Assembly (NCBI GenBank): GCA_963773635.1 | Contig: CAVZBW010000007.1 | Coordinates: forward strand, 964-64,963 | DNA length: 64,000 nt | Source: an uncultured Actinomycetes bacterium | GTDB taxonomy: Bacteria; Actinomycetota; Acidimicrobiia; Acidimicrobiales; RAAP-2 | Reading direction: 5' to 3' | In this document: piece by piece, positions 1-64,000 of the stretch | Layout: each line of letters starts with the position of its first letter | How positions within the stretch are numbered: the first letter of the stretch is position 1 | Made by a program: the position numbers and the translations under genes | Notes under the pieces: model-generated | Told to the model about the DNA's origin: nothing | The model's input: the letters and a program-made list of their open reading frames with translations, nothing else | The model's database searches: none

Positions 1-257
1 CCGCGGCCATGGGTGTCCCGCAGATCGCCGGACTGAGCGGCGGAGCCCACGAGGCGGTCGATGACGGGGTCACGGGACTGGTCGTGGATCGGCCACGCGA
101 CGCCGGAGCGGTCGCGCACGCGCTGCGGCAGCTCCTGTCGGACGAGAGTCGCCGGCGCGAGATGGGGCTCGCGGCCCGACGACGGGTCGAAGCGCACTTC
201 GACTACGCCCGTCTCGCACCTAGGCTGGCCAGCGCACTCGGAGAAGTGGGAGGCTGA
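1..257 (+). CDS. glycosyltransferase (GT-B/GT4-like), C-terminal fragment; 5' end lies outside the window
   Basis: ORF 9..257 reads GLSGGAHEAVDDGVTGLVV...RRREMGLAARRRVEAHFDY, the usual C-terminal end of GT4 glycosyltransferases. The frame is open to the window edge. Confidence 0.55.
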   Translation, partial: AAMGVPQIAGLSGGAHEAVDDGVTGLVVDRPRDAGAVAHALRQLLSDESRRREMGLAARRRVEAHFDYARLAPRLASALGEVGG

Positions 258-315
258 GCAGGCGCTGGCCGTGCTGCTTGGGCCCGTCGAGGGACGGGAC
301 TTGGCCGACAGGAGG

Positions 316-810
316 ATGACAGTGGCGGAATTGGCGACGGAACACACGGTGTTGTCGCCGCCGCCCGAGCGGTGCTTCGCGGTGATCGCCGACATCGAGC
401 GCTACCCGGAGTGGGTCGCGGACATCAAGCAGGTCGAGGTGCTCGAGCGGGATGGCGAGGGTCGTCCGGCACGGGTCCGATTCCGCTTGGCCGCCTTTGG
501 CCGGAGCACGACCTACACGCTCGCCTACGACTACTCCGAGGCGCCCCGGGTGCTCTCTTGGCGCATGGTGGAGGGGGACATCACCACCAAGCTCGACGGC
601 AGCTACATCTTCGGGCCCGCCGAGGGCGGTGGCACGGAGGTCACCTACCGGCTGGAGGTCGAGCTCCGGGTCCCGATTCCGGGCTTCATCAAACGCCGGG
701 CGCAGAGCAGGATCATGTCCACGGCTCTGCGGGAATTGCGACTCCGGGCGGAGTCCACCTCCTGGGAGGGGCGGGAGGCCGGTCAACGGTCGCGGCCCGC
801 TGGCGGATGA
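316..810 (+). CDS. SRPBCC / polyketide cyclase-dehydrase family protein
   Basis: Internal ATG at 316 in ORF 61..810. ERCFAVIADIERYPEWVADIK ... LSWRMVEGD ... GSY.F resembles the SRPBCC START-like fold. Upstream part of the ORF is low-complexity read-through. Confidence 0.65.
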   Translation: MTVAELATEHTVLSPPPERCFAVIADIERYPEWVADIKQVEVLERDGEGRPARVRFRLAAFGRSTTYTLAYDYSEAPRVLSWRMVEGDITTKLDGSYIFGPAEGGGTEVTYRLEVELRVPIPGFIKRRAQSRIMSTALRELRLRAESTSWEGREAGQRSRPAGG

Positions 811-844
811 GGTCCGCGGGGTCGCTCTGACCGCGACGACGGAC

Positions 845-1915
845 ATGCCGCGCCTCGGGGTCGATATCGGAGGCACCAAGGTCCTGGGCGTACTGGTGGA
901 CGACGAGAATCGGGTGGTGGCCCGGTCCCGACTGCCGACCCCGCAGGGGATGGTCAGCGGGGCGCGATTTGGCGGAGGTCCGGGTGCGCCGGGCGCGACG
1001 TCCCCGATCGCCGGGGAGGTGGTTGAGGTCGTCGCCCGTGTCGTTTCGGAGCTCGACCCGAAAGGAACGATCCCGGTGGGCGTCGGTGCCCCGGGCATGG
1101 TCGACGATCGGGGAGTGATCCGGTTCTCGCCGAACCTGCCGGCGCTTGCCGGGGCGGATCTCCCGATCATGCTGGCTGCACGGCTTCCTGGCCGGGAGGT
1201 CGCCGCGGGAAACGACGCGACGTGCGCGACGAGCGCGGAGCACGTGCTCGGGGCCGGTAGAGGCGCCCGCCACATGGTGATGGTCACCCTCGGGACGGGT
1301 ATCGGCGGCGGGGTGGTCGTGGACGGCGAAGTCGTCAGCGGAGCGACGGGATTTGCCGGCGAGGTGGGACACATGGTGGTCGATCGCAACGGACCGCCGT
1401 GCCCCTGCGGGGGGCGAGGGTGTTGGGAGCGATACGCCTCCGGTGGGGGACTCGGGCGGATGGCGAGGGATGCGGCGGCCGCAGGACTGCTGCCGGAGGT
1501 GGTGTCGATCGCCGGGGGTGACCCCGAGAGCGTGCGCGGCGAGCACGTGACCGACGCGGCCCTCGCCGGTGACCCTGGCGCCCGTCGAGTGCTCGAGGAC
1601 GCCGGCTGGTGGCTGGCCCTTGGGCTCGCGAATCTGACGGCTCTCCTCGACCCTGAGCGCATCGTCGTCGGCGGCGGCCTGGCCGCAGCGGGAGAGGTCC
1701 TCATGGCTCCCGCCCGCCAGGCGTTCTCGTCGCTCGTCGAGGGACGAGAGGCGCGACCCCCGGTGAGCATTCACCAGGCCGCACTGGGCGAGGAGGCCGG
1801 GGCGATCGGGGCGGCGTTGCTCGCGGGCAGACCCCACCGGGCGGATGCTCGTCGTAGCATGCGCCGGCTTGCCGATCGTGTGCGGGCGGCGAGAGGACCC
1901 CGGTCGAGGGGGTAG
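845..1915 (+). CDS. ROK-family glucokinase / sugar kinase
   Basis: MPRLGVDIGGTK N-terminal ATP motif. ROK zinc motif CPCGGRGCWERYASG. ATG at 845 is in frame with ORF 452..1915. Confidence 0.8.
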   Translation: MPRLGVDIGGTKVLGVLVDDENRVVARSRLPTPQGMVSGARFGGGPGAPGATSPIAGEVVEVVARVVSELDPKGTIPVGVGAPGMVDDRGVIRFSPNLPALAGADLPIMLAARLPGREVAAGNDATCATSAEHVLGAGRGARHMVMVTLGTGIGGGVVVDGEVVSGATGFAGEVGHMVVDRNGPPCPCGGRGCWERYASGGGLGRMARDAAAAGLLPEVVSIAGGDPESVRGEHVTDAALAGDPGARRVLEDAGWWLALGLANLTALLDPERIVVGGGLAAAGEVLMAPARQAFSSLVEGREARPPVSIHQAALGEEAGAIGAALLAGRPHRADARRSMRRLADRVRAARGPRSRG

Positions 1916-1971
1916 CGGCCGGCGCGGGCAGCCGGTCCGGGCGCCGCCAACCGGGGCGGTACGCTTGATGG

Positions 1972-3186
1972 GTGGAGTTCCGCCGCATCAACGGGCTACC
2001 CCCGTACGTCTTCAACACGATCAACGACCTCAAGCTCGAGACTCGACGGGCAGGCCGGGACGTGATCGACCTGGGCTTTGGCAATCCCGACCTGCCATCG
2101 CCCCCAGTCGCCGTGGAGAAGCTGGCGGAGGCCGCACGCAACCCGAGGAACCACCGCTATTCGGCCAGCCGGGGCATCCCTAAGCTGCGCTCCGCCTTCG
2201 CCGACCTCTACGAGCGCAAGTTCGGCGTGAGCCTCGACCCCGACGTCGAGGTGGTCACCACCATCGGGGCCAAAGAGGGCATGTCGCACCTCATGTGGGT
2301 GCTCCTCGGCCCCGGTGACTCGGCGCTCGTACCCTCGCCCTCCTATCCGATCCACATCTGGGCGCCCGTCTTCGCCGGGGCCGACGTGCGGCAGGTGCCG
2401 CTCGAGGGTCCCCGCGCCGGCGCACTCGGCGTCGATCCCGTCAGTCCCGGCGACGCCTTCTTCGAGGCGCTCATGGAGGCCTGGGAGTCGACCTGGCCTC
2501 GCCCGAGGGTGATCGTCGTCTCCTTTCCCCACAACCCCACCACCGCATGCGTGGATCTTCCCTGGATGGAGCGACTCGTCGAGTTTGCCCGCCAGCACGA
2601 GGTCGTGCTCGTGCACGATTTCGCCTATGCCGACATCGGTTTCGACGGGTATCAACCGCCCTCCATCCTCCAGGTGCCCGGGGCCAAGGACGTCGCGGTC
2701 GAGCTGTACACCCTGACCAAGTCGTTTTCGATGGCGGGATGGCGCGTCGGGTTCCTCGCCGGCAACCCGGAGATCGTCCAAGCGTTGACCAAGCTCAAGG
2801 GCTACCTCGACTACGGGAATTTCCAGCCCATCCAGATCGCGGCCATCGTCGCGATGAACGAGGCCTCGACCTATCCCTCGGAGATCTGCCGGATCTACGA
2901 GGAGCGTCGAGATGCTCTCTGTGACGGGCTAAACCGGATCGGGTGGCCGGTCGTGCCGCCGAGGGGGACGATGTTCGTGTGGGCCCCCGTTCCCGAGCCC
3001 TATCGCGAGATGGGATCGCTCGAGTTCTCGAAGTTCCTGGTCACGGACGCAGAGGTCGCCACGTCACCCGGCGTGGGCTTCGGTCCCGGGGGTGACGGTC
3101 ACGTGCGCTTCGCGCTCATCGAGAACGAGCAGCGCATCGGCCAGGCCGTCCGCAACCTTCGGAAGACCCTCACCAAGCTGGGCTGA
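1972..3186 (+). CDS. class I/II PLP-dependent aminotransferase (AlaT/AspC-like)
   Basis: N-terminus MEFRRINGLPPYVFNTINDLK, then SFPHNPT and TKSFSMAGWRVG (PLP-lysine context). Confidence 0.85.
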   Translation: MEFRRINGLPPYVFNTINDLKLETRRAGRDVIDLGFGNPDLPSPPVAVEKLAEAARNPRNHRYSASRGIPKLRSAFADLYERKFGVSLDPDVEVVTTIGAKEGMSHLMWVLLGPGDSALVPSPSYPIHIWAPVFAGADVRQVPLEGPRAGALGVDPVSPGDAFFEALMEAWESTWPRPRVIVVSFPHNPTTACVDLPWMERLVEFARQHEVVLVHDFAYADIGFDGYQPPSILQVPGAKDVAVELYTLTKSFSMAGWRVGFLAGNPEIVQALTKLKGYLDYGNFQPIQIAAIVAMNEASTYPSEICRIYEERRDALCDGLNRIGWPVVPPRGTMFVWAPVPEPYREMGSLEFSKFLVTDAEVATSPGVGFGPGGDGHVRFALIENEQRIGQAVRNLRKTLTKLG

Positions 3187-3215
3187 CCGCAGGCGCGGGT
3201 CTCGGCCCGCGACTC

Positions 3216-4118
3216 GTGAGTGTCGAACGTCCAATCTCTCGGGGCTCGCACGAGCAACCGGGAGTGCGCAGCTATAGCGTTCCCGTCGTGGGGTACTGGC
3301 TAGTCAAGCTGGCGGGCACGCCGCTCATGTACCTGTTCTGGAGGGTTCGCGTGGAGGGCAGGGAGCACCTGCCACGGCGCGGGCCGGCCATCATCGCCGC
3401 CAACCACCAGTCCTTTTGCGATTCGCTGTTCCTGCCGATGGTCCTCCGTCGCAGGCTCACCTTCCTCGCCAAGGCCGAGTACTTCGACGCTCGGCGGACG
3501 GCGTGGTTCTTTCGCGCCGTCGGGATGATCCCGATCCGACGGACCGGGGGCGACGTCTCGCAGCGGGCCCTCGAGACCGGAATCTCGGTACTGCGGCGAG
3601 GCCGGTTGCTCGGCGTGTACCCGGAGGGCACGAGGTCTCCCGACGACCGGGTCCACCGCGGGCGGACCGGGGCAGCCCGGATGGTCTTCGAGGCCGACGT
3701 CCCGGTGGTCCCGGTCGGCATCGTCGGAACCGACCGGGTCCAACCGGTCGGATCGCGCTTCGTCCATCCCTTCCGCTCGATCACCATTCGCTTTGGACCG
3801 CCCCTGCACGGTCACGACTTCATCCCCGGACCGGCTCAAGCGGTCGCGTCTACTGCGGCAGGAGACGCGGAGCCTGCACGGGACGCGGAGCCTGCGCGGG
3901 ATGCGGAGCCCCCGCATGAGCCCGACTGCACACGACTCCTGACCGACCGCCTGATGTGCGAGATCGCCCGACTCTCCGACCGTGCCTACGTGGACGAGTA
4001 CATCCCGGCCAGGGGTGCCCACGAAACCGAGCACGACGGGCTGCTGGCCCCCTCTGCCCGTGCAGTCCGGCTCGACGAGGCGCAGGCCGGTGCGGGGGAG
4101 ACGGGCCAGGTCGCCTGA
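3216..4118 (+). CDS. 1-acyl-sn-glycerol-3-phosphate acyltransferase (PlsC family)
   Basis: HX4D motif NHQSFCD and VYPEGTRS motif. The C-terminal tail holds an in-frame DAEPAR tandem repeat. Confidence 0.8.
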   Translation: MSVERPISRGSHEQPGVRSYSVPVVGYWLVKLAGTPLMYLFWRVRVEGREHLPRRGPAIIAANHQSFCDSLFLPMVLRRRLTFLAKAEYFDARRTAWFFRAVGMIPIRRTGGDVSQRALETGISVLRRGRLLGVYPEGTRSPDDRVHRGRTGAARMVFEADVPVVPVGIVGTDRVQPVGSRFVHPFRSITIRFGPPLHGHDFIPGPAQAVASTAAGDAEPARDAEPARDAEPPHEPDCTRLLTDRLMCEIARLSDRAYVDEYIPARGAHETEHDGLLAPSARAVRLDEAQAGAGETGQVA

Positions 4119-4154
4119 GCGTCGGACCACCGAGCATCGCCCGGATGTCGTAGC

Positions 4155-4430
4155 TTGATGGTCGTGGCGAGCTATCGACTCCGGATCCGACTGCCCGACC
4201 GGCCCGGCGCCCTGGGAGCCGTGGCCAGTCGCATCGGGGCCGTCGGGGGCGACATCGTCTCCATCGACATCCTGGGTCGCTCCGACGGCAGCGCGGTGGA
4301 CGAGTTCGTCATCGAGCTCGCAGGGGAGCACCTGGTGGGGCTCCTGCGCACCGAGGTGCACGAGGTCGACGGAGCGGTGGTCGAGGACGTGACCAGCGTG
4401 GAGCGCGAGCCCACGGGCACGGAGGACTGA
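4155..4430 (+). CDS. ACT-domain protein
   Basis: RLRIRLPDRPGALGAVASRIGAVGGDIVSIDIL is a typical ACT beta-alpha-beta start. High GC3. Confidence 0.6.
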   Translation: MMVVASYRLRIRLPDRPGALGAVASRIGAVGGDIVSIDILGRSDGSAVDEFVIELAGEHLVGLLRTEVHEVDGAVVEDVTSVEREPTGTED

Positions 4431-4448
4431 GCGCGCCGAGGCGCCGGT

Positions 4449-5975
4449 TCAGACCCGGAGCCACTCCCTGGACCGGTCGATCGCCCTCCGCCAGGGCGCG
4501 TATTGGGCATCCGCGACGGATCGGTCGACAGAGGGGGTGAACACACGGTCTGCGCTCCATAGATCGGACAGGTCCTCCAGCCCGCTCCAGACCCCGGCGC
4601 CAAGGCCGGCCAGGAACGCTGCTCCGAGCGCCGTGGACTCGGTCGAGCGAGGTCGCGCCACGGGCACCTGGAGCTGATCGGCCTGGAGCTGGAGGAGCAG
4701 GTCCATGACGGCCGCCCCCCCGTCGGCTCGGAGCTGCGACACCTCTTGTTGCCCCTCGGCCGTCATCGCCTGCACCATGTCGCGAACCTGGTAGACCATC
4801 GCCTCCACCACCGCACGGGCCAGCTGGGCCCGGCCGCTCCCCTTGGTGATGCCGAGGACCGTGCCGCGGGCGCCGGGATCCCACCACGGGCTGCCGAGGC
4901 CGGTGAACGCCGGCACCACGACGACGCCTCCCGAGTCCTCGACCGAGGTGGCGAGGGGGCCGATCTCGGATGCGTCGACGATGAGCCCGAGGCCGTCGCG
5001 TAGCCACTGGATGGCGGACCCCGAGTTAAACGCCGAGCCTTCCAGGGCGTAGGTCATCGGATGGTCTCCGCCACGGTCGCCCAGGTCCCACGCCGTGGTG
5101 ACGAGCAGGCCCTCGATCGGTGGCGGGGGCTCGGGCCCGCAATTGACGAGGACGAAGCTGCCCGTGCCGTAGGTCACCTTGCTCATCCCGGGTCCAAAGC
5201 AGGCCTGGCCGAAGAGCGCGGCATGCTGGTCTCCGGCGATTCCGCACACCGGCACCCCGCCCAGTCCGCCCGAGGCATCGACGACTCCGGGATCGATCTC
5301 GCCCAGCAGTCCGCAGGAGGGACGCACGTCCGGCAGGACGCCGACGGGCACGCCGAAGAGCGCACAGAGCTCGTGGTCCCACTCCCGCCGATGGATGTCG
5401 AAGAGGAGGGTGCGGCTCGCGTTCGTGGTGTCCGTGGCGAACACGCCCCCGTTCGGTCCCCCCGTGAGCCTCCACAAGAGCCACGAGTCGACCGTCGCCA
5501 GGGCGAGCTCGCCCCGCGCCGTCGCCGGGTCCAACCCGGCATCCTCGAGCAGCCACTGCATCTTGGTGGCGGAGAAGTACGGATCGAGCACGAGGCCCGT
5601 GCGTTGGCGCACCAGCGGTCGGAGCCCGCGCTCCTCCAGCTCTCGACAGCGGCGCGCCGTGCGACGGTCCTGCCACACGATGGCCCGATGGAGCGGCCGC
5701 CCGCTGCGCCGGTCCCAGGCCACGACCGTCTCTCGTTGATTGGTGAGGCCGAGGGCGGCGACGTCCCGGCCCGCCTCTCTCACGACAGCGCCCACCTCCT
5801 CGAGGGTGGCACGCGCCGTGGACCAGATCTCCTCGGCGTCGTGCTCCACCCACCCGGGCCTCGGGTAGTACTGGGTGAGGTCGCGCTGGGAGGTCGCCAC
5901 GACGGTGCCGGCCTCGTCGACCGCCACCGAGCGGACACTCGTGGTCCCGGCGTCGATGGCGATCACGCACGGCAT
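4449..5975 (-). CDS. glpK: glycerol kinase (FGGY family)
   Basis: 508 aa. IAIDAGTTSVR N-terminus, WVEHDAEEIW, QRETVVAWD and TYGTGSF are classic GlpK blocks. Confidence 0.9.
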   Translation of the reverse strand: MPCVIAIDAGTTSVRSVAVDEAGTVVATSQRDLTQYYPRPGWVEHDAEEIWSTARATLEEVGAVVREAGRDVAALGLTNQRETVVAWDRRSGRPLHRAIVWQDRRTARRCRELEERGLRPLVRQRTGLVLDPYFSATKMQWLLEDAGLDPATARGELALATVDSWLLWRLTGGPNGGVFATDTTNASRTLLFDIHRREWDHELCALFGVPVGVLPDVRPSCGLLGEIDPGVVDASGGLGGVPVCGIAGDQHAALFGQACFGPGMSKVTYGTGSFVLVNCGPEPPPPIEGLLVTTAWDLGDRGGDHPMTYALEGSAFNSGSAIQWLRDGLGLIVDASEIGPLATSVEDSGGVVVVPAFTGLGSPWWDPGARGTVLGITKGSGRAQLARAVVEAMVYQVRDMVQAMTAEGQQEVSQLRADGGAAVMDLLLQLQADQLQVPVARPRSTESTALGAAFLAGLGAGVWSGLEDLSDLWSADRVFTPSVDRSVADAQYAPWRRAIDRSREWLRV

Positions 5976-6055
5976 GAGGGCGGACGCTATCGCCGGAGTC
6001 GTCTGCTAACCATCGCGAACACCTCGCGACCTGGGCCGTCTGGGGCAGGGATCCA

Positions 6056-6085
6056 TTGACATCATCGTAACTACAGTGATGTAAT
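6056..6085 (+). promoter_or_regulatory. candidate sigma70-type promoter (TTGACA-N18-TGTAAT) for nrdJ
   Basis: TTGACA at 6056..6061 and TGTAAT at 6080..6085, inside a locally AT-rich patch of a high-GC genome, about 180 nt upstream of the nrdJ ATG. Confidence 0.4.
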
Positions 6086-6118
6086 AATCCTCCATCTCGT
6101 GGCTGGGTTGGTGCTCAA

Positions 6119-6134
6119 ACCCCATATATTGTGG
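6119..6134 (+). promoter_or_regulatory. candidate NrdR box
   Basis: ACCCCATATATTGTGG matches 13 of 16 positions of the NrdR consensus acaCwAtATaTwGtgt. It lies in the nrdJ leader. Confidence 0.45.
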
Positions 6135-6263
6135 TTTGAACGTCGGGAACGGAGAGCGGTCGGCCAGACCAGGGGGGTGTCACAGGCCCCCGGCAGACTG
6201 GTCGTGTCGGGCCACGGGGGCGGGCACCAGGACGAGGTTCCGTGACGGACAGAGGAGGGCGGC

Positions 6264-9200
6264 ATGGCCATCGCACCGCAACAGCTCGGTATCGGGCTCC
6301 GGCGACACTTCACCCGTGAGGGAGTGCACCCCTACGACGAGGTTCGCTGGGAGCGGCGCGACGCCCGGATCACCAACTTCCGGGACGGCACGGTGGCCTT
6401 CGAACAGCTCGGCGTGGAGGTGCCCGAGAGCTGGAGCGTCAACGCCACCAACATCCTGGCGCAAAAGTACTTCCGCGGCACCCTCGGGACGTCCGAGCGC
6501 GAGTGGTCGCTCAAGCAGGTCGCCGACCGCGTCGTCGACACCCTGACCGCCTGGGGCGTCAAGGACGGCTACTTCGTCGACGAGCGCGAGGCGGCCATCT
6601 TCCGGGACGAGCTCAAGTACCTGATCGTGCACCAGAGGGCGGCGTTCAACTCGCCCGTGTGGTTCAACATCGGCGTCGCCGGCGTGCCGCAGCAAGGCGC
6701 GGCCTGCCAGCCGTACGACGCACTGGTGAACACGCCGGATGGGCTTGTTCCGATCGGGCGCCTTGTCGAAGAGAATGCGGTCGGACGCAAGGTGTTGGAC
6801 GCGCACGGGGTGACGCGGATCCTTGCGACGAAGCACAACGGCAAGAAGGAAGTCCTCCGTATCCACACCAAGGCAGGCCACCAGTTGGATGTCACTCCGG
6901 ATCATCTGGTCTGGCGGCCCTCCGACGAGCGCTACGGAGCCTTCGTCCCGGCTTCCGAGCTTCGGCCCGGTGACAAGGTGACGTGGCATCGAAGCGAAGC
7001 ACAGGGTGGGAAGGAGTTCTCGCGCCGGTCGGTTGCCGAGGCGGCGCTCGCCGGGTGGCTGCAATCCGACGGATTCGTCGGTCAGTACGAAGGGACCAAC
7101 CGATCGTTGACCATCGAAGCGATGACGGTGACGGCGTCTGAGCGGGAATGGGTCTTGGCCGCCATCGATCGGGTGTTTCCCGAGGTGCACCGGCATGAGC
7201 GGAGCGTGGAGACCCTCGACTCCTCCCTGGATTGTCGCCGAATCCGGCTGTACGGGAAAGAGCTCACGAACTTTGTGGAGCACTGGGGTCTTCGATCCCG
7301 GGGCGCCGAGATGACGGTTCCTGAGCACCTCTTCACCGCAGCATTACCCGAGGTCGTGGCCTACCTCCGCAGCCTCTTCCAGGCTGAGGGTTCCGTCACC
7401 CTCAAAGAGCGCGGCGCCGTGATCGCGGTCGACATGGTCTCGGAAGGGATCATCCGTGGGGCGCAAGCGCTGCTGACGAGGCTCGGGATCTTCTCCCGTG
7501 TTCGGTTCAAGGCGGATCGCCGTGAGAATCGAAGGGGATGTTGGTCGCTCGCTATCCGCACGCTGGCGGATCGGCGCACCTTTGCCGACGAGATCGGGTT
7601 CGTCGACGAGAGAAAGGCCTGCAAGCTCGAGGACAGTCTCGACATTCCTGGACAGCCGAGTCGATCTTCCAAGCGGCTCGAGATCGAGCGGATCGAGTCC
7701 CTGGGCGAACTCGATGTCTACGACATCCAGACGGAGAGTGGCGAGTACCTGAGCAACAGCCTGCGGGTCCACAACTGTTTCATCCTCGCCGTCGACGACT
7801 CGATGGACTCCATCCTCAACTGGTACCGGGAGGAGGGCGTCATCTTCAAGGGCGGCTCCGGCGCCGGCGTGAACCTCTCGCGCATCCGCTCGTCGTTCGA
7901 GGGGCTCAAGGGCGGCGGGACGGCGTCGGGCCCCGTGAGCTTCATGCGGGGTGCGGACGCCTCGGCCGGCACCATCAAGAGTGGTGGCAAGACCCGGCGA
8001 GCCGCCAAGATGGTGATCCTCGACGCCGACCATCCCGACGTGGAGGACTTCATCTGGTGCAAGGCCCGGGAGGAGCGCAAGGCTCGCGTGCTGCGCGACG
8101 CGGGGTTCGACATGGACCTCGACGGGCTCGACAGCAATTCGCTCCAATACCAGAACGCCAACAACTCCGTCCGGGTCACCGACGAGTTCATGCAGGCCGT
8201 GGTCGACGATCGCGAGTGGGAGCTGACCGCTCGGACCACCGGAGAGGTGGTGCGGACCCTCCCGGCGCGGCAGCTGTTCCGGGAGATCGCGGAGGCCGCC
8301 TGGGAGTGCGCCGATCCGGGCCTCCAGTTCGACACCACCATCAACCGCTGGCACACGGCGCCCAACACCGGCCGGATCAACGGCAGCAACCCGTGTTCAG
8401 AGTATCTGCATATAGATAACTCCGCCTGCAATCTCGCGAGCCTCAACCTGCTCACCTTTCTGGACGAGGACGGGGCGTTCGACGTCGACGGGTTCAAGGC
8501 CGCCGTCGAGGTGGTGTTCACCGGTCAGGAGATCCTCGTTGGCAACGCCGACTACCCGACAGAGCCCATCGCGGAGAACTCGCGACGCTTCCGCCAGCTT
8601 GGTCTCGGCTACGCCAACCTCGGTGCGTTGCTGATGGCCCAGGGCCTGCCGTACGACTCGGACGGCGGCCGTGCGTGGGCGGGTGCCCTCACGGCGCTCC
8701 TCACGGGCCACGCCTATGCCACTTCGGCCCGCACCGCGGCCCGGATGGGGCCCTTCGCCGGGTTCCACGAGAACGCCGAGCCGATGATCAACGTGCTTCG
8801 GATGCACCAGGCGGAGGCGGCCAAGATCGACGAGGAGCTCGTCCCGCCCGAGCTGCTCTCGTCCGCCCAGGAGTCCTGGGACCTGGCCGTCGAGCTCGGC
8901 GAGCAGTACGGCGTGCGCAACTCCCAGGCCAGCGTGCTCGCGCCGACCGGGACCATCGGCCTGCTCATGGACTGCGACACCACGGGGGTCGAGCCGGACC
9001 TGGGCCTGGTCAAGACCAAGAAGCTGGTGGGTGGCGGGACGATGTCGATCGTCAACCAGACCGTCCCCCGGGCGCTGCGCCGGCTCGGCTACGGACCCGA
9101 CCAGGTCGATGAGATCGTCTCTCACATCGACGAGCACAATTCGATCGTCGGGGCCCCCCACCTTCGGCCGGAGCACCTCGCGGTCTTTGCCTGCTCGATG

Positions 9201-10196
9201 GGTGACAACACCATCCACTACCAGGGTCACATCCGCATGCTCGGCGCCGTCCAGCCCTTCATCAGCGGCGCCGTGTCCAAGACGTGCAACGTGCCCGAGG
9301 ACGTGACCGTCGAGGACGTCGAGCAGCTGCACATCGACGCCTGGCATCTCGGCATCAAGGCGGTCGCCATCTACCGGGACAACTGCAAGGTGGCCCAGCC
9401 GTTGGCGACGACCAAATCGGAGGCTGCCACGGTGGCGAGCCTGGCCGCCGAGGGCCTCGAGGCCCAGCCCCGGATCGGGGAGCTCGAGGCGAGGGTCAGG
9501 GAGCTCGAGGCCGCCTTGGAGGAGCGGGCGCGGACGAGCCAGCCGGTCGTGGTCGGTGCGGTGCGAGAGCGCCTACCCCGTAGACGGCGGTCCAACACCT
9601 TCGCCTTCCGCGTGGCCGACTGCGAGGGCTACGTCCACGTCGGCGAGTACGAGGACGGCAGGCCCGGCGAGGTCTTCATCAAGGTCTCCAAGCAGGGCTC
9701 GACGTTGGCTGGCATCATGGACGCCTTCTCCATCTCCGTCAGCCTGGGCCTCCAGCACCAGGTGCCCCTCGCCACCTACGTGCGCAAGTACAGCAACATG
9801 CGCTTCGAGCCGGCGGGTATCACCGACGATCCGGATCTGCGGATAGCCACGAGCCTGGTCGACTACATCTTCCGCCGGCTGGCGCTCGACTACCTCAAGC
9901 CGGAGGAGCGCCAGGAGCTGGGGGTGCTCTCGACCGCAGAGCGTGCGCAACCGACGCTCCCGGGTGTCGAGGAGGTGGCGACACCCAGCCACGGCGTCGT
10001 CGAGCCCGGGTCGCCGACGCCGGTCGTCGAGTACACGATCGGCGGCGCCACCGCCGAGTCGGCGGTGGCCGGCGCGCCGTTGTCCCGTGCGGAGCAGCGC
10101 GACGCCCCGTTCTGTTACAGCTGCGGCAACGTGATGCAGCGGGCCGGATCGTGCTACGTGTGCGCCAGCTGCGGGACGACGAGCGGCTGCTCGTAG
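6264..10196 (+). CDS. nrdJ: adenosylcobalamin-dependent (class II) ribonucleotide reductase, interrupted by an intein
   Basis: 1310 aa. NSPVWFN, CFILAVDDSMDSI, NPCSEY and a C-terminal CxxC...CxxC zinc tail (CYSCGNVMQRAGSCYVCASCG). Extein length is about 953 aa once the intein is removed. Confidence 0.95.
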   Translation: MAIAPQQLGIGLRRHFTREGVHPYDEVRWERRDARITNFRDGTVAFEQLGVEVPESWSVNATNILAQKYFRGTLGTSEREWSLKQVADRVVDTLTAWGVKDGYFVDEREAAIFRDELKYLIVHQRAAFNSPVWFNIGVAGVPQQGAACQPYDALVNTPDGLVPIGRLVEENAVGRKVLDAHGVTRILATKHNGKKEVLRIHTKAGHQLDVTPDHLVWRPSDERYGAFVPASELRPGDKVTWHRSEAQGGKEFSRRSVAEAALAGWLQSDGFVGQYEGTNRSLTIEAMTVTASEREWVLAAIDRVFPEVHRHERSVETLDSSLDCRRIRLYGKELTNFVEHWGLRSRGAEMTVPEHLFTAALPEVVAYLRSLFQAEGSVTLKERGAVIAVDMVSEGIIRGAQALLTRLGIFSRVRFKADRRENRRGCWSLAIRTLADRRTFADEIGFVDERKACKLEDSLDIPGQPSRSSKRLEIERIESLGELDVYDIQTESGEYLSNSLRVHNCFILAVDDSMDSILNWYREEGVIFKGGSGAGVNLSRIRSSFEGLKGGGTASGPVSFMRGADASAGTIKSGGKTRRAAKMVILDADHPDVEDFIWCKAREERKARVLRDAGFDMDLDGLDSNSLQYQNANNSVRVTDEFMQAVVDDREWELTARTTGEVVRTLPARQLFREIAEAAWECADPGLQFDTTINRWHTAPNTGRINGSNPCSEYLHIDNSACNLASLNLLTFLDEDGAFDVDGFKAAVEVVFTGQEILVGNADYPTEPIAENSRRFRQLGLGYANLGALLMAQGLPYDSDGGRAWAGALTALLTGHAYATSARTAARMGPFAGFHENAEPMINVLRMHQAEAAKIDEELVPPELLSSAQESWDLAVELGEQYGVRNSQASVLAPTGTIGLLMDCDTTGVEPDLGLVKTKKLVGGGTMSIVNQTVPRALRRLGYGPDQVDEIVSHIDEHNSIVGAPHLRPEHLAVFACSMGDNTIHYQGHIRMLGAVQPFISGAVSKTCNVPEDVTVEDVEQLHIDAWHLGIKAVAIYRDNCKVAQPLATTKSEAATVASLAAEGLEAQPRIGELEARVRELEAALEERARTSQPVVVGAVRERLPRRRRSNTFAFRVADCEGYVHVGEYEDGRPGEVFIKVSKQGSTLAGIMDAFSISVSLGLQHQVPLATYVRKYSNMRFEPAGITDDPDLRIATSLVDYIFRRLALDYLKPEERQELGVLSTAERAQPTLPGVEEVATPSHGVVEPGSPTPVVEYTIGGATAESAVAGAPLSRAEQRDAPFCYSCGNVMQRAGSCYVCASCGTTSGCS
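6705..7775 (+). mobile_element. full-length intein with LAGLIDADG homing-endonuclease domain, inserted in nrdJ
   Basis: 357 aa. Starts at Cys (CQPYDALVNTPDG). Block B is TPDHLVW. LAGLIDADG-like blocks are LAGWLQSDGFVG and VAYLRSLFQAEGSV. Ends ...LRVHN, followed by the +1 Cys of CFILAV. Confidence 0.85.
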
Positions 10197-10303
10197 CGGC
10201 GGGTCCCATCAGCGGGTCACGCGGTCGCGACGATCGCCGGGCGGCTCCCGCGGCGGGTCGACACGACGTTCGCCCCGCCGCGCTCGACCTGGTCGAGGAG
10301 AGG

Positions 10304-10873
10304 GTGCGCGTGGCGGGCCTCGAGCTGCGCCTACTCCGGCCCCGTGACCTTGATGCCCTTATCGACGAGGAGGCCTTCGGCAAGAACGAGTTCATCCCGT
10401 ACTGGGCCGAGCTGTGGCCGTCGGGTCGGGCCCTCGCCGAGGCGCTGGCGCCAGACATCCGTGGGCGCGTGCTCGAGCTCGGCTGTGGACTGGGCGTGCC
10501 GAGCCTGGTGGCGGCGAGCCGCGGCGCGGAGGTGACGGCCGTCGACTGGTCCACGGACGCCATCGAGGTCCTTCGCCGCAACGCCGTCGCCAACGGGGTG
10601 CGGCTGCGCGCCGAGGTGGTGGATTGGGGCTCGCCGGAGTGGCTGGTCGATCGCGGGCCCTGGGATCTCGTGCTGGCGGCCGACGTCCTCTACGAGCGTC
10701 GCCATGTCGCCCCGCTGATCGACCTCCTGCCCCGCCTGGGATCCGACGTGTTGCTGGCGGACCCGGGCCGCCAGGCGCTGGAGGACTTCCTCGAGGGCGC
10801 CTCGGACCAGTGGGACATCCGAGACGTCGCACCGCAGGTGGTCCGCCTTCGAGCTCGCCGGGGCGACCGGTGA
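10304..10873 (+). CDS. class I SAM-dependent methyltransferase (Methyltransf_16 / protein-lysine MTase-like)
   Basis: VLELGCGLGVPSLVAASRGAEVTAVD is a SAM motif I plus acidic loop. PYWAELWPSG also present. Start is uncertain: the ORF opens at 10151 overlapping nrdJ, and GTGs at 10304 or 10310 are more plausible. Confidence 0.6.
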   Translation: MRVAGLELRLLRPRDLDALIDEEAFGKNEFIPYWAELWPSGRALAEALAPDIRGRVLELGCGLGVPSLVAASRGAEVTAVDWSTDAIEVLRRNAVANGVRLRAEVVDWGSPEWLVDRGPWDLVLAADVLYERRHVAPLIDLLPRLGSDVLLADPGRQALEDFLEGASDQWDIRDVAPQVVRLRARRGDR

Positions 10874-10914
10874 CGGCCACCCCAGAAGGGCGCTCCGCTA
10901 CCTTGACGATCGCG

Positions 10915-11688
10915 ATGTCCGACGAATCGACCGTGGCGCCGCCGGACCGCCCATCGTCGCCATCGCTTGCCCACCTCGAGGTCGGCGCGGGGAGGCCCCT
11001 CGTGATCTTGCAGGGCTTTGGGACTCTGCCGCGCACCTACCGTTCGACGGCCCTCCTGCTCGGGCGGCGATGCCGTGTCGTGGTTCCCGCGATCTTCGGG
11101 AACAGGGGGATGCGCTGGCGGCCCGAGTCGGTGCGCGACGATCTGCGGCGGCTCCTCGACGAGCTCGGGATCGAGCGGGCCACGTACGTCGCTCATTCCC
11201 TTGGAGGCGGCCTCCTGCTGGAGCTCGCGGCCGCCTGTCCGGAGCGGGTCGCCGACCTCGTGTTCATCGACACGCTCGGCGCGTCTCGGGAATGGACGCT
11301 CGCCGCGGAGGCGGCGCGTCATCCGCTGCGCCTCCTCTGGATGGCCACACCCCACGCGGCTCGGGACTTCGCCACTGCGGTGCTGGGCGCTCCGCTGCAC
11401 ATCGTCCAGGCCGCCTGGTGGGGGTTCGTCAGCGATCGACGCCTCGATATGCGCCGCGTGCGAGAGGCGGGGATCGACACGCACGTCCTCTGGGCGTCAC
11501 GCGACAGCCTCCTGGCGCGCGACGACGGCCGGGCCTTTGCCGAGGGCCTTGCTGCCTCGTTTACGGTCGTCCGCAGCCCATTGGGGACGCCCATCGATCA
11601 CGACTGGCTCTACCGGCACCCATGGTTGCTGGTCGACCAGGTGAACCGGTTGAAGCTCTGGGCGCTCAGGGGCGGGACTTCGGACTGA
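10915..11688 (+). CDS. alpha/beta hydrolase
   Basis: ATG at 10915 inside ORF 10414..11688. Nucleophile elbow HSLGG and the typical LVILQGFG oxyanion region. Confidence 0.7.
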   Translation: MSDESTVAPPDRPSSPSLAHLEVGAGRPLVILQGFGTLPRTYRSTALLLGRRCRVVVPAIFGNRGMRWRPESVRDDLRRLLDELGIERATYVAHSLGGGLLLELAAACPERVADLVFIDTLGASREWTLAAEAARHPLRLLWMATPHAARDFATAVLGAPLHIVQAAWWGFVSDRRLDMRRVREAGIDTHVLWASRDSLLARDDGRAFAEGLAASFTVVRSPLGTPIDHDWLYRHPWLLVDQVNRLKLWALRGGTSD

Positions 11689-12664
11689 ACGTAAATCCGG
11701 GGTCGCGCAGGATCGCCGGCGCGAGCGCCTCGTCGATCGCGGCGACCAGGTCGTCGTCGAGCACGACGTCGAGCGCCTTGATGTTCTCCTTGACCTGCTC
11801 GGGACGGGTGGCGCCGATGATGGCGGACGAGACCGCGGGGTTGCGCAGGAGCCAGGCCAGGGCGACCGACGCCGGCGTGTATCCCGCCGCCCTGGCGAGC
11901 TCGGCGAAGCGCTGGACCGGCTGCAGCACCTGATCGGTGAGGAGCCAGGAGATGAATTCCGACCCCGATCCGGCGGTGGCCCTCGAACCCTCGGGCGGCG
12001 GGCTGCCCGGTTGGTACTTGCCGGTCAGCACCCCCTGGGCTAGCGGGGAGAACACGACCTGGCCGATGCCCTCCCGCTCGCACAGCGGGAGCACCTCGGG
12101 CTCGATCACCCGCCACAGCAGCGAGTACTGGGGCTGGTTCGAGACGATGCGGTCGAAGCCCATGTCGTCGGCAATCTGCAGGGCATCGGCGATCTCCTGG
12201 GCCGTCCACTCGGAGACCCCGACGTAGTTGACCTTGCCCTGCCGGACCAGGTCGTCAAAGGCCCGCAGCGTCTCCTCGAGCGGCGTCTCGTAGTCGTAGC
12301 GGTGGGCCTGGTAGAGGTCCACGTAGTCCGTGCCGAGCCGGCGCAGCGAGGCGTGGCACGCCTCCATGATGTGCTTGCGCGACAGCCCGCGGTCGTTGGG
12401 ACCGTCGCCCACCGGCCAGTAGGTCTTGGTGAACAGCTCGATCGACTGCCGGGGGATGCCGCGCAACGCGCGACCCACGACCTCCTCGGCGGCGCCGGTC
12501 GCGTAGGCGTCGGCCGTGTCGAAGGTGGTCACGCCGCCGTCGAGCGCGGCGCGGACGCAGGCCGCCGCCGCCTCCTCCTCGATCTGGTCGCCATGGGTGA
12601 TCCAGTTGCCGTACGAGATGGCAGAGACCATCATCCCGCTGCGTCCGAGGTGCCGGTAGTCCAT
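11666..12664 (-). CDS. aldo/keto reductase (Kv-beta-like AKR)
   Basis: MDYRHLGRSGMMVSAISYGNW ... FDTADAY ... GVSEW are characteristic AKR blocks. Confidence 0.85.
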   Translation of the reverse strand: MDYRHLGRSGMMVSAISYGNWITHGDQIEEEAAAACVRAALDGGVTTFDTADAYATGAAEEVVGRALRGIPRQSIELFTKTYWPVGDGPNDRGLSRKHIMEACHASLRRLGTDYVDLYQAHRYDYETPLEETLRAFDDLVRQGKVNYVGVSEWTAQEIADALQIADDMGFDRIVSNQPQYSLLWRVIEPEVLPLCEREGIGQVVFSPLAQGVLTGKYQPGSPPPEGSRATAGSGSEFISWLLTDQVLQPVQRFAELARAAGYTPASVALAWLLRNPAVSSAIIGATRPEQVKENIKALDVVLDDDLVAAIDEALAPAILRDPGFTFSPKSRP

Positions 12665-12845
12665 GAACCGCAGAGTAGTGCCACACCACGGGTGGTGGAT
12701 GGGCCGGTGTCGGGCCGGTGTCGGGACAGTGTCGGGCCGGGTGCACCCACTTCCGACCGCCGGCTCCTACTCTGGCCCCGTGGCGACGGGTGGCTCCACG
12801 ACGGGAGGCCCCGGACCGTACGGCGGGCGCGGCAACGGTCTGCGG

Positions 12846-13238
12846 GTGACGAGAACCGTCTCCATCCCCTGGGACGAGATCAGCTGGCGGGCGACGTCTC
12901 CCGGCGGACCCGGGGGGCAGCACGCCAACCGTCGCAGCACCCGGGTGGAGGTGAGCGTCGACGTCGAGCACGCCGCGTGGCTCGGCCCGCGCCAGCGGTC
13001 GAGAGTCACCCACCAGCTGGGTCCGGTGGTGAGGGCCGTCGCCGGAGAGCACCGGTCCCAGGCGCGCAATCGGGAGCTGGCGCTCGAGAGACTGGCTCGT
13101 CGGATCGAGGGCGCCCTGCGTCCACGGGCACCGCGCGTGCCGACCGCGCCGTCGCTCGGCGCCACGGAGCGACGGCTCCGGGCGAAGCGTGAGCGTTCGG
13201 AGCGAAAGCGGAGCCGGCGACCGCCCGAGGAGGACTGA
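12846..13238 (+). CDS. arfB: alternative ribosome-rescue factor / peptidyl-tRNA hydrolase ArfB
   Basis: GGQ motif in GPGGQHANRRSTRVEV and a basic C-terminal tail (RRLRAKRERSERKRSRR). GTG at 12846 gives about 130 aa, matching ArfB size. Confidence 0.75.
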   Translation: MTRTVSIPWDEISWRATSPGGPGGQHANRRSTRVEVSVDVEHAAWLGPRQRSRVTHQLGPVVRAVAGEHRSQARNRELALERLARRIEGALRPRAPRVPTAPSLGATERRLRAKRERSERKRSRRPPEED

Positions 13239-13242
13239 CGGC

Positions 13243-14202
13243 TCAGAGGTTCGGACTGCCGTCGAGCGGACTGTCGTCGAGCGGAGTGTCGTCGAGCGGC
13301 CCTTGCAGGGGGGCGAGCTCTGGGCCGAGGAGGCGTGAGAGCAGGTCGGCCGCCTCGGGGGCGGTGTCCTCGCGTACTCCGACGATGGGGGTGAGCGAGG
13401 CAAAGCCCGCCGCCACGAGCGCCGCGTCGTCGGCCGGATCCTCGTCACGCACGTCGCCGAGCGACGGAACCGCGGCACCGAGGCGCAGCTCGAGGTACCC
13501 CTCGTGCTCCTCCTCCGGGAGGACGCCCGGCACATCCGTCCCACTCGAGGGGATGGCAGTGACCGACGGCGTGTCCCGATGCGCGGCGGAGTCCGACGAG
13601 GCGCCCTTGATGATGGCCGCACCTCCGATGCGGCCAGCTCGGATGCCGCGGAGCTGCGCCAGCGAGAGGGAGGGGACGTTCAGGTTGAGGACGGTGCCGG
13701 GAGGGGCGGCGGCGAGGGGCTGTACCAGCGGCACCGCCAGCGCGGCGGCGGTCTCCCAGGGCGGGTCGTCGCCGGATCGCAACGAGACGGCAAGGCCGTT
13801 CAGACCCCGTTGGGCCCCGGTCAGCACTGCCCCGACCGTTCCCGAGTGCAGGATGGACCGGCCGACGTTGACGCCCAGGTTGATGCCGGAGACGATGAGG
13901 TCGGGTGAGGGCCCAAAGGCGCCCAGCGTCGCCACGATGACGGCCAGCGCCGGTGATCCGTCGATGCCGAACGCCGACACGTCGGGAGCCGACTTGAGGC
14001 GGATCGCCTGGTACGGGATCTGCTCGCGCTCGTAGACGGTGCCGACCGCGGCCGAGGCGCCGCTGTAGTTGTTGAGGGGCGCCACAACCGTGACCCGGTG
14101 GCGCTCGACGCCGTCCGGCCCGGTCCATTCGGACAGGGCCCGGGCGATCGCCGCGAGCCCCGGGGCATGCACGCCGTCGTCGTTGGTCACCAGGATCCGC
14201 AC
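13243..14202 (-). CDS. surE: 5'/3'-nucleotidase SurE with a roughly 60-aa C-terminal extension
   Basis: MRILVTNDDGVHAPGL N-terminus and SGINLG block. The C-terminal tail is Pro/Asp-rich with PLDD repeats. Confidence 0.85.
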   Translation of the reverse strand: MRILVTNDDGVHAPGLAAIARALSEWTGPDGVERHRVTVVAPLNNYSGASAAVGTVYEREQIPYQAIRLKSAPDVSAFGIDGSPALAVIVATLGAFGPSPDLIVSGINLGVNVGRSILHSGTVGAVLTGAQRGLNGLAVSLRSGDDPPWETAAALAVPLVQPLAAAPPGTVLNLNVPSLSLAQLRGIRAGRIGGAAIIKGASSDSAAHRDTPSVTAIPSSGTDVPGVLPEEEHEGYLELRLGAAVPSLGDVRDEDPADDAALVAAGFASLTPIVGVREDTAPEAADLLSRLLGPELAPLQGPLDDTPLDDSPLDGSPNL

Positions 14203-14261
14203 GCGCCAGTACGATACCGGCCACCCGCCTCGCCGAGGCAGCCGGGTACCCCATCGACCTC

Positions 14262-15215
14262 ATGCCATCTGGGCCCATGCCACCAGGGACGACACCACAA
14301 ACCACCAGCCCGACGGGAGAGTCGTGGCAGATCGGGCACGGGCGGCAGACCGCCGTGATCACCGAGGTGGGCGCCACCCTGCGCTCCTACACGATCGGTG
14401 AGGAGGCGGTGATCGACGGGTTCACGGAGACCGAGTGGGCACAGGGAGGACGAGGGCAGGTGCTGGCTCCCTGGCCAAACCGGCTGGGGGACGGCCGCTA
14501 CACGTTTCGGGGCCGTTCGGCCCAGCTGCCGCTCGACGAGCCGGAGCGGGGCAACGCCATCCATGGCCTCGTGCGATGGATGCCATGGCGGCTCGAGGCC
14601 AAGGCACAGAACATGCTGGTCGTGAGCTGCATGTTGTATCCGAGGCCCGGGTACCCCTTCACCCTGTCCCTGCGCATCCAATATCACCTTGGCCGGGACG
14701 GGCTCCAGGTGACCACGACGGCCTGGAACGCCGGCTCCGACGAATTGCCCTTCGGGCTCGGCTTCCACCCCTATCTCACGGTCGGCACCTTCCGCGTCGA
14801 CGCCGCCTCGCTGCGGGTGCCGGCCACCTCGAGGCTGGTGGCCGACGATCGTGGGCTGCCCACCGGCGAGGTCCGTTCCGTGCTCGGGACGGAGTACGAC
14901 TTCACGACGGTGCGGCCCCTCGGTCCGGTCTGCCTGGATACCTGCTACACGGACCTGAGGCGAGACGACGAGGGTCGGGCCACCGTCGAGCTGCGGGATC
15001 CCGGGGGCGAGCGGTCGGTCGACCTGTGGGTGGGCGAGCAGTTCGAGCATCTCATGTGCTTCACCGGGGACACCTTGGAGGAGGACCGGCGGCGCAGGTC
15101 GCTCGCGGTCGAGCCGATGACCTGCCCACCGGACGCGTTCCGGTCACGCACCGATCTCGTCACGCTCGAGCCGGGAGGCTCGTGGATCGGCTCGTGGGGA
15201 ATCCGCCCTCGCTGA
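14262..15215 (+). CDS. aldose 1-epimerase family protein
   Basis: GRGQVLAPWPNRLGDGRYTF ... NAIHGLVRW ... GFHPY are mutarotase-fold blocks. Confidence 0.8.
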   Translation: MPSGPMPPGTTPQTTSPTGESWQIGHGRQTAVITEVGATLRSYTIGEEAVIDGFTETEWAQGGRGQVLAPWPNRLGDGRYTFRGRSAQLPLDEPERGNAIHGLVRWMPWRLEAKAQNMLVVSCMLYPRPGYPFTLSLRIQYHLGRDGLQVTTTAWNAGSDELPFGLGFHPYLTVGTFRVDAASLRVPATSRLVADDRGLPTGEVRSVLGTEYDFTTVRPLGPVCLDTCYTDLRRDDEGRATVELRDPGGERSVDLWVGEQFEHLMCFTGDTLEEDRRRRSLAVEPMTCPPDAFRSRTDLVTLEPGGSWIGSWGIRPR

Positions 15216-15247
15216 GCCCCCGGGCGTGGCCTCGGCGAACCGTGACC

Positions 15248-16201
15248 TCAGGGAACCGCGGCCCATCGGATCCCCGTGCACACCCCCCGGACGAGCGGCG
15301 TGACCACCAACCGGTCGAGCAGGGGTGGTGACGGGATGCGCAGCTCACTCCGCGCCCAGTCGGGCAGCAGGCCGACTGCGGCTGCGGCCATCAGCGCGTA
15401 GACGGCACGGTCCTCGGGGTGGCGCGCCACCCCCCGCAAGAGGAAGTCGCGGGCCTCGAGCGCCTGGGCCCCCGCGTACAGGTTCGGACGCAGGCGGGAG
15501 AAGTAGGCCTCCGCCTCCCTCTCGGTCGTGGGCACCCACTGCGCACCGAGGGCCATGGCTACTTGCGAGGTCTCGGCGAAGTAGCGATCGCGCTCTTCCT
15601 GGCTCAGCCCACGTGGCCCGTAGCGCTCCGCGGAGCGCAGGAAGGCCCAGGTCTCCGCCACGTGGACCCAGGTGAGCAGCTCCGGGTCGCCGGCCGAATA
15701 GTGGCGCCCGTCGGGCGAGGTGCCATCGATCATCGCGTGGACCAGGCGCACGTTGTCGATGGCGCGTTGCGCATCGTCGGTCGTGCCGAAGGTCGTCGCC
15801 TCGACGAAGGCCGCCGTCCTCCGGAAGCGCCCGATCGGATCCTCGCGATAGCGGGAATGGTCCGCCACCCCGGCCATCACGAGCGGGTGGAGCGTCTGGA
15901 GGAGCAGGGTGCTGATGCCGCCGATCACCATGGAGGGAAGATCGCCGTGGATCCGTCGGGTCACGCTGCCATGGGGCAGGAACGGCGTGCCGGTTCGTGG
16001 AGTCCTCCCGGCGTCGTTCCCGTTGGTGCCCTCCTGCCCGAAGGAGCGACGGATGCCGCGGTGCACGTTGTCCCGGACCGGGCTGGCGAGAGGGCTGAGG
16101 AGCGGGGTGGCCAGCGGGCGCAGCAGCCGGGCCGGGGTGAGCGCGAGCTCGGCGCCGATCGTGGCAATGCGGCCGGGCCAGCCGGCGGATGGTTGCACCA
16201 C
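15248..16201 (-). CDS. oxygenase MpaB-family (DUF2236) protein
   Basis: The C-terminal 318 aa of ORF 15248..16561 (LLQTLHPLVMAGVADHSRY ... RLVHAMI) resemble MpaB/DUF2236. GTG starts at 16201 or 16198. Confidence 0.65.
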   Translation of the reverse strand: MVQPSAGWPGRIATIGAELALTPARLLRPLATPLLSPLASPVRDNVHRGIRRSFGQEGTNGNDAGRTPRTGTPFLPHGSVTRRIHGDLPSMVIGGISTLLLQTLHPLVMAGVADHSRYREDPIGRFRRTAAFVEATTFGTTDDAQRAIDNVRLVHAMIDGTSPDGRHYSAGDPELLTWVHVAETWAFLRSAERYGPRGLSQEERDRYFAETSQVAMALGAQWVPTTEREAEAYFSRLRPNLYAGAQALEARDFLLRGVARHPEDRAVYALMAAAAVGLLPDWARSELRIPSPPLLDRLVVTPLVRGVCTGIRWAAVP

Positions 16202-16281
16202 TGCAGCATCCCATGTCGGGTGCGCGGGGCGGAGGTCGCTGGCCGGCGGTTCGGGCTCCACCGGCGTGGCAGCATGCCGAG

Positions 16282-17259
16282 GTGCGGTTCGTCGTCGTCG
16301 GCGCGGGGGCCATCGGTGGTGTGGTGGGCGCCCGGCTCCACCAGTCCGGCCACGAGGTCGTCCTGCTCGCCCGAGGTGCCCATCTCGAGGCGCTGCAGAC
16401 CAAGGGCCTGCGCCTCCGCTCGCCGGAGGAGGACCTGGTCCTCGAGGTCCCGGCGCTCCGTCGTCCGAGCGACGTTGACTGGCGGGGGGACGAGGTCGTC
16501 CTGCTCGCCACCAAGAGCCATCACAGCGCCGCGCTGCTCGACGAGCTGGCGGCCGCGGCACCCCCCAGCATCGCCCTCGTCAGCGTGCAGAACGGGGTCG
16601 ACAACGAGCGCCAGGCCCTCCGCCGGTTCGACCGGGTCTACGGCATCTGCGTGATGCTGCCCGCCCAGCATCTCGACCCTGGCGTGGTGGAGCCGGCGTC
16701 GCACCCCGTCACGGGCATCCTCGACATCGGCCGCTTCCCGAGCGGCGTGGACGACACCGCACGGGAGTGCGCCGAGGCCCTCGGCGCGTCGACGTTCGAG
16801 TCGGTGGCGCATCCGGCGATCATGCGGTGGAAGTACCGCAAGCTCCTCACCAACCTGGCCAACGCGGTGATCGCGCTCTGCCCGCCGTCCGAGGCCGCGG
16901 GGGAGCTCGTCCGCAGGGCGCAAGGGGAGGGAGAGCGGTGCCTCGAGGTCGCCGGCATCGACGTCGCGAGCAAGAGCGAGGACGCCGCACGGCGTGGCGA
17001 CCGGCTGCAGATCCGGCAGGTGGGCGACCGCCCCTGGGGCGGTGGCTCGTCCTGGCAGAGCCTCGCCCGGGGGCTCGGGTCCATCGAGGTCGACTTCCTC
17101 AACGGCGAGATCGCCCTGCTGGGACGGCTCCACGGGATCGAGACGCCGGTCAACGTGCTCCTGCAGGAGCACGCCAGGGAGGCGGCACGCCTGGGCTTGC
17201 CGCCCGGGCAGGTTTCCGCAGAGGCGCTGCTGGAGCAGCTCGAGTCGCGCGTCGGCTGA
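16282..17259 (+). CDS. 2-dehydropantoate 2-reductase (ketopantoate reductase/ApbA) family
   Basis: GTG at 16282 gives VRFVVVGAGAIGGVVGARL, a Rossmann GxGxxG motif. Length is typical for the family. Confidence 0.75.
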   Translation: MRFVVVGAGAIGGVVGARLHQSGHEVVLLARGAHLEALQTKGLRLRSPEEDLVLEVPALRRPSDVDWRGDEVVLLATKSHHSAALLDELAAAAPPSIALVSVQNGVDNERQALRRFDRVYGICVMLPAQHLDPGVVEPASHPVTGILDIGRFPSGVDDTARECAEALGASTFESVAHPAIMRWKYRKLLTNLANAVIALCPPSEAAGELVRRAQGEGERCLEVAGIDVASKSEDAARRGDRLQIRQVGDRPWGGGSSWQSLARGLGSIEVDFLNGEIALLGRLHGIETPVNVLLQEHAREAARLGLPPGQVSAEALLEQLESRVG

Positions 17260-17297
17260 CCCGCAACCCCGGCCGACCTCCGGCGGCCCGGCGGCGA

Positions 17298-19586
17298 TCA
17301 GTCGCTGTGCAGCGCGGCCCGGATCTCCTCCAGAGGGTCGGAGCCCAGTGCGGGCGTCTCAAAGACGACCTCCCGGATCGTGCCGCGCCACGTCGCCGGC
17401 GGCTCGTAGCGCCGAGAGACCGGGAACCAGGTGTCGTATCCGATGCGCAACAGCGCCCCACCGTGCTGGAGCGCGATCGACAGCGGCCACGGCACGGGGG
17501 CCGAGCCGACCAGCTCCGTGCCGTGCCGGAGGGTGAACTCGCCACCCTGCCCGGTCGGGGTGAACACGACCGACAGCAGCTGGGGGCCTCCCGGCACGGG
17601 CTCTTCGCCTCGCACCTCGGTCGTAAAGGCGGGGTTGGCGGCGCAAAAGACCAGTCGGCCCTCGTCGACGAAGAGGGCATAGCCGCCGTTCCAGTCGCCC
17701 ATGGCGAAGAGGACGCCATCGGCGCCTCCGCCTGCACCGTCCACCGGCACGTCGACGTCGGCCGTGGCCCGGAACCCACCGACGAGGAAGGGGATCACCT
17801 CGTCGTGGATCGGGCCCCCGCCGGGTCGGAAGCTGCGGCGGGTCCCCGGTGGGTAGAGCGGCGGGATCATGGCCGTGAACCGGCCGATGAGGGAGTCGTC
17901 GATCGGTACGACGAGGTTCCTGCCGGCCTCGATGAGCCATTGCTCCTGCAGCCGGCGTACGACCTCGGGCCGCTCGGACGATCGATCGGTGGACTCGGAG
18001 AAGTCCTCTTGGAGGTCGAACAGGGACCAGTGGTCCTCGTCGAAGTTACGGCTCCCCGTCATGACGGCCTCCTCGTCGAGGATCCCCTGGGAGACGTGGT
18101 CGGTGGTCGCCTTCCAGCCGCCGTGGATGATGGACCGGGAGCCGAACATCTCGAAGTACTGCGTGGTGCGTGGATCCGGCGCTTCGGCGTCGTCGAAGGT
18201 GTCCCGCAGGCTCGAGCCGTCGACGGGGAGCTGGCGCGCGCCATCGACCTCGTCGGGCACGGGGACTCCGCAGGCGTCGAGGACCGTCGGGTAGAGGTCG
18301 ATCACGTGGGCGAGTTGCCGGCGCACCTCGCCGCTCGCGCCCATGCCGGCGGGCCAGTGGACGATGAGGGGGGTCCGGGTGCCGCCGAGCCAGGTGTAGC
18401 GCTTCCAGAGCCGCAGCGGCGTGTTGCCGGCCCACGCCCATCCCCACGAGTAGTGGTTGTAGGTGCTGAAGCCGCCCCAGTCGTCGAGCGCGGCGAGGTT
18501 GTCCTCGACCGACTCGGGGACGCGCGCCGTGAAGCGGTGCTCGTTCACGCTGCCCTTGATGCCACCTTCGGCACTTGCCCCGTTGTCGGAAAAGAGCAGC
18601 ACGAGCGTGTTGTCGAGCTTCCCGATCTGGTCCAGGAACGAGATGAGGCGGCCGACCTGGGCGTCGGTGTGGGTAAGGAAGCCGGCGAAAACCTCCTGCA
18701 TCCGGGCGTGCATGCGGCGTTCGTCGGCCGGAAGGGCAGACCACTCGGGGACCCAGGGTGGTCTGGGGGTGAGCGCCGTGCCTTGCGGGACCACGCCGCC
18801 GTCGAGCTGGCGGCCAAAGACGCCCTCCCGCCAAGACTCCCAGCCCTCGTCGTATCTGCCGCGGTAGGGCTCGACCCATTGGGGGGGGACGTGGTGGGGC
18901 GCGTGCATCGCCCCAAAGGCCAGGTAGAGGAAGAAGGGCTTGTCCGGTGCGGCGTGGTGCTGGTCGAGCACGCCCCGGATCGCCCGGTCCACGAGATCCT
19001 CGCTCAGGTGGTAGCCGTCGTGCGGAGACCGGGGCGGGTCGACGTAGTGGTTGTCGGACACGAGGTTCGGCGCCCACTGGTTGGCGTCACCTTGGAGGAA
19101 GCCGTAGTAGCGCTCGAAGCCGAGCCCGAGCGGCCAGTAGTCGAACGGCCCCGCTGCCGAGCGGTGGTTGCGGGGCACGAGATGCCACTTTCCGACGGCC
19201 AGCGTCCCGTACCCCGCGTCGCGCAGGATCCGGGGCAAGGTGGCGGCGGTCTTGGGGATCCGGGCCGTGTAGCCGGGATAGGCCATGGGGATGTCGGCGA
19301 GGAATCCCATGCCGACCGCGTGATGGTTGCGCCCGGTGAGAAAGCTCGCTCGGGTCGGCGAGCACAACGAGGTGACGTGGAAGCGGTTGTAGCGGAGTCC
19401 ACCCGACGCGAGGCCGTCCATGTGGGGAGTGGAGATGTCGGAGCCGAAGCAACCGAGCTGGGCGAACCCGGTGTCGTCGAGGACGATGGCGACCACGTTG
19501 GGCGCGCCGGATGGCGGGCGCGGCTCCAGCGGGACCACGGTGGTCGATTCCGCCGCCCTCAGGCCGAGCCTTGGTGTCTGTCCCAC
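17298..19586 (-). CDS. arylsulfatase (formylglycine-dependent, Cys-type)
   Basis: NVVAIVLDDTGF ... SLCSPTRASFLTGR (CxPxR motif). GTG at 19586 is preceded by GAGGAGG at 7-nt spacing and is preferred over the ORF-track start at 19730. Confidence 0.85.
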   Translation of the reverse strand: MGQTPRLGLRAAESTTVVPLEPRPPSGAPNVVAIVLDDTGFAQLGCFGSDISTPHMDGLASGGLRYNRFHVTSLCSPTRASFLTGRNHHAVGMGFLADIPMAYPGYTARIPKTAATLPRILRDAGYGTLAVGKWHLVPRNHRSAAGPFDYWPLGLGFERYYGFLQGDANQWAPNLVSDNHYVDPPRSPHDGYHLSEDLVDRAIRGVLDQHHAAPDKPFFLYLAFGAMHAPHHVPPQWVEPYRGRYDEGWESWREGVFGRQLDGGVVPQGTALTPRPPWVPEWSALPADERRMHARMQEVFAGFLTHTDAQVGRLISFLDQIGKLDNTLVLLFSDNGASAEGGIKGSVNEHRFTARVPESVEDNLAALDDWGGFSTYNHYSWGWAWAGNTPLRLWKRYTWLGGTRTPLIVHWPAGMGASGEVRRQLAHVIDLYPTVLDACGVPVPDEVDGARQLPVDGSSLRDTFDDAEAPDPRTTQYFEMFGSRSIIHGGWKATTDHVSQGILDEEAVMTGSRNFDEDHWSLFDLQEDFSESTDRSSERPEVVRRLQEQWLIEAGRNLVVPIDDSLIGRFTAMIPPLYPPGTRRSFRPGGGPIHDEVIPFLVGGFRATADVDVPVDGAGGGADGVLFAMGDWNGGYALFVDEGRLVFCAANPAFTTEVRGEEPVPGGPQLLSVVFTPTGQGGEFTLRHGTELVGSAPVPWPLSIALQHGGALLRIGYDTWFPVSRRYEPPATWRGTIREVVFETPALGSDPLEEIRAALHSD

Positions 19587-19710
19587 AACGTGTCCTCCTC
19601 CGGCAAGCGGTCCGACGTGCGGACCGCCGCCGCAGGCTACGACGTCACGACCGCCGTTGTCCGATCCACCTCTCCGTCCACTACGGTGGTTTCGAGTCGC
19701 GGAGGTAACC

Positions 19711-19866
19711 ATGTTGCTGATCCTGTTCATCCTGCTGTTGGCGTTGCTCTTCGTTGGACTGGGCTTCGTGGTCCATCTGCTGTGGATCGCGGCGATCGTC
19801 TTCTTCGTCTTCTGGTTGGTCGGCTTCGCCTTCCGTCGCGGCAGCCGCTCGGGTAGCCGTCGCTGA
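19711..19866 (+). CDS. small hydrophobic membrane protein (lmo0937-like, 51 aa)
   Basis: MLLILFILLLALLFVGLGFVVHLLWIAAIVFFVFWLVGFAFRRGSRSGSRR. GGAGG lies 6 nt upstream of the ATG. Two predicted TM helices and a basic tail. Confidence 0.55.
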   Translation: MLLILFILLLALLFVGLGFVVHLLWIAAIVFFVFWLVGFAFRRGSRSGSRR

Positions 19867-19876
19867 ACCTCTGATC

Positions 19877-20491
19877 GTGTCCCGCGTACAGCCGGCCCCG
19901 AGCCGCGTGGTCGTGCTCGGGCCGCCCGGTTCGGGCAAGAGCACCCAGGCTTCCCGGGTCGCCGAGGCCCTGCACGTGCCGCACCTGTCCAGCGGCGACC
20001 TCCTCCGGAGGGAGGTCGAGGCCGGCACGCCCCTCGGTCGGCGGGTCGAGGACGGCCTCGCCCGCGGCGAGCTCTTGCCCGACGACCTGATCACCGACTT
20101 CGTCCTCCACCGGTTGACGGAGCTCGGCGCGGACCCCGGCTTCGTCCTCGACGGGTTCCCGCGCAGCGTCCCGCAGGCTCAGGCGGCCGCACGGTGGGAC
20201 CGGTCGCGCAACTTGTGGTTCGAAACGGTCGTCTGGCTCGAGGTGGCACACGACGAGCTCGTCCAGCGGCTTCTCGAGCGCGGCCGGAGTGCCGAGAGGG
20301 CGGACGACACGTACGAGACGATCCTGCACCGCCTCGAGCTCGACGACGAGGTCACCGAGCCGCTCAAGCGGCTCTACCGGGACCTGGGCCTCCTGGTGGA
20401 CGTCGACGGATCGGGCGACCTGGGGGACGTCACGGAGCGCGTCCTCACGACCCTGACCGAGGCGGACCCGGCATGGAGCCAGGAGGCCTGA
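19877..20491 (+). CDS. adk: adenylate kinase (short, lid-less type), not in a ribosomal-protein context
   Basis: P-loop VVVLGPPGSGKSTQ, then LSSGDLLR and FVLDGFPR. GTG at 19877 follows directly after the small-ORF stop. Confidence 0.75.
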   Translation: MSRVQPAPSRVVVLGPPGSGKSTQASRVAEALHVPHLSSGDLLRREVEAGTPLGRRVEDGLARGELLPDDLITDFVLHRLTELGADPGFVLDGFPRSVPQAQAAARWDRSRNLWFETVVWLEVAHDELVQRLLERGRSAERADDTYETILHRLELDDEVTEPLKRLYRDLGLLVDVDGSGDLGDVTERVLTTLTEADPAWSQEA

Positions 20492-20513
20492 GGAGCGGTC
20501 CCCAGCGAGGACC

Positions 20514-20527
20514 ATAGTGGTTGCTAG
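20514..20527 (+). promoter_or_regulatory. operator-like motif copy 1 (ATAGTGGTTGCTAG)
   Basis: AT-rich 14-mer 25 nt upstream of the CoA-transferase GTG. Shares ATAGTGG-N4-TA with sites at 24210 and 24924. Confidence 0.45.
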
Positions 20528-20551
20528 GCGGTAGTTGGTAGGCTCTGTCCG

Positions 20552-23065
20552 GTGGCGGGGGTCTTCGACGGCGTACGTGTGCTCGATCTCTCCTGGGGGA
20601 TCTCCGGCCCGATGACCACGATGCTCCTCGCCGACAACGGCGCGGAGGTCACGAGGATCGAGCCCCCGGGTGGCGATCCCTTTGCCGGGCAGTCGGGATA
20701 CCGGGTCTGGCACCGCGGCAAGCGCAGCGCCCGCCTCGATCTTCGCTCCGAGGCCGGTCTCGCGGCCTTCCTCGGGCTGGCCGAGCGCTGCGACCTCGTC
20801 GTGGAGAGCTTCGCGCCGGGCACCACCGAGCGTCTGGGGATCGACCACCCCCGCCTGGCCGGGATCAACCCCCGCCTCGTCACCTGCTCGATCTCCGGCT
20901 ACGGAGCGCATCCCCGGCACCGGGACCGGCCCGGATACGACGCCCTCGTGGCGGCTCGGACCGGGCTCCTCTACGACCAGCGCGGCCGGCCCGGCACGGC
21001 GATGGAGTACATCCGCGGTCGGCCGGGCCCGCATCCGGAGTTCGGTGCGCCCGAGGGGTTGCAGCGGGGCACGTCGCGGCCGGGCCCGATCTTCCCCCGT
21101 TCCACGTGGCCCAGCCTCGGGGCGGCCTACCTGGCCACGCTCGGCGTCACCGCGGCATTGGCCGCTCGCGAGACGACGGGCCGCGGCCAGCGCGTCGAGA
21201 CGTCGCTGCTCCAGGGGGCCCTCGCTGCGGTCTGTCTCAACTGGCAGAGGGTCGAGGACCCCGACGCCCCCCTGTACTGGATGTGGCCGGTCGATGCGCG
21301 ATCGATCGAGGGCCTCTACGAGTGCGCCGACGGCACGTGGGTGCACCATTGGACGGTGCGCCCGCGCTGGGTGCTCGGCGCCGCAGAAGGGGCAGAAGGG
21401 GCAGAAGGAGCAGAGGGGCCAGAGGGGGCAAAGGGAGGGGAGCTGCGGGCCGAGGCGCCGGAGACCGCCTATCGCGACGACCCGGACCGCTTATCCATGG
21501 AGCCCGAGGGGCTCCTGACGGGGATCTTCCTCCATCCGCTCCTCGCCGAAGCGTTCGCGAAATTCCCCGCCGATGCGTGGGAGAAGGCAGCGGCGGTGTC
21601 CGGCATGGGCGTCGCCCGCGTGCGCTCGCCCCGTGACGCGCTGGCGGACGAGTCCTTCCTCGCCGACGGATGCGTCGTCCGCAGCGACGATCCCGAGGTC
21701 GGTCGGATCCGCCATGCCGGCATGCTCCTCGAGTTCTCGGCGACGCCCGGCCGTGTGGGCGGGCCCGCACCCAGGAGCGGCCAGCACACCGCCGAGGTAT
21801 TGGCGGAGGCGACGGCTTCCGATTCGCCGCCGCGAGCCGCCCGGGCCACGGGTCCTGCTGCGGCGAGGGTGCTGGCCCACCCCCTCGGCGGCATCCGGGT
21901 GGTGGACCTCGGCCTCGGCGTGGCCGGGCCCTTCACCGGCAGGATGCTGGCGGACCTCGGTGCCGACGTCATCAAGGTCCACGCCGTCCACGACACCTAT
22001 TGGGCGGGGACCCACATGGGGCTCGGCACGAACCGGGGCAAGCGGAGCATCGCCGTCAACCTGAAGCACGAGGCGGGACGAGTCGCCCTGATGCGGCTGA
22101 TCGACCGCGCCGACGTCGTGACGACCAACTGGCGGCCCGGGGCGGCTGCCCGCCTCGGGCTGGACTACGAGACGCTCCACGAGCGGCTGCCGGGCCTCGT
22201 CTACTGCAACACCCGGGGCTTCGAGAAGGGACCTCGCTCGGACCTGCCGGGGACCGACCAGACGGCGGCGGCGCTCACCGGCCCCGAGTGGGAGGACGGC
22301 GCCTGCGACGCCGGCAACCCGCCGCTGTGGAGCCGCTCCAACATGGGTGACACGGGCAACGCCCTGTTCGCCGCCATCGCCATCGTCGCGGCGCTGTACC
22401 ACCGTGCCCGGACGGGGGAGGGCCAGTCCGTCGCCACCTCGATCGTCAACGCCGGCATCTTCAACACCTCGTACGCCTGGATCCACGAGGACGGCACCCC
22501 GGCCGACTGGGGTCACGTCGACGGCGGTCAGTACGGCCTGTCCCCGTACTACCGCCTCTACCGGTGCGCGGACGAGGGCTGGCTGTTTCTCGCCGCGGTC
22601 ACGCCGGGTCAACGCGTCCGGCTCGCCGAGGCGATCTCGGGTGGCCCGAGCCCGGCGGGCTCCGATCCCGGGGGGCCCATCTCCGAGGGAATGGGTGCCG
22701 ATGCGGCCGTCACGCTCGAGCGGCGTTTCGGCGAACGCCCGGCCTCGGAGTGGTTCGAGATCCTGGACCGGGCCGGCGTCCCGGTGGAGGTCGTCGACGA
22801 GGCCTTCTGCCGGAGCCTCTTCGACGACGACGAGGCCCGAGCCGAGCAGCTGGTGGTCGAGACCCGGGCCGGGGGGGTGGGCCGCTTCGAGGACCCCGGC
22901 CTGCTCCTCAACTTCTCCGAGACGCCGGGGGTCGTGGGGCGTGGCCCGTGCCTGTGCGGCGAGCACAGCCGCGAGCTGCTGCGCGAGCACGGCTACGGCG
23001 ACGACGAGATCGACGAGCTGGTCCGTTCCGGGGTCGTCCTCGACGCCCCGGTCGAGGCCGAGTGA
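20552..23065 (+). CDS. tandem-fused double family III (CaiB/BaiF) CoA-transferase
   Basis: Two CaiB N-terminal signatures in one 837-aa ORF: GVRVLDLSWGISGPMTTMLLADNGAEV (aa ~8) and GIRVVDLGLGVAGPFTGRMLADLGADV (aa ~455). Confidence 0.85.
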   Translation: MAGVFDGVRVLDLSWGISGPMTTMLLADNGAEVTRIEPPGGDPFAGQSGYRVWHRGKRSARLDLRSEAGLAAFLGLAERCDLVVESFAPGTTERLGIDHPRLAGINPRLVTCSISGYGAHPRHRDRPGYDALVAARTGLLYDQRGRPGTAMEYIRGRPGPHPEFGAPEGLQRGTSRPGPIFPRSTWPSLGAAYLATLGVTAALAARETTGRGQRVETSLLQGALAAVCLNWQRVEDPDAPLYWMWPVDARSIEGLYECADGTWVHHWTVRPRWVLGAAEGAEGAEGAEGPEGAKGGELRAEAPETAYRDDPDRLSMEPEGLLTGIFLHPLLAEAFAKFPADAWEKAAAVSGMGVARVRSPRDALADESFLADGCVVRSDDPEVGRIRHAGMLLEFSATPGRVGGPAPRSGQHTAEVLAEATASDSPPRAARATGPAAARVLAHPLGGIRVVDLGLGVAGPFTGRMLADLGADVIKVHAVHDTYWAGTHMGLGTNRGKRSIAVNLKHEAGRVALMRLIDRADVVTTNWRPGAAARLGLDYETLHERLPGLVYCNTRGFEKGPRSDLPGTDQTAAALTGPEWEDGACDAGNPPLWSRSNMGDTGNALFAAIAIVAALYHRARTGEGQSVATSIVNAGIFNTSYAWIHEDGTPADWGHVDGGQYGLSPYYRLYRCADEGWLFLAAVTPGQRVRLAEAISGGPSPAGSDPGGPISEGMGADAAVTLERRFGERPASEWFEILDRAGVPVEVVDEAFCRSLFDDDEARAEQLVVETRAGGVGRFEDPGLLLNFSETPGVVGRGPCLCGEHSRELLREHGYGDDEIDELVRSGVVLDAPVEAE
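21383..21436 (+). repeat. in-frame 9-nt purine-rich microsatellite (gcagaaggg x about 6) encoding AEGAEGAEGAEGPEGAKG
   Basis: Direct reading of 21383..21436 inside the first CaiB module. Confidence 0.9.
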
Positions 23066-23089
23066 GACCCCTGCGGGGCCTCCCAGGGC

Positions 23090-24166
23090 TCAGAGGCCCC
23101 AGACGCGGGCTGCGTTTCCCGACAAGATGAGCTGGCGCTCGTCGTCGGGAACGGTCGCAAACTGCTCCTCGACGATCTTGCGGGAGTTGGGCCAGCTCGT
23201 GACGGGGTGGGGGAAGTCGGTCGACCACAAGATGTTCTCGGGGCCGAGCACGTCCCGGACCCGGTGCAGCCCGAGGACCTCGTCGATGAAGGTCAGGTGG
23301 ACGTTGCGGTGGAAGTAGTAGCTGGGTAGCTGCGAGATGGCCGGGTAGACGTAACCCTGCCGGGTGACCATGTCGTCGACGGTGTCGAGCCACCACGCCA
23401 CCCAGGTGAGCCCGGGCTCCACGAAGACCAGCTTCAACCGGGGGAAGCGCTCGAGGACGCCCCCCATGATCCACATGCCGAAGGCCTCGGCGGTCATGAG
23501 CGGGGTGAGGGGGATCATGACGCCTCCGCTCGGCGTGGGGTCACGCTTGGCGAGGTCGTCCAGGCTCGTGTTGAGGCCGATGTGGCAGCAGACGGGCAGC
23601 TCGGCCTCCTCGATCCGGGCGAACAGGGGCGCGTAGCGCTCCTCCCAGTAGTCGGCCTGTCCGAGCTCGTTCGGGAACACGGGAAGCTGCAGCGACTTGG
23701 CGCCCAGGGCGACAACCCGCTCCACCTCGGCGACGGCGGCGTCCATGTCGTGGATCGGGATCTGGTAGGAGACGACCAGCCTCTTGGGATCGGCCTGCGC
23801 GAACTCGAACAACGCGTCGTTGAAGGCCCGCATCGCCTCCCACGCCGCGCCCTGCACGTCGGCCAGGTATCGAAAGGCGCTGACCTCGCAGTAGAGGACC
23901 TCCGCCTCGACCCCGTCGGCGTCCATGTCCTTGAGCCGCTCGACCGGGTCCCAGTACCCGGGGCGGGTAAAGGCCGCGTTCTTGACGTTGACGGCGTTTT
24001 GCACGGTCCCCGCTCGGTTGGCCCTCCCCGCCCCCCGGCCCATCTTGGCCTCGAAGGAGTCGACCGCCGAGTCGTAGGCCTCGTGGTGGCAGCCGGCCAG
24101 GTGCCGCTTCACCTGCTCGTGGGAGATCTTGACGTGCGAGTCAGCGGAGATCAATCGCTCGGTCAT
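23090..24166 (-). CDS. amidohydrolase family protein (amidohydrolase_2 / ACMSD-like)
   Basis: ISADSHV metal-binding start and WSTDFPH near the C-terminus. ATG at 24166 has GGAGG 8 nt upstream. Confidence 0.8.
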   Translation of the reverse strand: MTERLISADSHVKISHEQVKRHLAGCHHEAYDSAVDSFEAKMGRGAGRANRAGTVQNAVNVKNAAFTRPGYWDPVERLKDMDADGVEAEVLYCEVSAFRYLADVQGAAWEAMRAFNDALFEFAQADPKRLVVSYQIPIHDMDAAVAEVERVVALGAKSLQLPVFPNELGQADYWEERYAPLFARIEEAELPVCCHIGLNTSLDDLAKRDPTPSGGVMIPLTPLMTAEAFGMWIMGGVLERFPRLKLVFVEPGLTWVAWWLDTVDDMVTRQGYVYPAISQLPSYYFHRNVHLTFIDEVLGLHRVRDVLGPENILWSTDFPHPVTSWPNSRKIVEEQFATVPDDERQLILSGNAARVWGL

Positions 24167-24209
24167 CGGCTCGCCTCCCCTTGTCCACGGCACCGGCCGT
24201 CAGCTCGCC

Positions 24210-24223
24210 ATACTAACCACTAT
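24210..24223. promoter_or_regulatory. operator-like motif copy 2 (ATACTAACCACTAT)
   Basis: 44 nt upstream of the amidohydrolase ATG, overlapping the TetR stop codon. Its reverse complement ATAGTGGTTAGTAT is near-palindromic. Confidence 0.45.
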
Positions 24224-24911
24224 GCAGGCCTCGCGACGGGTCCGGCGGGGGGGCCAGCTCCGCCTCGACGAGGAGGGTCAGTGCCCGGACCATGGCCCGG
24301 CGCGAGGGGTCCGTTCCGCCGGGCCCCGGCAGGCGAGCCCGAGTCGAGGAGCTGGGAATGGCGTCGCTCACCACCTCGCCGATGGCGAGGCCCCGCATGA
24401 TGTCGAACAACGACGGCGCCAGGTCCGCGGGGGCTTCGGCCCCCGCAAAGACCTGCGCCACGAGGCGCCGCCATCCGGATGCCGCCGTCCGGTCGAGGCG
24501 CTCCAGGACCTGCACCGTCCGCTCTGCCGTGCGGGGGTCCCGGCCCAAGTTGAGCAGGATCTGGACGGAGGCGAGGAAGTCGGGCTGGCGGTAGTGGGAC
24601 CAGATGACCTCCGCCAGCGACTCGAGGCGCTCGGAGATGTCCGAGCCGGTGACCGAGGCGCCGGTCAGGGTCTCGCCGAGGCGCCGGGAGGACCGTTCGA
24701 ACACGGCGAGCAGCAGGCCCTCTCGGGTCGCGAAGTGGTGTTGGATCACCCCCCAGCTGACGCCCGCCGAGGCGGCGATCCGGTTGGAGCTGGCCCGGTA
24801 GAAGCCCTCCTCGAGGATGCACCGGACGGCCGCATCGAGAACTCGCTCGCGGGTGGTCGGCGAGTCCTGCCCGCCCCCCGGCGCCGAAACAAGGCTCGGT
24901 CTCTCCGACAT
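24213..24911 (-). CDS. TetR/AcrR family transcriptional regulator
   Basis: ATG at 24911. HTH region RERVLDAAVRCILEEGFYRASSNRIAASAGVSWGVIQHHF. Confidence 0.85.
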   Translation of the reverse strand: MSERPSLVSAPGGGQDSPTTRERVLDAAVRCILEEGFYRASSNRIAASAGVSWGVIQHHFATREGLLLAVFERSSRRLGETLTGASVTGSDISERLESLAEVIWSHYRQPDFLASVQILLNLGRDPRTAERTVQVLERLDRTAASGWRRLVAQVFAGAEAPADLAPSLFDIMRGLAIGEVVSDAIPSSSTRARLPGPGGTDPSRRAMVRALTLLVEAELAPPPDPSRGLHSG

Positions 24912-24923
24912 GCCGGGCGCAGC

Positions 24924-24937
24924 ATAGTTTCCACTAT
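24924..24937. promoter_or_regulatory. operator-like motif copy 3 (ATAGTTTCCACTAT, 5-bp palindromic arms)
   Basis: Lies in the 65-nt divergent TetR/SDR intergenic region. Arms are ATAGT and ACTAT. Confidence 0.5.
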
Positions 24938-24976
24938 CGTGCGCGACGCCCGGAGCCTCGACGCGACAGGAGACCG

Positions 24977-25837
24977 GTGATGTCGACCCAGACGCCCGAC
25001 AACGTGCCCGCCATCCCACGCTGGGACCGGCTCCTCGAGGACCGGGTGGCGGTCGTGACGGGGGGCGGGGACGGCATCGGCGGTGCCATCTCCCGGCTCT
25101 TCGCCGAGCACGGCGCGCAGGTGGAGATCGCCGAGATCGATCCCGCCCGCGCCGAGCGCTGCGCCGGAGAAATCGAGGCGGCCGGAGGCACGGCCCGGGC
25201 ACACGTGGTCGACGTGCGGCGCGCCGAGGACGTCTCCCGCCTCGCCGAGGCGGTGCTCGGCGACCGCGGTCGTGTCGACGTCGTCGTGAACAACGTCGGG
25301 GACTACCGGCCGCTCGTGCGTTTCTCCGAGTCCACGCCCGACAGCTGGCGCGAGATGTACGAGATCAACCTGCATCACGTCTATCTGGTGACGCGCGCCT
25401 TCCTCGGGGCGATGATCGACCAGGGGAAGGGTTCGATCGTGAACGTGCACTCGGTGGAGGGGATGCGCGGCTACCCCGGAGACCCGGTGTACGGATCGCT
25501 CAAGGCGGCGGTGGCCCACTTCACGACCTGCCTGGCCGTCTCCTACGGCCGCAAGGGCATCCGGGCGAACGGGATCGGGACCGACCTCACCCACACGCCG
25601 CAGGTCGACTACCTCACCGGATCCGAGGACCGGGAGGACCTCTGGGCTTCGTGGGCTCCCGTGGGTCGGGTGGGCTGGCCCGAGGACCAGGCCCGGGTGG
25701 CGCTCTTCTTGGCCTCGGATCTGTCGGCCTTTGTCACCGGCCACAACATCCCGGCCGACGGAGGGAGCAAGGCGGGAGGCGGCTGGTTCTACTCGCCGAG
25801 CGCCGGCCGGTTCGTCAACCGGCCACGCGATCTCTGA
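24977..25837 (+). CDS. SDR-family oxidoreductase
   Basis: VAVVTGGGDGIGGAI (TGxxxGxG), NNVG and YGSLKAA (YxxxK). Confidence 0.85.
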   Translation: MMSTQTPDNVPAIPRWDRLLEDRVAVVTGGGDGIGGAISRLFAEHGAQVEIAEIDPARAERCAGEIEAAGGTARAHVVDVRRAEDVSRLAEAVLGDRGRVDVVVNNVGDYRPLVRFSESTPDSWREMYEINLHHVYLVTRAFLGAMIDQGKGSIVNVHSVEGMRGYPGDPVYGSLKAAVAHFTTCLAVSYGRKGIRANGIGTDLTHTPQVDYLTGSEDREDLWASWAPVGRVGWPEDQARVALFLASDLSAFVTGHNIPADGGSKAGGGWFYSPSAGRFVNRPRDL

Positions 25838-25847
25838 GTACCCGCCG

Positions 25848-27380
25848 TCACCTTTCCGGTGGGGGGCGCAGCGGTGCGCCGGCCACGTCGCAGGACATGG
25901 TGGGCGGGCACACGATCGCGGGTGCTCCCTCCGTGTCGGGTCCGGCCGGCGCGGCTCCCTCTCCGCCGGGCTCGAGCAGGTCGGAGCGGATCGTGATCCA
26001 GGCGACGATCCCTCCGACGGCCGAGACACCCGCCGAGACGGCCATGGCCGTGTGGAAGCCCGTCGTCATCGCTGAGGGGTCATAGAAGCGGCTGCCGGTC
26101 AGGCCGGCGACGAGGGGAAGGATCGCCACGGCAAGCAAGCCTCCGACCCTCGAGACGGCGTTGTTGACACCCGAGGCGATACCGGCGCGACGGGGTCCGG
26201 CCGCGGCGAGGACGGTGGCCGTCACCGGTGCGACCACCATGGTGAGCCCCAAACCGAAGACGACCACCGCGGGGAACACGCTCTCGAGGTACGAGTCGCC
26301 CGGCTCGATGCGGGTCATGAGCGCGAGCCCGGCCGCGATCACGAGCGGACCGACGGTGAGGGGGATTCTCGGCCCGATCCGCTGGGCGAGGGCGCCGGAG
26401 CGGGCCGAGAGGAGGAGCATCAGGAAGGTGACCGGCAGGGAGGCCGCACCGGCCTCGATCGGCGAGTAGCCGAGCGAGATCTGGAGGAAGGCGACGAGGA
26501 GGAAGAAGAAGCCCCCCAGCGCCGTGTAGACCACGAAGGTGACGGCGTTGGCCGCGCTGAACTGGCGCGAGGCGAAGATGCCGAGGGGCAGCATCGGGTG
26601 CTCGGATCGTGCCTCGACCACGAAGAAGAGCACCAACGCCACGGCGCCCCCGATCCCGATGGCCAGGATGAGCCCCGAGATCCCCACGGTCGGGCCCTCG
26701 ATCAACGCGTAGGTCGTTCCGCCGAGGCCGAGGCCCGTGAGGACGGCGCCCTTCCAGTCGATGGCGTTACCGGCGACCGAGGCGTCGCGGGTCTCGGGGA
26801 CGTGGTAGCTGGCCATGACGATGACGAAGAGGCCCAACGGCAGGTTGATGAGGAAGATCGCCCGCCACGAGACGGCCTGGACCAGATAGCCGCCCAGGAG
26901 GGGACCGACCGCCGCGGCCACCCCGGTCAGGCCCGTCCAGGCCCCGATCGCCCGGCTCCGGTCGTCCTTCTGGAAGGTCGCCTCGATCATCGCCAGGCTG
27001 CCCGGCGTGAGGAGGGCGCCACCGACCCCCTGGAGGAGGCGGGCGACGATGAGGAACGGCGCGTCGGGGGCCACGGCGCACAGGAGCGAGGCGGCGGTGA
27101 ACACCGCCGCCCCGTAGACGAAGATGCGGCGCCTCCCGAAGCGGTCGCCGAGTGACCCGCCGAGCAGGATCAGCGAGGCGAGGGTGAGGAGGTACCCGTT
27201 GAGCACCCACTGGAGGGCGCTGGTCGACGCACCGAGGCCGCGCCCGATGTCGGGCAGGGCGACGTTGACCACGGTGCTGTCGAGGAAGACCATCGCCGAG
27301 CCGGCAACGGCAATCGCCAGCACGCAGCGACCAGTGGCACTGGCCAGAGCGACTTGTCTGCCATTGGACATCGTGACCAC
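25848..27380 (-). CDS. MFS transporter, DHA2 (EmrB/QacA, 14-TMS) type
   Basis: 510 aa, highly hydrophobic. LDSTVVNVALP, GSLGDRFGRRR and the GP motif in TM5 are typical of DHA2. Confidence 0.85.
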   Translation of the reverse strand: MVTMSNGRQVALASATGRCVLAIAVAGSAMVFLDSTVVNVALPDIGRGLGASTSALQWVLNGYLLTLASLILLGGSLGDRFGRRRIFVYGAAVFTAASLLCAVAPDAPFLIVARLLQGVGGALLTPGSLAMIEATFQKDDRSRAIGAWTGLTGVAAAVGPLLGGYLVQAVSWRAIFLINLPLGLFVIVMASYHVPETRDASVAGNAIDWKGAVLTGLGLGGTTYALIEGPTVGISGLILAIGIGGAVALVLFFVVEARSEHPMLPLGIFASRQFSAANAVTFVVYTALGGFFFLLVAFLQISLGYSPIEAGAASLPVTFLMLLLSARSGALAQRIGPRIPLTVGPLVIAAGLALMTRIEPGDSYLESVFPAVVVFGLGLTMVVAPVTATVLAAAGPRRAGIASGVNNAVSRVGGLLAVAILPLVAGLTGSRFYDPSAMTTGFHTAMAVSAGVSAVGGIVAWITIRSDLLEPGGEGAAPAGPDTEGAPAIVCPPTMSCDVAGAPLRPPPER

Positions 27381-27401
27381 CCGGTCGACGCTGGCCCCAC
27401 G

Positions 27402-27890
27402 CTAGACACCTCTCGACCGTGGCCGCTCGGGGATCCCGCTGTCGTCGCGACCGGGCCCGGCAACGGCCCGGACGTCTCGCGGGCCGAGCGGCTCGCCGCA
27501 GGAGGAACAGACCAGCCTGGCGTCCGAGACGTGGCCGCATGCCTTGTGGACGACCTGCAGGGGAGGCCCGTCGGGCGCGGCGTGGCGATCACCCCATTGG
27601 CGCATGGCGGTGATGACCGGCCACAGGTCGCGCCCCTTGTCGGTGAGACGGTAGTCGTAGCGCGGCGGATGCTCCGAGTAGGGGACCCGCACGAGCACGC
27701 CGGCGTCGACGAGGCGGGCGAGGCGCTGCTGGAGGATGTTGCGGGAGATGCCGAGCCGAGCCTGAAACTGATCGAAGCGTGACACGCCGAGCAAGGCGTC
27801 GCGGATGATGAGCATGCTCCACCATTCGCCCACCACCTCGAGGCATTGTGCGACCGAGCAGTCCATCTGGGCGAAGCTCTTGCGTTCCAC
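27402..27890 (-). CDS. HxlR-family (winged-helix) transcriptional regulator with a Cys/His-rich C-terminal extension
   Basis: SFAQMDCSVAQCLEVVGEWWSMLIIRD ... YRLTDKGRDL. C-terminal HKACGH...LVCSSCGE. Start is GTG 27890 or ATG 27866. Confidence 0.8.
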   Translation of the reverse strand: MERKSFAQMDCSVAQCLEVVGEWWSMLIIRDALLGVSRFDQFQARLGISRNILQQRLARLVDAGVLVRVPYSEHPPRYDYRLTDKGRDLWPVITAMRQWGDRHAAPDGPPLQVVHKACGHVSDARLVCSSCGEPLGPRDVRAVAGPGRDDSGIPERPRSRGV

Positions 27891-28136
27891 GCGGTACGAG
27901 GTTAGTGGGTTGCATGACGCTACGCCACGAGCCCGCGACGCAGGGCCGCCATCGCTTCGGATTGGTCCTGGAAGTCGGGAAATTGGGACCCACCCGGGTA
28001 CCTGCAGGTGAACTGCGTGCTCGTCATTGACGCCGGCAGGAGCTCGACCAAGCGAGGGTGGGTCGAGCCCTGCCGACCGCGGCCGACCAGATCCGGGCAA
28101 GGATCCTTCAGGCAGCCCGGGTATAGGTTGCACCGC

Positions 28137-29516
28137 ATGGCTTTCGATCAGCCGGCGGGCTCCTACGACGTCCTGATTCTCGGAGGCGGCCCGGCGGCCA
28201 CGCACTGTGCCGGGTTCCTGGCTGACGCCGGCCGGCACGTCGCCATCGTCGAGGACGAATTGTTGGGCGGCGAATGCGACTATTACGCGTGCATTCCGTC
28301 CAAGACGCTGCTTCGACCGGGTGAGGCGCTGGCAGCGGCCCTCGACGCTCCCGGCGCGAGCGAGCGGGTCACCGACGGACCGATCGCCCCCGGCGGTCTC
28401 TTCGCGTGGCGGGACTTCATGGTCAACGGCTACGACGACGGGCACGAGGTCGCCTGGGCCGAGTCCAAGGGGGTCGAGATCATCCGGGGCCACGGTCGCC
28501 TCGCCGGTCCGGGCGTCGTCGACGTGGAGGGACGCCGGCTCGCCGCGCCCGACATCATCGTGGCAACCGGATCCTCTCCGAGCCTGCCGCCCGTGCCGGG
28601 ACTCGAAGACCTGGTCGGACTCTGGAGCAACCGTGAGGCGACCGGAGCGATCGACGTACCCGAGCGGCTGCTCGTCATGGGCGGTGGGCCGGTGGGTGTG
28701 GAGCTCGCCCAGGTGTTCCGTTCGCTCGGCTCAGCGGTGGTCGTGGTCGAGAGCCAGGATCGCCTGTTGCCCCGCTCGCCGCGGGCCCTCGGAGAGGGCC
28801 TGGGCACGGCGTTCGAGGCCGATGGCATCGAGCTGCATCTCGGGGCGCTGGTCACCGCGGCGAAGCGCGACGGCGACGACTACGTCCTGTCCCTCGGCAC
28901 CGCAGGCGATGTCCGGGGAGACCGGTTGCTCGTGGCGACGGGCCGGCGACCCCGGGTCCGGGACATCGGCCTCGAGACGGTGGGGCTCGACCCGGAGGCG
29001 CGACAGCTCGACGTCGACGCCTCGATGCGTGCGGCCGAGGGGCTCTGGGCCATCGGAGACGCCACCGGCATCTGGCTCCTCACGTACGTCGGCAAGTACC
29101 AGGGCCGGGTGGCGGCCGCGAACATCCTGGGCGAGCCGACCGTGGCCGACTACTCCGCCGTCCCCACCGTGATCTTCACCCATCCCCAGGCGGCGGCGGT
29201 CGGCGAGGCCGAGGGTGCGTTCAGCGCGACCGTTCCCCTCGCCTCGGTGCCGCGGACGTCCACCTACAGGCGCCACTACGAGGATCGCCCGGACTTTCTC
29301 ACGCTGGTCTCCGACGGTCACCGCGTGACGGGCGCCTTTGCGCTCGGGCCGGAAGCCGGGGAGTGGATGCAGCAGGCCACGCTGGCGATCCGCGCCAAGG
29401 TGCCCCTCGAGCTCTTCTTGGACACCATCCAGCCGTTCCCGTCCTTCTCCGAGGTCTTTTTGACCGCCCTCCTCGAGCTCCGGTCCAAGGCGCGAGGGTC
29501 CCCGGTCGGAATCTGA
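28137..29516 (+). CDS. FAD-dependent pyridine nucleotide-disulfide oxidoreductase (class I, redox-active CxxxxC)
   Basis: YDVLILGGGPAA (FAD GxGxxG), GGECDYYACIPSK (redox disulfide), second Rossmann LLVMGGGPVGVE. ATG at 28137. Confidence 0.85.
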   Translation: MAFDQPAGSYDVLILGGGPAATHCAGFLADAGRHVAIVEDELLGGECDYYACIPSKTLLRPGEALAAALDAPGASERVTDGPIAPGGLFAWRDFMVNGYDDGHEVAWAESKGVEIIRGHGRLAGPGVVDVEGRRLAAPDIIVATGSSPSLPPVPGLEDLVGLWSNREATGAIDVPERLLVMGGGPVGVELAQVFRSLGSAVVVVESQDRLLPRSPRALGEGLGTAFEADGIELHLGALVTAAKRDGDDYVLSLGTAGDVRGDRLLVATGRRPRVRDIGLETVGLDPEARQLDVDASMRAAEGLWAIGDATGIWLLTYVGKYQGRVAAANILGEPTVADYSAVPTVIFTHPQAAAVGEAEGAFSATVPLASVPRTSTYRRHYEDRPDFLTLVSDGHRVTGAFALGPEAGEWMQQATLAIRAKVPLELFLDTIQPFPSFSEVFLTALLELRSKARGSPVGI

Positions 29517-29532
29517 GCGTGACGGACGCGCC

Positions 29533-30216
29533 TCAGGGTGCGTTGGAGAGCGAGCCGATCCCGAGGCCGGAGCCCGTAGAGGGTTGCGGGACCTGGGCCA
29601 TGGGGTTGGGCCTCGGGGGGGCGATCCGCACGAGCGCATTGCGGTCGCGGTGGGAGAAGGGCTCGTCGGTGCCCTTGACCTGCAACATGGTGATCTCGTC
29701 GTAGGACCAGGCGTCGGGTCCCTGGATGGTCACGGTGGTCGTGAACGAGAGGGTGCGAAAGGCGTCCAGGAGGAAGGGATTGGAGCAGATCCCGAAGGTG
29801 TCGAGTCCCTCCCTGGCGGACAGCTCCAAGGTGGTGGCGTCGGGGTCGGCCGAGCCGGAGGCCAGCGCCACCTGCCCACGAGGGATGGCGATGGTCAGGA
29901 AGACCGTGTGCGTGGCCGGCTCCCAGAGCCAGTACCCGACCTGGTCGTGAAACGTCTCGGTCTCGCCCGGCTTGACGATGTGGCGCAGGTAGCGGAGTCC
30001 GTAGAGAAGTTGGGGACCGTTGGTCTGCGGATCGATGGGCTGGAGGTCGTAGTGCTCGACGAAGGAGTCGACCCCGACTCCCTCCTTGACGGGATGCTCG
30101 TCGGTGCCGGCCGCCCCTTCCCAGGTGCCCGCCAAGGGTCCGAGCGGGCCGAGGTTGGAGAGCGTGTCCGGATCGGCGTCGGGTTCGGTGAAGACGTCGG
30201 CCACCTCTGCGGTCAT
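29533..30216 (-). CDS. nitrobindin / THAP4-type heme-binding beta-barrel-like protein
   Basis: LGPLAGTWEG motif and GYWLWEP block resemble the DUF1794/heme-binding beta-barrel family. Assignment is by recollection only. Confidence 0.5.
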   Translation of the reverse strand: MTAEVADVFTEPDADPDTLSNLGPLGPLAGTWEGAAGTDEHPVKEGVGVDSFVEHYDLQPIDPQTNGPQLLYGLRYLRHIVKPGETETFHDQVGYWLWEPATHTVFLTIAIPRGQVALASGSADPDATTLELSAREGLDTFGICSNPFLLDAFRTLSFTTTVTIQGPDAWSYDEITMLQVKGTDEPFSHRDRNALVRIAPPRPNPMAQVPQPSTGSGLGIGSLSNAP

Positions 30217-30238
30217 GTCGGCAACCTACTCTGTGCGC

Positions 30239-31849
30239 ATGGATGCACAACAGATCGCGAAGTTCCAGCTCGAAGGCCAGGACATCCCCTGGTTGCTGGC
30301 CCACTGGGCGACCGTTCAGCCGGACAAGACGCTGCTCGTCTGGGAGCCGCGCTCGGGCGCCCCGCAACGCTGGACCTACGCCGAGTTTTGGGCCTCGGTC
30401 CGCAGCCTTGCCGCAGGGCTGGCGCGCCGGGGAGTGGTGGCGGGGGACAAGGTGCTCATCCACTCCGACAACTGCCCCGAGATGGTCCTCGCGTGGTACG
30501 CGTGTGCGACCCTCGGCGCGGTCGGCGTCACCACGAACACCCGCAGCGTCGAGGACGAGATCCGGTTCTTCGTCGAGAAGACGGGTTGCGTCGGGGCCAT
30601 CACCCAGCCCCAGTACGCCGTTGTGGTGTCCTCGGCGGTGCCCGATCTCGGTTGGGTGATCGTCACCGAGGACAACGGAGGGGAGGCGGCCCCGCCCGAG
30701 GAGCTCGTGCACGGGCATGACGACTTCGCCTCACTGTACGCAGACGCCGATGAGCTGCCTGATCGTGCACCAGATCCACTGGCGCCGGCGGGCATCATGT
30801 TCACCTCGGGGACCACGTCGCGGCCGAAGGCGGTCGTGCACACCCACGCCAACGCGCTCTGGGCGGCCCGCAGCGGTCCCGCGAACATCTCGATGGGGCC
30901 CGACGACACGTATCTCGTGTACCTGCCGTTCTTCCACGTGAACGCCCAGAGCTGGTCCTTCTGGACGACCCTCGGCGTCGGCGGCACGATCGTGTTGCAG
31001 CCCAAGTTCTCGTCGTCTCGGTTTTGGGATGTGGTCACGGCCAACCGCGTGACCCATATCTCGCTGATTCCGTTCGTCTTCAAGGCGCTGGCCGGGAAGC
31101 CCATCCCGGAGAACTCGCTCAAGGTGGGCGTCTTCGGCCTGATCATGCCCGAGCTCGAGGCCTGGCTCGGTTTCGAGGTGCTGCCGGCCTGGGGCATGAC
31201 CGAGACGGTGATCCATGCGACCAGCCAGAGCCCGTGGGGGAACGACGCGGGGTCCATGGGTCGCCCCACCCCCGGCTACGAGTTTCTCATCGTCGACCAG
31301 GAGAGCGGCCGTCTCTGCGACGAGGGCCAGCCCGGAGAGCTGTGGGTCCGCGGGACCCGAGGCATCCAGCTGTTCCTCGAGTACTACGACAACCCGGGGG
31401 CCATGGCCGACAGCTTCACCGAGGAAGGGTGGTTCAAGACCGGTGACGTCGTGCGGATCGGCGAGGGCGGTGGCTTCTTCTTTTGCGAGCGGGACAAGGA
31501 CCTCATCAAGGTCGGCGGCGAAAACGTGTCGGCGCGCGAGGTCGAGGACGTCATCCGCCAGGTGCCCGGCCTGAGCGACGTGGCGGTGGTGAGCCGCTCC
31601 CACGAGATGCTCGACGTGGTGCCCGTCGCCTTCGTGATCGTGACCGAAGGTCAGGCGGTCGACGAGCCCGAGCTCGAGGCTGCGATCATCGAGGTGTGCT
31701 CGAGCAAGCTCGCCGACTTCAAGGTGCCGAGATCCGTGCACGTGGTCGACGAATTTCCCCGGGCCACCCTCGACAAGGTCGCCAAGAACAAGCTGCGCGA
31801 GCTCGCCGAGACCCTGGCTCCCCGGGAGCCCGCGGATCGCGCACTATGA
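30239..31849 (+). CDS. AMP-dependent synthetase/ligase (CaiC/FadD-like acyl-CoA ligase)
   Basis: ATG at 30239. FTSGTTSRPKAV (AMP motif I), GWFKTGD and KVGGENV. Confidence 0.85.
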   Translation: MDAQQIAKFQLEGQDIPWLLAHWATVQPDKTLLVWEPRSGAPQRWTYAEFWASVRSLAAGLARRGVVAGDKVLIHSDNCPEMVLAWYACATLGAVGVTTNTRSVEDEIRFFVEKTGCVGAITQPQYAVVVSSAVPDLGWVIVTEDNGGEAAPPEELVHGHDDFASLYADADELPDRAPDPLAPAGIMFTSGTTSRPKAVVHTHANALWAARSGPANISMGPDDTYLVYLPFFHVNAQSWSFWTTLGVGGTIVLQPKFSSSRFWDVVTANRVTHISLIPFVFKALAGKPIPENSLKVGVFGLIMPELEAWLGFEVLPAWGMTETVIHATSQSPWGNDAGSMGRPTPGYEFLIVDQESGRLCDEGQPGELWVRGTRGIQLFLEYYDNPGAMADSFTEEGWFKTGDVVRIGEGGGFFFCERDKDLIKVGGENVSAREVEDVIRQVPGLSDVAVVSRSHEMLDVVPVAFVIVTEGQAVDEPELEAAIIEVCSSKLADFKVPRSVHVVDEFPRATLDKVAKNKLRELAETLAPREPADRAL

Positions 31850-31888
31850 GCGGCGCGGGAGGAGGTGCTTCGGCACCCAATGGCTACA

Positions 31889-31910
31889 CGAAGGTAAACG
31901 TCTGGTGAAC
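31889..31910 (-). promoter_or_regulatory. PHO-box-like pair of 11-nt direct repeats (GTTCACCAGAC GTTTACCTTCG on the minus strand)
   Basis: Matches 8/11 and 9/11 positions of the Streptomyces PhoP repeat unit G(G/T)TCAYYYR(G/C)G. It sits 94 nt upstream of the phosphate transporter start. Confidence 0.3.
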
Positions 31911-32003
31911 AAAAGGGGAAGGCCGATCACGGAGGGTTTCCTGGCCGCGATCCAGGACTTTCCTCGATTGCTTTGCCCCTAGCACTTTGCTAGAAGAAAC
32001 TCC

Positions 32004-33152
32004 GTGGACTCGAACACCGTCGTCCTGGTACTCGTGGTCGTTACCGGATTAGCTTTCGACTTCACCAACGGCTTTCACGACTCGGCCAACACGATGGCCA
32101 CTTCGATTGCGACCGGAGCGCTCAAGCCCCGGCTCGCCGTGGGACTGTCCGCGGTGCTCAACCTGGCGGGCGCCTTCCTCTCGCTCTCGGTGGCGGCCAC
32201 CATCGCCAAGGGCATCGTCGACCAAAACCAGGCGACCCTCGCCGTGGTCTTTGCCGGGCTGGCCGGCGGCATCGCCTGGAACGTCGCGACGTGGTACCTC
32301 GGCATGCCCTCGAGCTCGTCGCATGCGCTGATCGGCGGGGTGGTGGGCGCGATGCTGGTCCACGCCGGCGGGAGCGCGGTCATCTGGTCCGGCATCGCCT
32401 CCAAGGTGGTCATCCCGGCCGTCTTCGCCCCGATCATCGCCATGGCCGTCGCGGCGGCCGGCACGTGGATGGCGTACCGCATCACGCAACGGATGAAAGA
32501 GGGCGTCAAACGCAGCGGCTACCGGGTGGGCCAGATCGGGTCCGCCTGCTTGGTCTCGCTGGCGCACGGCACCAACGACGCCCAAAAGACGATGGGCATC
32601 CTGACCCTGGCCCTGGTGGCCAATGGCACCATCTCCGGGACAGCCTCGACCCCGGACTGGGTCATCGCCGCCTGCGGAATCTCCATCGCGGCCGGCACCT
32701 ACTTTGGCGGGTGGCGCATCATCCGGACCCTGGGCAAGGGACTTATCGAGATCGACACCCCGCAGGGCTTCGCCGCCGAGGCCTCGTCCACGGCGGTCAT
32801 CCTCTCGTCCACCCACTTCGGCATCCCCCTCTCGACCACCCAGGTGTGCTCGGGCTCGGTCGTCGGCGCGGGACTGGGGCGGGGCGAGCCGGTCCGTTGG
32901 AACGTGTTCGGCCGGATGGTGCTGACCTGGGGGGTCACGCTCCCGGCGGCGGGGCTCGTCGGTGCGGCCTTCTTCGCCGGGGAAAACGCCATCGGCGGCA
33001 CGCTCGGGACCTTCATCCTCTTCTTCGCACTCGCCCTGTACTGCGGCGGCATCTACCTGCTGTCGCGGCGGACGCCGGTCAACCCGGACAACGTCAACGC
33101 AGAGTGGACGGAGGGCGGGGGCCGCTCGCACGAGCCCGCCGTGGCGGCGTAG
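32004..33152 (+). CDS. pit: inorganic phosphate transporter, PiT family
   Basis: FDFTNGFHDSANTMATSI and HGTNDAQKTMGI, the duplicated PiT signature. Confidence 0.9.
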   Translation: MDSNTVVLVLVVVTGLAFDFTNGFHDSANTMATSIATGALKPRLAVGLSAVLNLAGAFLSLSVAATIAKGIVDQNQATLAVVFAGLAGGIAWNVATWYLGMPSSSSHALIGGVVGAMLVHAGGSAVIWSGIASKVVIPAVFAPIIAMAVAAAGTWMAYRITQRMKEGVKRSGYRVGQIGSACLVSLAHGTNDAQKTMGILTLALVANGTISGTASTPDWVIAACGISIAAGTYFGGWRIIRTLGKGLIEIDTPQGFAAEASSTAVILSSTHFGIPLSTTQVCSGSVVGAGLGRGEPVRWNVFGRMVLTWGVTLPAAGLVGAAFFAGENAIGGTLGTFILFFALALYCGGIYLLSRRTPVNPDNVNAEWTEGGGRSHEPAVAA

Positions 33153-33206
33153 GGCGATGGAGCTCGCCACGCCGGCCGTGCGGCCAGGGAACGGAGGGTA
33201 GGCAAG

Positions 33207-33455
33207 ATGCTGCTGGCGTCGTCGCAGTACGTCGACTGGTCCGCGATGGGGGAGATTCTCGGCATCGGTCTGCTGGCCGGTGCCGGTTTGGTCGCCGTCT
33301 TCTCGGTTGGGCTCGTCTTCCTGTCGCACTCGGGCTTCGAGGCGGGTACGGGCACGGTCCGCCGCAACCCGTTCGTCCTCGCCGCTTCGGTCATCTGCTT
33401 CCTCATCGTCGTCGGGGGGGTGGCGTATGGGATCGACGTCATGCTGGCCAAGTAG
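33207..33455 (+). CDS. small membrane protein (82 aa, two predicted TM helices)
   Basis: GGAGGG RBS 10 nt upstream. Hydrophobic segments ILGIGLLAGAGLVAVFSVGLVFL and FVLAASVICFLIVVGGVAYGI. High GC3. Confidence 0.5.
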   Translation: MLLASSQYVDWSAMGEILGIGLLAGAGLVAVFSVGLVFLSHSGFEAGTGTVRRNPFVLAASVICFLIVVGGVAYGIDVMLAK

Positions 33456-33482
33456 TCGCGCCTCCACGAGCCGGGACGACCC

Positions 33483-34040
33483 GTGTCCCCGGTAAGCCTG
33501 CGCAGCCTGCACAACCTTCTCGGTGAGGACGACGACGTCCTCACCGTATTGAGCCTCCTCCCCAAGAAGTCTCCCGAGGACGCCGGCGCCGGGGTCCTGG
33601 CGGCCCTCTCGCGGTTGAACGAGGGCGTCGACGAGGTTCCCCTGTACGAGGCCGCGGCCTGGCTCTACCTGGTGGCCGGGGAGGACGGCCGCATCCCCCA
33701 CAGCCTGAGCCTCGTCCGCTCGCCCGGAGGCCCGGCGGAGTTCATCGCCAACGAGGATTCTCCCGTCAAGGAGGTCGTCGAGCGGATGTACTCGATCGCC
33801 CATGACAACGCGGACGCACCGACGCGCATCAGCATCGTGACGACCGACGGGGACGAGGACGTCGAGGACCCTCCCGCAGGGAACGGCTCCGATGACGGCC
33901 GCTCGCGTGCCGGCGTCCTGCGCCGCTTCCTGGACGCGGTGCGTGGTCTGTTCAATGTCGCCGGCGAGGACGGGGAGCCCCTCACGGTGGTGAGCATCCT
34001 GGTGCGACGCGCGCCAAAGATCGGCGACGCGCCGGGCTGA
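33483..34040 (+). CDS. hypothetical acidic protein (185 aa)
   Basis: Strong GC3 bias across the whole ORF. I recognise no family. Confidence 0.5.
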   Translation: MSPVSLRSLHNLLGEDDDVLTVLSLLPKKSPEDAGAGVLAALSRLNEGVDEVPLYEAAAWLYLVAGEDGRIPHSLSLVRSPGGPAEFIANEDSPVKEVVERMYSIAHDNADAPTRISIVTTDGDEDVEDPPAGNGSDDGRSRAGVLRRFLDAVRGLFNVAGEDGEPLTVVSILVRRAPKIGDAPG

Positions 34041-34122
34041 CCGGATCGGGCACGGTGGCCCGGACCCGCGCGACGGGCGGCAACGCATCGAGACGAGGAC
34101 CGAGACCGAAGGAGCGGAGCTG

Positions 34123-34554
34123 GTGTTCCAAGTCCCCAAGCACATCACGGTCGGCGTCGACGGCTCCGAGCCGGCCCGCCTGGCCCTGGAATGGGCCGTC
34201 GGCGTGGCGGCGAGCACCGGGGCCAGCCTCAAGGTCCTCCACGCCGACAAGCCCTACGGCGAGGCCCGGCGCCTCGGCATGTACGAGCAGTTTGCCGAGC
34301 GGGCCCAGGAGATCCTGGACAAGGCCGTCCAAAAGGCCCGCGAGCTCGAGCCGGAGCTCAGGGTCGAGGGGGAGTTCCGAGAGGAGACCCCCGTCGACGC
34401 GTTGCTCGGGGCGAGCGGAAGCACGGACCTGCTGGTGCTCGGGTCCCGAGGTCTCGGCGGGTTCAAGGGCCTGCTGCTCGGCTCCGTGAGCATGCAGGTG
34501 GCCCAGCACGCCCGGTGCAACGTGACGATCGTCCGCCAACCCGGGGATTCCTAG
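34123..34554 (+). CDS. universal stress protein (UspA family)
   Basis: ITVGVDGSEPARLALEWAV ... LLVLGSRGLGGFKGLLLGSVS ... CNVTIV. Confidence 0.85.
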   Translation: MFQVPKHITVGVDGSEPARLALEWAVGVAASTGASLKVLHADKPYGEARRLGMYEQFAERAQEILDKAVQKARELEPELRVEGEFREETPVDALLGASGSTDLLVLGSRGLGGFKGLLLGSVSMQVAQHARCNVTIVRQPGDS

Positions 34555-34579
34555 CGAGGGCCGACCAGACGAGCTGGAG

Positions 34580-35555
34580 TCAGATCAGGTCCAGCCCGTC
34601 CCGGGTCCTCGCCAGGTAGGTCACCATGAGGGCGAGCAGCGAGACGGCGACGATCCCGACCGACTCGAACATGGCGTAAAAGTCGAGGAATGTCCCGATC
34701 GGCGGGTTGCCGGGCGCGGCGCTGCGGAAGGTGATCAACGCGAAGAGCAGGGCGCCGAGAATCGCCAGGACCCTCGGGTCGAAGGGGCGTCGCCGGATGA
34801 TGATGGCGACCGTGATGCCGGCCGACACGAGGGCCAGGGACCAGTAGATCGCGATCATCGCCAGGACCCAGCCCTTGATCCGTGGGCTGCGCCAGACCTG
34901 CAGGGTCAAGATCCATGTTCCTTCGGGCTGGTGTTCTCCCTTGGCAGCCAGCTGCATCTGAGCCGCCGCGGAGAAGCCGGCCGCGACGTTGACCGCGTTG
35001 ACGTCGAAGGGCAGCAGTCGCCGGTCGCGCGTGTGGGGCCCGCTTGGCACGACGGTGTCGGTCCCACTCACGACCAGGACGCCGATTTGGAGCGCGTACG
35101 AGTCGAAGGGATAGTCGGCAATATCGCCACTGCGAAAGGAGACCCTGGTCGTCAACTCGGGTATGAGCTGGCCCGGCCGTACGACGATCGCCGGATTGGC
35201 GCCGAAATTGGAGAAGACCACCGCCCCCTCGGGGGGCAGGGTCGTCCCCGGAGCGGCGACGACTCGCGCTTGCACCGATCCCGCCGCCGCGTAGACGGAG
35301 TCGAGGGTGATCAACAGGTCGACGGCGGATTGCTTGTCGTTGACCGGGCGCTGCGAGAGGAACGGTTGGGTCTCCGTCGTGGCGTTCTGGGAAGGGATCC
35401 CGAGGTAGACGAACAAGCCGGCGGCCAGCAGGAGCAGCGCTGCTGCGACCAGGATCCACCGCGTGCCGGCGGTCGAAGCGCGGCGGTGAGCTCTTGGAGG
35501 TCCCTGGGGCGACCTCGCTCCGCTCGCCGCGGGGGCGGCCGCCGTGAATGCTCAT
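34580..35555 (-). CDS. DUF4436-like membrane protein; the N-terminal TM helix is reachable only through a 1-nt frame correction near 35463..35469
   Basis: The body (34580..35416) contains DYPFDSY and C-terminal TM helices. The expected N-terminal helix RWILVAAALLLLAAGLFVYLG is in frame but has no ATG/GTG/TTG start. ATG at 35555 is in the adjacent frame. Confidence 0.5.
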
Positions 35556-35565
35556 CGGTGCACGC

Positions 35566-35826
35566 TCAGGGGGTCTCGTCCACCTCGAGGAGGTCCACGC
35601 CCGAGAGGTCCACCCACGTGCGCCCCCGTCCGTCTCGCACGAGCCGCACCTGGACGCGGCCGCAATGGCGACATCGCGCCACGAGCCCCGGGCCCTCGGC
35701 GAAGACCACCCAGGTGGCGGCCGGCGCCTGGGTGCGACAGCCGGCGCACGTCGCCAGGGTGGCCGTGATCTCGAAAGAGAAGACGTCGGCGAGGGCGCCG
35801 GCGAGCACGTTGCCGTCGAGGCTCAT
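35566..35826 (-). CDS. DUF6510-like small four-Cys protein (86 aa)
   Basis: MSLDGNVLAGAL..., with CAGC (27-30) and CRHC (52-55). Its ATG overlaps the FNR stop (ATGA). Confidence 0.65.
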   Translation of the reverse strand: MSLDGNVLAGALADVFSFEITATLATCAGCRTQAPAATWVVFAEGPGLVARCRHCGRVQVRLVRDGRGRTWVDLSGVDLLEVDETP

Positions 35827-36581
35827 GATCCCCCTCCACTCGGTCCGAACCGCTCCGTCTTGACCCTGCTGGGCTCGTGGCCCAGCAGGACCAGGCCGTT
35901 CGCCGTGGCCTCGACGAAGGGCGTCGGACCGCAGACGAAGACGGCGCTCGCGCCCCTCTCGGCGAGGCGCACCTCCGCCAGCATCCTGGCGTCGATCCGA
36001 CGACGGTATCCCGCCCACTGCGGTGAGGCCTCCCGCGTGAGGGTGTAGACGGCGTCGAAGCCGTCGCCGGCGTGCGCCATCTCGGCCAGCTCGGCCCGGT
36101 AGAGCAGGTCCTGTTCTCGCCGAGCCGAATAGAGGAGCCGCATGCGGGTGCGGATGCCCCGCCGCCGCCGGTGCCGGGCCATGGACATCAGCGGCACGAC
36201 CCCCGACCCTCCTGCCACGAGCAGGACCGGAGCGGGGTCCGTGTCGTCCCAGACGAAGTAGCCGCCGACCGGTCCCCGAACCTCGAACTGATCGCCCGGC
36301 TCGGCGACCGTCGTCAGCCAGGGCGAGACCTCGCCATCGGGTATGCGCTCGACGGTCAGGGACACCGAGGGATCGTCCGGGGCCGAGGCGATGGAGTAGC
36401 TCCGCTCCGCCTGGTAGCCGTCGTCCGCCGTGAGCCGCACGTCGACATGCTGTCCGGGTCGGTGGGTGATCCGTTCCTCCGACTCAAGGGTCAGCGTCAC
36501 CGCCCGGTCGGTTTCCGGCGCCACGGAGCCGACGGTGACCACCCGCCAGGTCAGTCGCCCCAGTATCGCTGTTCGCGCCAC
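35823..36581 (-). CDS. FNR-like FAD/NAD(P)-binding oxidoreductase (ferredoxin-reductase type, no Fe-S domain)
   Basis: RSYSIAS (RxYS FAD motif) and LLVAGGSGVVPLMSM (NAD motif). 252 aa. Confidence 0.8.
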   Translation of the reverse strand: MARTAILGRLTWRVVTVGSVAPETDRAVTLTLESEERITHRPGQHVDVRLTADDGYQAERSYSIASAPDDPSVSLTVERIPDGEVSPWLTTVAEPGDQFEVRGPVGGYFVWDDTDPAPVLLVAGGSGVVPLMSMARHRRRRGIRTRMRLLYSARREQDLLYRAELAEMAHAGDGFDAVYTLTREASPQWAGYRRRIDARMLAEVRLAERGASAVFVCGPTPFVEATANGLVLLGHEPSRVKTERFGPSGGGS

Positions 36582-37168
36582 GGGTCTCCGTAGTTGTTGT
36601 AGCCGAGGCGCTCCCAGAACCCCGGCTCGTCACGCTCCACGAAGCGGAGGCCGCGGACCCACTTGGCGCTCTTCCAGAAATAGAGGTGCGGGACGAGGAG
36701 CCGAGCGGGTCCCCCGTGCTCGGGTTCCAGATCATGACCGTCATAGCCGGTGGCGATCCAGGCCTGACCGTCCGTGATGTCGGCGACCGGCAGGTTGGTC
36801 GTGTAGTCGCCCTCGGCAAAGGCGACCACATAGGCGGCCTCCGGCAGGATGCCTTCGAGGAGGACGTCGAGGCTGACCCCCTGCCAGCTCATGTCGAGCT
36901 TGGACCATTTGGTTACGCAGTGGATGTCGCACTTCACCGTCTCCTGGGGCAGAGCAAGCAACTCCTCCCAGTCCCAGCGCGCCAGCTGCCTCCCGTCGGG
37001 CCCGACCAGCCGGAAGTCCCAGCCGTCCGGGCGGCGGTGGGGGGTGGGTCCCGCGGAGAGGACCGGGAAGTCGCTGACCAGGTACTGCCCGGGCGGGACC
37101 CGGGAACGCTCGCCTCCGGCCCGCTTCCCCCGGAAGCCCCTCGTCACGATCCCGCGGACGCTACTCAT
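36551..37168 (-). CDS. molybdopterin-dependent oxidoreductase (sulfite-oxidase fold, YedY/MsrP-like, cytoplasmic)
   Basis: DIHCVTKWSKLDMSWQGVSL and HGGPARLLVPHLYFWKSAKW are typical SUOX-fold blocks. No signal peptide seen. Confidence 0.8.
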   Translation of the reverse strand: MSSVRGIVTRGFRGKRAGGERSRVPPGQYLVSDFPVLSAGPTPHRRPDGWDFRLVGPDGRQLARWDWEELLALPQETVKCDIHCVTKWSKLDMSWQGVSLDVLLEGILPEAAYVVAFAEGDYTTNLPVADITDGQAWIATGYDGHDLEPEHGGPARLLVPHLYFWKSAKWVRGLRFVERDEPGFWERLGYNNYGDPWREQRYWGD

Positions 37169-37325
37169 CGGCGAAACCCTCGGGGTTGTCCAGCTCGAGT
37201 CCGAGCTCGTGGAGCTCCTTGCGGTCGAGCAGCAGCTGCTCGTCCGGGCTCACCTCGTCGTCGTCGATGCCGTCGTCCACGAACTCCGCACCGTCGCCCA
37301 ACGACTCACGCCCAGGGGTGTCCAT
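37161..37325 (-). CDS. unannotated 54-aa acidic ORF, translationally coupled to the Mo-oxidoreductase
   Basis: Absent from the ORF track (below its size cutoff). ATG 37325 to TAG 37161. Translation: MDTPGRESLGDGAEFVDDGIDDDEVSPDEQLLLDRKELHELGLELDNPEGFADE. Nearly all codons end in G or C. Its stop overlaps the downstream ATG (GATGAGTAG). Confidence 0.45.
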   Translation of the reverse strand: MDTPGRESLGDGAEFVDDGIDDDEVSPDEQLLLDRKELHELGLELDNPEGFADE

Positions 37326-37426
37326 TGCGCATCGACCTCGTTTAGGGTGCGGTCCTCAGGGTGCGGCCCGAGGGGCCCGATCCTAACGGATAGGTCCCGG
37401 ACGGGACCGTCCGCCCGGGCCTTGCC

Positions 37427-39289
37427 GTGTTGTGGCCCACCCTCTGGTACATCAAGATCGCCATCGTGAGCGAGAAGGTCGCGGACGCCCAAGAACTGGC
37501 CGCGCAGGTGCGCCGATCCCTGGCCACACCCGAGGGTCGCAGGGATCCCTATCCCCTGTACCGGCGGCTGCGGGAGGTGGCCCCCGTCGCTCGGGCGGAG
37601 CCGGGAGTCTGGCTGGTCACCGGCTACTCTGCGGCGCGGTCGGTGTTGCGAGATCCGCGATTGGTGCGCGGCTACGACCGCACGCAAGAGCTGCTGCGGC
37701 CCGAGGGCCTGGACCGGCCGGCCACGGTCCTCGGCAGCGCAACGCTCCTCAACCTCGACGGACCCGCCCACACGCGCCTCCGCCGGCTCGTCTCCCGGTC
37801 GTTCCAGTTCTCGGCGACGGACGTCCTGCAGCCTCTGCTCGAGGCGATCACCAAGGAGCTGCTCGACGGTCTCGAGGACTCCGGAGGTGGCGATCTGGTC
37901 GAGACGTTTTGCGCGCCCTTGCCCCGGCGGGTGATCGCCGCCCGGCTCGGGGTCCCCCCGTCGGAAGCCCAGACCTTCGACGAGCATGCCCGGGCGGTGA
38001 CGGCGGTGCTCGAGATGGACGTCGGGGCCGAGGAACTGGCCAGGGCCGACCAGGCGGCGACGGCGCTAGAGGAGTACTTCACGGGGCTGCTCGAGTTCCG
38101 CCGCCGCCGGCCCGCTGACGATCTCATGAGCTCCCTCGCCCAGGGCGACGACGGACGGCACGGTCTCGTCGCGCTGCAGGTGACCGCCCTCGCCATCCAA
38201 CTGTTCTCGGCGGGGCTGGACAACGTGGCCAACCAGATCGGCAACGCGGTGATCGGCCTGTTGGCGGAGCCCTGGCAGACCGAGCTGCTACGTCACCGAC
38301 CCGCGCGTTGCACCGGGCTCCCCGACGAGCTGTTCCGTCACGACGCGGCGGTCCAGCTCACCGTCCGCACGGCGGAACAGGAGGTGGGCGTCGGGGGGGT
38401 GACGATTGGTGCCGGCGAGACCGTGATCGTGTTGCTCGGAGCGGCCAATCGGGACCCCCGACGCCATTCCAACCCGGACCATCTCGACGTCGAACGAACC
38501 GACTCGCGTCCGCTGAGCTTCGGTGGAGGGGTCCATCACTGCGTAGGCTTTCACCTGGCCCGCGCCGAGGTCGAGACCGCGCTGCGCGGTTTGTTCGGAC
38601 GCTTCGCGGTCGTCGAACCGCTCCAGCCGGCTCGCTTCCGGGACCGGTTGGGTGTGCGCGGCCCGAGCTCGCTCGTGGTGCACGTAGCGACCTCCGGAGG
38701 GCGACGCGTCGCCCCGGCCGAGCGGGTGGGGAGCCTCGCCTCCCTGGTCGGCGGCGAACCGGGCCGCGCGACGGCCGACGAATTGGGTGTTCGACCGGTC
38801 GGAGGAGAGGACCACTCGTGGAGGGCCGCCTATCGCGCCACCCTCGAGGCCAGCCCGCGTCCGGGAGGAGCGGAGCGAGACGATCTTGTCGATCTGTTTT
38901 CGCGCGTCCGCTTCTTTGCCGGATGCACGCGGGCGGAGCTCGCCGACCTCGTGTCGACGGCGTACCCGATCGCTTTCGAGGCGGGCGAGGCGATCTGCAG
39001 CGAGGGGACGTCGTCCGGTGAGTGCTGGGTCATCGCCGAGGGCGTGGCCCACGTGTCGATCGAGGGCGAGGTGGCGGCACGCATCCACGCCGACAGCGTG
39101 GTGGGCGAGCGCGGACTGCTGCTCAACCGTCCCCGGGCAGCAACCGTCACGGCCGACGAGCACGTGATCGCCTACGCGGTGTCTCGCGACCGCCTCGTGA
39201 GGCTGATCAACGCCAGCCCGACGGCGCGCGAGGGCATGCTGGCCGACCTCCGTCTCCGCTACGGAGAGGACCTGGGCGGCGACCCGTGA
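37427..39289 (+). CDS. cytochrome P450 fused to a C-terminal cyclic-nucleotide-binding domain
   Basis: P450 parts: ExxR (ELFR), heme loop FGGGVHHCVG, end of fold about aa 420. CNB domain at aa ~485-600 with phosphate-binding cassette GERGLLLNRPRAATVTA. Start is 37427 or GTG 37466. Confidence 0.8.
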   Translation: MLWPTLWYIKIAIVSEKVADAQELAAQVRRSLATPEGRRDPYPLYRRLREVAPVARAEPGVWLVTGYSAARSVLRDPRLVRGYDRTQELLRPEGLDRPATVLGSATLLNLDGPAHTRLRRLVSRSFQFSATDVLQPLLEAITKELLDGLEDSGGGDLVETFCAPLPRRVIAARLGVPPSEAQTFDEHARAVTAVLEMDVGAEELARADQAATALEEYFTGLLEFRRRRPADDLMSSLAQGDDGRHGLVALQVTALAIQLFSAGLDNVANQIGNAVIGLLAEPWQTELLRHRPARCTGLPDELFRHDAAVQLTVRTAEQEVGVGGVTIGAGETVIVLLGAANRDPRRHSNPDHLDVERTDSRPLSFGGGVHHCVGFHLARAEVETALRGLFGRFAVVEPLQPARFRDRLGVRGPSSLVVHVATSGGRRVAPAERVGSLASLVGGEPGRATADELGVRPVGGEDHSWRAAYRATLEASPRPGGAERDDLVDLFSRVRFFAGCTRAELADLVSTAYPIAFEAGEAICSEGTSSGECWVIAEGVAHVSIEGEVAARIHADSVVGERGLLLNRPRAATVTADEHVIAYAVSRDRLVRLINASPTAREGMLADLRLRYGEDLGGDP

Positions 39290-39420
39290 CGACCCGGGCT
39301 CCTCTTGATACTGTAGGAATACCATTGGATTTGTGATGTCCAGTCTTTGAGATGTCCAGGCCCGTTGTCCCCGGCGATCGGGGGTGGCGAGGTCGTCGGA
39401 CCGAGGGGAAGGCAGGAGCG

Positions 39421-39909
39421 ATGACCGTCACCGACGAGTTCTTGGCGAACAACGAGCGATATGCCGCGACCTACCGCGGAGGCTTGCCCTTGCCGCCGTC
39501 CAAGCAGGTCGCCGTGGTCGCCTGCATGGACGCTCGGCTCAACGTCTACGGGATCCTCGGCTTGGGCGACGGCGAGGGGCACGTGATCCGCAACGCCGGG
39601 GGCGTCATCACCGACGACGAGATCCGCTCGCTCGCGATCAGCCAGCGGCTGCTCGGGACCAGGGAGATCGTGCTGATCCACCACACCGAGTGCGGCATGC
39701 TGACCTTCACCGACGACTCGTTCAAGCGCGCCGTCCAAGACGAGACGGGGATCAAGCCGCCGTGGTCCGCCGAGTCCTTCACGGATCTCGACGAGGACGT
39801 CCGCCAGTCGATCGCACGGATCCGATCCAGCCCCTTCATCCCTCACAAGGACTCGATCCGGGGGTTCGTCTTCGACGTCGCGACGGGCAAGCTCCACGAG
39901 GTGACCTGA
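39421..39909 (+). CDS. beta-class carbonic anhydrase
   Basis: VVACMDARL and HHTECGM zinc-ligand motifs. ATG at 39421. Confidence 0.85.
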   Translation: MTVTDEFLANNERYAATYRGGLPLPPSKQVAVVACMDARLNVYGILGLGDGEGHVIRNAGGVITDDEIRSLAISQRLLGTREIVLIHHTECGMLTFTDDSFKRAVQDETGIKPPWSAESFTDLDEDVRQSIARIRSSPFIPHKDSIRGFVFDVATGKLHEVT

Positions 39910-40020
39910 ACCACCCGAGGGTCGCCCCCGAGCCGTGGAGGCGGCCAGCGGGTGGCCTCCCCGGCGTGGCCGGCATGGCCGCGTTGGCGCACACGTTCCC
40001 CGAGTGCTACACCGCGGGGG

Positions 40021-40900
40021 ATGACGGTCGCCTTCGCCCTCCTCGCGGCGCTCGGTAACGCGGTCAACGTCATCACCCAGCACATCGCCAGCACGAGCGA
40101 CCCGCAGCGGTCCACGGGCTGGCGACTGGTCGTCTATCTGTTCAAGAACCCGTTGTGGCTCCTCGGATGGGTGGCGCTCCTCGGTGCCTTCGTCTTCCAG
40201 GCGCTGGCCCTGCACGCCGGGCAGCTCTCGGTGGTCCAGACCCTGCTCATCACCGAGCTGGTCTTCGCGCTCTTGCTGCGGCGCATCTGGATCCGGCAGG
40301 CCATCAGCGCCTCGGCGTGGGCCTCCGCCGCGCTCGACCTCGGCGGCCGTCGCCGTCTTCCTCACCGTGGCCGAGCCTCGAGGCGGCCATCTCACGCCGA
40401 CCTCGGGCGCCTGGCTCTCCTCGATCCTCGGGTGCGGCCTGGCGGCGGCGGTCGCCGGACTGTTGGCCTTGCGGGGCCCGCCCGCCCGTCGGGCGGCGCT
40501 GTTGGCCACCTCCGCGGGGATGGTCTGGGCCCTCGAGGCCACCTTCATCAAGTCCATGACGGACACGCTGGTGAGCGACGGCATCGGCGGCTCCCTGGCA
40601 CGCTGGCCCATCTACGCGGTGGCGGTCGGCGGGGTCGTGGGCACCCTCCTCGTCCAGGCTGCCCTCCATGTCGGACCGCTCCGGGCGTCCCAGCCGTTCT
40701 TGGTGATCGTTGATCCGGTGGTCTCGATCTTCCTGAGCGTCCATCTGTTTGACGAGTACTTCACCGGCGGGGTGGCGGACCTGCTGATTGGCTCGGTCGC
40801 CTTCGTCGTCATGTGCGTAGGCGTGGTCCTGCTGACGCGGACGGTCCCAGAGGACGTCCAAGGACCCGCGGCCGCCGTTCAGCCGACGAGCTCGGGGTGA
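40021..40900 (+). pseudogene. DMT/EamA-like membrane protein with a +1 frame break at about 40347
   Basis: The N-terminal half is in the ORF 39952 frame (…AWASAALDLGG). The hydrophobic C-terminal half is in the ORF 40184 frame (VAVFLTVAEPRGGH…). Deleting one C from ggcggCCgtc joins them. Confidence 0.65.
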
Positions 40901-42612
40901 CGCTGCAAGGCCGCCCGGGCGGCGATCCGTCCCGCCTCGACGGCCTCGTTCATCTGTCCGAAATTCAGGAGACCCACGCGTGTCACGTCGGGCTCGATCA
41001 CCGCGGCCAGCCGGGGCAGGTCCGAGAGCGGCCGGGCCGACGCCGCCAGGTCGATGCTGCGGATCAGCGTGTCCTGGATCGAAGGAAGCTGCTCGTCGGT
41101 ACCGCCGATGAGCCGGCGGACGACGGCCGGGGGCTGGACCGGTAGGAGTCCGTAGCCCCGGCGGGGGATGAACGCCCGCCGGAGGTCGACGCAGATCGCC
41201 TGCCCGTCGGCGTCGGCGACCATGACGTCCGCCGGCAGGTTGTTGAGCAGCCCGCCGTCCACCAGGATGCGGTCCCCGTCCTTGACGGGGGGGAGGAGGC
41301 CCGGTATCGACATCGAGGCGCGCACCGCGCGCCACAGCGATCCGCGGCGATGCACGATCTCCTTGCCGGTGATCAGGTCGGCCGAAATGGAAAAGAATCC
41401 CTTGGGCAGCTCCTCGATCAGCGTGTCGCCCACGACGTCCGTCCTGAGCCGCTCGATGCGCTCGCCCTTGATGAGGGCGACCGCGGGGATGGTGTAGTCG
41501 GCGAGCGGGTTGCCGTGGGCAAAGAGGTGCTTTGCCTGCTCGAGGGCTTCCTCGGGCGACATGCCCATGGCGAATGCGGCAGACGCGATGGCGCCCGCGC
41601 TGGCGCCGCCGAAGCGGTCCAGCGTGACACCGGCCTTGACGAGCTCGCTGTAGACCCCGAAGTGCGCCAGACCCCGGGCCCCGCCGCCCGACATCACGAG
41701 GCCGAGGGAGCGCCCGGCCAGGCGACGGGCGAGGGGTGCCAGGTCGGCCGCCGTGGGCCGGGCGCCGACGTAGTGGTGGGACAACGGCTCCAGCGTGCTC
41801 CACCACTCCGTCGAAGTCTCCTGGTGGGTCACGACCAGGTCGCAGCGTTTGCCCGGGGCCGGGAGGTGCTCTCCTTCGGGCCCCTCCTGTCCGACGAGGA
41901 AGGCGAGCCGGTCTGCCTGGTCGAGCACGTAGTCCCGCCAGGCTGCGCTGGAGCCATGGTCGACGACCATGAGCACCCAGTCGTTGGCCGCTTCTGCTCG
42001 ATCCACGAGCTCCCCGTAGGCCCGGCTGAGCTCCTCCCGGGTGGCCTGCTCGCGGTGGTCCCCCTCTTCGAGGGAGATCGTCTCCGCCCTGCCGTAGGGC
42101 CGGAGCGATTCCCCCAGGGCCCGCGCGATCCGGGGGGCCGAGATGCCGCGGCGGGTGGAGACGATGCCGATGATGCCGTTGCGCCGGATCTCCTGCGCGG
42201 GGCGGGACTGGCGGAGGAGCTGCGCGAGGACGCGCAGGACGTGCCTCTGGATGCCCCGATGCCGGTCCAAGAGCTCGGTGAACGAGGTGTCGGAGATGGC
42301 CCAGAGCTGGCTGTCGCGGACCGCCCGGACTCCGGCGGAGCGCGCCTCGCCGGCGATCACCCCGAATTCACCGATCCATTCCCCGGGCCCGACGTCGCGC
42401 AGGACGGCATCGTGCGCCTCGTCCACGGCCTCCAGGCGACCCGACACCACGATGAAAAACGCAGTGGCCTCGTCGCCGGTGTGGAACAGCCAGTCGCCGG
42501 CCGACACCTGATGGTCGGTCATCAGCCCGGCCATTTCCTCCAGCTCCGACGCGTTGAGACTGGCAAAGAGCGCCGTGCGGCCGAGGGCCGTGAGCTTGCT
42601 CTGGTTCATCAT
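40879..42612 (-). CDS. cyclic-nucleotide-binding domain / patatin-like phospholipase (NTE-like)
   Basis: ATG at 42612. CNB cassette IGEFGVIAGEARSAGVRAV. Patatin motifs MSGGGARG and GASAG, plus a DGG catalytic Asp motif. Confidence 0.85.
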   Translation of the reverse strand: MMNQSKLTALGRTALFASLNASELEEMAGLMTDHQVSAGDWLFHTGDEATAFFIVVSGRLEAVDEAHDAVLRDVGPGEWIGEFGVIAGEARSAGVRAVRDSQLWAISDTSFTELLDRHRGIQRHVLRVLAQLLRQSRPAQEIRRNGIIGIVSTRRGISAPRIARALGESLRPYGRAETISLEEGDHREQATREELSRAYGELVDRAEAANDWVLMVVDHGSSAAWRDYVLDQADRLAFLVGQEGPEGEHLPAPGKRCDLVVTHQETSTEWWSTLEPLSHHYVGARPTAADLAPLARRLAGRSLGLVMSGGGARGLAHFGVYSELVKAGVTLDRFGGASAGAIASAAFAMGMSPEEALEQAKHLFAHGNPLADYTIPAVALIKGERIERLRTDVVGDTLIEELPKGFFSISADLITGKEIVHRRGSLWRAVRASMSIPGLLPPVKDGDRILVDGGLLNNLPADVMVADADGQAICVDLRRAFIPRRGYGLLPVQPPAVVRRLIGGTDEQLPSIQDTLIRSIDLAASARPLSDLPRLAAVIEPDVTRVGLLNFGQMNEAVEAGRIAARAALQRHPELVG

Positions 42613-42659
42613 CGCCCGGCTCCCCTCCAGATCGGCCGAACAATAGTGCAGAGGGGTCC

Positions 42660-44048
42660 TTACGCCAGCGGCCCGACCGGAGGTCCGTCCCCTCCGGGAT
42701 GTGGCCGCTTGCGGCCGAGCCGCGAGGACCGCGGCGCCTCCAGGGCGCCGCGGTTGGAGAGCCATCGCGTGAGCGGCGCAGGCATCTCGGCGGGCCGATC
42801 GCCCCAGTCGTAGACCTCGCAGGTCCGGGCGGCGAGATCGTGGAGCGCCCGCCGATCGCGCCGCACGAGGGCCATCAACAGGCCGAGACCGAACAGGAGG
42901 AAGCTCACGGGAAACACGAGCACGCGCACCAGCGCCTGGCGCTGGGTGATCGTCGAGCCCTCGCTCGACACGATGCGCAGGCCGCCGATGGCCTTGCCGA
43001 CGGTGCGGCCCGTCAGGGCGAGCCCGGCCCAGAGGTAGACGAACCACCAGGCGAAGAGGGCAATCGTCCACCAGAGCCCGTTGTTCCGGACGACGTGGTA
43101 TCCCGAGAGGAGCTCGACGATGTACGACACGATGGCGCTGCCGAGGGCAAAGCTCCCAAAGACGACGCCGGTGTCGATGGCGAACGCCGTCAGCCGGCTG
43201 GCGGGACCCGCGTAGCGGCCGCTGACGCCTCCGGGCCCCAGTGCTGCGGCCTCCGAGACGAGCTGCGGTGGTCCGGGCTGCGGCGGGTCCCCTCGGCGGA
43301 ATCGGTCGAGGACCCTCATGACCACGACGTCGAGGCCCACGACCTGGCGGCGGACCAGGTCGAGGAGGGACGTGAGGAGTCCGCCGGTGCTGCGGGTCAC
43401 GACCGAGCCGAGCCGGATCCGGTCGACCACGGCGTTGATGTCGAGTCGATCGACCAGCTCGTCCACGTCGATACGCGCGATGAGCGCGTTGACGTCGACC
43501 CGCCGGAGCAGGGCGTCCGGATCGATCTGCTCGAGCAGGGCGTTGAGGTCTATCCCCCGGAGGACCTCTTCGATCCCGACCCGGGCCACCAGTCGACCGA
43601 CGTCCACCCGGTCGAGCAGCCCGTCGGCGTTGACCCGGTCGAGCAGGCGGTCCACGTCCACCCGATCGAGCAGGCGGTCCACGTCCACCCGGTCGAGCAG
43701 GCGGTCCACGTCCACCCGGTCGAGCAGCCGGTCCACCTCGATCCGATCGAGCAGATGGTCGACGTCCACCCGGTCGAGCAGATCGTCGGGATTCACCTTC
43801 GAGATCAGCTCGTCGACGTCGACCCGTTGCATGACCTCGTCGATGTCGACCCGGCTCAAGGCCTCGTTGAGGTCCACCGCGTCCACCAGGACCGGCATCA
43901 CGGCGTCGGCGACGGAGGTGACGGGCTGCACAAACGCTCGACGCAGCAGGTTGGGACGGGCCGGAGAGTGCCCGTCGTGGTTGCGGTTGTCCTCCACGCC
44001 CCCCCGAGCGGCGCGGTCCTCCGCAGAGGGCCGACCCGAATCGCTCAT
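42660..44048 (-). CDS. RDD-family membrane protein with an N-terminal array of 18 nonapeptide repeats
   Basis: C-terminal RDD-like TM domain (RLTAFAIDTGVVF ... GRTVGKAIGGLRIV ... HDLAARTCEV). Repeats such as VDVDRLLDR cover aa ~74-235. Alternative start at 44096. Confidence 0.75.
   Translation of the reverse strand: MSDSGRPSAEDRAARGGVEDNRNHDGHSPARPNLLRRAFVQPVTSVADAVMPVLVDAVDLNEALSRVDIDEVMQRVDVDELISKVNPDDLLDRVDVDHLLDRIEVDRLLDRVDVDRLLDRVDVDRLLDRVDVDRLLDRVNADGLLDRVDVGRLVARVGIEEVLRGIDLNALLEQIDPDALLRRVDVNALIARIDVDELVDRLDINAVVDRIRLGSVVTRSTGGLLTSLLDLVRRQVVGLDVVVMRVLDRFRRGDPPQPGPPQLVSEAAALGPGGVSGRYAGPASRLTAFAIDTGVVFGSFALGSAIVSYIVELLSGYHVVRNNGLWWTIALFAWWFVYLWAGLALTGRTVGKAIGGLRIVSSEGSTITQRQALVRVLVFPVSFLLFGLGLLMALVRRDRRALHDLAARTCEVYDWGDRPAEMPAPLTRWLSNRGALEAPRSSRLGRKRPHPGGDGPPVGPLA
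43392..43877 (-). repeat. 27-nt tandem coding repeat array (18 units, three central units nearly identical)
   Basis: Read directly: ggtcgagcaggcggtccacgtccaccc recurs at 27-nt spacing around 43640..43730. Flanking units are degenerate. All are in frame with the RDD ORF. Confidence 0.9.
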
Positions 44049-44174
44049 TGTCGCCAGGCTACTACCGCGTGTCCGCCCCGAGAGGAAGCCCAACACCCGT
44101 GGGCGAGGCGATGGGCTGCCCGGCGGGACTCCGGCCGGCGGGGCCCCGGTCGGTGGGGGCCCCGGTCGGTGGGG

Positions 44175-45017
44175 CTAAGCCGCCCGACGGTACCGGAGGA
44201 CGGCGAGCGGCGCGAAGACGATGAGGATCCCGACCGACCATGCCAGTGCGAGCCAGACGTTGGTCGTCGACCAGAGTCCCGATGTCGTGTCGCCGAGCAT
44301 GAGCTGGCGGCTGGCGTCCACCACCTGGCTCACGGGCTGGTTGGCAGCGAACGCCTGCAGCCATCCCGGCATGGACGTCACCGGCACGAAGGCCGAGGAC
44401 GCGAAGGTCAGCGGAAACAGGATCGGAAACGCGGCCAGCTGAGCCGTCTCGCTGTTGGAGGCCGAGAGCCCGACGATGGCGAAGGCCCAGCTGAGCGCAT
44501 AGGCGAAGAAGAGCACCAACAGAAGGCCGGCCACAAACTCTACGAAGTTGGTCTGGACTCGGAAGCCGACCGCGTAGCCCACCACCGTGATGAGGAGCAG
44601 CACGCCGACGTTGCGGACCGCGTCTGCGCTGGTCCTGCCCGCGAGCACGGCGGAGCGAGCCATGGGCAGCGCCCGGAACCGCTCGATCAGGCCCTTGTGC
44701 AGATCCTCGGCCAGGCCGACGCTCGTGCTCACCGAGCCGAACATCACCGTCTGCACGTAGACGCCCGCGATCAGGTAGTTGACGTACGTCGTCCCGGGGA
44801 CGTGGATGGCCCCACCGAACACGTAGCGAAACAGCAGCACGAACATGATCGGCTGCACGCTCGAGAAGAAGATCGCGTCCGGGATGCGCGTGTAGTTGAT
44901 GAGGTTGCGCCACGTCATCGTGACGGCGTCGGCGAGGGCCCACCGCAGGCGATGGCTCGAGTCGATCCCTTCGACCGACGCGTCGGGTGAGGGGGTGGCG
45001 GCGTCGATCGTCGTCAT
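44175..45017 (-). CDS. ABC-2 type transporter permease
   Basis: 280 aa with six hydrophobic segments. Typical DrrB-like N-terminus WRNLINYTRIPDAIFFSSVQPIMFVLLF. ATGA overlap with the ATPase stop. Confidence 0.85.
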   Translation of the reverse strand: MTTIDAATPSPDASVEGIDSSHRLRWALADAVTMTWRNLINYTRIPDAIFFSSVQPIMFVLLFRYVFGGAIHVPGTTYVNYLIAGVYVQTVMFGSVSTSVGLAEDLHKGLIERFRALPMARSAVLAGRTSADAVRNVGVLLLITVVGYAVGFRVQTNFVEFVAGLLLVLFFAYALSWAFAIVGLSASNSETAQLAAFPILFPLTFASSAFVPVTSMPGWLQAFAANQPVSQVVDASRQLMLGDTTSGLWSTTNVWLALAWSVGILIVFAPLAVLRYRRAA

Positions 45018-46060
45018 TGGCCGCTGCCGCCGGGCGTGCTACTCGCGAGCTCCCGCTCTTCCGGCTCCGCCTTGTCGACCTGCTCTGCACGGTGTCCGGT
45101 CAGGCTGAGGAATACGTCGTCCAAACTGGGTTCGCGCAGCGTGAGTCCGGTCACCGGGATGTCCCGCTGGTCGAGCGTCCGCAGCACCTCCGCGGCCACC
45201 TTCGGACCGTCCTCGACCGTGAGCTCGAGGGCGTCGTCGTCGATGGTCGGCGCCTTGTCCGTGAGCCCGCGCAGGAGGTCGGAGGCCGCCAGGGCGGACT
45301 CGGGGCTGGCCAGGGTGACCGAGATCACGGTGGTGCCCAGGTCGGCCTTGAGCTCCGCCGGCGTGCCCTCCGCGATGACCCGGCCGTGGTCGATCACCAC
45401 CACCCGATCGGCCAGGCGGTCTGCCTCCTCGAGGTACTGGGTGGTGAGCAGCACCGTCGTGCCTTGCCGGACGAGCTCCTCGATCACCTGCCACAGACCC
45501 TGCCGGCTCTGGGGGTCGAGCCCGGTGGTCGGCTCGTCGAGGAAGAGGACGGGGGGCCTCCCCACCAGGGCCGCCGCGAGATCGAGGCGTCGGCGCATGC
45601 CGCCCGAGTAGGTCTTGAGTGGCCGGTTCGCCGCATCCGCCAGGCCAAACTGCTCGAGCAGCTCGTCGGCGCGCGACGAGGTCGACTTCTTGGGCATGTG
45701 GCTGAGGCGACCCACCATGCGCAGGTTCTCCCGGCCGGTCAGATTCTCGTCGACGGTGGCATACTGCCCGGCCAGCCCGATCAGGCGCCGCACCGCGCCC
45801 GCCTTGCGGACCACGTCGTGCCCGAGGACCTCGGCGACGCCCGACTCCGGCTCGATGATGGTCGAGAGGATCCTCACCGCAGTCGTCTTGCCGGCCCCGT
45901 TGGGTCCGAGCAGGCCGAGCACGGTGCCCGCCTTGACCTCGAGAGAGACGCCGTCGAGGGCCCGCACCTCGCGCTTGCCGCGGAAGACCTTGACCAGGTC
46001 GTGTGCCGAGACCGCGATGTCGACGGACCTCCCAGCGCCGCTGTCTGGTAAGAGAGCCAC
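45014..46060 (-). CDS. ABC transporter ATP-binding protein (DrrA-like)
   Basis: Walker A GPNGAGKTT, signature YSGGMRRRLDLA, Walker B VLFLDEPTTGLD. Confidence 0.9.
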   Translation of the reverse strand: MALLPDSGAGRSVDIAVSAHDLVKVFRGKREVRALDGVSLEVKAGTVLGLLGPNGAGKTTAVRILSTIIEPESGVAEVLGHDVVRKAGAVRRLIGLAGQYATVDENLTGRENLRMVGRLSHMPKKSTSSRADELLEQFGLADAANRPLKTYSGGMRRRLDLAAALVGRPPVLFLDEPTTGLDPQSRQGLWQVIEELVRQGTTVLLTTQYLEEADRLADRVVVIDHGRVIAEGTPAELKADLGTTVISVTLASPESALAASDLLRGLTDKAPTIDDDALELTVEDGPKVAAEVLRTLDQRDIPVTGLTLREPSLDDVFLSLTGHRAEQVDKAEPEERELASSTPGGSGQ

Positions 46061-46065
46061 CGAAT

Positions 46066-46091
46066 AAGAAACTTAGTGATAAAGTTTTCTT
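46066..46091. promoter_or_regulatory. AT-rich imperfect inverted repeat (AAGAAACTT-N7-AAGTTTTCTT), likely MarR operator
   Basis: Lies in the 32-nt gap between the divergent ABC ATPase (GTG 46060) and MarR (GTG 46093) starts. Confidence 0.5.
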
Positions 46092-46092
46092 G

Positions 46093-46629
46093 GTGTCAAG
46101 GCGATGGAGGAACCGCGTCGAGCTCTTGGCCCAGCTGGCTTTGGACCTGCGTGAGTACCTCAACGCCGTGGATCTCTACGACGATGCCGTCGCCGAGCGG
46201 ATGGGTCTCAGCCGCACGGACCTCCGCTGCGTCGACACGCTGGAGCGCCGGGGGACCTTGACCGCCGGCGCGCTCGCCGAGGCCAGCGGGTTGACGACCG
46301 GAGCCGTCACCTTCCTGCTCGATCGGCTCGAGCGGGCGGGGGTGATCCACCGGGTCCGGGACACCGAGGACCGGCGTAGGGTGCTGGTCGAGCTCGTGCC
46401 GGACGCCGCGCTACGCGCCTATAGCCTCCACAAGCCGATGATCGCCGACATGCGGGAGCTGGCCCGGCACTACCGGATGGACGAGCTGTCGACCATCCGG
46501 GACTTCCTGTGCCAGGCGCGCGGCGTCTACGAGCAGCACGCTCCCCTCCTGCGCGCCGCGGCCCCGGAATCCCAGGGTGCCCCCGCTGACGTGCGCGCGC
46601 CGTCGCCGACGAGATCGTCAGGTGGCTGA
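46093..46629 (+). CDS. MarR-family transcriptional regulator
   Basis: LSRTDLRCVDTLERRGTLTAGALAEASGLTTGAVTFLLDRLERAGVIHRVRDTEDRRRV is a winged-HTH core. Confidence 0.8.
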   Translation: MSRRWRNRVELLAQLALDLREYLNAVDLYDDAVAERMGLSRTDLRCVDTLERRGTLTAGALAEASGLTTGAVTFLLDRLERAGVIHRVRDTEDRRRVLVELVPDAALRAYSLHKPMIADMRELARHYRMDELSTIRDFLCQARGVYEQHAPLLRAAAPESQGAPADVRAPSPTRSSGG

Positions 46630-47568
46630 GCGGCCGTAGGCCCGCTGCAGGGTCGAGGCCACCAGCTCGTGGTACTCCCTTGCCGCCTCGGGGATGAGCT
46701 TGCTCAGGCCCTGGGAGCCGTGGATCTGGCCCTCCCATCTCCGCAGGACGGTGGGCACGCCGGCGGCCTCGAGCTTCGTGCCGTAGGCCTCTCCCTCGTC
46801 TCGCAGGGGGTCGTACTCGGCCGTCATGACCAGCGCCGGGGGGAGACCTTCGAGGTCGGCGAAGATCGGCGAGGCATAGGGCAGTGTCGCCTCGCGCTCG
46901 TCGGTCAGGTAGAAGCCGCGGTACTGACGCATGGAGTCGGCGGTCAGGACGTAACCGGTCCCGTTCTCCTCCACGGAGGGATGGCTCATCGTGAGGTCCG
47001 TGACCGGGATGGAGAGCACCTGGCATACGAGGTGCGGCCCGCCTCGGTCGCGAGCCATCAGCGCCACGACGGCCGCCAGGTTGCCGCCCGCGCTGGCGCC
47101 GCCCACCGAGGTCCGCGCCGGGTCGATCCCGAGTCGATCGGCATGGTCGACCACCCAGCGGAGGGCGGCGTAGCAGTCCTCGGGCGCGGTCGGGTAGGGA
47201 TGCTCCGGCGCGAGGCGGTAGTCGACCGAGGCCACGACGCAGTGCGCCGATTGCGCGGTCGTCCGGCACTCGCCCTCGAACTGATCGAGGGTGCCCAGCC
47301 AGAAGCCGCCGCCGTGGAAGTAGACGTGGACCGGGAAGGGTGGCTCACCCTCCGGGGTGTAGACGCGTACCGTGATCTCGCCCCCGTGGGCGGGAACGCG
47401 ATGGTCCACGACCGAGGCCATCTCGGGACCGGGATCCGAGAGGGCGCTGAACATGAGGTCCATCGCGGCGTGCGCCCGCTGCCGCAGCTCGTCGACGCCG
47501 AGCCCTTGGGCGGGTGCACCCTGGGCCGCTCCGTCGACGAGGGGTTGCAGGCGCGGATCGAGCGGCAT
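46618..47568 (-). CDS. alpha/beta hydrolase, hormone-sensitive-lipase-type esterase
   Basis: HGGGF oxyanion motif, GASAGG nucleophile elbow, DYRLAPEHPYP. ATG at 47568. Confidence 0.85.
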   Translation of the reverse strand: MPLDPRLQPLVDGAAQGAPAQGLGVDELRQRAHAAMDLMFSALSDPGPEMASVVDHRVPAHGGEITVRVYTPEGEPPFPVHVYFHGGGFWLGTLDQFEGECRTTAQSAHCVVASVDYRLAPEHPYPTAPEDCYAALRWVVDHADRLGIDPARTSVGGASAGGNLAAVVALMARDRGGPHLVCQVLSIPVTDLTMSHPSVEENGTGYVLTADSMRQYRGFYLTDEREATLPYASPIFADLEGLPPALVMTAEYDPLRDEGEAYGTKLEAAGVPTVLRRWEGQIHGSQGLSKLIPEAAREYHELVASTLQRAYGRSAT

Positions 47569-47570
47569 GG

Positions 47571-48668
47571 TCAACCTTTCCCTGGCGGGTCGTCCGAGGG
47601 GGGATCGTCGGAGACCCCCCATGCGGAACCGGGCCCCGAGGCCCCGGTTCTCGTCGCCTCGCGAGCGTACCGGGCGGCCCCGAGCAGTGCCGTGTGCTCG
47701 TTGAGCACGACGTGGACGGGGATGCGTCGCATCATCTGGCTCATGCGGCCCTTGGCGGTGAACGCCCGCAGGAACGTGCCGTCCCGGAGCTTCGGCAGGA
47801 TGTGGGGGGCAATCCCGCCGCCGACGAAGACACCGCCGGTGGCCAGGTACTTGAGGGCGAGGTTGCCCGCCTCGGCCCCGTAGGCGGAGACCATGAGGTC
47901 CAGGGCCTGGACGCATATGGGATCGCTTCCCTCGATGGCCGAGCGGGAGATCACCGTGCCGGGATCGCCGGCGGCGATCCGAGACCCGAGCCACGACGGT
48001 TCCGGGGCTGTCGCCCGGGCACGCAGGAACCGGTACACGTTGTGGAGGCCGAGCCCCGAGCAGACGCGCTCGCAGCTCACGTGCGCGTCCTGGGCGGCCA
48101 ACCAGCGACAGAGCTCGAACTCGACCGCCGTCCGGGGGGCGAAGTCTCCGTGCCCGCCCTCCGAGGGCACCACGACATAGCGGCGGCCATCCCAGATCAG
48201 GCCGGCCTCACCGAGCCCGGTTCCGGCCGAGATGACGGCCTGCGACCCATGAGGGCTCGGCTCGCCGACGGCCAGCGTCTCGAGGTCCTGCGGCTCGAGC
48301 AGGACGAGGCCGTGAGCGTGCGCGGTCAGGTCGTTGATCAGGTCGACGGTCGGCAGGCGGAGCGTCTCCGCCACCCGATCGGCCACGACCCGCCAGGGCA
48401 GGTTCGGGGCCTCCACCCGCCCCTCGTGTACCGGCCCCGCCACGCCGAAGCAGGCCCGCACGATCCTCGCCGGGTGGGCGGCCAGGAAGACCTCGATCAT
48501 CTCCTCCAGGCTGCCCTGCTCCCTGCTGGCATAGGACTCGAAGGCCGCGGGAACGCGAGGGTCGTCGGCAAAGAGCGCGATCCGTGTGTGGGTGGCACCG
48601 ACGTCGCCCGCCAGGATCGCGAGCGCACGGTGCTGCGTCGGCAGGAGTGGAGGGGGCATCGTCACCAT
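47571..48668 (-). CDS. glk: glucokinase (Glk / PF02685 type)
   Basis: ILAGDVGATHTRIAL, PSEGGH and GGVFVGGGIAP. ATG at 48668. Its stop is 2 nt upstream of the esterase ATG. Confidence 0.8.
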   Translation of the reverse strand: MVTMPPPLLPTQHRALAILAGDVGATHTRIALFADDPRVPAAFESYASREQGSLEEMIEVFLAAHPARIVRACFGVAGPVHEGRVEAPNLPWRVVADRVAETLRLPTVDLINDLTAHAHGLVLLEPQDLETLAVGEPSPHGSQAVISAGTGLGEAGLIWDGRRYVVVPSEGGHGDFAPRTAVEFELCRWLAAQDAHVSCERVCSGLGLHNVYRFLRARATAPEPSWLGSRIAAGDPGTVISRSAIEGSDPICVQALDLMVSAYGAEAGNLALKYLATGGVFVGGGIAPHILPKLRDGTFLRAFTAKGRMSQMMRRIPVHVVLNEHTALLGAARYAREATRTGASGPGSAWGVSDDPPSDDPPGKG

Positions 48669-48818
48669 GGCCTTGGGGCGCCGCCGGCGAGCACGGGCGA
48701 GGCCCCGGCGTTCGCCGAGTCGGTACCTTATTGTCGGCTTCGGGGATCGTCCATGGTCCGCATCGCCGGCCGGGTGGTGGCAAGGGATCTCGCCACTCCG
48801 GACCGGTAGGCTGTGGGT

Positions 48819-49401
48819 ATGCCGTCGATCACCCCGGACCGAGCCCAACCAGGCGAGGAGCACCCCCGCTGGCGAGGCATCAACCACCTGGCGCTCGTCA
48901 CCACCGACATGGATGCGACGGTGCGCTTCTATCACGGGGTCCTCGGCGCGCGAATTGGTCGCGCACCTGGGCAATGCGTCGTTCCGGCACTACTTCTTCG
49001 AGTTCGGCCCGGAGAACACGGTGGCGTTCTTCGAGTACCGCGACATCGAACTGGAGCCGTTCGCCAAGCCGGCGGGCATCCCGGACCGCCGCGCCGTCCA
49101 ATTCGACCACCTCTCCTTCAACCTGCCCGACGAGCAGGCGCTGCACTCGTTGCAGTCCCGCCTCAAGGCGGCCGATTGTGAGGTCACCGACGTGGTGGAC
49201 CATGGGTTTATCCGCTCCATCTACTTCACGGACCCGAACGGCATCGCTCTCGAGGCGTCCTGCTGGGTGGTGGACGCGACGGGAAGGCCGGCGGACTACT
49301 CCGACGAGTCGCTGTTTAGCGACCCCGACCCCGTGCCCGCGGTAACCGAGCTGCGCAGCGAGGGATCGCTCCGGTCGACCCCGTCGACGCGACTCGTCTG
49401 A
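48819..49401 (+). pseudogene. VOC (glyoxalase/bleomycin-resistance) family protein with a +1 frame break at about 48953
   Basis: INHLALVTTDMDATVRFYHGVLGAR is in the ORF 48813 frame. It continues as LVAHLGNASFRHYFFEFGPEN... in the ORF 48586 frame. GC3 switches frame at cgAAttgg. Confidence 0.6.
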
Positions 49402-49415
49402 ACCTCTATGGCGGG

Positions 49416-50330
49416 TCAGGTGCCCGACGAGGTGGCTCCGGGTTCGATCAACTCCCACGTCGCCCCGTCGGGGTCGGCAAAGAGGATGGCTCGGAGGTCG
49501 GGAATTCCGGGGCCCATGTCGAGCGCCATCGGTGGCGACCAACAGCGCACCCCCGACGCCCGTAGTGCCGCGTAATCGGCCCCGATGTCGCCGGTGAGCA
49601 TGGCCACCCGGAAGATGCCGAGGTGGTGCGCCTGGGAGTAGGGGGTTCCCTCCGCTGGCGGCTGCTGCCATTGGACCAGCCGCACGGCGAACCCCTGGCC
49701 GTCGGTGAGCGTGCACTCGATTCGCGCCGCGCCCTCGGTCATGCCGTGGACACCGTTGCCCGACGCCGCGCCCGGGGCGGGGGGGTCGCTCACTTCCAGT
49801 CCGAGCACGTCGACGTAGAAGGGGAGGGACCGCTCCAGGTCGGAACAGGACACGACGAGACCGGCGAACCGATCGGCATCACCCGACACCAAGACGAGCC
49901 GGGTGCCGTCGGGGTCGAGGCACGAAAAGGCGGTTCCGCCCCGGCCGTCGAGGTCTCCCTCGGCGGTGATCCCGCGGGCGTCGGACCGGGTCAACGCCTC
50001 GCGCTGCGTCGTGAGGTCGGCACGGGACAGGACGAGGCTGGCAAAGCCCAACTGGTTCGCCGACGCATAGGGGCGACCCACGGGCCGGGGAACCTTCCAC
50101 TCCAGGAGGTCGACCACCGGAGGGGCGCCCCTGGGGGCACCGGGGGTGCCGAGGATGAAGGCGTCCCAGCGTGCCCGCGGGAGCCCGAAGGCCTCGCCGT
50201 CCTGGTCGGTGCCGGGGGCCGTATGCGACCACTGTCCCAGTCCGAGCAGGTCGCGGTAGAAGGCGAGGGAACTTTCGAGGTTCGAGCAGTTGACGTTGGC
50301 GTGGTAGATCCGCCCATCGCCGACGCTCAC
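49416..50330 (-). CDS. two-domain VOC family protein
   Basis: GTG at 50330. Two glyoxalase-like modules (IYHANVNCSNLESSLAFYRDLLGL and AGLVVSCSDLERSLPFYVDVLGL). GTGA overlap with the PPK2 stop. Confidence 0.7.
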   Translation of the reverse strand: MSVGDGRIYHANVNCSNLESSLAFYRDLLGLGQWSHTAPGTDQDGEAFGLPRARWDAFILGTPGAPRGAPPVVDLLEWKVPRPVGRPYASANQLGFASLVLSRADLTTQREALTRSDARGITAEGDLDGRGGTAFSCLDPDGTRLVLVSGDADRFAGLVVSCSDLERSLPFYVDVLGLEVSDPPAPGAASGNGVHGMTEGAARIECTLTDGQGFAVRLVQWQQPPAEGTPYSQAHHLGIFRVAMLTGDIGADYAALRASGVRCWSPPMALDMGPGIPDLRAILFADPDGATWELIEPGATSSGT

Positions 50331-51304
50331 CGGGCTCTCTTTCGCCCGTGGTGCTTGAAGGCTTGGGCTCCCGAGGCCAGGAACGGGTCGGCGGGCGCCC
50401 CCTTCGGCGCTTCGGCCTCGAGCGCCAGTCGCTCGGCCTGCAGGGCCTCCCGATCCTTGCGGCTGACCTTGGGGTACTGAGGATCGAGGTCGACGAGGGC
50501 CTCGATGATCACGTCGGCCGCGCAGACCCGGGCGAACCACTTGCGATCGGCCGGGATGACGTACCAGGGAGCCCACTCCGTGCTGGTGGCAGAGAGCATG
50601 TCCGAGAAAGCAACCTGGTAGTCGTCCCAACGGGCCCGCTCTCGGGCGTCGCTCGCAGAGAATTTCCAATTGCGATCGGGAAGGTCGATGCGCTTCAGGA
50701 AGCGCTTTCGTTGCTCCTCCTTGGACAGGTTGAGAAGGAGCTTGACGATCCGGAACCCGTTGTCGACGAGGTAGCGCTCCCAATCGTTGATCTCCCGATA
50801 GCGGCGCTCCCAGATCCCCTTGCGCTTGGCCTCCTCTGGAAGCCGCTGGCGCTCCAGGTTCTCCGGGTGCACCCGCACGACGAGGACCTCCTCGTAGTGG
50901 GAGCGGTTGAAGATGGCGATCTCGCCCCGGGCCGGCAACCGGGTGGCGTAGCGCCAGAGGAAGTCGTGGTTCAGCTCCTCGGCCGAGGGCACCTTGAAGC
51001 TGCTGACCCGGACGCCCTGGGGGTTGACCCCGCTCATCACGTGGCGGATCGTCCCGTCCTTCCCCCCGGCGTCGAGGGCCTGGAGGCACACGAGCAGACC
51101 GTAGGTGTCCTGCGCGGCGAGGCGCGCCTGGTATTCGGCCAACATCTCGACACCGGACCGCAGGATCTGGGCGGCATCCTTCTTGTCGACGAAGTCCGCC
51201 TTGTACCGGGGATCGAAGTCCCGGTCGAGCCGGACCTTGGACCCCGGCTTGACCCGGAGCGGCTTGATGGCCTCGGCGATCCTGGCAGGCCTGAGATCCG
51301 CCAT
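50327..51304 (-). CDS. ppk2: polyphosphate kinase 2 (single-domain PPK2)
   Basis: LQALDAGGKDGTI Walker-A-like motif, FLWRY, FNRSHYE and WYVIPAD are PPK2 hallmarks. Confidence 0.9.
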   Translation of the reverse strand: MADLRPARIAEAIKPLRVKPGSKVRLDRDFDPRYKADFVDKKDAAQILRSGVEMLAEYQARLAAQDTYGLLVCLQALDAGGKDGTIRHVMSGVNPQGVRVSSFKVPSAEELNHDFLWRYATRLPARGEIAIFNRSHYEEVLVVRVHPENLERQRLPEEAKRKGIWERRYREINDWERYLVDNGFRIVKLLLNLSKEEQRKRFLKRIDLPDRNWKFSASDARERARWDDYQVAFSDMLSATSTEWAPWYVIPADRKWFARVCAADVIIEALVDLDPQYPKVSRKDREALQAERLALEAEAPKGAPADPFLASGAQAFKHHGRKRAR

Positions 51305-51318
51305 GCTGCCTTCTGCTC

Positions 51319-52110
51319 CTACCTCTCCTCGACGACCTGCTTGATGCGCGCCAGCGCGTTCTCGCGGAAGCGTGCGGCGCTCTGGGTGTGGCCGGCGAGT
51401 GCCTGCAGCTCCGTGCCGGCTCGTATGGCGGCTCGTGCCCCCCAGACGTCGAACGCCCTATGAACGGAGCGCTTGTTGATCTGAGTGAGATCGCTCGGCA
51501 CGCCGGCGATACGACCGGCCACCGCCAAGACCTCGTCCTCCAGACGGTCCGCCGGAAACGCCCGGTTGGCGAAGCCGATGCGGGCGGCCTCCTCGCCGGT
51601 GATCGGATCGCCCGTCAGCATGAGCTCCATGGCGCGCCGCATGCCGAGCAGGACGGTGTGGTACTGCCAATCGGGAGGGCTGGCGGCGCGAACCACCGGA
51701 TAGCTGATCGTGGCATCCTCGGCCACGTAGACGAGGTCGCACGCGGAGGCGAGCTCCGTCGCTCCGGCGATGGCGTAGCCGTGAACCTGGGCGATGACCG
51801 GCTTCGCCAGATCCCAGAGGCTGAACCAGGTGTCGTTGGCCTGCCGGGCCCATTGCCCGTCGCCGGGGGCCGAGTAAAACGGGGGATCCTCCATCAGCGG
51901 CGAGCTCAGGTCGTACCCGGACGAGAAGCAGGGACCGGCGCCCCGGACGATCGTTACTCGCACCTCGGGGTCGTTGTCGTGGGCCCAGAGGGCCTGGAGC
52001 AACTCCCGACGTAGGGGGGTCGAGATGGCGTTGCGCTTCTCCGGCCGGTTGAGCGTGATGCGTCGGACGAGCTCGGCCGGCGTGTCGACCAGCAGGAATT
52101 CGTAATCCAT
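51319..52110 (-). CDS. enoyl-CoA hydratase/isomerase (crotonase) family
   Basis: ITLNRPEKRNA, FSSGYDL and AQVHGYAIAGATELA. Confidence 0.85.
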   Translation of the reverse strand: MDYEFLLVDTPAELVRRITLNRPEKRNAISTPLRRELLQALWAHDNDPEVRVTIVRGAGPCFSSGYDLSSPLMEDPPFYSAPGDGQWARQANDTWFSLWDLAKPVIAQVHGYAIAGATELASACDLVYVAEDATISYPVVRAASPPDWQYHTVLLGMRRAMELMLTGDPITGEEAARIGFANRAFPADRLEDEVLAVAGRIAGVPSDLTQINKRSVHRAFDVWGARAAIRAGTELQALAGHTQSAARFRENALARIKQVVEER

Positions 52111-52111
52111 C

Positions 52112-53131
52112 TCAGGCGGCCTCCTTGTCTCGCGTCCCGGCCAGTTCGGCCATGAGCTCGAGTGCCTCGGGCTGTTGGGTGCCGACGACGAGACCGGTCA
52201 CCCCGGGCGGCGCGAAACCCTCCTCCCAGCGGGCGCGGATGCGAGCCACGGATCCGACGAGGGCAGACTGCTCCAGGTACTCCCGGGGCACCGCGCGCTC
52301 GGCCTCGGCCCTGCGGCCCGACCGCCACAGCTCCGTAATCCTTTGCGCGGCCTCTGGGAATCCCCGCCGGGCCATGGCGTCACGGTGATAGTTATGCGTC
52401 TCACTTCCCATGCCCCCGACGTACATGGCGGTGAGCGGACGCATGGAATCCAGCGTCGCGGCCACGTCGTCGGTGATCACGACCGAGGCGCCCGTAAAGA
52501 CCTCGAAGCCCGGGCGTGCCCGCATCTCGGCGGGGACTCCCTCGGGCCCAAGGCCCATCGGCAGCCAACCGTCGCAGATCTCGGCGGCGAGTGCGGTGTT
52601 TCTCGGGCCCCCCGTGGCCAGCCAGATCGGGATGGGTGCGAGCGGATGCATGATCGACTTGAGAGCCTTGCCCTGACCGAGGGCACCCGGACCGCGGTAG
52701 GGGAGTTGGATCTCGGGCCCGTCGTGGGCGACAGGACCTTTGCGCTCGACCACCTTGCGCACGATGGTCACGTAATCGCGCAGGCGCAGGTTGGGTCGGC
52801 CCCACGGCTGCCCGTACCAGCCCTCGACGATCTGAGGTCCCGATACCCCGACGCCGAGGATGACTCGGTTGCCGCCCGCCAACGCGTCGATCGTCATGGC
52901 CTGCATGGCGAGCGTCGCAGGTGGTCGCGCCGCGAGCTGCACGACTCCGGTCGCCAGCTTGATGCGTCGGGTGAGCGCCGCGAGGTAGGCGAGGGGAGAC
53001 AGGGCGTCCGAGCCATAGGCCTCTGCCGTCCATACGGAGTGGTAGCCCAGGGCCTCCGCTCGCCGGACCGTGTCGATCGGCACGGACAGGTCCGCCGCCC
53101 GGTACAGGTCCAGTCGTAGTCCCAGTTTCAT
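52112..53131 (-). CDS. LLM-class (luciferase-like) F420-dependent oxidoreductase
   Basis: MKLGL...AEALGYHSVWTAEAYGSDA ... LGVGVSGPQIVEGWYG is typical of the TIGR03559-like LLM family. Confidence 0.85.
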   Translation of the reverse strand: MKLGLRLDLYRAADLSVPIDTVRRAEALGYHSVWTAEAYGSDALSPLAYLAALTRRIKLATGVVQLAARPPATLAMQAMTIDALAGGNRVILGVGVSGPQIVEGWYGQPWGRPNLRLRDYVTIVRKVVERKGPVAHDGPEIQLPYRGPGALGQGKALKSIMHPLAPIPIWLATGGPRNTALAAEICDGWLPMGLGPEGVPAEMRARPGFEVFTGASVVITDDVAATLDSMRPLTAMYVGGMGSETHNYHRDAMARRGFPEAAQRITELWRSGRRAEAERAVPREYLEQSALVGSVARIRARWEEGFAPPGVTGLVVGTQQPEALELMAELAGTRDKEAA

Positions 53132-53237
53132 GGGACAAACGTAGGTCAGCGAGGGAGAGAAGGTCTGGAGGGGCGCAATGAGGGACGCAATGAGGAGCGG
53201 CGTCGACCGCTCGACGGTCGGACCCTCAGCGAAGACA

Positions 53238-53279
53238 GGTCAACCCGGAGAGCCGATCGAACGGCTCTCCGGGTTGACC
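53238..53279 (-). terminator. perfect 18-bp stem / 6-nt loop hairpin downstream of the rpf-like gene
   Basis: GGTCAACCCGGAGAGCCG atcgaa CGGCTCTCCGGGTTGACC, 25 nt after the rpf stop (minus strand). Confidence 0.6.
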
Positions 53280-53303
53280 CTTACTTCTCGGACCTCTCCG
53301 GGA

Positions 53304-54020
53304 TCACCAGGCCCCGGTGCAGCCTCCCTGGTCCGGGGGCGTCGGCGAGATCCGCTCCGCGATGGAGATCTGCTCGCTCTCGCTCGCACCGCCCGCCGTC
53401 GACGAGTACTGGCCACCGCCGTAGGCGATCCACGAAGAAGGCGTGATGCCGAAGTAGCCGTACGTCGGATCGTTGCGGCCTCCTTCCTCGCAGATGGCAA
53501 CCTGCTGCCAGCCCGAGGCGCTGGAACCGGAGCTCGCGGACGCGGAGCTCGTGCTCGACGAGCTCGTGCTCGACGAGCTCGAATGGCTCGACGAGGACGT
53601 CGCGTTGGCCGCTCGCTGCGCGGCCTGCTGCGCGGCTTGCTGCGCCGCCTGCTGCGCGGCTTGCTGCGCGGCTTGCTGCGCGAGCGCCGCGTACCACGCC
53701 TGCTGGTTGGTGGCGGCCGTCAGGTACTGGTTGACCTGAGCAGCCTGGACGTAGTCGGTCACCTGCTGTCGATGGACGGCGGTGAGGTAGCGGACGACCT
53801 CGTGGCGCTTTGCCGGGCCGAGTCGATGCCCGTTCGGCGCGTAGAGGTCGTTGTTGTTGGCACCGAGCGACAGGATGTCGCCCGAATTGTTGGCGGCGTG
53901 GCCACTCGGGGCCTTGCCGGATGAAGTAGTTGCAGCGGCACTGACCAGTGGGTAGGAGAGAGCCCCTCCTGCCGTAGCCAGCATGGCGAGAGAAACGCCG
54001 TAAAGCCGGTGCTTGCGCAT
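53304..54020 (-). CDS. resuscitation-promoting-factor (Rpf)-like secreted transglycosylase
   Basis: ATG at 54020 with GAGGAGG RBS. Signal peptide MRKHRLYGVSLAMLATAGG. C-terminal Rpf domain WQQVAICEEGGRNDPTYGYFGI...W...GG...C. Contains (AAQQA)n and Ser-rich linkers. Confidence 0.8.
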   Translation of the reverse strand: MRKHRLYGVSLAMLATAGGALSYPLVSAAATTSSGKAPSGHAANNSGDILSLGANNNDLYAPNGHRLGPAKRHEVVRYLTAVHRQQVTDYVQAAQVNQYLTAATNQQAWYAALAQQAAQQAAQQAAQQAAQQAAQRAANATSSSSHSSSSSTSSSSTSSASASSGSSASGWQQVAICEEGGRNDPTYGYFGITPSSWIAYGGGQYSSTAGGASESEQISIAERISPTPPDQGGCTGAW

Positions 54021-54200
54021 TTGCGCCTCCTCAAGTCTTAGCCCGAAGGCTGGAGTTGGCATGGAATGCGGGCCACCGTCCCTGTTGCATTCATCTCGCA
54101 AGCCGGTGCCGGGAAGGGCTGACGACCCTGGACGTGTGAGTCCGTACGAGGTGCAGACGGAGTGATCCCAGGGCTATCAGCGAACGGCGACTCCTTGATG
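54021..54200 (-). ncRNA. long structured 5' leader of the rpf-like gene; candidate ydaO / c-di-AMP riboswitch (unverified)
   Basis: Nested stems CCCUGG..CCGU..ACGG..CCAGGG and GGCACCG..CGGUGGCC. Segment CCCGCAUUCC-AUGCCAACUCC loosely resembles the conserved ydaO 3' part CCCGAAUCCGACAGCUAACCUC. Confidence 0.3.
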
Positions 54201-54677
54201 TGCGGCGACTATCGAATGGACGGATGGGGTCATCAGTTATGTGTTCGTGCTTGCTGCCACCCGCGCGCTCGCACCGAAATACGTCCCACGCAGCGGATCA
54301 CCGGTAAGGGCGCTGATCTACGGGTTCCTGCACTATCTGTGCAGGAGAGTCATCCCGTGGCGCACCATCCAGCAGTGGCTAATCGAGTTCTAAGCAATGT
54401 AGCGAGCAAAGTCACACGGATGCAACTCACGCGAAATACGAGTTCAGGGCGTTGTCACCACGTGTTTACCCATGTCAGCGGCTACTTTGTGATCGCGTGA
54501 ACGAGCCGAGATTTTTCACAGAATATTGCAGAGCCCCTGTTTGACCAGGCCTTTCGCCGACCCAGAAGTGAGCAGAATTTCGGGTCCCGAAACCGTCCGA
54601 GCCGTCGCAACCGATCCCCGGCCGGACGCGTCACCTCATCGCCTGTTCGCAGAGGCGGGACCGCTAGGGTCCAATCT

Positions 54678-54947
54678 ATGTGTCGCAACATCACGATCCT
54701 CCGCGGCCTGCAGCCGCCGGCCACGGCCGAGGAGATCGAGGCCGCGGCGCGCCAGTACGTGCGGAAGGTGAGCGGCGTGCAGAAGCCCTCAGCGCGGACG
54801 GAACAGGCGTTGGACGAGGCTGTTCGTAGAGTCGCCGACGCCACCGCGGAGCTCCTGGCAACCTTGCCGCCTCGCCAGGAGATTCCCCAGACCACGCCTC
54901 CGCTGAGACGGATTCGAGTCGCGGGGGCCTCGCCTCAACCGGGCTGA
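54678..54947 (+). CDS. DUF2277 domain protein
   Basis: MCRNITILRGLQPPATAEEIEAAARQYVRKVSG is the highly conserved DUF2277 N-terminus. Confidence 0.8.
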   Translation: MCRNITILRGLQPPATAEEIEAAARQYVRKVSGVQKPSARTEQALDEAVRRVADATAELLATLPPRQEIPQTTPPLRRIRVAGASPQPG

Positions 54948-55036
54948 CCTCATCCGGTGTAGTGTGCGAACGTATGTTCGTAGACCTCGCGGCCACGGAA
55001 GTGGGAAGTTCTGCCGCGCCGCACGGACGCCGCAGC

Positions 55037-57059
55037 ATGGGGTGACGAGCTCGATCCCGCCCGGTGGGATGACGGGCTCGACGACGCGCAGCTGGCGGTC
55101 GCCACTCACGGCGAGGGGCCGCTCGTGGTGGTCGCAGGGGCGGGGACCGGCAAGACCCGGGCGCTCATCTCGCGCGTGGCGTGCCTGCTCGATCGAGGCG
55201 TGGCGCCCCACAGCATCCTCCTCCTCACCTTCACCCGCCGTGCGGCCGACGAGATGTTGGCCCGGGCCCTCAACCTGGTGGGCACCAGGGGGGATGGCCG
55301 ACCTCGAGGTGGCACCTTCCATGCCGTCGCCTACCGGCATGTCGCCGCACACGCACCCGTCCTCGATCTTCCGGAGGGATTCGGAGTGCTCGATCCGGCG
55401 GGTGCGCAGGACCTGATGGACCTCCTGCGCGTCGAGCAAGGCCTGTCCGGCACGGCGACGAGGTTTCCCCGGCCCGCCACGCTCGTCGATATCTACTCGC
55501 GTTGCGTCAACACCCAGCGACCGCTGCGGTCGGTGGTGCCCGCGGAGTACCCGTGGTGCGCTCCCCACCTCGAGGCGATCGGCGAGCTCTTTCGGAGCTT
55601 CACGAGCCGCAAGCGGAGCTCGGCCCTCCTCGACTTCGACGACCTTCTGCTCTTCTGGCGCGCGCTGCTCGAATCGAGCGAGCTCGGGCCTCAGCTGTCG
55701 GATTGCTTTCGGTACGTCCTGGTCGACGAGTACCAGGACGTCAACGACGTCCAGGTGGACATCGTGAGGCGGCTTGCGCCCGAGGGCAAAGGTCTCACCG
55801 TCGTGGGTGACGAGGCGCAGTGCATCTACGGGTTTCGTGGCTCGGACCCGCGCCACTTGCGGAACCTGGTCCAATCGTTTCCCGGCGCAGACCTCATCCG
55901 ACTCGAACGGAACTTCCGCTCTCGCCAGGCTGTCCTCGACGTGGCCAATGCCGTCCGGCCGGACGCCGGCGCAGACGTCGGCATCCAACTCCGCGGCGAT
56001 CGGGGGACGGGATCGCGGCCGAGCCTCGTCCGCTGCTACGACGCGAACTCGGAGGCGAGGGTCCTCGCGGACTCGATCCTCGAGGCGCATGAGCGAGGTG
56101 TCCGACTGCGCGACCAGGCCGTACTGGTACGGGCCGCTCATCACAGCGATCTCGTGGAGATCGAGCTGTCGGCGCGCAAGGTGCCCTACCGCAAGTACGG
56201 GGGCTTGCGCTTCTTGGAGGGGGCGCACGTCAAGGACTTCGTCGCCGCGGCGAGGCTGCTCGACAACCCGCGTGACGAGGTCGCCTGGTACCGGATGTTG
56301 CGCCTCCACCGCAATATCGGCCCGGCGCGAGCCCAAGCGCTCGTCGAGATCGTCCGGCTCCCCGGTGCCGACGCGCTGACTCGTTGGCCCGAGCTGGTCG
56401 CGGCCGCTCCTCCGTCGACGCGGGCGCGCCTCTCCGCCTGCCTCGGCGACCTACTCGGGGCGAGGGAGCTGGCCACACCCGGCCGGCGCGCCGAGGCCGT
56501 GCTGCGCGCCGTGGCGCCTCTCGTCAAGGAGCGGTACCACGATGCCGCAGTCCGGCTCGGCGACCTCGAGCGGCTGGTCGGCGCCGCCTCGGTGGTGGAC
56601 GACCTCACGGCGTTCCTGGCAGACCTCACCCTCGATCCCCCCTCGTCGACCGGGGATCTTGCCGGTCCGCCCCACCTGGACGACGACTTCGTCGTCATCT
56701 CGACGATCCACTCGGCAAAGGGGCTGGAGTGGCAGATCGTCCATCTGCCCCACATGGTCGACGGTGCCGTCCCGATCGACATGGCACTCGGCACGCCGCA
56801 AGGCCTGGAGGAGGAAGGCCGACTGCTCTACGTCGCCGTCACCCGCGCCCGGGACGAGCTGCACCTCTACGCACCGTTGCGCATGCCGCATCACCGCCAC
56901 GGGCGCGACGACCGCCACAGCTTGGCGCCGCTCAGCCGGTTCCTCGACGAACGTGTCCGGTCGACCCTCGAGGTCGTCGAGGAGAAGTCGAGGACGCATC
57001 CCGTCGAGGCGGTGAGCGCAGAGCGCGTACCCGTCGATCTCGACCCTCTGTGGGATTGA
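55037..57059 (+). CDS. UvrD/REP-family ATP-dependent DNA helicase; the N-terminus needs a 1-nt correction in a G-run at 55039..55042
   Basis: Walker A AGAGTGKT, DEYQD and VHSAKGLEW-like SAKGLEW. The conserved LDDAQLAV...GPLVVV segment is in frame upstream of the first GTG (55125) but has no canonical start. ATG 55037 is one base out of frame. Confidence 0.8.
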
Positions 57060-57086
57060 CCTTGCGGGGACTTCGCGGCCCAGGAT

Positions 57087-57111
57087 CGACGGCCCCGAAT
57101 CGGGGCCGTCG
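57087..57111. terminator. 10-bp perfect hairpin between convergent genes
   Basis: CGACGGCCCC gaatc GGGGCCGTCG, between the helicase stop (57059) and the amidohydrolase stop (57118). Confidence 0.5.
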
Positions 57112-57117
57112 CAGGCG

Positions 57118-58251
57118 TTATGCGAGCAGCCCGGCGACGTTGTCGTGGAAGAAGCCCTTGGCGTCGTGGTCGGGACCGTTGCTGGCGGCGTAGTCCTCGA
57201 TCGGTGTGTCCGTCCCTTCCGAGTGCGGGTAGTCGCTGCAACACATGAACAGGTCACCCGCGGCGCCCATGAGCCGGGCCGGCAGCTCGTAGGAAAACGA
57301 GGAGACCCGCACCTGGCGCCGAAAGTACTCACTCGGGCGCAGGTCGAGGTCGGCCGGCGATCGGCCGTTGAGCGACGAGGTGAATTCCCAACCCCCGTCC
57401 AGCATCCTCAGGTACTGGGGAACCCAGATCGAAGAGAGTTCGACGATCCCGATGCGGAGGTCCGGGTGTCGTTGCAGCACACCGTTGATGATGAGGTCCG
57501 TCACCGCGACGGCCGGAGGCACCCAGAGGAAGATGGACTCGAGCGCGGAGATGGCGACGTCTTCGGGATCGCCGTAAAAGGCCTCGTCGAGTAGGCGGGG
57601 TTGGTCGGCCACGTGGAACAGTGGGGTGACGCCGTGATCGACGAAGGCGGACCACAGCCGGTCGTGCTCCGGGTGGGAGAGCGGGCGACCGGCGACTGCG
57701 GCCGGAGCGATCATCCCGAGGTGCACCCCCGCCTTGGAGATCGTCGCGAGCTCCGCCTCGAGCCAGGCAGGGTCGGTGAGGGTGAGATGCGCGACCGGGT
57801 GCAGACGACCGAGTCCCTGGCTCGACACGGTGGCGCACCAGCGGTTCCAGGCGCCCATGTTGGCGGTCAGGGCCGTCGGGTGACCCGACAGGCGCCGCTC
57901 CCAGAGCAGGCCGAAATTGGGAAAGAGCACGGCCCCCTCGAGGCCCATCGCCGTCAGCTGCTCGAGGCGGGCGGCCGGGTCCCAGTACTCGGGCGGGAGC
58001 TCGTCGTCGTAGGCGTACTCCGGTGGAAGTCCCTGGCGGGCGCGCTCGTGGTGGCGCCCCAGGGCGGCGGTGTCGTGCGGTCGTTGCACGTCGGCCAGGC
58101 TCAGTCGCTGCCCTCGCCAGGTGAGCCAGGCGTAGCCGATCTCGTCGTCGACGATCGCCAGCGCCTCCTCTCGAGCCGCCGGGTCGACGTGATCGGCCCA
58201 GAGCGATCGGGTCTCGTAGAGGTGCTGGTCCGAATCGATGACGTTCGTCAT
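57118..58251 (-). CDS. amidohydrolase family protein (amidohydrolase_2)
   Basis: ATG at 58251. VIDSDQHLYE metal-binding start and CCSDYPHSEG near the C-terminus. Confidence 0.8.
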   Translation of the reverse strand: MTNVIDSDQHLYETRSLWADHVDPAAREEALAIVDDEIGYAWLTWRGQRLSLADVQRPHDTAALGRHHERARQGLPPEYAYDDELPPEYWDPAARLEQLTAMGLEGAVLFPNFGLLWERRLSGHPTALTANMGAWNRWCATVSSQGLGRLHPVAHLTLTDPAWLEAELATISKAGVHLGMIAPAAVAGRPLSHPEHDRLWSAFVDHGVTPLFHVADQPRLLDEAFYGDPEDVAISALESIFLWVPPAVAVTDLIINGVLQRHPDLRIGIVELSSIWVPQYLRMLDGGWEFTSSLNGRSPADLDLRPSEYFRRQVRVSSFSYELPARLMGAAGDLFMCCSDYPHSEGTDTPIEDYAASNGPDHDAKGFFHDNVAGLLA

Positions 58252-58290
58252 CGGATCCACTCTAGGTCGCGCCCAAGAGAGAGGCACCTG

Positions 58291-58572
58291 TCAGTCGCTG
58301 CGCCGCTCCTCTTCGCGTGAGACCCCGAGGGACTGGTCGAGCCAGTCGGCCTCGTCGGACGAGTCGGCTGCCTCGCCCCGGACCAGTGGGCGGGCGATGA
58401 ACTGGTCCTCCTCTGCCAGCTCGTCCTGCTCGAGCACGTCGGCCTCCGGTCGGTCGGCGCCTCCGATCGATCGGATGTGCTCCTCGACGCTCCCACCCTC
58501 CGCGGGCTCGTCCTGCTCGAGACGATCGGCTTCGGGCACGGGGTCGGCCCTTGGCACCGCTCGGTCCTCCAT
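58291..58572 (-). CDS. small acidic protein (93 aa), DUF5709-like, with an internal duplication
   Basis: ATG at 58572 preceded by GAGGAGG. PEADRLEQDEPAEGG and PEADVLEQDELAEED repeats. Only the C-terminal part of the 499-aa track ORF is credible. Confidence 0.55.
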   Translation of the reverse strand: MEDRAVPRADPVPEADRLEQDEPAEGGSVEEHIRSIGGADRPEADVLEQDELAEEDQFIARPLVRGEAADSSDEADWLDQSLGVSREEERRSD

Positions 58573-58791
58573 CGTGAAAGGCCTCCTCTCGCACCCGTCT
58601 CCGCGGGCTCCGGCCACAGTGACCCTTGCGGCAGGGCGCCGGTAGGGCCGTTGGTCCCCCGGAGCTCGGTCGACGCTCACGGGGAGGCGCTCGCCTACGA
58701 TGCGGATGCCGGGTCCGATCTTCGCGGCGCCGGCGCCGGGCCAGCAAGGGGGGTTCGTCGACATCATGGGCAAGTGGAGAGCCAAGCGCAG

Positions 58792-59868
58792 ATGGGGCCA
58801 CCACCGGTGCCGTCGGGGCGCGGCGTGACGACGCTGCACGAGGGCCGCTCCGTCCAGGATGACGGCCAGGCACCCATACCTCCGGTCGAGCGGGTGCGTC
58901 CCGGCCTGTGGAGCATCCCCGTCCCCCTGCCCAACAACTCGCTGCGCTACGTGCTCGTCTACCTGTTCGAGACCGACCGGGGCCCGTACCTCATCGATGC
59001 CGGTTGGAACACCGACGAGGCCTTTGGCGCCCTGCGAGACGGCGTCGAGACCGCCGGCTGTCGGTTGAACGACGTCCAGGGCGTCCTCGTCACCCACATC
59101 CATCCGGACCACTACGGGCTGGCGGGCCGGATCCGCGCCGAGTCGGGGGCCTGGGTGGCCCTGCATCCCGCCGACGCCGAGCTGATCCGCGAGCGCTACG
59201 ACGAGCCCGACGACCTTCTCGAGCGGGTGGCCACGATGCTCCGGCGCGTCGGCGCCCCGGCCGAGGAGCTCGACAGCCTCAAGCTGGCCGCCATGCCGCT
59301 GCGTCCGATGGTCGAGACCGTTGCCCCCGACGTCCTCCTCGAGGACGGCGCGCAGCCGGAGGTGCCGGGCTGGGACCTGCGCGCCATCTGGACGCCGGGC
59401 CACTCGCCTGGCCACCTCTGCTTCTGGGAGGGGCGCAACGAGGTGATGCTCTCGGGCGACCATGTGCTGCCGAGGATCACGCCCAACATTCCGTTTCATC
59501 CGCAGGCCGGGGTCAACCCACTGCGCGACTACCTGCGGTCGCTCGACAAGCTCGATGCCTATGTTCCCGACGAGGTGTTGCCGGCGCACGAGCATCGCTT
59601 CGCGGACCTTGGGACGCGGCTCGAGGAGTTGCGCCAGCACCATCGGGATCGATTCGCCGAGGTGTTGGCCGCGATCGATGGGGGTGCACGGACGGCCTGG
59701 GACATCGCCTCGAAGATGGCATGGTCGCGTCCGTGGGCAGAGATCGCCGGTTACATGCGTCGCGCCGCGGTCGGCGAGACCATGGCGCACCTCCGTCTGT
59801 TGCAGGACGAGGGATGGGTGACCGTCCAGGACGGCGAGCCCTCTACGTGGTCTCGGACGGACGGCTGA
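58792..59868 (+). CDS. MBL-fold metallo-hydrolase
   Basis: THIHPDHYG (HxHxDH) and TPGHSPGH. Start is ATG 58792 or a nearby GTG. Confidence 0.8.
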   Translation: MGPPPVPSGRGVTTLHEGRSVQDDGQAPIPPVERVRPGLWSIPVPLPNNSLRYVLVYLFETDRGPYLIDAGWNTDEAFGALRDGVETAGCRLNDVQGVLVTHIHPDHYGLAGRIRAESGAWVALHPADAELIRERYDEPDDLLERVATMLRRVGAPAEELDSLKLAAMPLRPMVETVAPDVLLEDGAQPEVPGWDLRAIWTPGHSPGHLCFWEGRNEVMLSGDHVLPRITPNIPFHPQAGVNPLRDYLRSLDKLDAYVPDEVLPAHEHRFADLGTRLEELRQHHRDRFAEVLAAIDGGARTAWDIASKMAWSRPWAEIAGYMRRAAVGETMAHLRLLQDEGWVTVQDGEPSTWSRTDG

Positions 59869-59962
59869 GGCGGTTACGTAGACTCTTCTGCCCAGGCTCC
59901 GACGGCCTCCGACGCCCGGCCCGCGAGCTCGACCAGAATCCTCGTCGGTTCGGGAGGTAGCA

Positions 59963-62122
59963 GTGGCGATCGGTATCAGCGAAGCTCACGTCGACCTGGC
60001 CAAGGTGGTGCGTTCCTTTCTCGAGGGAGAGGACGCTCAGGGGGCCGCGATCGCTCTGCTCGACAGCGTCGAGGAGCCCGTGCCTCCGTTTTGGGGGGCG
60101 ATGGCGGAACTGGGTTGGCTGGGCATCCACGTCCCCGAGGCCGAGGGCGGTGCCGGCTACGGGCTCGCCGAGCTGCTGGTCGTGGTCGAGGAGCTGGGTC
60201 GCGCACTCGCACCCGGCCCGTTCCTTCCGACGGTCCTCGTCTCGGCCCTCGTCGCCGCCCGCGGGGATGATGCACAACGGGCCCGCTGGCTACCCTCGCT
60301 GGTGGACGGCTCCCGGTGCGGGGCCCTGGGTCTACGCGGTGGGGTGACGAGCGATGGAGGACGTCTCTCGGGCGAGGCGATCGTCCTCGGCGGTGGTCTC
60401 GCCGGCGCCCTGGCTCTCGTGGTCGGAGACGACGTCGTCGTCGTCGAGCCGTCGACCCCCGGAGTCGCCGTTCGCCCCGCCCCCTCGATGGATCTCACCC
60501 GTCGCTCGGCCGTGGTCACGCTGCGCGAGTTCGCGATATCGGATGGTGACGTACTGGAGGGCGGTGCGGAGCACGCGCTGGCGCTCGGCCGGACCCTCGT
60601 CGCCGCCGAGGCGGTCGGGGGAGCACGCCGCTGCGTGGAGATGGCGACCGCGTACGCCAAGGAGCGACAGCAGTTCGGACGCCCGATCGCCATGTTCCAG
60701 GCGGTCAAGCACCACTGCGCGAACATGCTGGTGGACGCCGAGATGGCGACGGCGGCCGTGTGGGACGCGGGCAGGGCATCGGCGGGCGCCGACCCGGAGC
60801 AATTCCGGCTCGCGGCAGCCGTGTGCGCGGGTCGAGCGCTGCCCGCCTTCGTCCGCAACGCCGAGCTCAACATCCAGGTCCACGGAGGAATCGGGTTTAC
60901 CTGGGAGCATCTCGGTCACGTTCTGCTGCGGCGGGCCGTTGCCCTGGCCTCGGTGGTCGACGCCGCCGAGGCGCACGACGACGTCGCCCGACGATCCCTG
61001 CGGGGTGTCGTCCGCGATCACCACCTCGACCTGCCCCCCGAGGCGGAGGCCTACAGGCCCGAGACGAGACGGGCCGCCGAAGCGTTTGCCGGCCTCGAGG
61101 GGACCGCCCTCCGGACCCGACTGATCGAGACCGGCTACGTCCAGCCCCATTGGCCCCGGCCGTGGGGTCGAGAGGCCTCGGCCCTGGAGCAGCTCGTGAT
61201 CGACGAGGAGTTCGCCCGGGCGCGAGTGCGGCGACCCGAGTACGGCATCACGGGGTGGGTGATCCTCACGCTGATCCAGCACGGATCCGCCGATCAGGTC
61301 GAGCGATTGGTCCGTCCCACCCTCGAGGGAGCGTTGGTGTGGTGCCAGCTCTTTAGTGAGCCCGACGCCGGATCGGACGCCGCGGGCATCCGGACCCGGG
61401 GTGAGCGGGTCGATGGCGGCTGGCTCGTGACCGGCCAAAAGGTCTGGACCAGCGGCGCCCAGCTGAGCCAGCGGGGGCTGGTCACCGTCCGGACCGACCC
61501 GAGCAAGCCAAAGCATGCCGGCATCTCGACGATGGTGGTCGACATGCAGGCGGAGGGCGTCGAGGTCCGCCCCCTCCGCGAGGCGACAGGCAACTCCCTT
61601 TTCAACGAGGTCTTCTTCAACGAGGTGTTCGTGCCCGACGACGACGTCGTCGGGGCGGTCGACGACGGTTGGACAGTCGCGAGGGCCACGCTGGGAAACG
61701 AGCGGGTCAGCATCGGAGGTGGTTCCGGAACCGGCCCGGCTGCCGAGGCCGTCCGGCTCTATCGGCGGCGCCAGGTGGGCGACCCTGTGCTCGAGCGGGA
61801 GCTCGGGACGTTGATCGCCGAGGCTCAGGCCATGCAGGCGGTGAATCTCCGGCGTGTCGAGCGGGCCGTCGTGGGAGGGGGACCCGGACCGGAGGGCAAC
61901 GTGACCAAGCTGCTCTCTGCGGAGCACGCCCAGCGAGTGAGCGACTTTCGAAGGCGGATGATCGGGGGGGAGGCTGCGCTCATGGAGGGCGACGGGCTGA
62001 CCGTCGGCGTGCCGGTGCTCTTTTGTCGGGCCCTCACGATCGCGGGGGGTACCTCGGAGATCGGCCGCAACCAGATCGGCGAGCGGATCTTGGGCCTGCC
62101 GCGCGATCCGCTCGTCAAGTAG
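59963..62122 (+). CDS. two-module acyl-CoA dehydrogenase family protein (719 aa)
   Basis: Two ACAD-like halves in one ORF. Examples: YAKERQQFGRPIAMFQAVKH in the first half; WCQLFSEPDAGSD and IAGGTSEIGRNQI in the second. Confidence 0.85.
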   Translation: MAIGISEAHVDLAKVVRSFLEGEDAQGAAIALLDSVEEPVPPFWGAMAELGWLGIHVPEAEGGAGYGLAELLVVVEELGRALAPGPFLPTVLVSALVAARGDDAQRARWLPSLVDGSRCGALGLRGGVTSDGGRLSGEAIVLGGGLAGALALVVGDDVVVVEPSTPGVAVRPAPSMDLTRRSAVVTLREFAISDGDVLEGGAEHALALGRTLVAAEAVGGARRCVEMATAYAKERQQFGRPIAMFQAVKHHCANMLVDAEMATAAVWDAGRASAGADPEQFRLAAAVCAGRALPAFVRNAELNIQVHGGIGFTWEHLGHVLLRRAVALASVVDAAEAHDDVARRSLRGVVRDHHLDLPPEAEAYRPETRRAAEAFAGLEGTALRTRLIETGYVQPHWPRPWGREASALEQLVIDEEFARARVRRPEYGITGWVILTLIQHGSADQVERLVRPTLEGALVWCQLFSEPDAGSDAAGIRTRGERVDGGWLVTGQKVWTSGAQLSQRGLVTVRTDPSKPKHAGISTMVVDMQAEGVEVRPLREATGNSLFNEVFFNEVFVPDDDVVGAVDDGWTVARATLGNERVSIGGGSGTGPAAEAVRLYRRRQVGDPVLERELGTLIAEAQAMQAVNLRRVERAVVGGGPGPEGNVTKLLSAEHAQRVSDFRRRMIGGEAALMEGDGLTVGVPVLFCRALTIAGGTSEIGRNQIGERILGLPRDPLVK

Positions 62123-62149
62123 ACGCGGCCCGGGCGGCTCGCTCGGCGC

Positions 62150-63718
62150 CTACGAGCCCTGCGGGCGGTCTTGGCCCGTGCGGACCGACTCGGCCGACGA
62201 CCCCCCATACCGCTCCCGCAGGACGCGCTTGAGCAGCTTGCCCGTCGGCAGGCGGGGGAGTGCGTCGGTGAAGCGCACGGTGCGAGGCACCTTGAAGCCG
62301 GCGATCCTCTCTCGGCAGAAGGCCTGCAGCTCGGTGGCCATCGCCGACTCGTCGGCGACCGGGCGGACCGGTTGCACCACGGCGAGCACGGACTCGCCCA
62401 TCTCGGCGTCCGGCACTCCGATCACGCCGACGTCGGCGACGTCGGGATGCAGGGCGAGAGCGTTCTCGATCTCCTGGGGGTAGATGTTGACCCCGCCGGA
62501 GATGATCATGTTGGAGAGCCGATCGGTGAGGAACAGGTATCCGTCGAGGTCCAGGTACCCGACGTCGCCGAGGGTGTTCCACCCCCGATCGTTGTACGCC
62601 TCCCGAGTCTTTTGCGGGTCGTTGTGGTACTCGAAGGTGGCCCCGCTCTCGAACCAGATCTGCCCGACCTCGCCGGCCGGCAATTCGAGGCCCGCCTCGT
62701 CGGTGATGTGCACCGTGCCCAGGAGGGATTTGCCGACCGTCCCCGGCTTGGCCAGCCACTCCTCGGGACCGACGGCGCAGAAGCCCCCACCCTCGCTCCC
62801 GGCGTAGTACTCGTAGACGATCGGTCCCCACCAATCGAGCATGCGCTGCTTGACCTCGATCGGGCAGGGCGCGGCCGCGTGCACCACCGTGCGGAGGCTC
62901 GAGGGATCAAACGCATCCCGATCCGCCTGAGCCAGCTTGAGCATCCGCACGAAGTGCGTCGGTACGAACTGCGCGTGCGTCACCTGGTAGCGCTCGATGG
63001 CGCGCAGGGCTTCGAGCGGTTCGAAGCGCTCCAGAATGACGACGGTCCCTCCCACCCGCTGTGCCGCCATGGACCACCCGAGCGGTGCCGCGTGGTACAA
63101 AGGTGCCGGGCAGAGGTAGACGATGCCGGGCTCGAACCCGTAGACCGATCGCACCAGGGCGTCGAACGCCGTGCCCGTCCCAAACGGATCGTCCCGGAGT
63201 GCCGGCATGATGCCCTTGGGTCGGCCGGTGGTTCCGGACGAGTAGAACATGTAGGCGCCCTCGGTCTCGTCGCCCAGCGGCCGGGCCGGATGCTCGGCGA
63301 TGGCTCGCTCGTAGTCCTCGAAGCCCTCGAGGTGGCCGTCATGGGCGAGCCGCACCTCGACTCCCCGCAGAGCCGGTCCGAGGGACCCGGCGAGCTCGGC
63401 GAACCGAGCGGACGTGATGAGCGCGGTGGCACCGCAGTCGCCGAGGATGTAGGCCGCCTCATCCGGGCCGAGGTGCCAGTTGATCGGGGTGTACCGCAGT
63501 CCCGAACGCTGCGCCGCCCACGCCGCCTCGAGGTACCCGATGTGGTTGTCGAGCAGGATGGCCACATGGCCACCCCGGGAGATGCCTCGTGAGCGCAACA
63601 GCTGGGCGAGACGGCACGAACGGTCCTCGAGCGCACCAAAGGAGAGCGATCGGCCGGAGGAGGCCATGACGATCGCAGCGCGGCCCGGCTCGGAGGCCGC
63701 GCTGATCCCGGTGCTCAC
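62150..63718 (-). CDS. AMP-forming acyl-CoA synthetase (FadD-like)
   Basis: FYSSGTTGRPKGI, GWNTLGDVGYLD and ISGGVNIYP. The GTG start overlaps the upstream stop (GTGA). Confidence 0.85.
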   Translation of the reverse strand: MSTGISAASEPGRAAIVMASSGRSLSFGALEDRSCRLAQLLRSRGISRGGHVAILLDNHIGYLEAAWAAQRSGLRYTPINWHLGPDEAAYILGDCGATALITSARFAELAGSLGPALRGVEVRLAHDGHLEGFEDYERAIAEHPARPLGDETEGAYMFYSSGTTGRPKGIMPALRDDPFGTGTAFDALVRSVYGFEPGIVYLCPAPLYHAAPLGWSMAAQRVGGTVVILERFEPLEALRAIERYQVTHAQFVPTHFVRMLKLAQADRDAFDPSSLRTVVHAAAPCPIEVKQRMLDWWGPIVYEYYAGSEGGGFCAVGPEEWLAKPGTVGKSLLGTVHITDEAGLELPAGEVGQIWFESGATFEYHNDPQKTREAYNDRGWNTLGDVGYLDLDGYLFLTDRLSNMIISGGVNIYPQEIENALALHPDVADVGVIGVPDAEMGESVLAVVQPVRPVADESAMATELQAFCRERIAGFKVPRTVRFTDALPRLPTGKLLKRVLRERYGGSSAESVRTGQDRPQGS

Positions 63719-64000
63719 GGGGAGGACTGGATCGGCGCGGTCGTCGGGGGACTGGTCGTGGTCGGGTTGGTGAGCTGCTCGAAGTCGATCGCACCCCGCG
63801 GCGCGGAAGGGTTCGGCTGGACGTTGTAGGCGGAGAACGTGATCGATCCGTTGGAGGAGCCGCCCGTCTGGGAGATCCTCAGGATGTAGGGCTGGCCCGA
63901 CGCGGCGACGTACACCGTGCCCGACCCTCCGCTCGACTTGTTCTTGAGCACGATCACCTTGCGACCCCGGTACGTGGTCGTCCCGGCGTTGACGACGCTG
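63715..64000 (-). CDS. hypothetical secreted/lipoprotein-like protein, C-terminal fragment (5' end outside window)
   Basis: The frame is open to the window edge. ...GTVYVAASGQPYILRISQTGGSSNGSITFSAYN, followed by a Pro/Thr-rich tail. Confidence 0.45.
   Translation of the reverse strand, partial: SVVNAGTTTYRGRKVIVLKNKSSGGSGTVYVAASGQPYILRISQTGGSSNGSITFSAYNVQPNPSAPRGAIDFEQLTNPTTTSPPTTAPIQSSP

What the first reader, a model, noticed from the sequence alone, without database searches (positions are those of the whole stretch)
37427..39289. Cytochrome P450 fused in frame to a C-terminal cyclic-nucleotide-binding domain
One 620-aa ORF holds a complete P450 fold: ExxR as ELFR, heme loop FGGGVHHCVG, and a fold end near LVVHV at about aa 420. 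A roughly 60-aa Arg/Gly/Pro-rich linker follows. The ORF then ends in a canonical CNB domain with an intact phosphate-binding cassette (GERGLLLNRPRAATVTA). CNB domains normally partner with HTH, kinase, channel or patatin modules. I know of no characterised P450 gated by a CNB domain, so this could be a monooxygenase allosterically controlled by cAMP or cGMP. The I-helix oxygen-activation motif reads AGLDNV rather than the usual AGxxT(T/S). The conserved Thr is replaced by Asn, which suggests atypical chemistry.
Basis: partly seen in the sequence, partly recalled or inferred. Interest (0 to 1): 0.7.

Follow-up and report, generated by a model that had tools for sequence, protein, structure and literature searches.

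The report
P450 enzyme fused to cAMP-sensor domain
One gene really does encode a cytochrome P450 oxidising enzyme joined to a cyclic-nucleotide (cAMP-type) sensor domain; the same fusion occurs in over a hundred uncultured soil and water bacteria, has never been studied, and may be the first P450 switched directly by a second messenger.

Summary
A single ORF carries a complete CYP107-like P450 and a C-terminal cyclic-nucleotide-binding (CNB) domain; the likely start is GTG 37466, giving 607 aa. Both domains score above Pfam gathering cut-offs.

It is not an indel artefact. 119 of the top 120 database homologues (40-89% identity, about 600 aa, several phyla) have the same two-domain architecture. 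The two halves co-diverge (r=0.82), which indicates one old fusion.

The phosphate-binding cassette keeps the cNMP-contacting Gly-Glu and Arg-x-Ala-Thr (Arg in 123/124) and aligns best to PKA RIalpha. It lacks the canonical beta2-beta3 glycine and carries an unexplained near-invariant Cys triad.

The Thr-to-Asn I-helix (AGLDNV) is real but limited to a small subfamily (8/124). The rest have canonical AGFETTTN. The solved hydroxylase CYP107X1 has Asn at the same site, so "atypical chemistry" is only weakly supported.

No neighbour, ferredoxin or reductase is conserved across 11 contexts; cAMP-related genes lie nearby in four. No paper describing this architecture was found.

Best reading: a P450 regulated post-translationally by cAMP, analogous to mycobacterial Pat. 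Substrate, ligand and coupling surface are untested, and AlphaFold's interdomain confidence did not reproduce (pTM 0.84 against 0.70).

The parts
37466..39289 (+). Coding sequence of the P450-CNB fusion protein (607 aa plus stop), using the most likely start, GTG 37466.
   Evidence: ORF. Start supported by DNA conservation with L084 and by the N-termini of relatives. Coding-frame GC3 holds throughout.
37427..37465 (+). In-frame 5' extension of the longest ORF; probably untranslated leader or promoter DNA. It contains the conserved block CTCTGGTACATCAAGATCGCCATC.
   Evidence: GTG 37427 is CTG in L084 and is followed by a 2-nt indel. The block just upstream of 37466 is conserved as DNA.
37466..38695 (+). 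Cytochrome P450 domain (aa 1-410), CYP107-like class I fold.
   Evidence: PF00067. NCBIfam partial hits at 1e-47. PDB sequence hits DmlH, CYP107X1 and EryF at E about 1e-60. Foldseek TM (target) about 0.9 to BioI, CalO2 and DmlH.
38210..38245 (+). I-helix oxygen-activation motif AGLDNVANQIGN. Asp-Asn replaces the family's Glu-Thr.
   Evidence: Eight of 124 family members have the [DE]N variant. CYP107X1 has AGYENT at the aligned position.
38327..38338 (+). K-helix ExxR motif (ELFR).
   Evidence: Glu and Arg are invariant in 124 sequences.
38519..38548 (+). Heme-ligand loop FGGGVHHCVG (Cys359 is the proximal thiolate). The HHCVGF form is the signature of the Asn subfamily.
   Evidence: Cys present in 123/124. 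HHCVG occurs in exactly the 8 Asn-variant members.
38696..38791 (+). Variable Gly/Arg/Pro/Ala-rich linker (aa 411-442), predicted disordered.
   Evidence: pLDDT below 50 for residues 415-437. Linker length varies from about 12 to 60 residues across the family.
38792..38848 (+). Conserved pre-CNB helix motif RPxx..D..WRxx[YFL]Rxx.E (aa 443-461), the candidate coupling element.
   Evidence: R443, P444, D449, W452, R453 and R457 are at least 90% conserved. Predicted helix 449-462.
38849..39265 (+). Cyclic-nucleotide-binding domain: N-terminal helices, 8-stranded beta-barrel and B/C helices (aa 462-600).
   Evidence: PF00027. PKA RIalpha CNB-A/B at E 5e-19, and Pat at 5e-7. AlphaFold secondary structure.
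39104..39154 (+). Phosphate-binding cassette GERGLLLNRPRAATVTA (Gly547-Glu548 ... Arg557-Ala-Ala-Thr560).
   Evidence: GE in 124/124, Arg in 123/124, Thr/Ser in 121/124. Aligns residue for residue with the PKA cassette GEIALLMNRPRAATVVA.
38924..39025 (+). Span containing the three near-invariant CNB cysteines: Cys487 (38924-38926), Cys511 (38996-38998) and Cys520 (39023-39025).
   Evidence: Present in 120, 108 and 114 of 124 members; all three together in 100/124. They are absent from the aligned PKA RIalpha CNB-A/B sequences; that they are atypical of CNB domains in general is from memory. Their role is unexplained.

Best explanation
The gene encodes one polypeptide in which a soluble, class-I-type (CYP107-like) heme-thiolate P450 is followed by a flexible linker, a conserved helix and a PKA-type cyclic-nucleotide-binding domain. 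It belongs to an old, vertically inherited and so far unstudied family found in Actinomycetota, Acidimicrobiia, Myxococcota/Deltaproteobacteria, Binatia and Eisenbacteria.

The most likely mechanism has three steps. cAMP (RAAT-type cassette in this protein) binds the cassette through Glu548, Arg557 and Thr560. The N-terminal helices (including the conserved WR helix) and the C-helix lid then rearrange. This changes P450 turnover, either by opening substrate access or by unmasking the ferredoxin-docking face. The analogy is the way cAMP relieves autoinhibition in mycobacterial Pat. Electrons would come from an unlinked ferredoxin and ferredoxin reductase.

Shown here: the fusion, its conservation, the catalytic P450 motifs and the ligand-contact residues. 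Inferred: ligand identity, allosteric coupling, its direction and the substrate. The substrate may be a conserved lipid or acyl-type metabolite, because the gene lies in no biosynthetic cluster and the P450 part is well conserved across phyla.
For: - Both domains score above Pfam cut-offs in one chain.
- 119/120 top homologues have the same architecture, at 40-89% identity and a median of 607 aa.
- Pairwise identities of the P450 and CNB halves co-vary: r=0.82, with 0/500 Mantel permutations reaching it.
- 78 stand-alone P450 relatives show no split form, and short CNB-only database entries are fragments of fusions.
- The heme Cys loop, ExxR and C-helix His/Arg are conserved.
- Cassette Gly-Glu is 124/124 and Arg is 123/124; the best PDB match is the PKA RIalpha CNB domains.
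- The AlphaFold models are confident within each domain (pLDDT 84.8 and 90.7).
- cAMP-signalling genes lie within 8 kb in 4 of 11 contexts: CNB-patatin in the window, alpha/beta-hydrolase-cyclase in L001 and L088, and a Crp-type regulator plus a stand-alone CNB protein in L090.
- Precedent exists for a cAMP-gated enzyme in actinobacteria: Pat (PMC8556138).
Against: - No ligand-binding or activity data exist.
- The PKA Gly169-equivalent, which co-evolves with the cassette Arg in canonical cAMP sensors (PMC2246266), is Ala or Ser here, with Gly in only 1/124.
- The cassette has Arg/Lys-Gly-Pro/Leu where the canonical motif has [LIV]-Ala-Leu.
- Interdomain packing is not reproducibly predicted: pTM 0.84 for the window protein but 0.70 for P0030.
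- No cyclase, ferredoxin or reductase is consistently linked.
- Nearby cAMP genes could be coincidence, because (from general knowledge, not measured here) these phyla tend to encode many cyclases and CNB proteins.
Confidence: 0.55

Rival explanations
1. The CNB-fold module is a sensor, but not of cAMP or cGMP. It might bind another nucleotide or nucleoside (as Pycsar effectors and trypanosome PKA do). Alternatively it might act as a thiol/redox or metal-dependent switch through the conserved Cys487/Cys511/Cys520 triad at the hinge between the N-terminal helices and the beta2-beta3 loop.
For: - A near-invariant Cys triad plus His566 that the aligned PKA CNB domains lack.
- Non-canonical cassette positions (Arg/Lys-Gly-Pro) and loss of the Gly169 equivalent.
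- CNB folds are known to have been re-used for heme, chlorophenols (PMC2246266) and nucleosides (PMC10959531, abstract listed).
- The domain also resembles the CNB part of Pycsar effectors at E about 1e-9 to 1e-11.
Against: - Every residue that contacts the cyclic phosphate and ribose in PKA (Gly-Glu, Arg, Ala-Thr) is retained at 97-100%. Families that switched ligand typically lose the Arg.
- The best solved matches are true cAMP-binding domains.
- By barrel topology (my inference) His566 lies at the opposite end from Cys511 and Cys520. The three Cys occupy positions that are hydrophobic (Leu, Ile, Phe) in the aligned PKA sequence, so they may simply be buried.
Confidence: 0.2
2. The CNB module has no regulatory effect on catalysis. 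It serves as a structural, oligomerisation or partner-recruitment or localisation module, with cNMP binding vestigial or irrelevant.
For: - The replicate model gives a pTM consistent with freely tethered domains.
- The linker is long and variable, about 12 to 60 aa.
- Interdomain covariation analysis gave no interpretable contacts.
Against: - The cassette ligand-contact residues are under strong purifying selection across phyla, which is hard to explain for a vestigial site.
- The pre-CNB WR helix is among the most conserved segments of the protein.
- The halves co-diverge tightly.
Confidence: 0.15
3. The heme domain is not a catalyst. It would be a heme-based gas or redox sensor, or a P450-derived non-catalytic partner like the DesVIII/EryCII glycosyltransferase activators, working together with the CNB domain as a dual-input signalling protein.
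For: - The best NCBIfam partial hit is the P450-derived glycosyltransferase-activator model, at 163 bits and far below its 343-bit cut-off.
- The Asn subfamily lacks the catalytic Thr.
- No redox partner is linked.
Against: - The Cys ligand, ExxR and, in 116/124 members, the Glu-Thr acid-alcohol pair are all retained. From memory, the activator proteins have lost the Cys.
- There is no output domain, and no glycosyltransferase is nearby.
Confidence: 0.05
4. Assembly or sequencing artefact: an indel removed a stop and merged two adjacent genes.
For: Two close relatives in public MAGs (L084, L092) carry frameshifts in this gene, so errors do occur in this lineage's assemblies.
Against: - 119/120 homologues from independent samples and phyla are fused.
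- The alignment with L084 and L092 is collinear over all 1824 nt, with no intervening stop or intergenic DNA. Their indels lie within the domains, and neighbouring genes are fragmented too.
- Coding-frame GC3 is continuous.
Confidence: 0.01

Closest known systems
Mycobacterial cAMP-regulated protein lysine acetyltransferase Pat (Rv0998 / MSMEG_5458; PDB 4AVA-C, 4OLL)
   Same: An actinobacterial enzyme with a CNB domain covalently fused to a catalytic domain. cAMP binding causes a large rearrangement that relieves autoinhibition (PMC8556138). Pat's CNB domain is detectably similar to this one (E 5e-7; NCBIfam Pat model at 3e-11).
   Different: The catalytic domain is a GNAT, not a P450. In Pat the CNB is N-terminal, here it is C-terminal. 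The extra WR helix and the Cys triad are specific to the P450 family. No ligand or activity data exist here.
PKA regulatory subunit RIalpha CNB-A/CNB-B domains (PDB 1RGS, 1NE4)
   Same: The best sequence match to the sensor domain (E 5e-19). The phosphate-binding cassette aligns residue for residue, including Gly-Glu and Arg-Ala-Ala-Thr.
   Different: PKA R subunits regulate a separate kinase subunit in trans and have tandem CNB domains. Here there is a single CNB fused in cis. The Gly169 equivalent is Ala or Ser, and the cassette has Arg-Gly-Leu/Pro instead of Leu-Ala-Leu.
CYP107-type bacterial class I P450s (EryF/CYP107A1, CYP107X1, DmlH, BioI/CYP107H1, Vdh, PikC)
   Same: Same fold and motifs: E about 1e-60 by sequence, TM (target) about 0.9, 29-37% identity. 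CYP107X1 shares the Asn at the I-helix 'Thr' position. From memory (a lead, not tested here), the glycopeptide cross-linking P450 OxyB also has Asn there.
   Different: All of these are stand-alone proteins of about 400 aa. None has a sensor domain, and no solved chain covers both domains. Identity is below the 40% convention for a shared CYP family.
Self-sufficient P450 fusions (CYP102A1/P450 BM3, CYP116B PFOR-type)
   Same: A P450 fused in one chain to a functionally coupled partner domain.
   Different: Those partners are flavin or Fe-S reductases that deliver electrons. Here the partner is a small-molecule sensor, and no reductase, flavodoxin or ferredoxin domain is detected.
CNB-effector fusions: CNB-patatin (NTE-like; a copy lies at 40879-43071 in this window) and Pycsar CNB-TIR/TM effectors
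   Same: The same design logic: a cyclic-nucleotide sensor fused to an effector enzyme.
   Different: The effector chemistry is different. The two CNB domains in the window share only about 20% identity. No defence-system context or dedicated cyclase is adjacent.

Membership tests
Cytochrome P450 superfamily (PF00067) | Profile score above the curated cut-off, and a P450 fold. | tested here: met
   50.0 bits against a 22.8 cut-off. PDB hits at E about 1e-62. Foldseek TM (target) 0.88-0.92 to BioI, CalO2 and DmlH.
Cytochrome P450 superfamily (PF00067) | Heme-thiolate loop FxxGxxxCxG and K-helix ExxR. | tested here: met
   FGGGVHHCVG and ELFR are present. Cys in 123/124; Glu and Arg invariant.
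Cytochrome P450 superfamily (PF00067) | I-helix acid-alcohol pair, (A/G)Gx(D/E)T(T/S). | tested here: not met
   The window has AGLDNV, with Asn and Val at the two alcohol positions. 116/124 family members keep Glu-Thr. This is not disqualifying for a P450: EryF has Ala and CYP107X1 has Asn.
Cytochrome P450 superfamily (PF00067) | Binds heme; Fe(II)-CO Soret band at 450 nm. | not testable with these tools
   Requires an expressed protein.
CYP107 family (nomenclature sense) | At least 40% amino-acid identity to a named family member. This convention is from my own knowledge. | tested here: not met
   The best solved CYP107-type relatives are 36-37% identical (DmlH, CYP107X1). This is probably a separate CYP family, and formal naming was not checked.
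Cyclic-nucleotide-binding domain (PF00027), cNMP-competent | Profile score above the cut-off, with an 8-stranded barrel flanked by N-terminal and B/C helices. | tested here: met
   48.1 bits against a 27.5 cut-off. AlphaFold secondary structure shows the expected helices and strands in two family members.
Cyclic-nucleotide-binding domain (PF00027), cNMP-competent | Phosphate-binding cassette ligand contacts: Gly-Glu ... Arg-x-Ala-Thr/Ser. | tested here: met
   GE 124/124, Arg 123/124, Ala 124/124, Thr/Ser 121/124. Aligns to the PKA cassette.
Cyclic-nucleotide-binding domain (PF00027), cNMP-competent | The beta2-beta3 loop Gly (PKA Gly169) co-conserved with the cassette Arg as the allosteric relay (Kannan 2007). 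| tested here: not met
   The aligned position 517 is Ala in 71, Ser in 47 and Gly in 1. The criterion comes from PMC2246266. The register was derived by hand from the ungapped HMMER alignment.
Cyclic-nucleotide-binding domain (PF00027), cNMP-competent | Measured binding of cAMP or cGMP. | not testable with these tools
   Needs ITC, DSF or fluorescence with purified protein.
Pat-type cAMP-gated enzyme (CNB fused to a catalytic domain, with autoinhibition) | CNB and catalytic domain in one chain, conserved as a unit. | tested here: met
   119/120 homologues are fused. The halves co-diverge at r=0.82.
Pat-type cAMP-gated enzyme (CNB fused to a catalytic domain, with autoinhibition) | A defined interdomain interface or autoinhibitory element. 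| tested here: inconclusive
   pTM is 0.84 for the window model but 0.70 for P0030. No coordinates or PAE were available. Covariation was uninformative. Seven fusion-specific P450 positions hint only weakly at the proximal side.
Pat-type cAMP-gated enzyme (CNB fused to a catalytic domain, with autoinhibition) | Ligand-dependent catalytic activity. | not testable with these tools
   Needs enzymology.
Self-sufficient P450-reductase fusions (CYP102, CYP116B) | A fused flavin or Fe-S electron-transfer domain. | tested here: not met
   Pfam and NCBIfam find only the P450 and cNMP_binding domains.
Pycsar/CBASS-type defence effector | An adjacent dedicated cyclase, with the effector matched over its whole length. 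| tested here: not met
   PADLOC hits cover only the CNB part. There is no cyclase in the 64-kb window.

The most novel reading that the evidence does not exclude
This family would be the first cytochrome P450s whose catalysis is gated directly and post-translationally by a second messenger (cAMP). The gating would act through a dedicated C-terminal CNB module and a family-specific coupling helix, conserved across at least five bacterial phyla. The window's Asn/HHCVGF subfamily would have diverged to a different oxygen-activation chemistry. The conserved Cys triad could add a second (redox) input.
Probability: 0.45. Interest if true: 0.75.

Novelty: new variant of a known kind. Interest (0 to 1): 0.6.

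Why it matters
To my knowledge, bacterial P450s are controlled mainly at the level of transcription and by availability of substrate and redox partner. No ligand-sensing regulatory domain fused to a P450 turned up in the literature held here. A cAMP-switched P450 would add a new effector class to bacterial cAMP signalling, which has many orphan cyclases and CNB proteins in actinobacteria. It would link second-messenger state directly to an oxidative, possibly lipid-modifying, reaction. It would also offer a natural template for small-molecule-switchable P450 biocatalysts. The family's breadth and the strong conservation of both halves suggest a conserved physiological role that is entirely unknown.

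Tried and rejected
- **Exact-protein contig look-up for the window protein:** not on record.
- **Genome-collection scan for fused loci:** Only L004 and L005 were fused. It was still useful as a control set.
- **Conserved-neighbour search over 11 contexts:** no shared partner, ferredoxin or reductase. The FNR-like and Mo-pterin genes divergent from the window gene are kept only in close relatives, so I did not adopt them as redox partner.
- **Ferredoxin motif scan of all six frames of the window:** nothing.
- **Interdomain covariation (MI with APC, Neff about 84):** dominated by phylogenetic signal and uninterpretable.
- **AlphaFold replicate to confirm a fixed interface:** not reproduced, pTM 0.70.
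- **Fold search for a two-domain precedent:** only the P450 part matched.
- **Split-gene hypothesis:** short CNB-only hits are fragments, and no separate CNB ORF lies near 78 stand-alone relatives.
- **Local duplication of the neighbouring CNB-patatin sensor:** rejected, only 20% identity.
- **Defence-system reading:** rejected.
- **Rfam and promoter/terminator scans:** nothing.
- **A 3Cys-1His metal site:** considered unlikely on barrel topology, but not testable without coordinates.
- **Literature searches:** five queries looked for the architecture itself and one for Thr-to-Asn I-helix precedents. None found a paper on a P450-CNB fusion.
Full report
**Observation.** The window is about 70% GC, actinomycete-like DNA.
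- Pfam finds PF00067 (p450, 50.0 bits, cut-off 22.8) and PF00027 (cNMP_binding, 48.1 bits, cut-off 27.5) in the same chain.
- NCBIfam gives strong partial matches to several bacterial P450 models (up to 1e-47). For the C-terminus it matches the cAMP domain of mycobacterial Pat.
- Against solved structures, the N-terminal 415 aa match DmlH, CYP107X1 and EryF at E about 1e-60 to 1e-62. The C-terminal 180 aa match the PKA RIalpha CNB domains at 5e-19, and the phosphate-binding cassettes superimpose: GERGLLLNRPRAATVTA against GEIALLMNRPRAATVVA.
- Third-position GC stays high (0.86, 0.76, 0.87) through the P450, linker and CNB segments.
- All quoted motifs sit at the expected places.

**Start codon and linker.**
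- The longest-ORF start (GTG 37427) is probably not used. In the syntenic relative L084 it is CTG and is followed by a 2-nt indel. The block CTCTGGTACATCA[A/T]GATCGC[C/G]ATC-GTG-AGCGAGA around 37466 is conserved, and close relatives differ in length and sequence upstream of 'AQELAAQV'. I therefore use 37466..39289 (607 aa).
- The '60-aa linker' splits into two parts. About 30 residues are variable and low-confidence (aa 411-442; pLDDT below 50 at 415-437). These are followed by a highly conserved helix motif, RPxx..D..WRxx[YFL]Rxx.E (aa 443-461).

**Is the fusion real?** Yes.
- A search of 5.8 billion clustered proteins returned 2732 hits at E<=1e-10. Of the best 120, 119 carry both Pfam domains (40-89% identity, about 600 aa). 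Named sources include Actinomycetota, Mycobacteriales, Acidimicrobiia, Deltaproteobacteria, Myxococcota, Candidatus Binatia and Candidatus Eisenbacteria MAGs. All are labelled only 'cytochrome P450'.
- In a 124-member alignment the median length is 607 aa.
- Pairwise identities of the P450 half and the CNB half correlate at r=0.82, with 0/500 Mantel permutations reaching that value. This argues for one old fusion inherited as a unit.
- An exhaustive HMMER search with only the linker and CNB part found its close relatives (single-stretch hits at 37-70% identity) at the C-terminus of about 600-aa proteins or in short fragments. The fragments begin inside the P450 C-terminal strand, so they are broken fusions and not stand-alone genes.
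- 78 stand-alone P450 relatives (33-42% identity) from GTDB genomes have no similar CNB ORF within 6 kb.
- The two close relatives that looked truncated are explained by frameshifts. L084 has five 1-2-nt indels in the gene. L092 has a single 1-nt insertion at codon 481, inside the CNB module. Both alignments are collinear over all 1824 nt, and both assemblies have fragmented neighbouring genes.

**P450 part.**
- The Cys-ligand loop, ExxR and C-helix His/Arg are conserved.
- The AlphaFold model (pLDDT 84.8) matches BioI, CalO2, DmlH, CYP107P2, StaP and EryF at TM (target) 0.82-0.92 and 29-37% identity. No solved chain covers both domains.
- It is a CYP107-like class I fold but lies below the 40% identity convention for that family.
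- The I-helix AGLDNV is genuine but is not a family trait. 107/124 members have AGFETTTN. Only 8/124 have a [DE]N variant, and these eight are exactly the ones with the Cys loop FGGGVHHCVGF. They share eight signature positions, including L360V and A362F flanking the heme ligand. The window protein therefore belongs to a distinct subfamily with a remodelled heme environment.
- CYP107X1 (7WEX) has AGYENT, with Asn at the aligned position, and it 16alpha-hydroxylates progesterone (PMC11214959). EryF lacks the Thr altogether (PMC10741444). Asn alone does not therefore argue against monooxygenation. The window protein lacks a hydroxyl at both alcohol positions (Asn, Val), so altered proton delivery remains plausible.

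**CNB part.**
- Ligand-contact residues are almost invariant: Gly547-Glu548 in 124/124, Arg557 in 123/124, Ala559 in 124/124, Thr/Ser560 in 121/124.
- The residue after the Arg is Ala (59), Ser (41) or Thr (21). The window has the PKA-like RAAT.
- There are three departures from the canonical sensor. The cassette reads VVGE[RK]G[PL], where the canonical motif is FGE[LIV]AL. The position aligned to PKA Gly169, which Kannan et al. found co-conserved with the cassette Arg as an allosteric relay (PMC2246266), is Ala or Ser here. Three cysteines (487, 511, 520) are near-invariant, together with His566.
- The Kannan census of CNB architectures lists no P450.
- PADLOC hits are only to the generic CNB part of Pycsar proteins.

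**Context.**
- In the window, a divergent operon lies upstream: a 54-aa acidic ORF, a Mo-pterin oxidoreductase, an FNR-like reductase, DUF6510 and DUF4436. Downstream lie a beta-carbonic anhydrase, an unknown ORF and a CNB-patatin protein. This arrangement recurs only in the close relatives L084 and L092.
- Across 11 independent contexts no neighbour is conserved, and no ferredoxin or reductase is adjacent.
- The window contains no cyclase and no ferredoxin motif.
- cAMP-related genes lie within 8 kb in four contexts: CNB-patatin here, alpha/beta-hydrolase-cyclase in L001 and L088, and Crp plus a small CNB protein in L090. This is suggestive but could be chance in cyclase-rich phyla.
- Several neighbours are lipid or acyl-CoA enzymes: a desaturase, a thiolase, an acyl-CoA dehydrogenase, a carboxyltransferase and patatin. 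That is a weak hint about substrate class.

**Mechanism.**
- The best-supported model is a P450 whose activity is tuned by cAMP binding to the fused sensor, by analogy with Pat (PMC8556138). The conserved WR helix is the likely coupling element.
- I could not locate the interface. No coordinates or PAE are returned, and covariation was dominated by phylogeny.
- Seven positions are conserved in the fusion family but not in stand-alone relatives: G99, G142, D287, G294, T295, E370 and D393. They hint only weakly at the proximal side.
- The high pTM of the window model (0.84) was not reproduced for P0030, which gave pLDDT 90.7 and pTM 0.70, about what two independently placed domains would give.
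- The fusion, its conservation and the ligand-contact residues are shown. Ligand identity, coupling and substrate are inferred.

**Novelty and verdict.**
- Five full-text searches for the architecture, plus the CNB census, found no description of a P450-CNB fusion.
- The architecture is visible in sequence databases but is unnamed and uncharacterised.
- I rate it a new variant of known kinds (P450 enzyme plus CNB sensor). It is real and widespread, of clear interest to P450 and cAMP-signalling specialists, and has an untested mechanism.

Noticed in passing
window 38924-39025 (codons 487, 511, 520) and 39161-39163 (His566): Three near-invariant cysteines (present in 120, 108 and 114 of 124 members; all three together in 100) and a conserved His lie inside the CNB module. 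The aligned PKA CNB domains have hydrophobic residues at the three Cys positions. They could be a thiol/redox or metal site, or simply buried residues.
   Followed up: partly
window 40879-43071 (-): A second cyclic-nucleotide-binding protein, CNB fused to a patatin-like phospholipase, lies 1.6 kb downstream. Its CNB is only about 20% identical to the P450's. The long ORF overlaps the RDD-family gene, so its true start is probably later.
   Followed up: partly
window 34580-37325 (-): A divergent operon sits next to the P450 gene: a conserved 54-aa very acidic ORF (37161-37325), a Mo-pterin oxidoreductase (36551-37168), an FNR-like FAD/NAD reductase (35823-36581), a probable DUF6510 ORF and DUF4436. 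It is syntenic in L084 and L092 but not in distant family members. Its function is unknown, and it could be an electron source for the P450.
   Followed up: partly
window 37340-37465: The intergenic region has a repeated AGGGTGCGG motif, a near-palindrome CCTAACGGATAGG, and a conserved block CTCTGGTACATCAAGATCGCCATC immediately before the GTG start. All are shared with L084 despite surrounding indels. They may be promoter or operator elements. No sigma-70 consensus match was found.
   Followed up: partly
window 6264-10196 (+): A class II (B12-dependent) ribonucleotide reductase of 1310 aa is interrupted by an intein with a LAGLIDADG homing-endonuclease domain.
   Followed up: no
window 29533-30216 (-): A THAP4-like/nitrobindin-type heme-binding beta-barrel protein lies next to an AMP-binding (acyl-CoA synthetase-like) gene and a pyridine-nucleotide disulphide oxidoreductase.
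   Followed up: no
L001 4680-6017 and L088 13373-14713: An alpha/beta-hydrolase fused to a class III nucleotide cyclase (LipJ-like architecture) lies 2-5 kb from the P450-CNB gene in two related family members. It is a candidate local cAMP source.
   Followed up: no
L088 5980-6906: A short catalase-related (PF00199) protein of 308 aa is encoded immediately upstream of, and on the same strand as, the P450-CNB gene in one family member. This pairs a second heme enzyme with the P450.
   Followed up: no
L084 9518-11341 and L092 3076-4879: Close relatives from the ENA MAG series ERZ250394xx/395xx carry multiple 1-2-nt indels in this gene and have fragmented neighbouring genes. This is typical of uncorrected long-read assemblies, so protein predictions from these records are unreliable.
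   Followed up: yes
window 38519-38536; model residues 353-358 (and 355-359 in P0030): Both AlphaFold models give very low confidence (pLDDT below 50) specifically to the GGGVH part of the heme-ligand loop, although it is invariant in sequence. This is probably a consequence of modelling without heme, but it is unusual.
   Followed up: no
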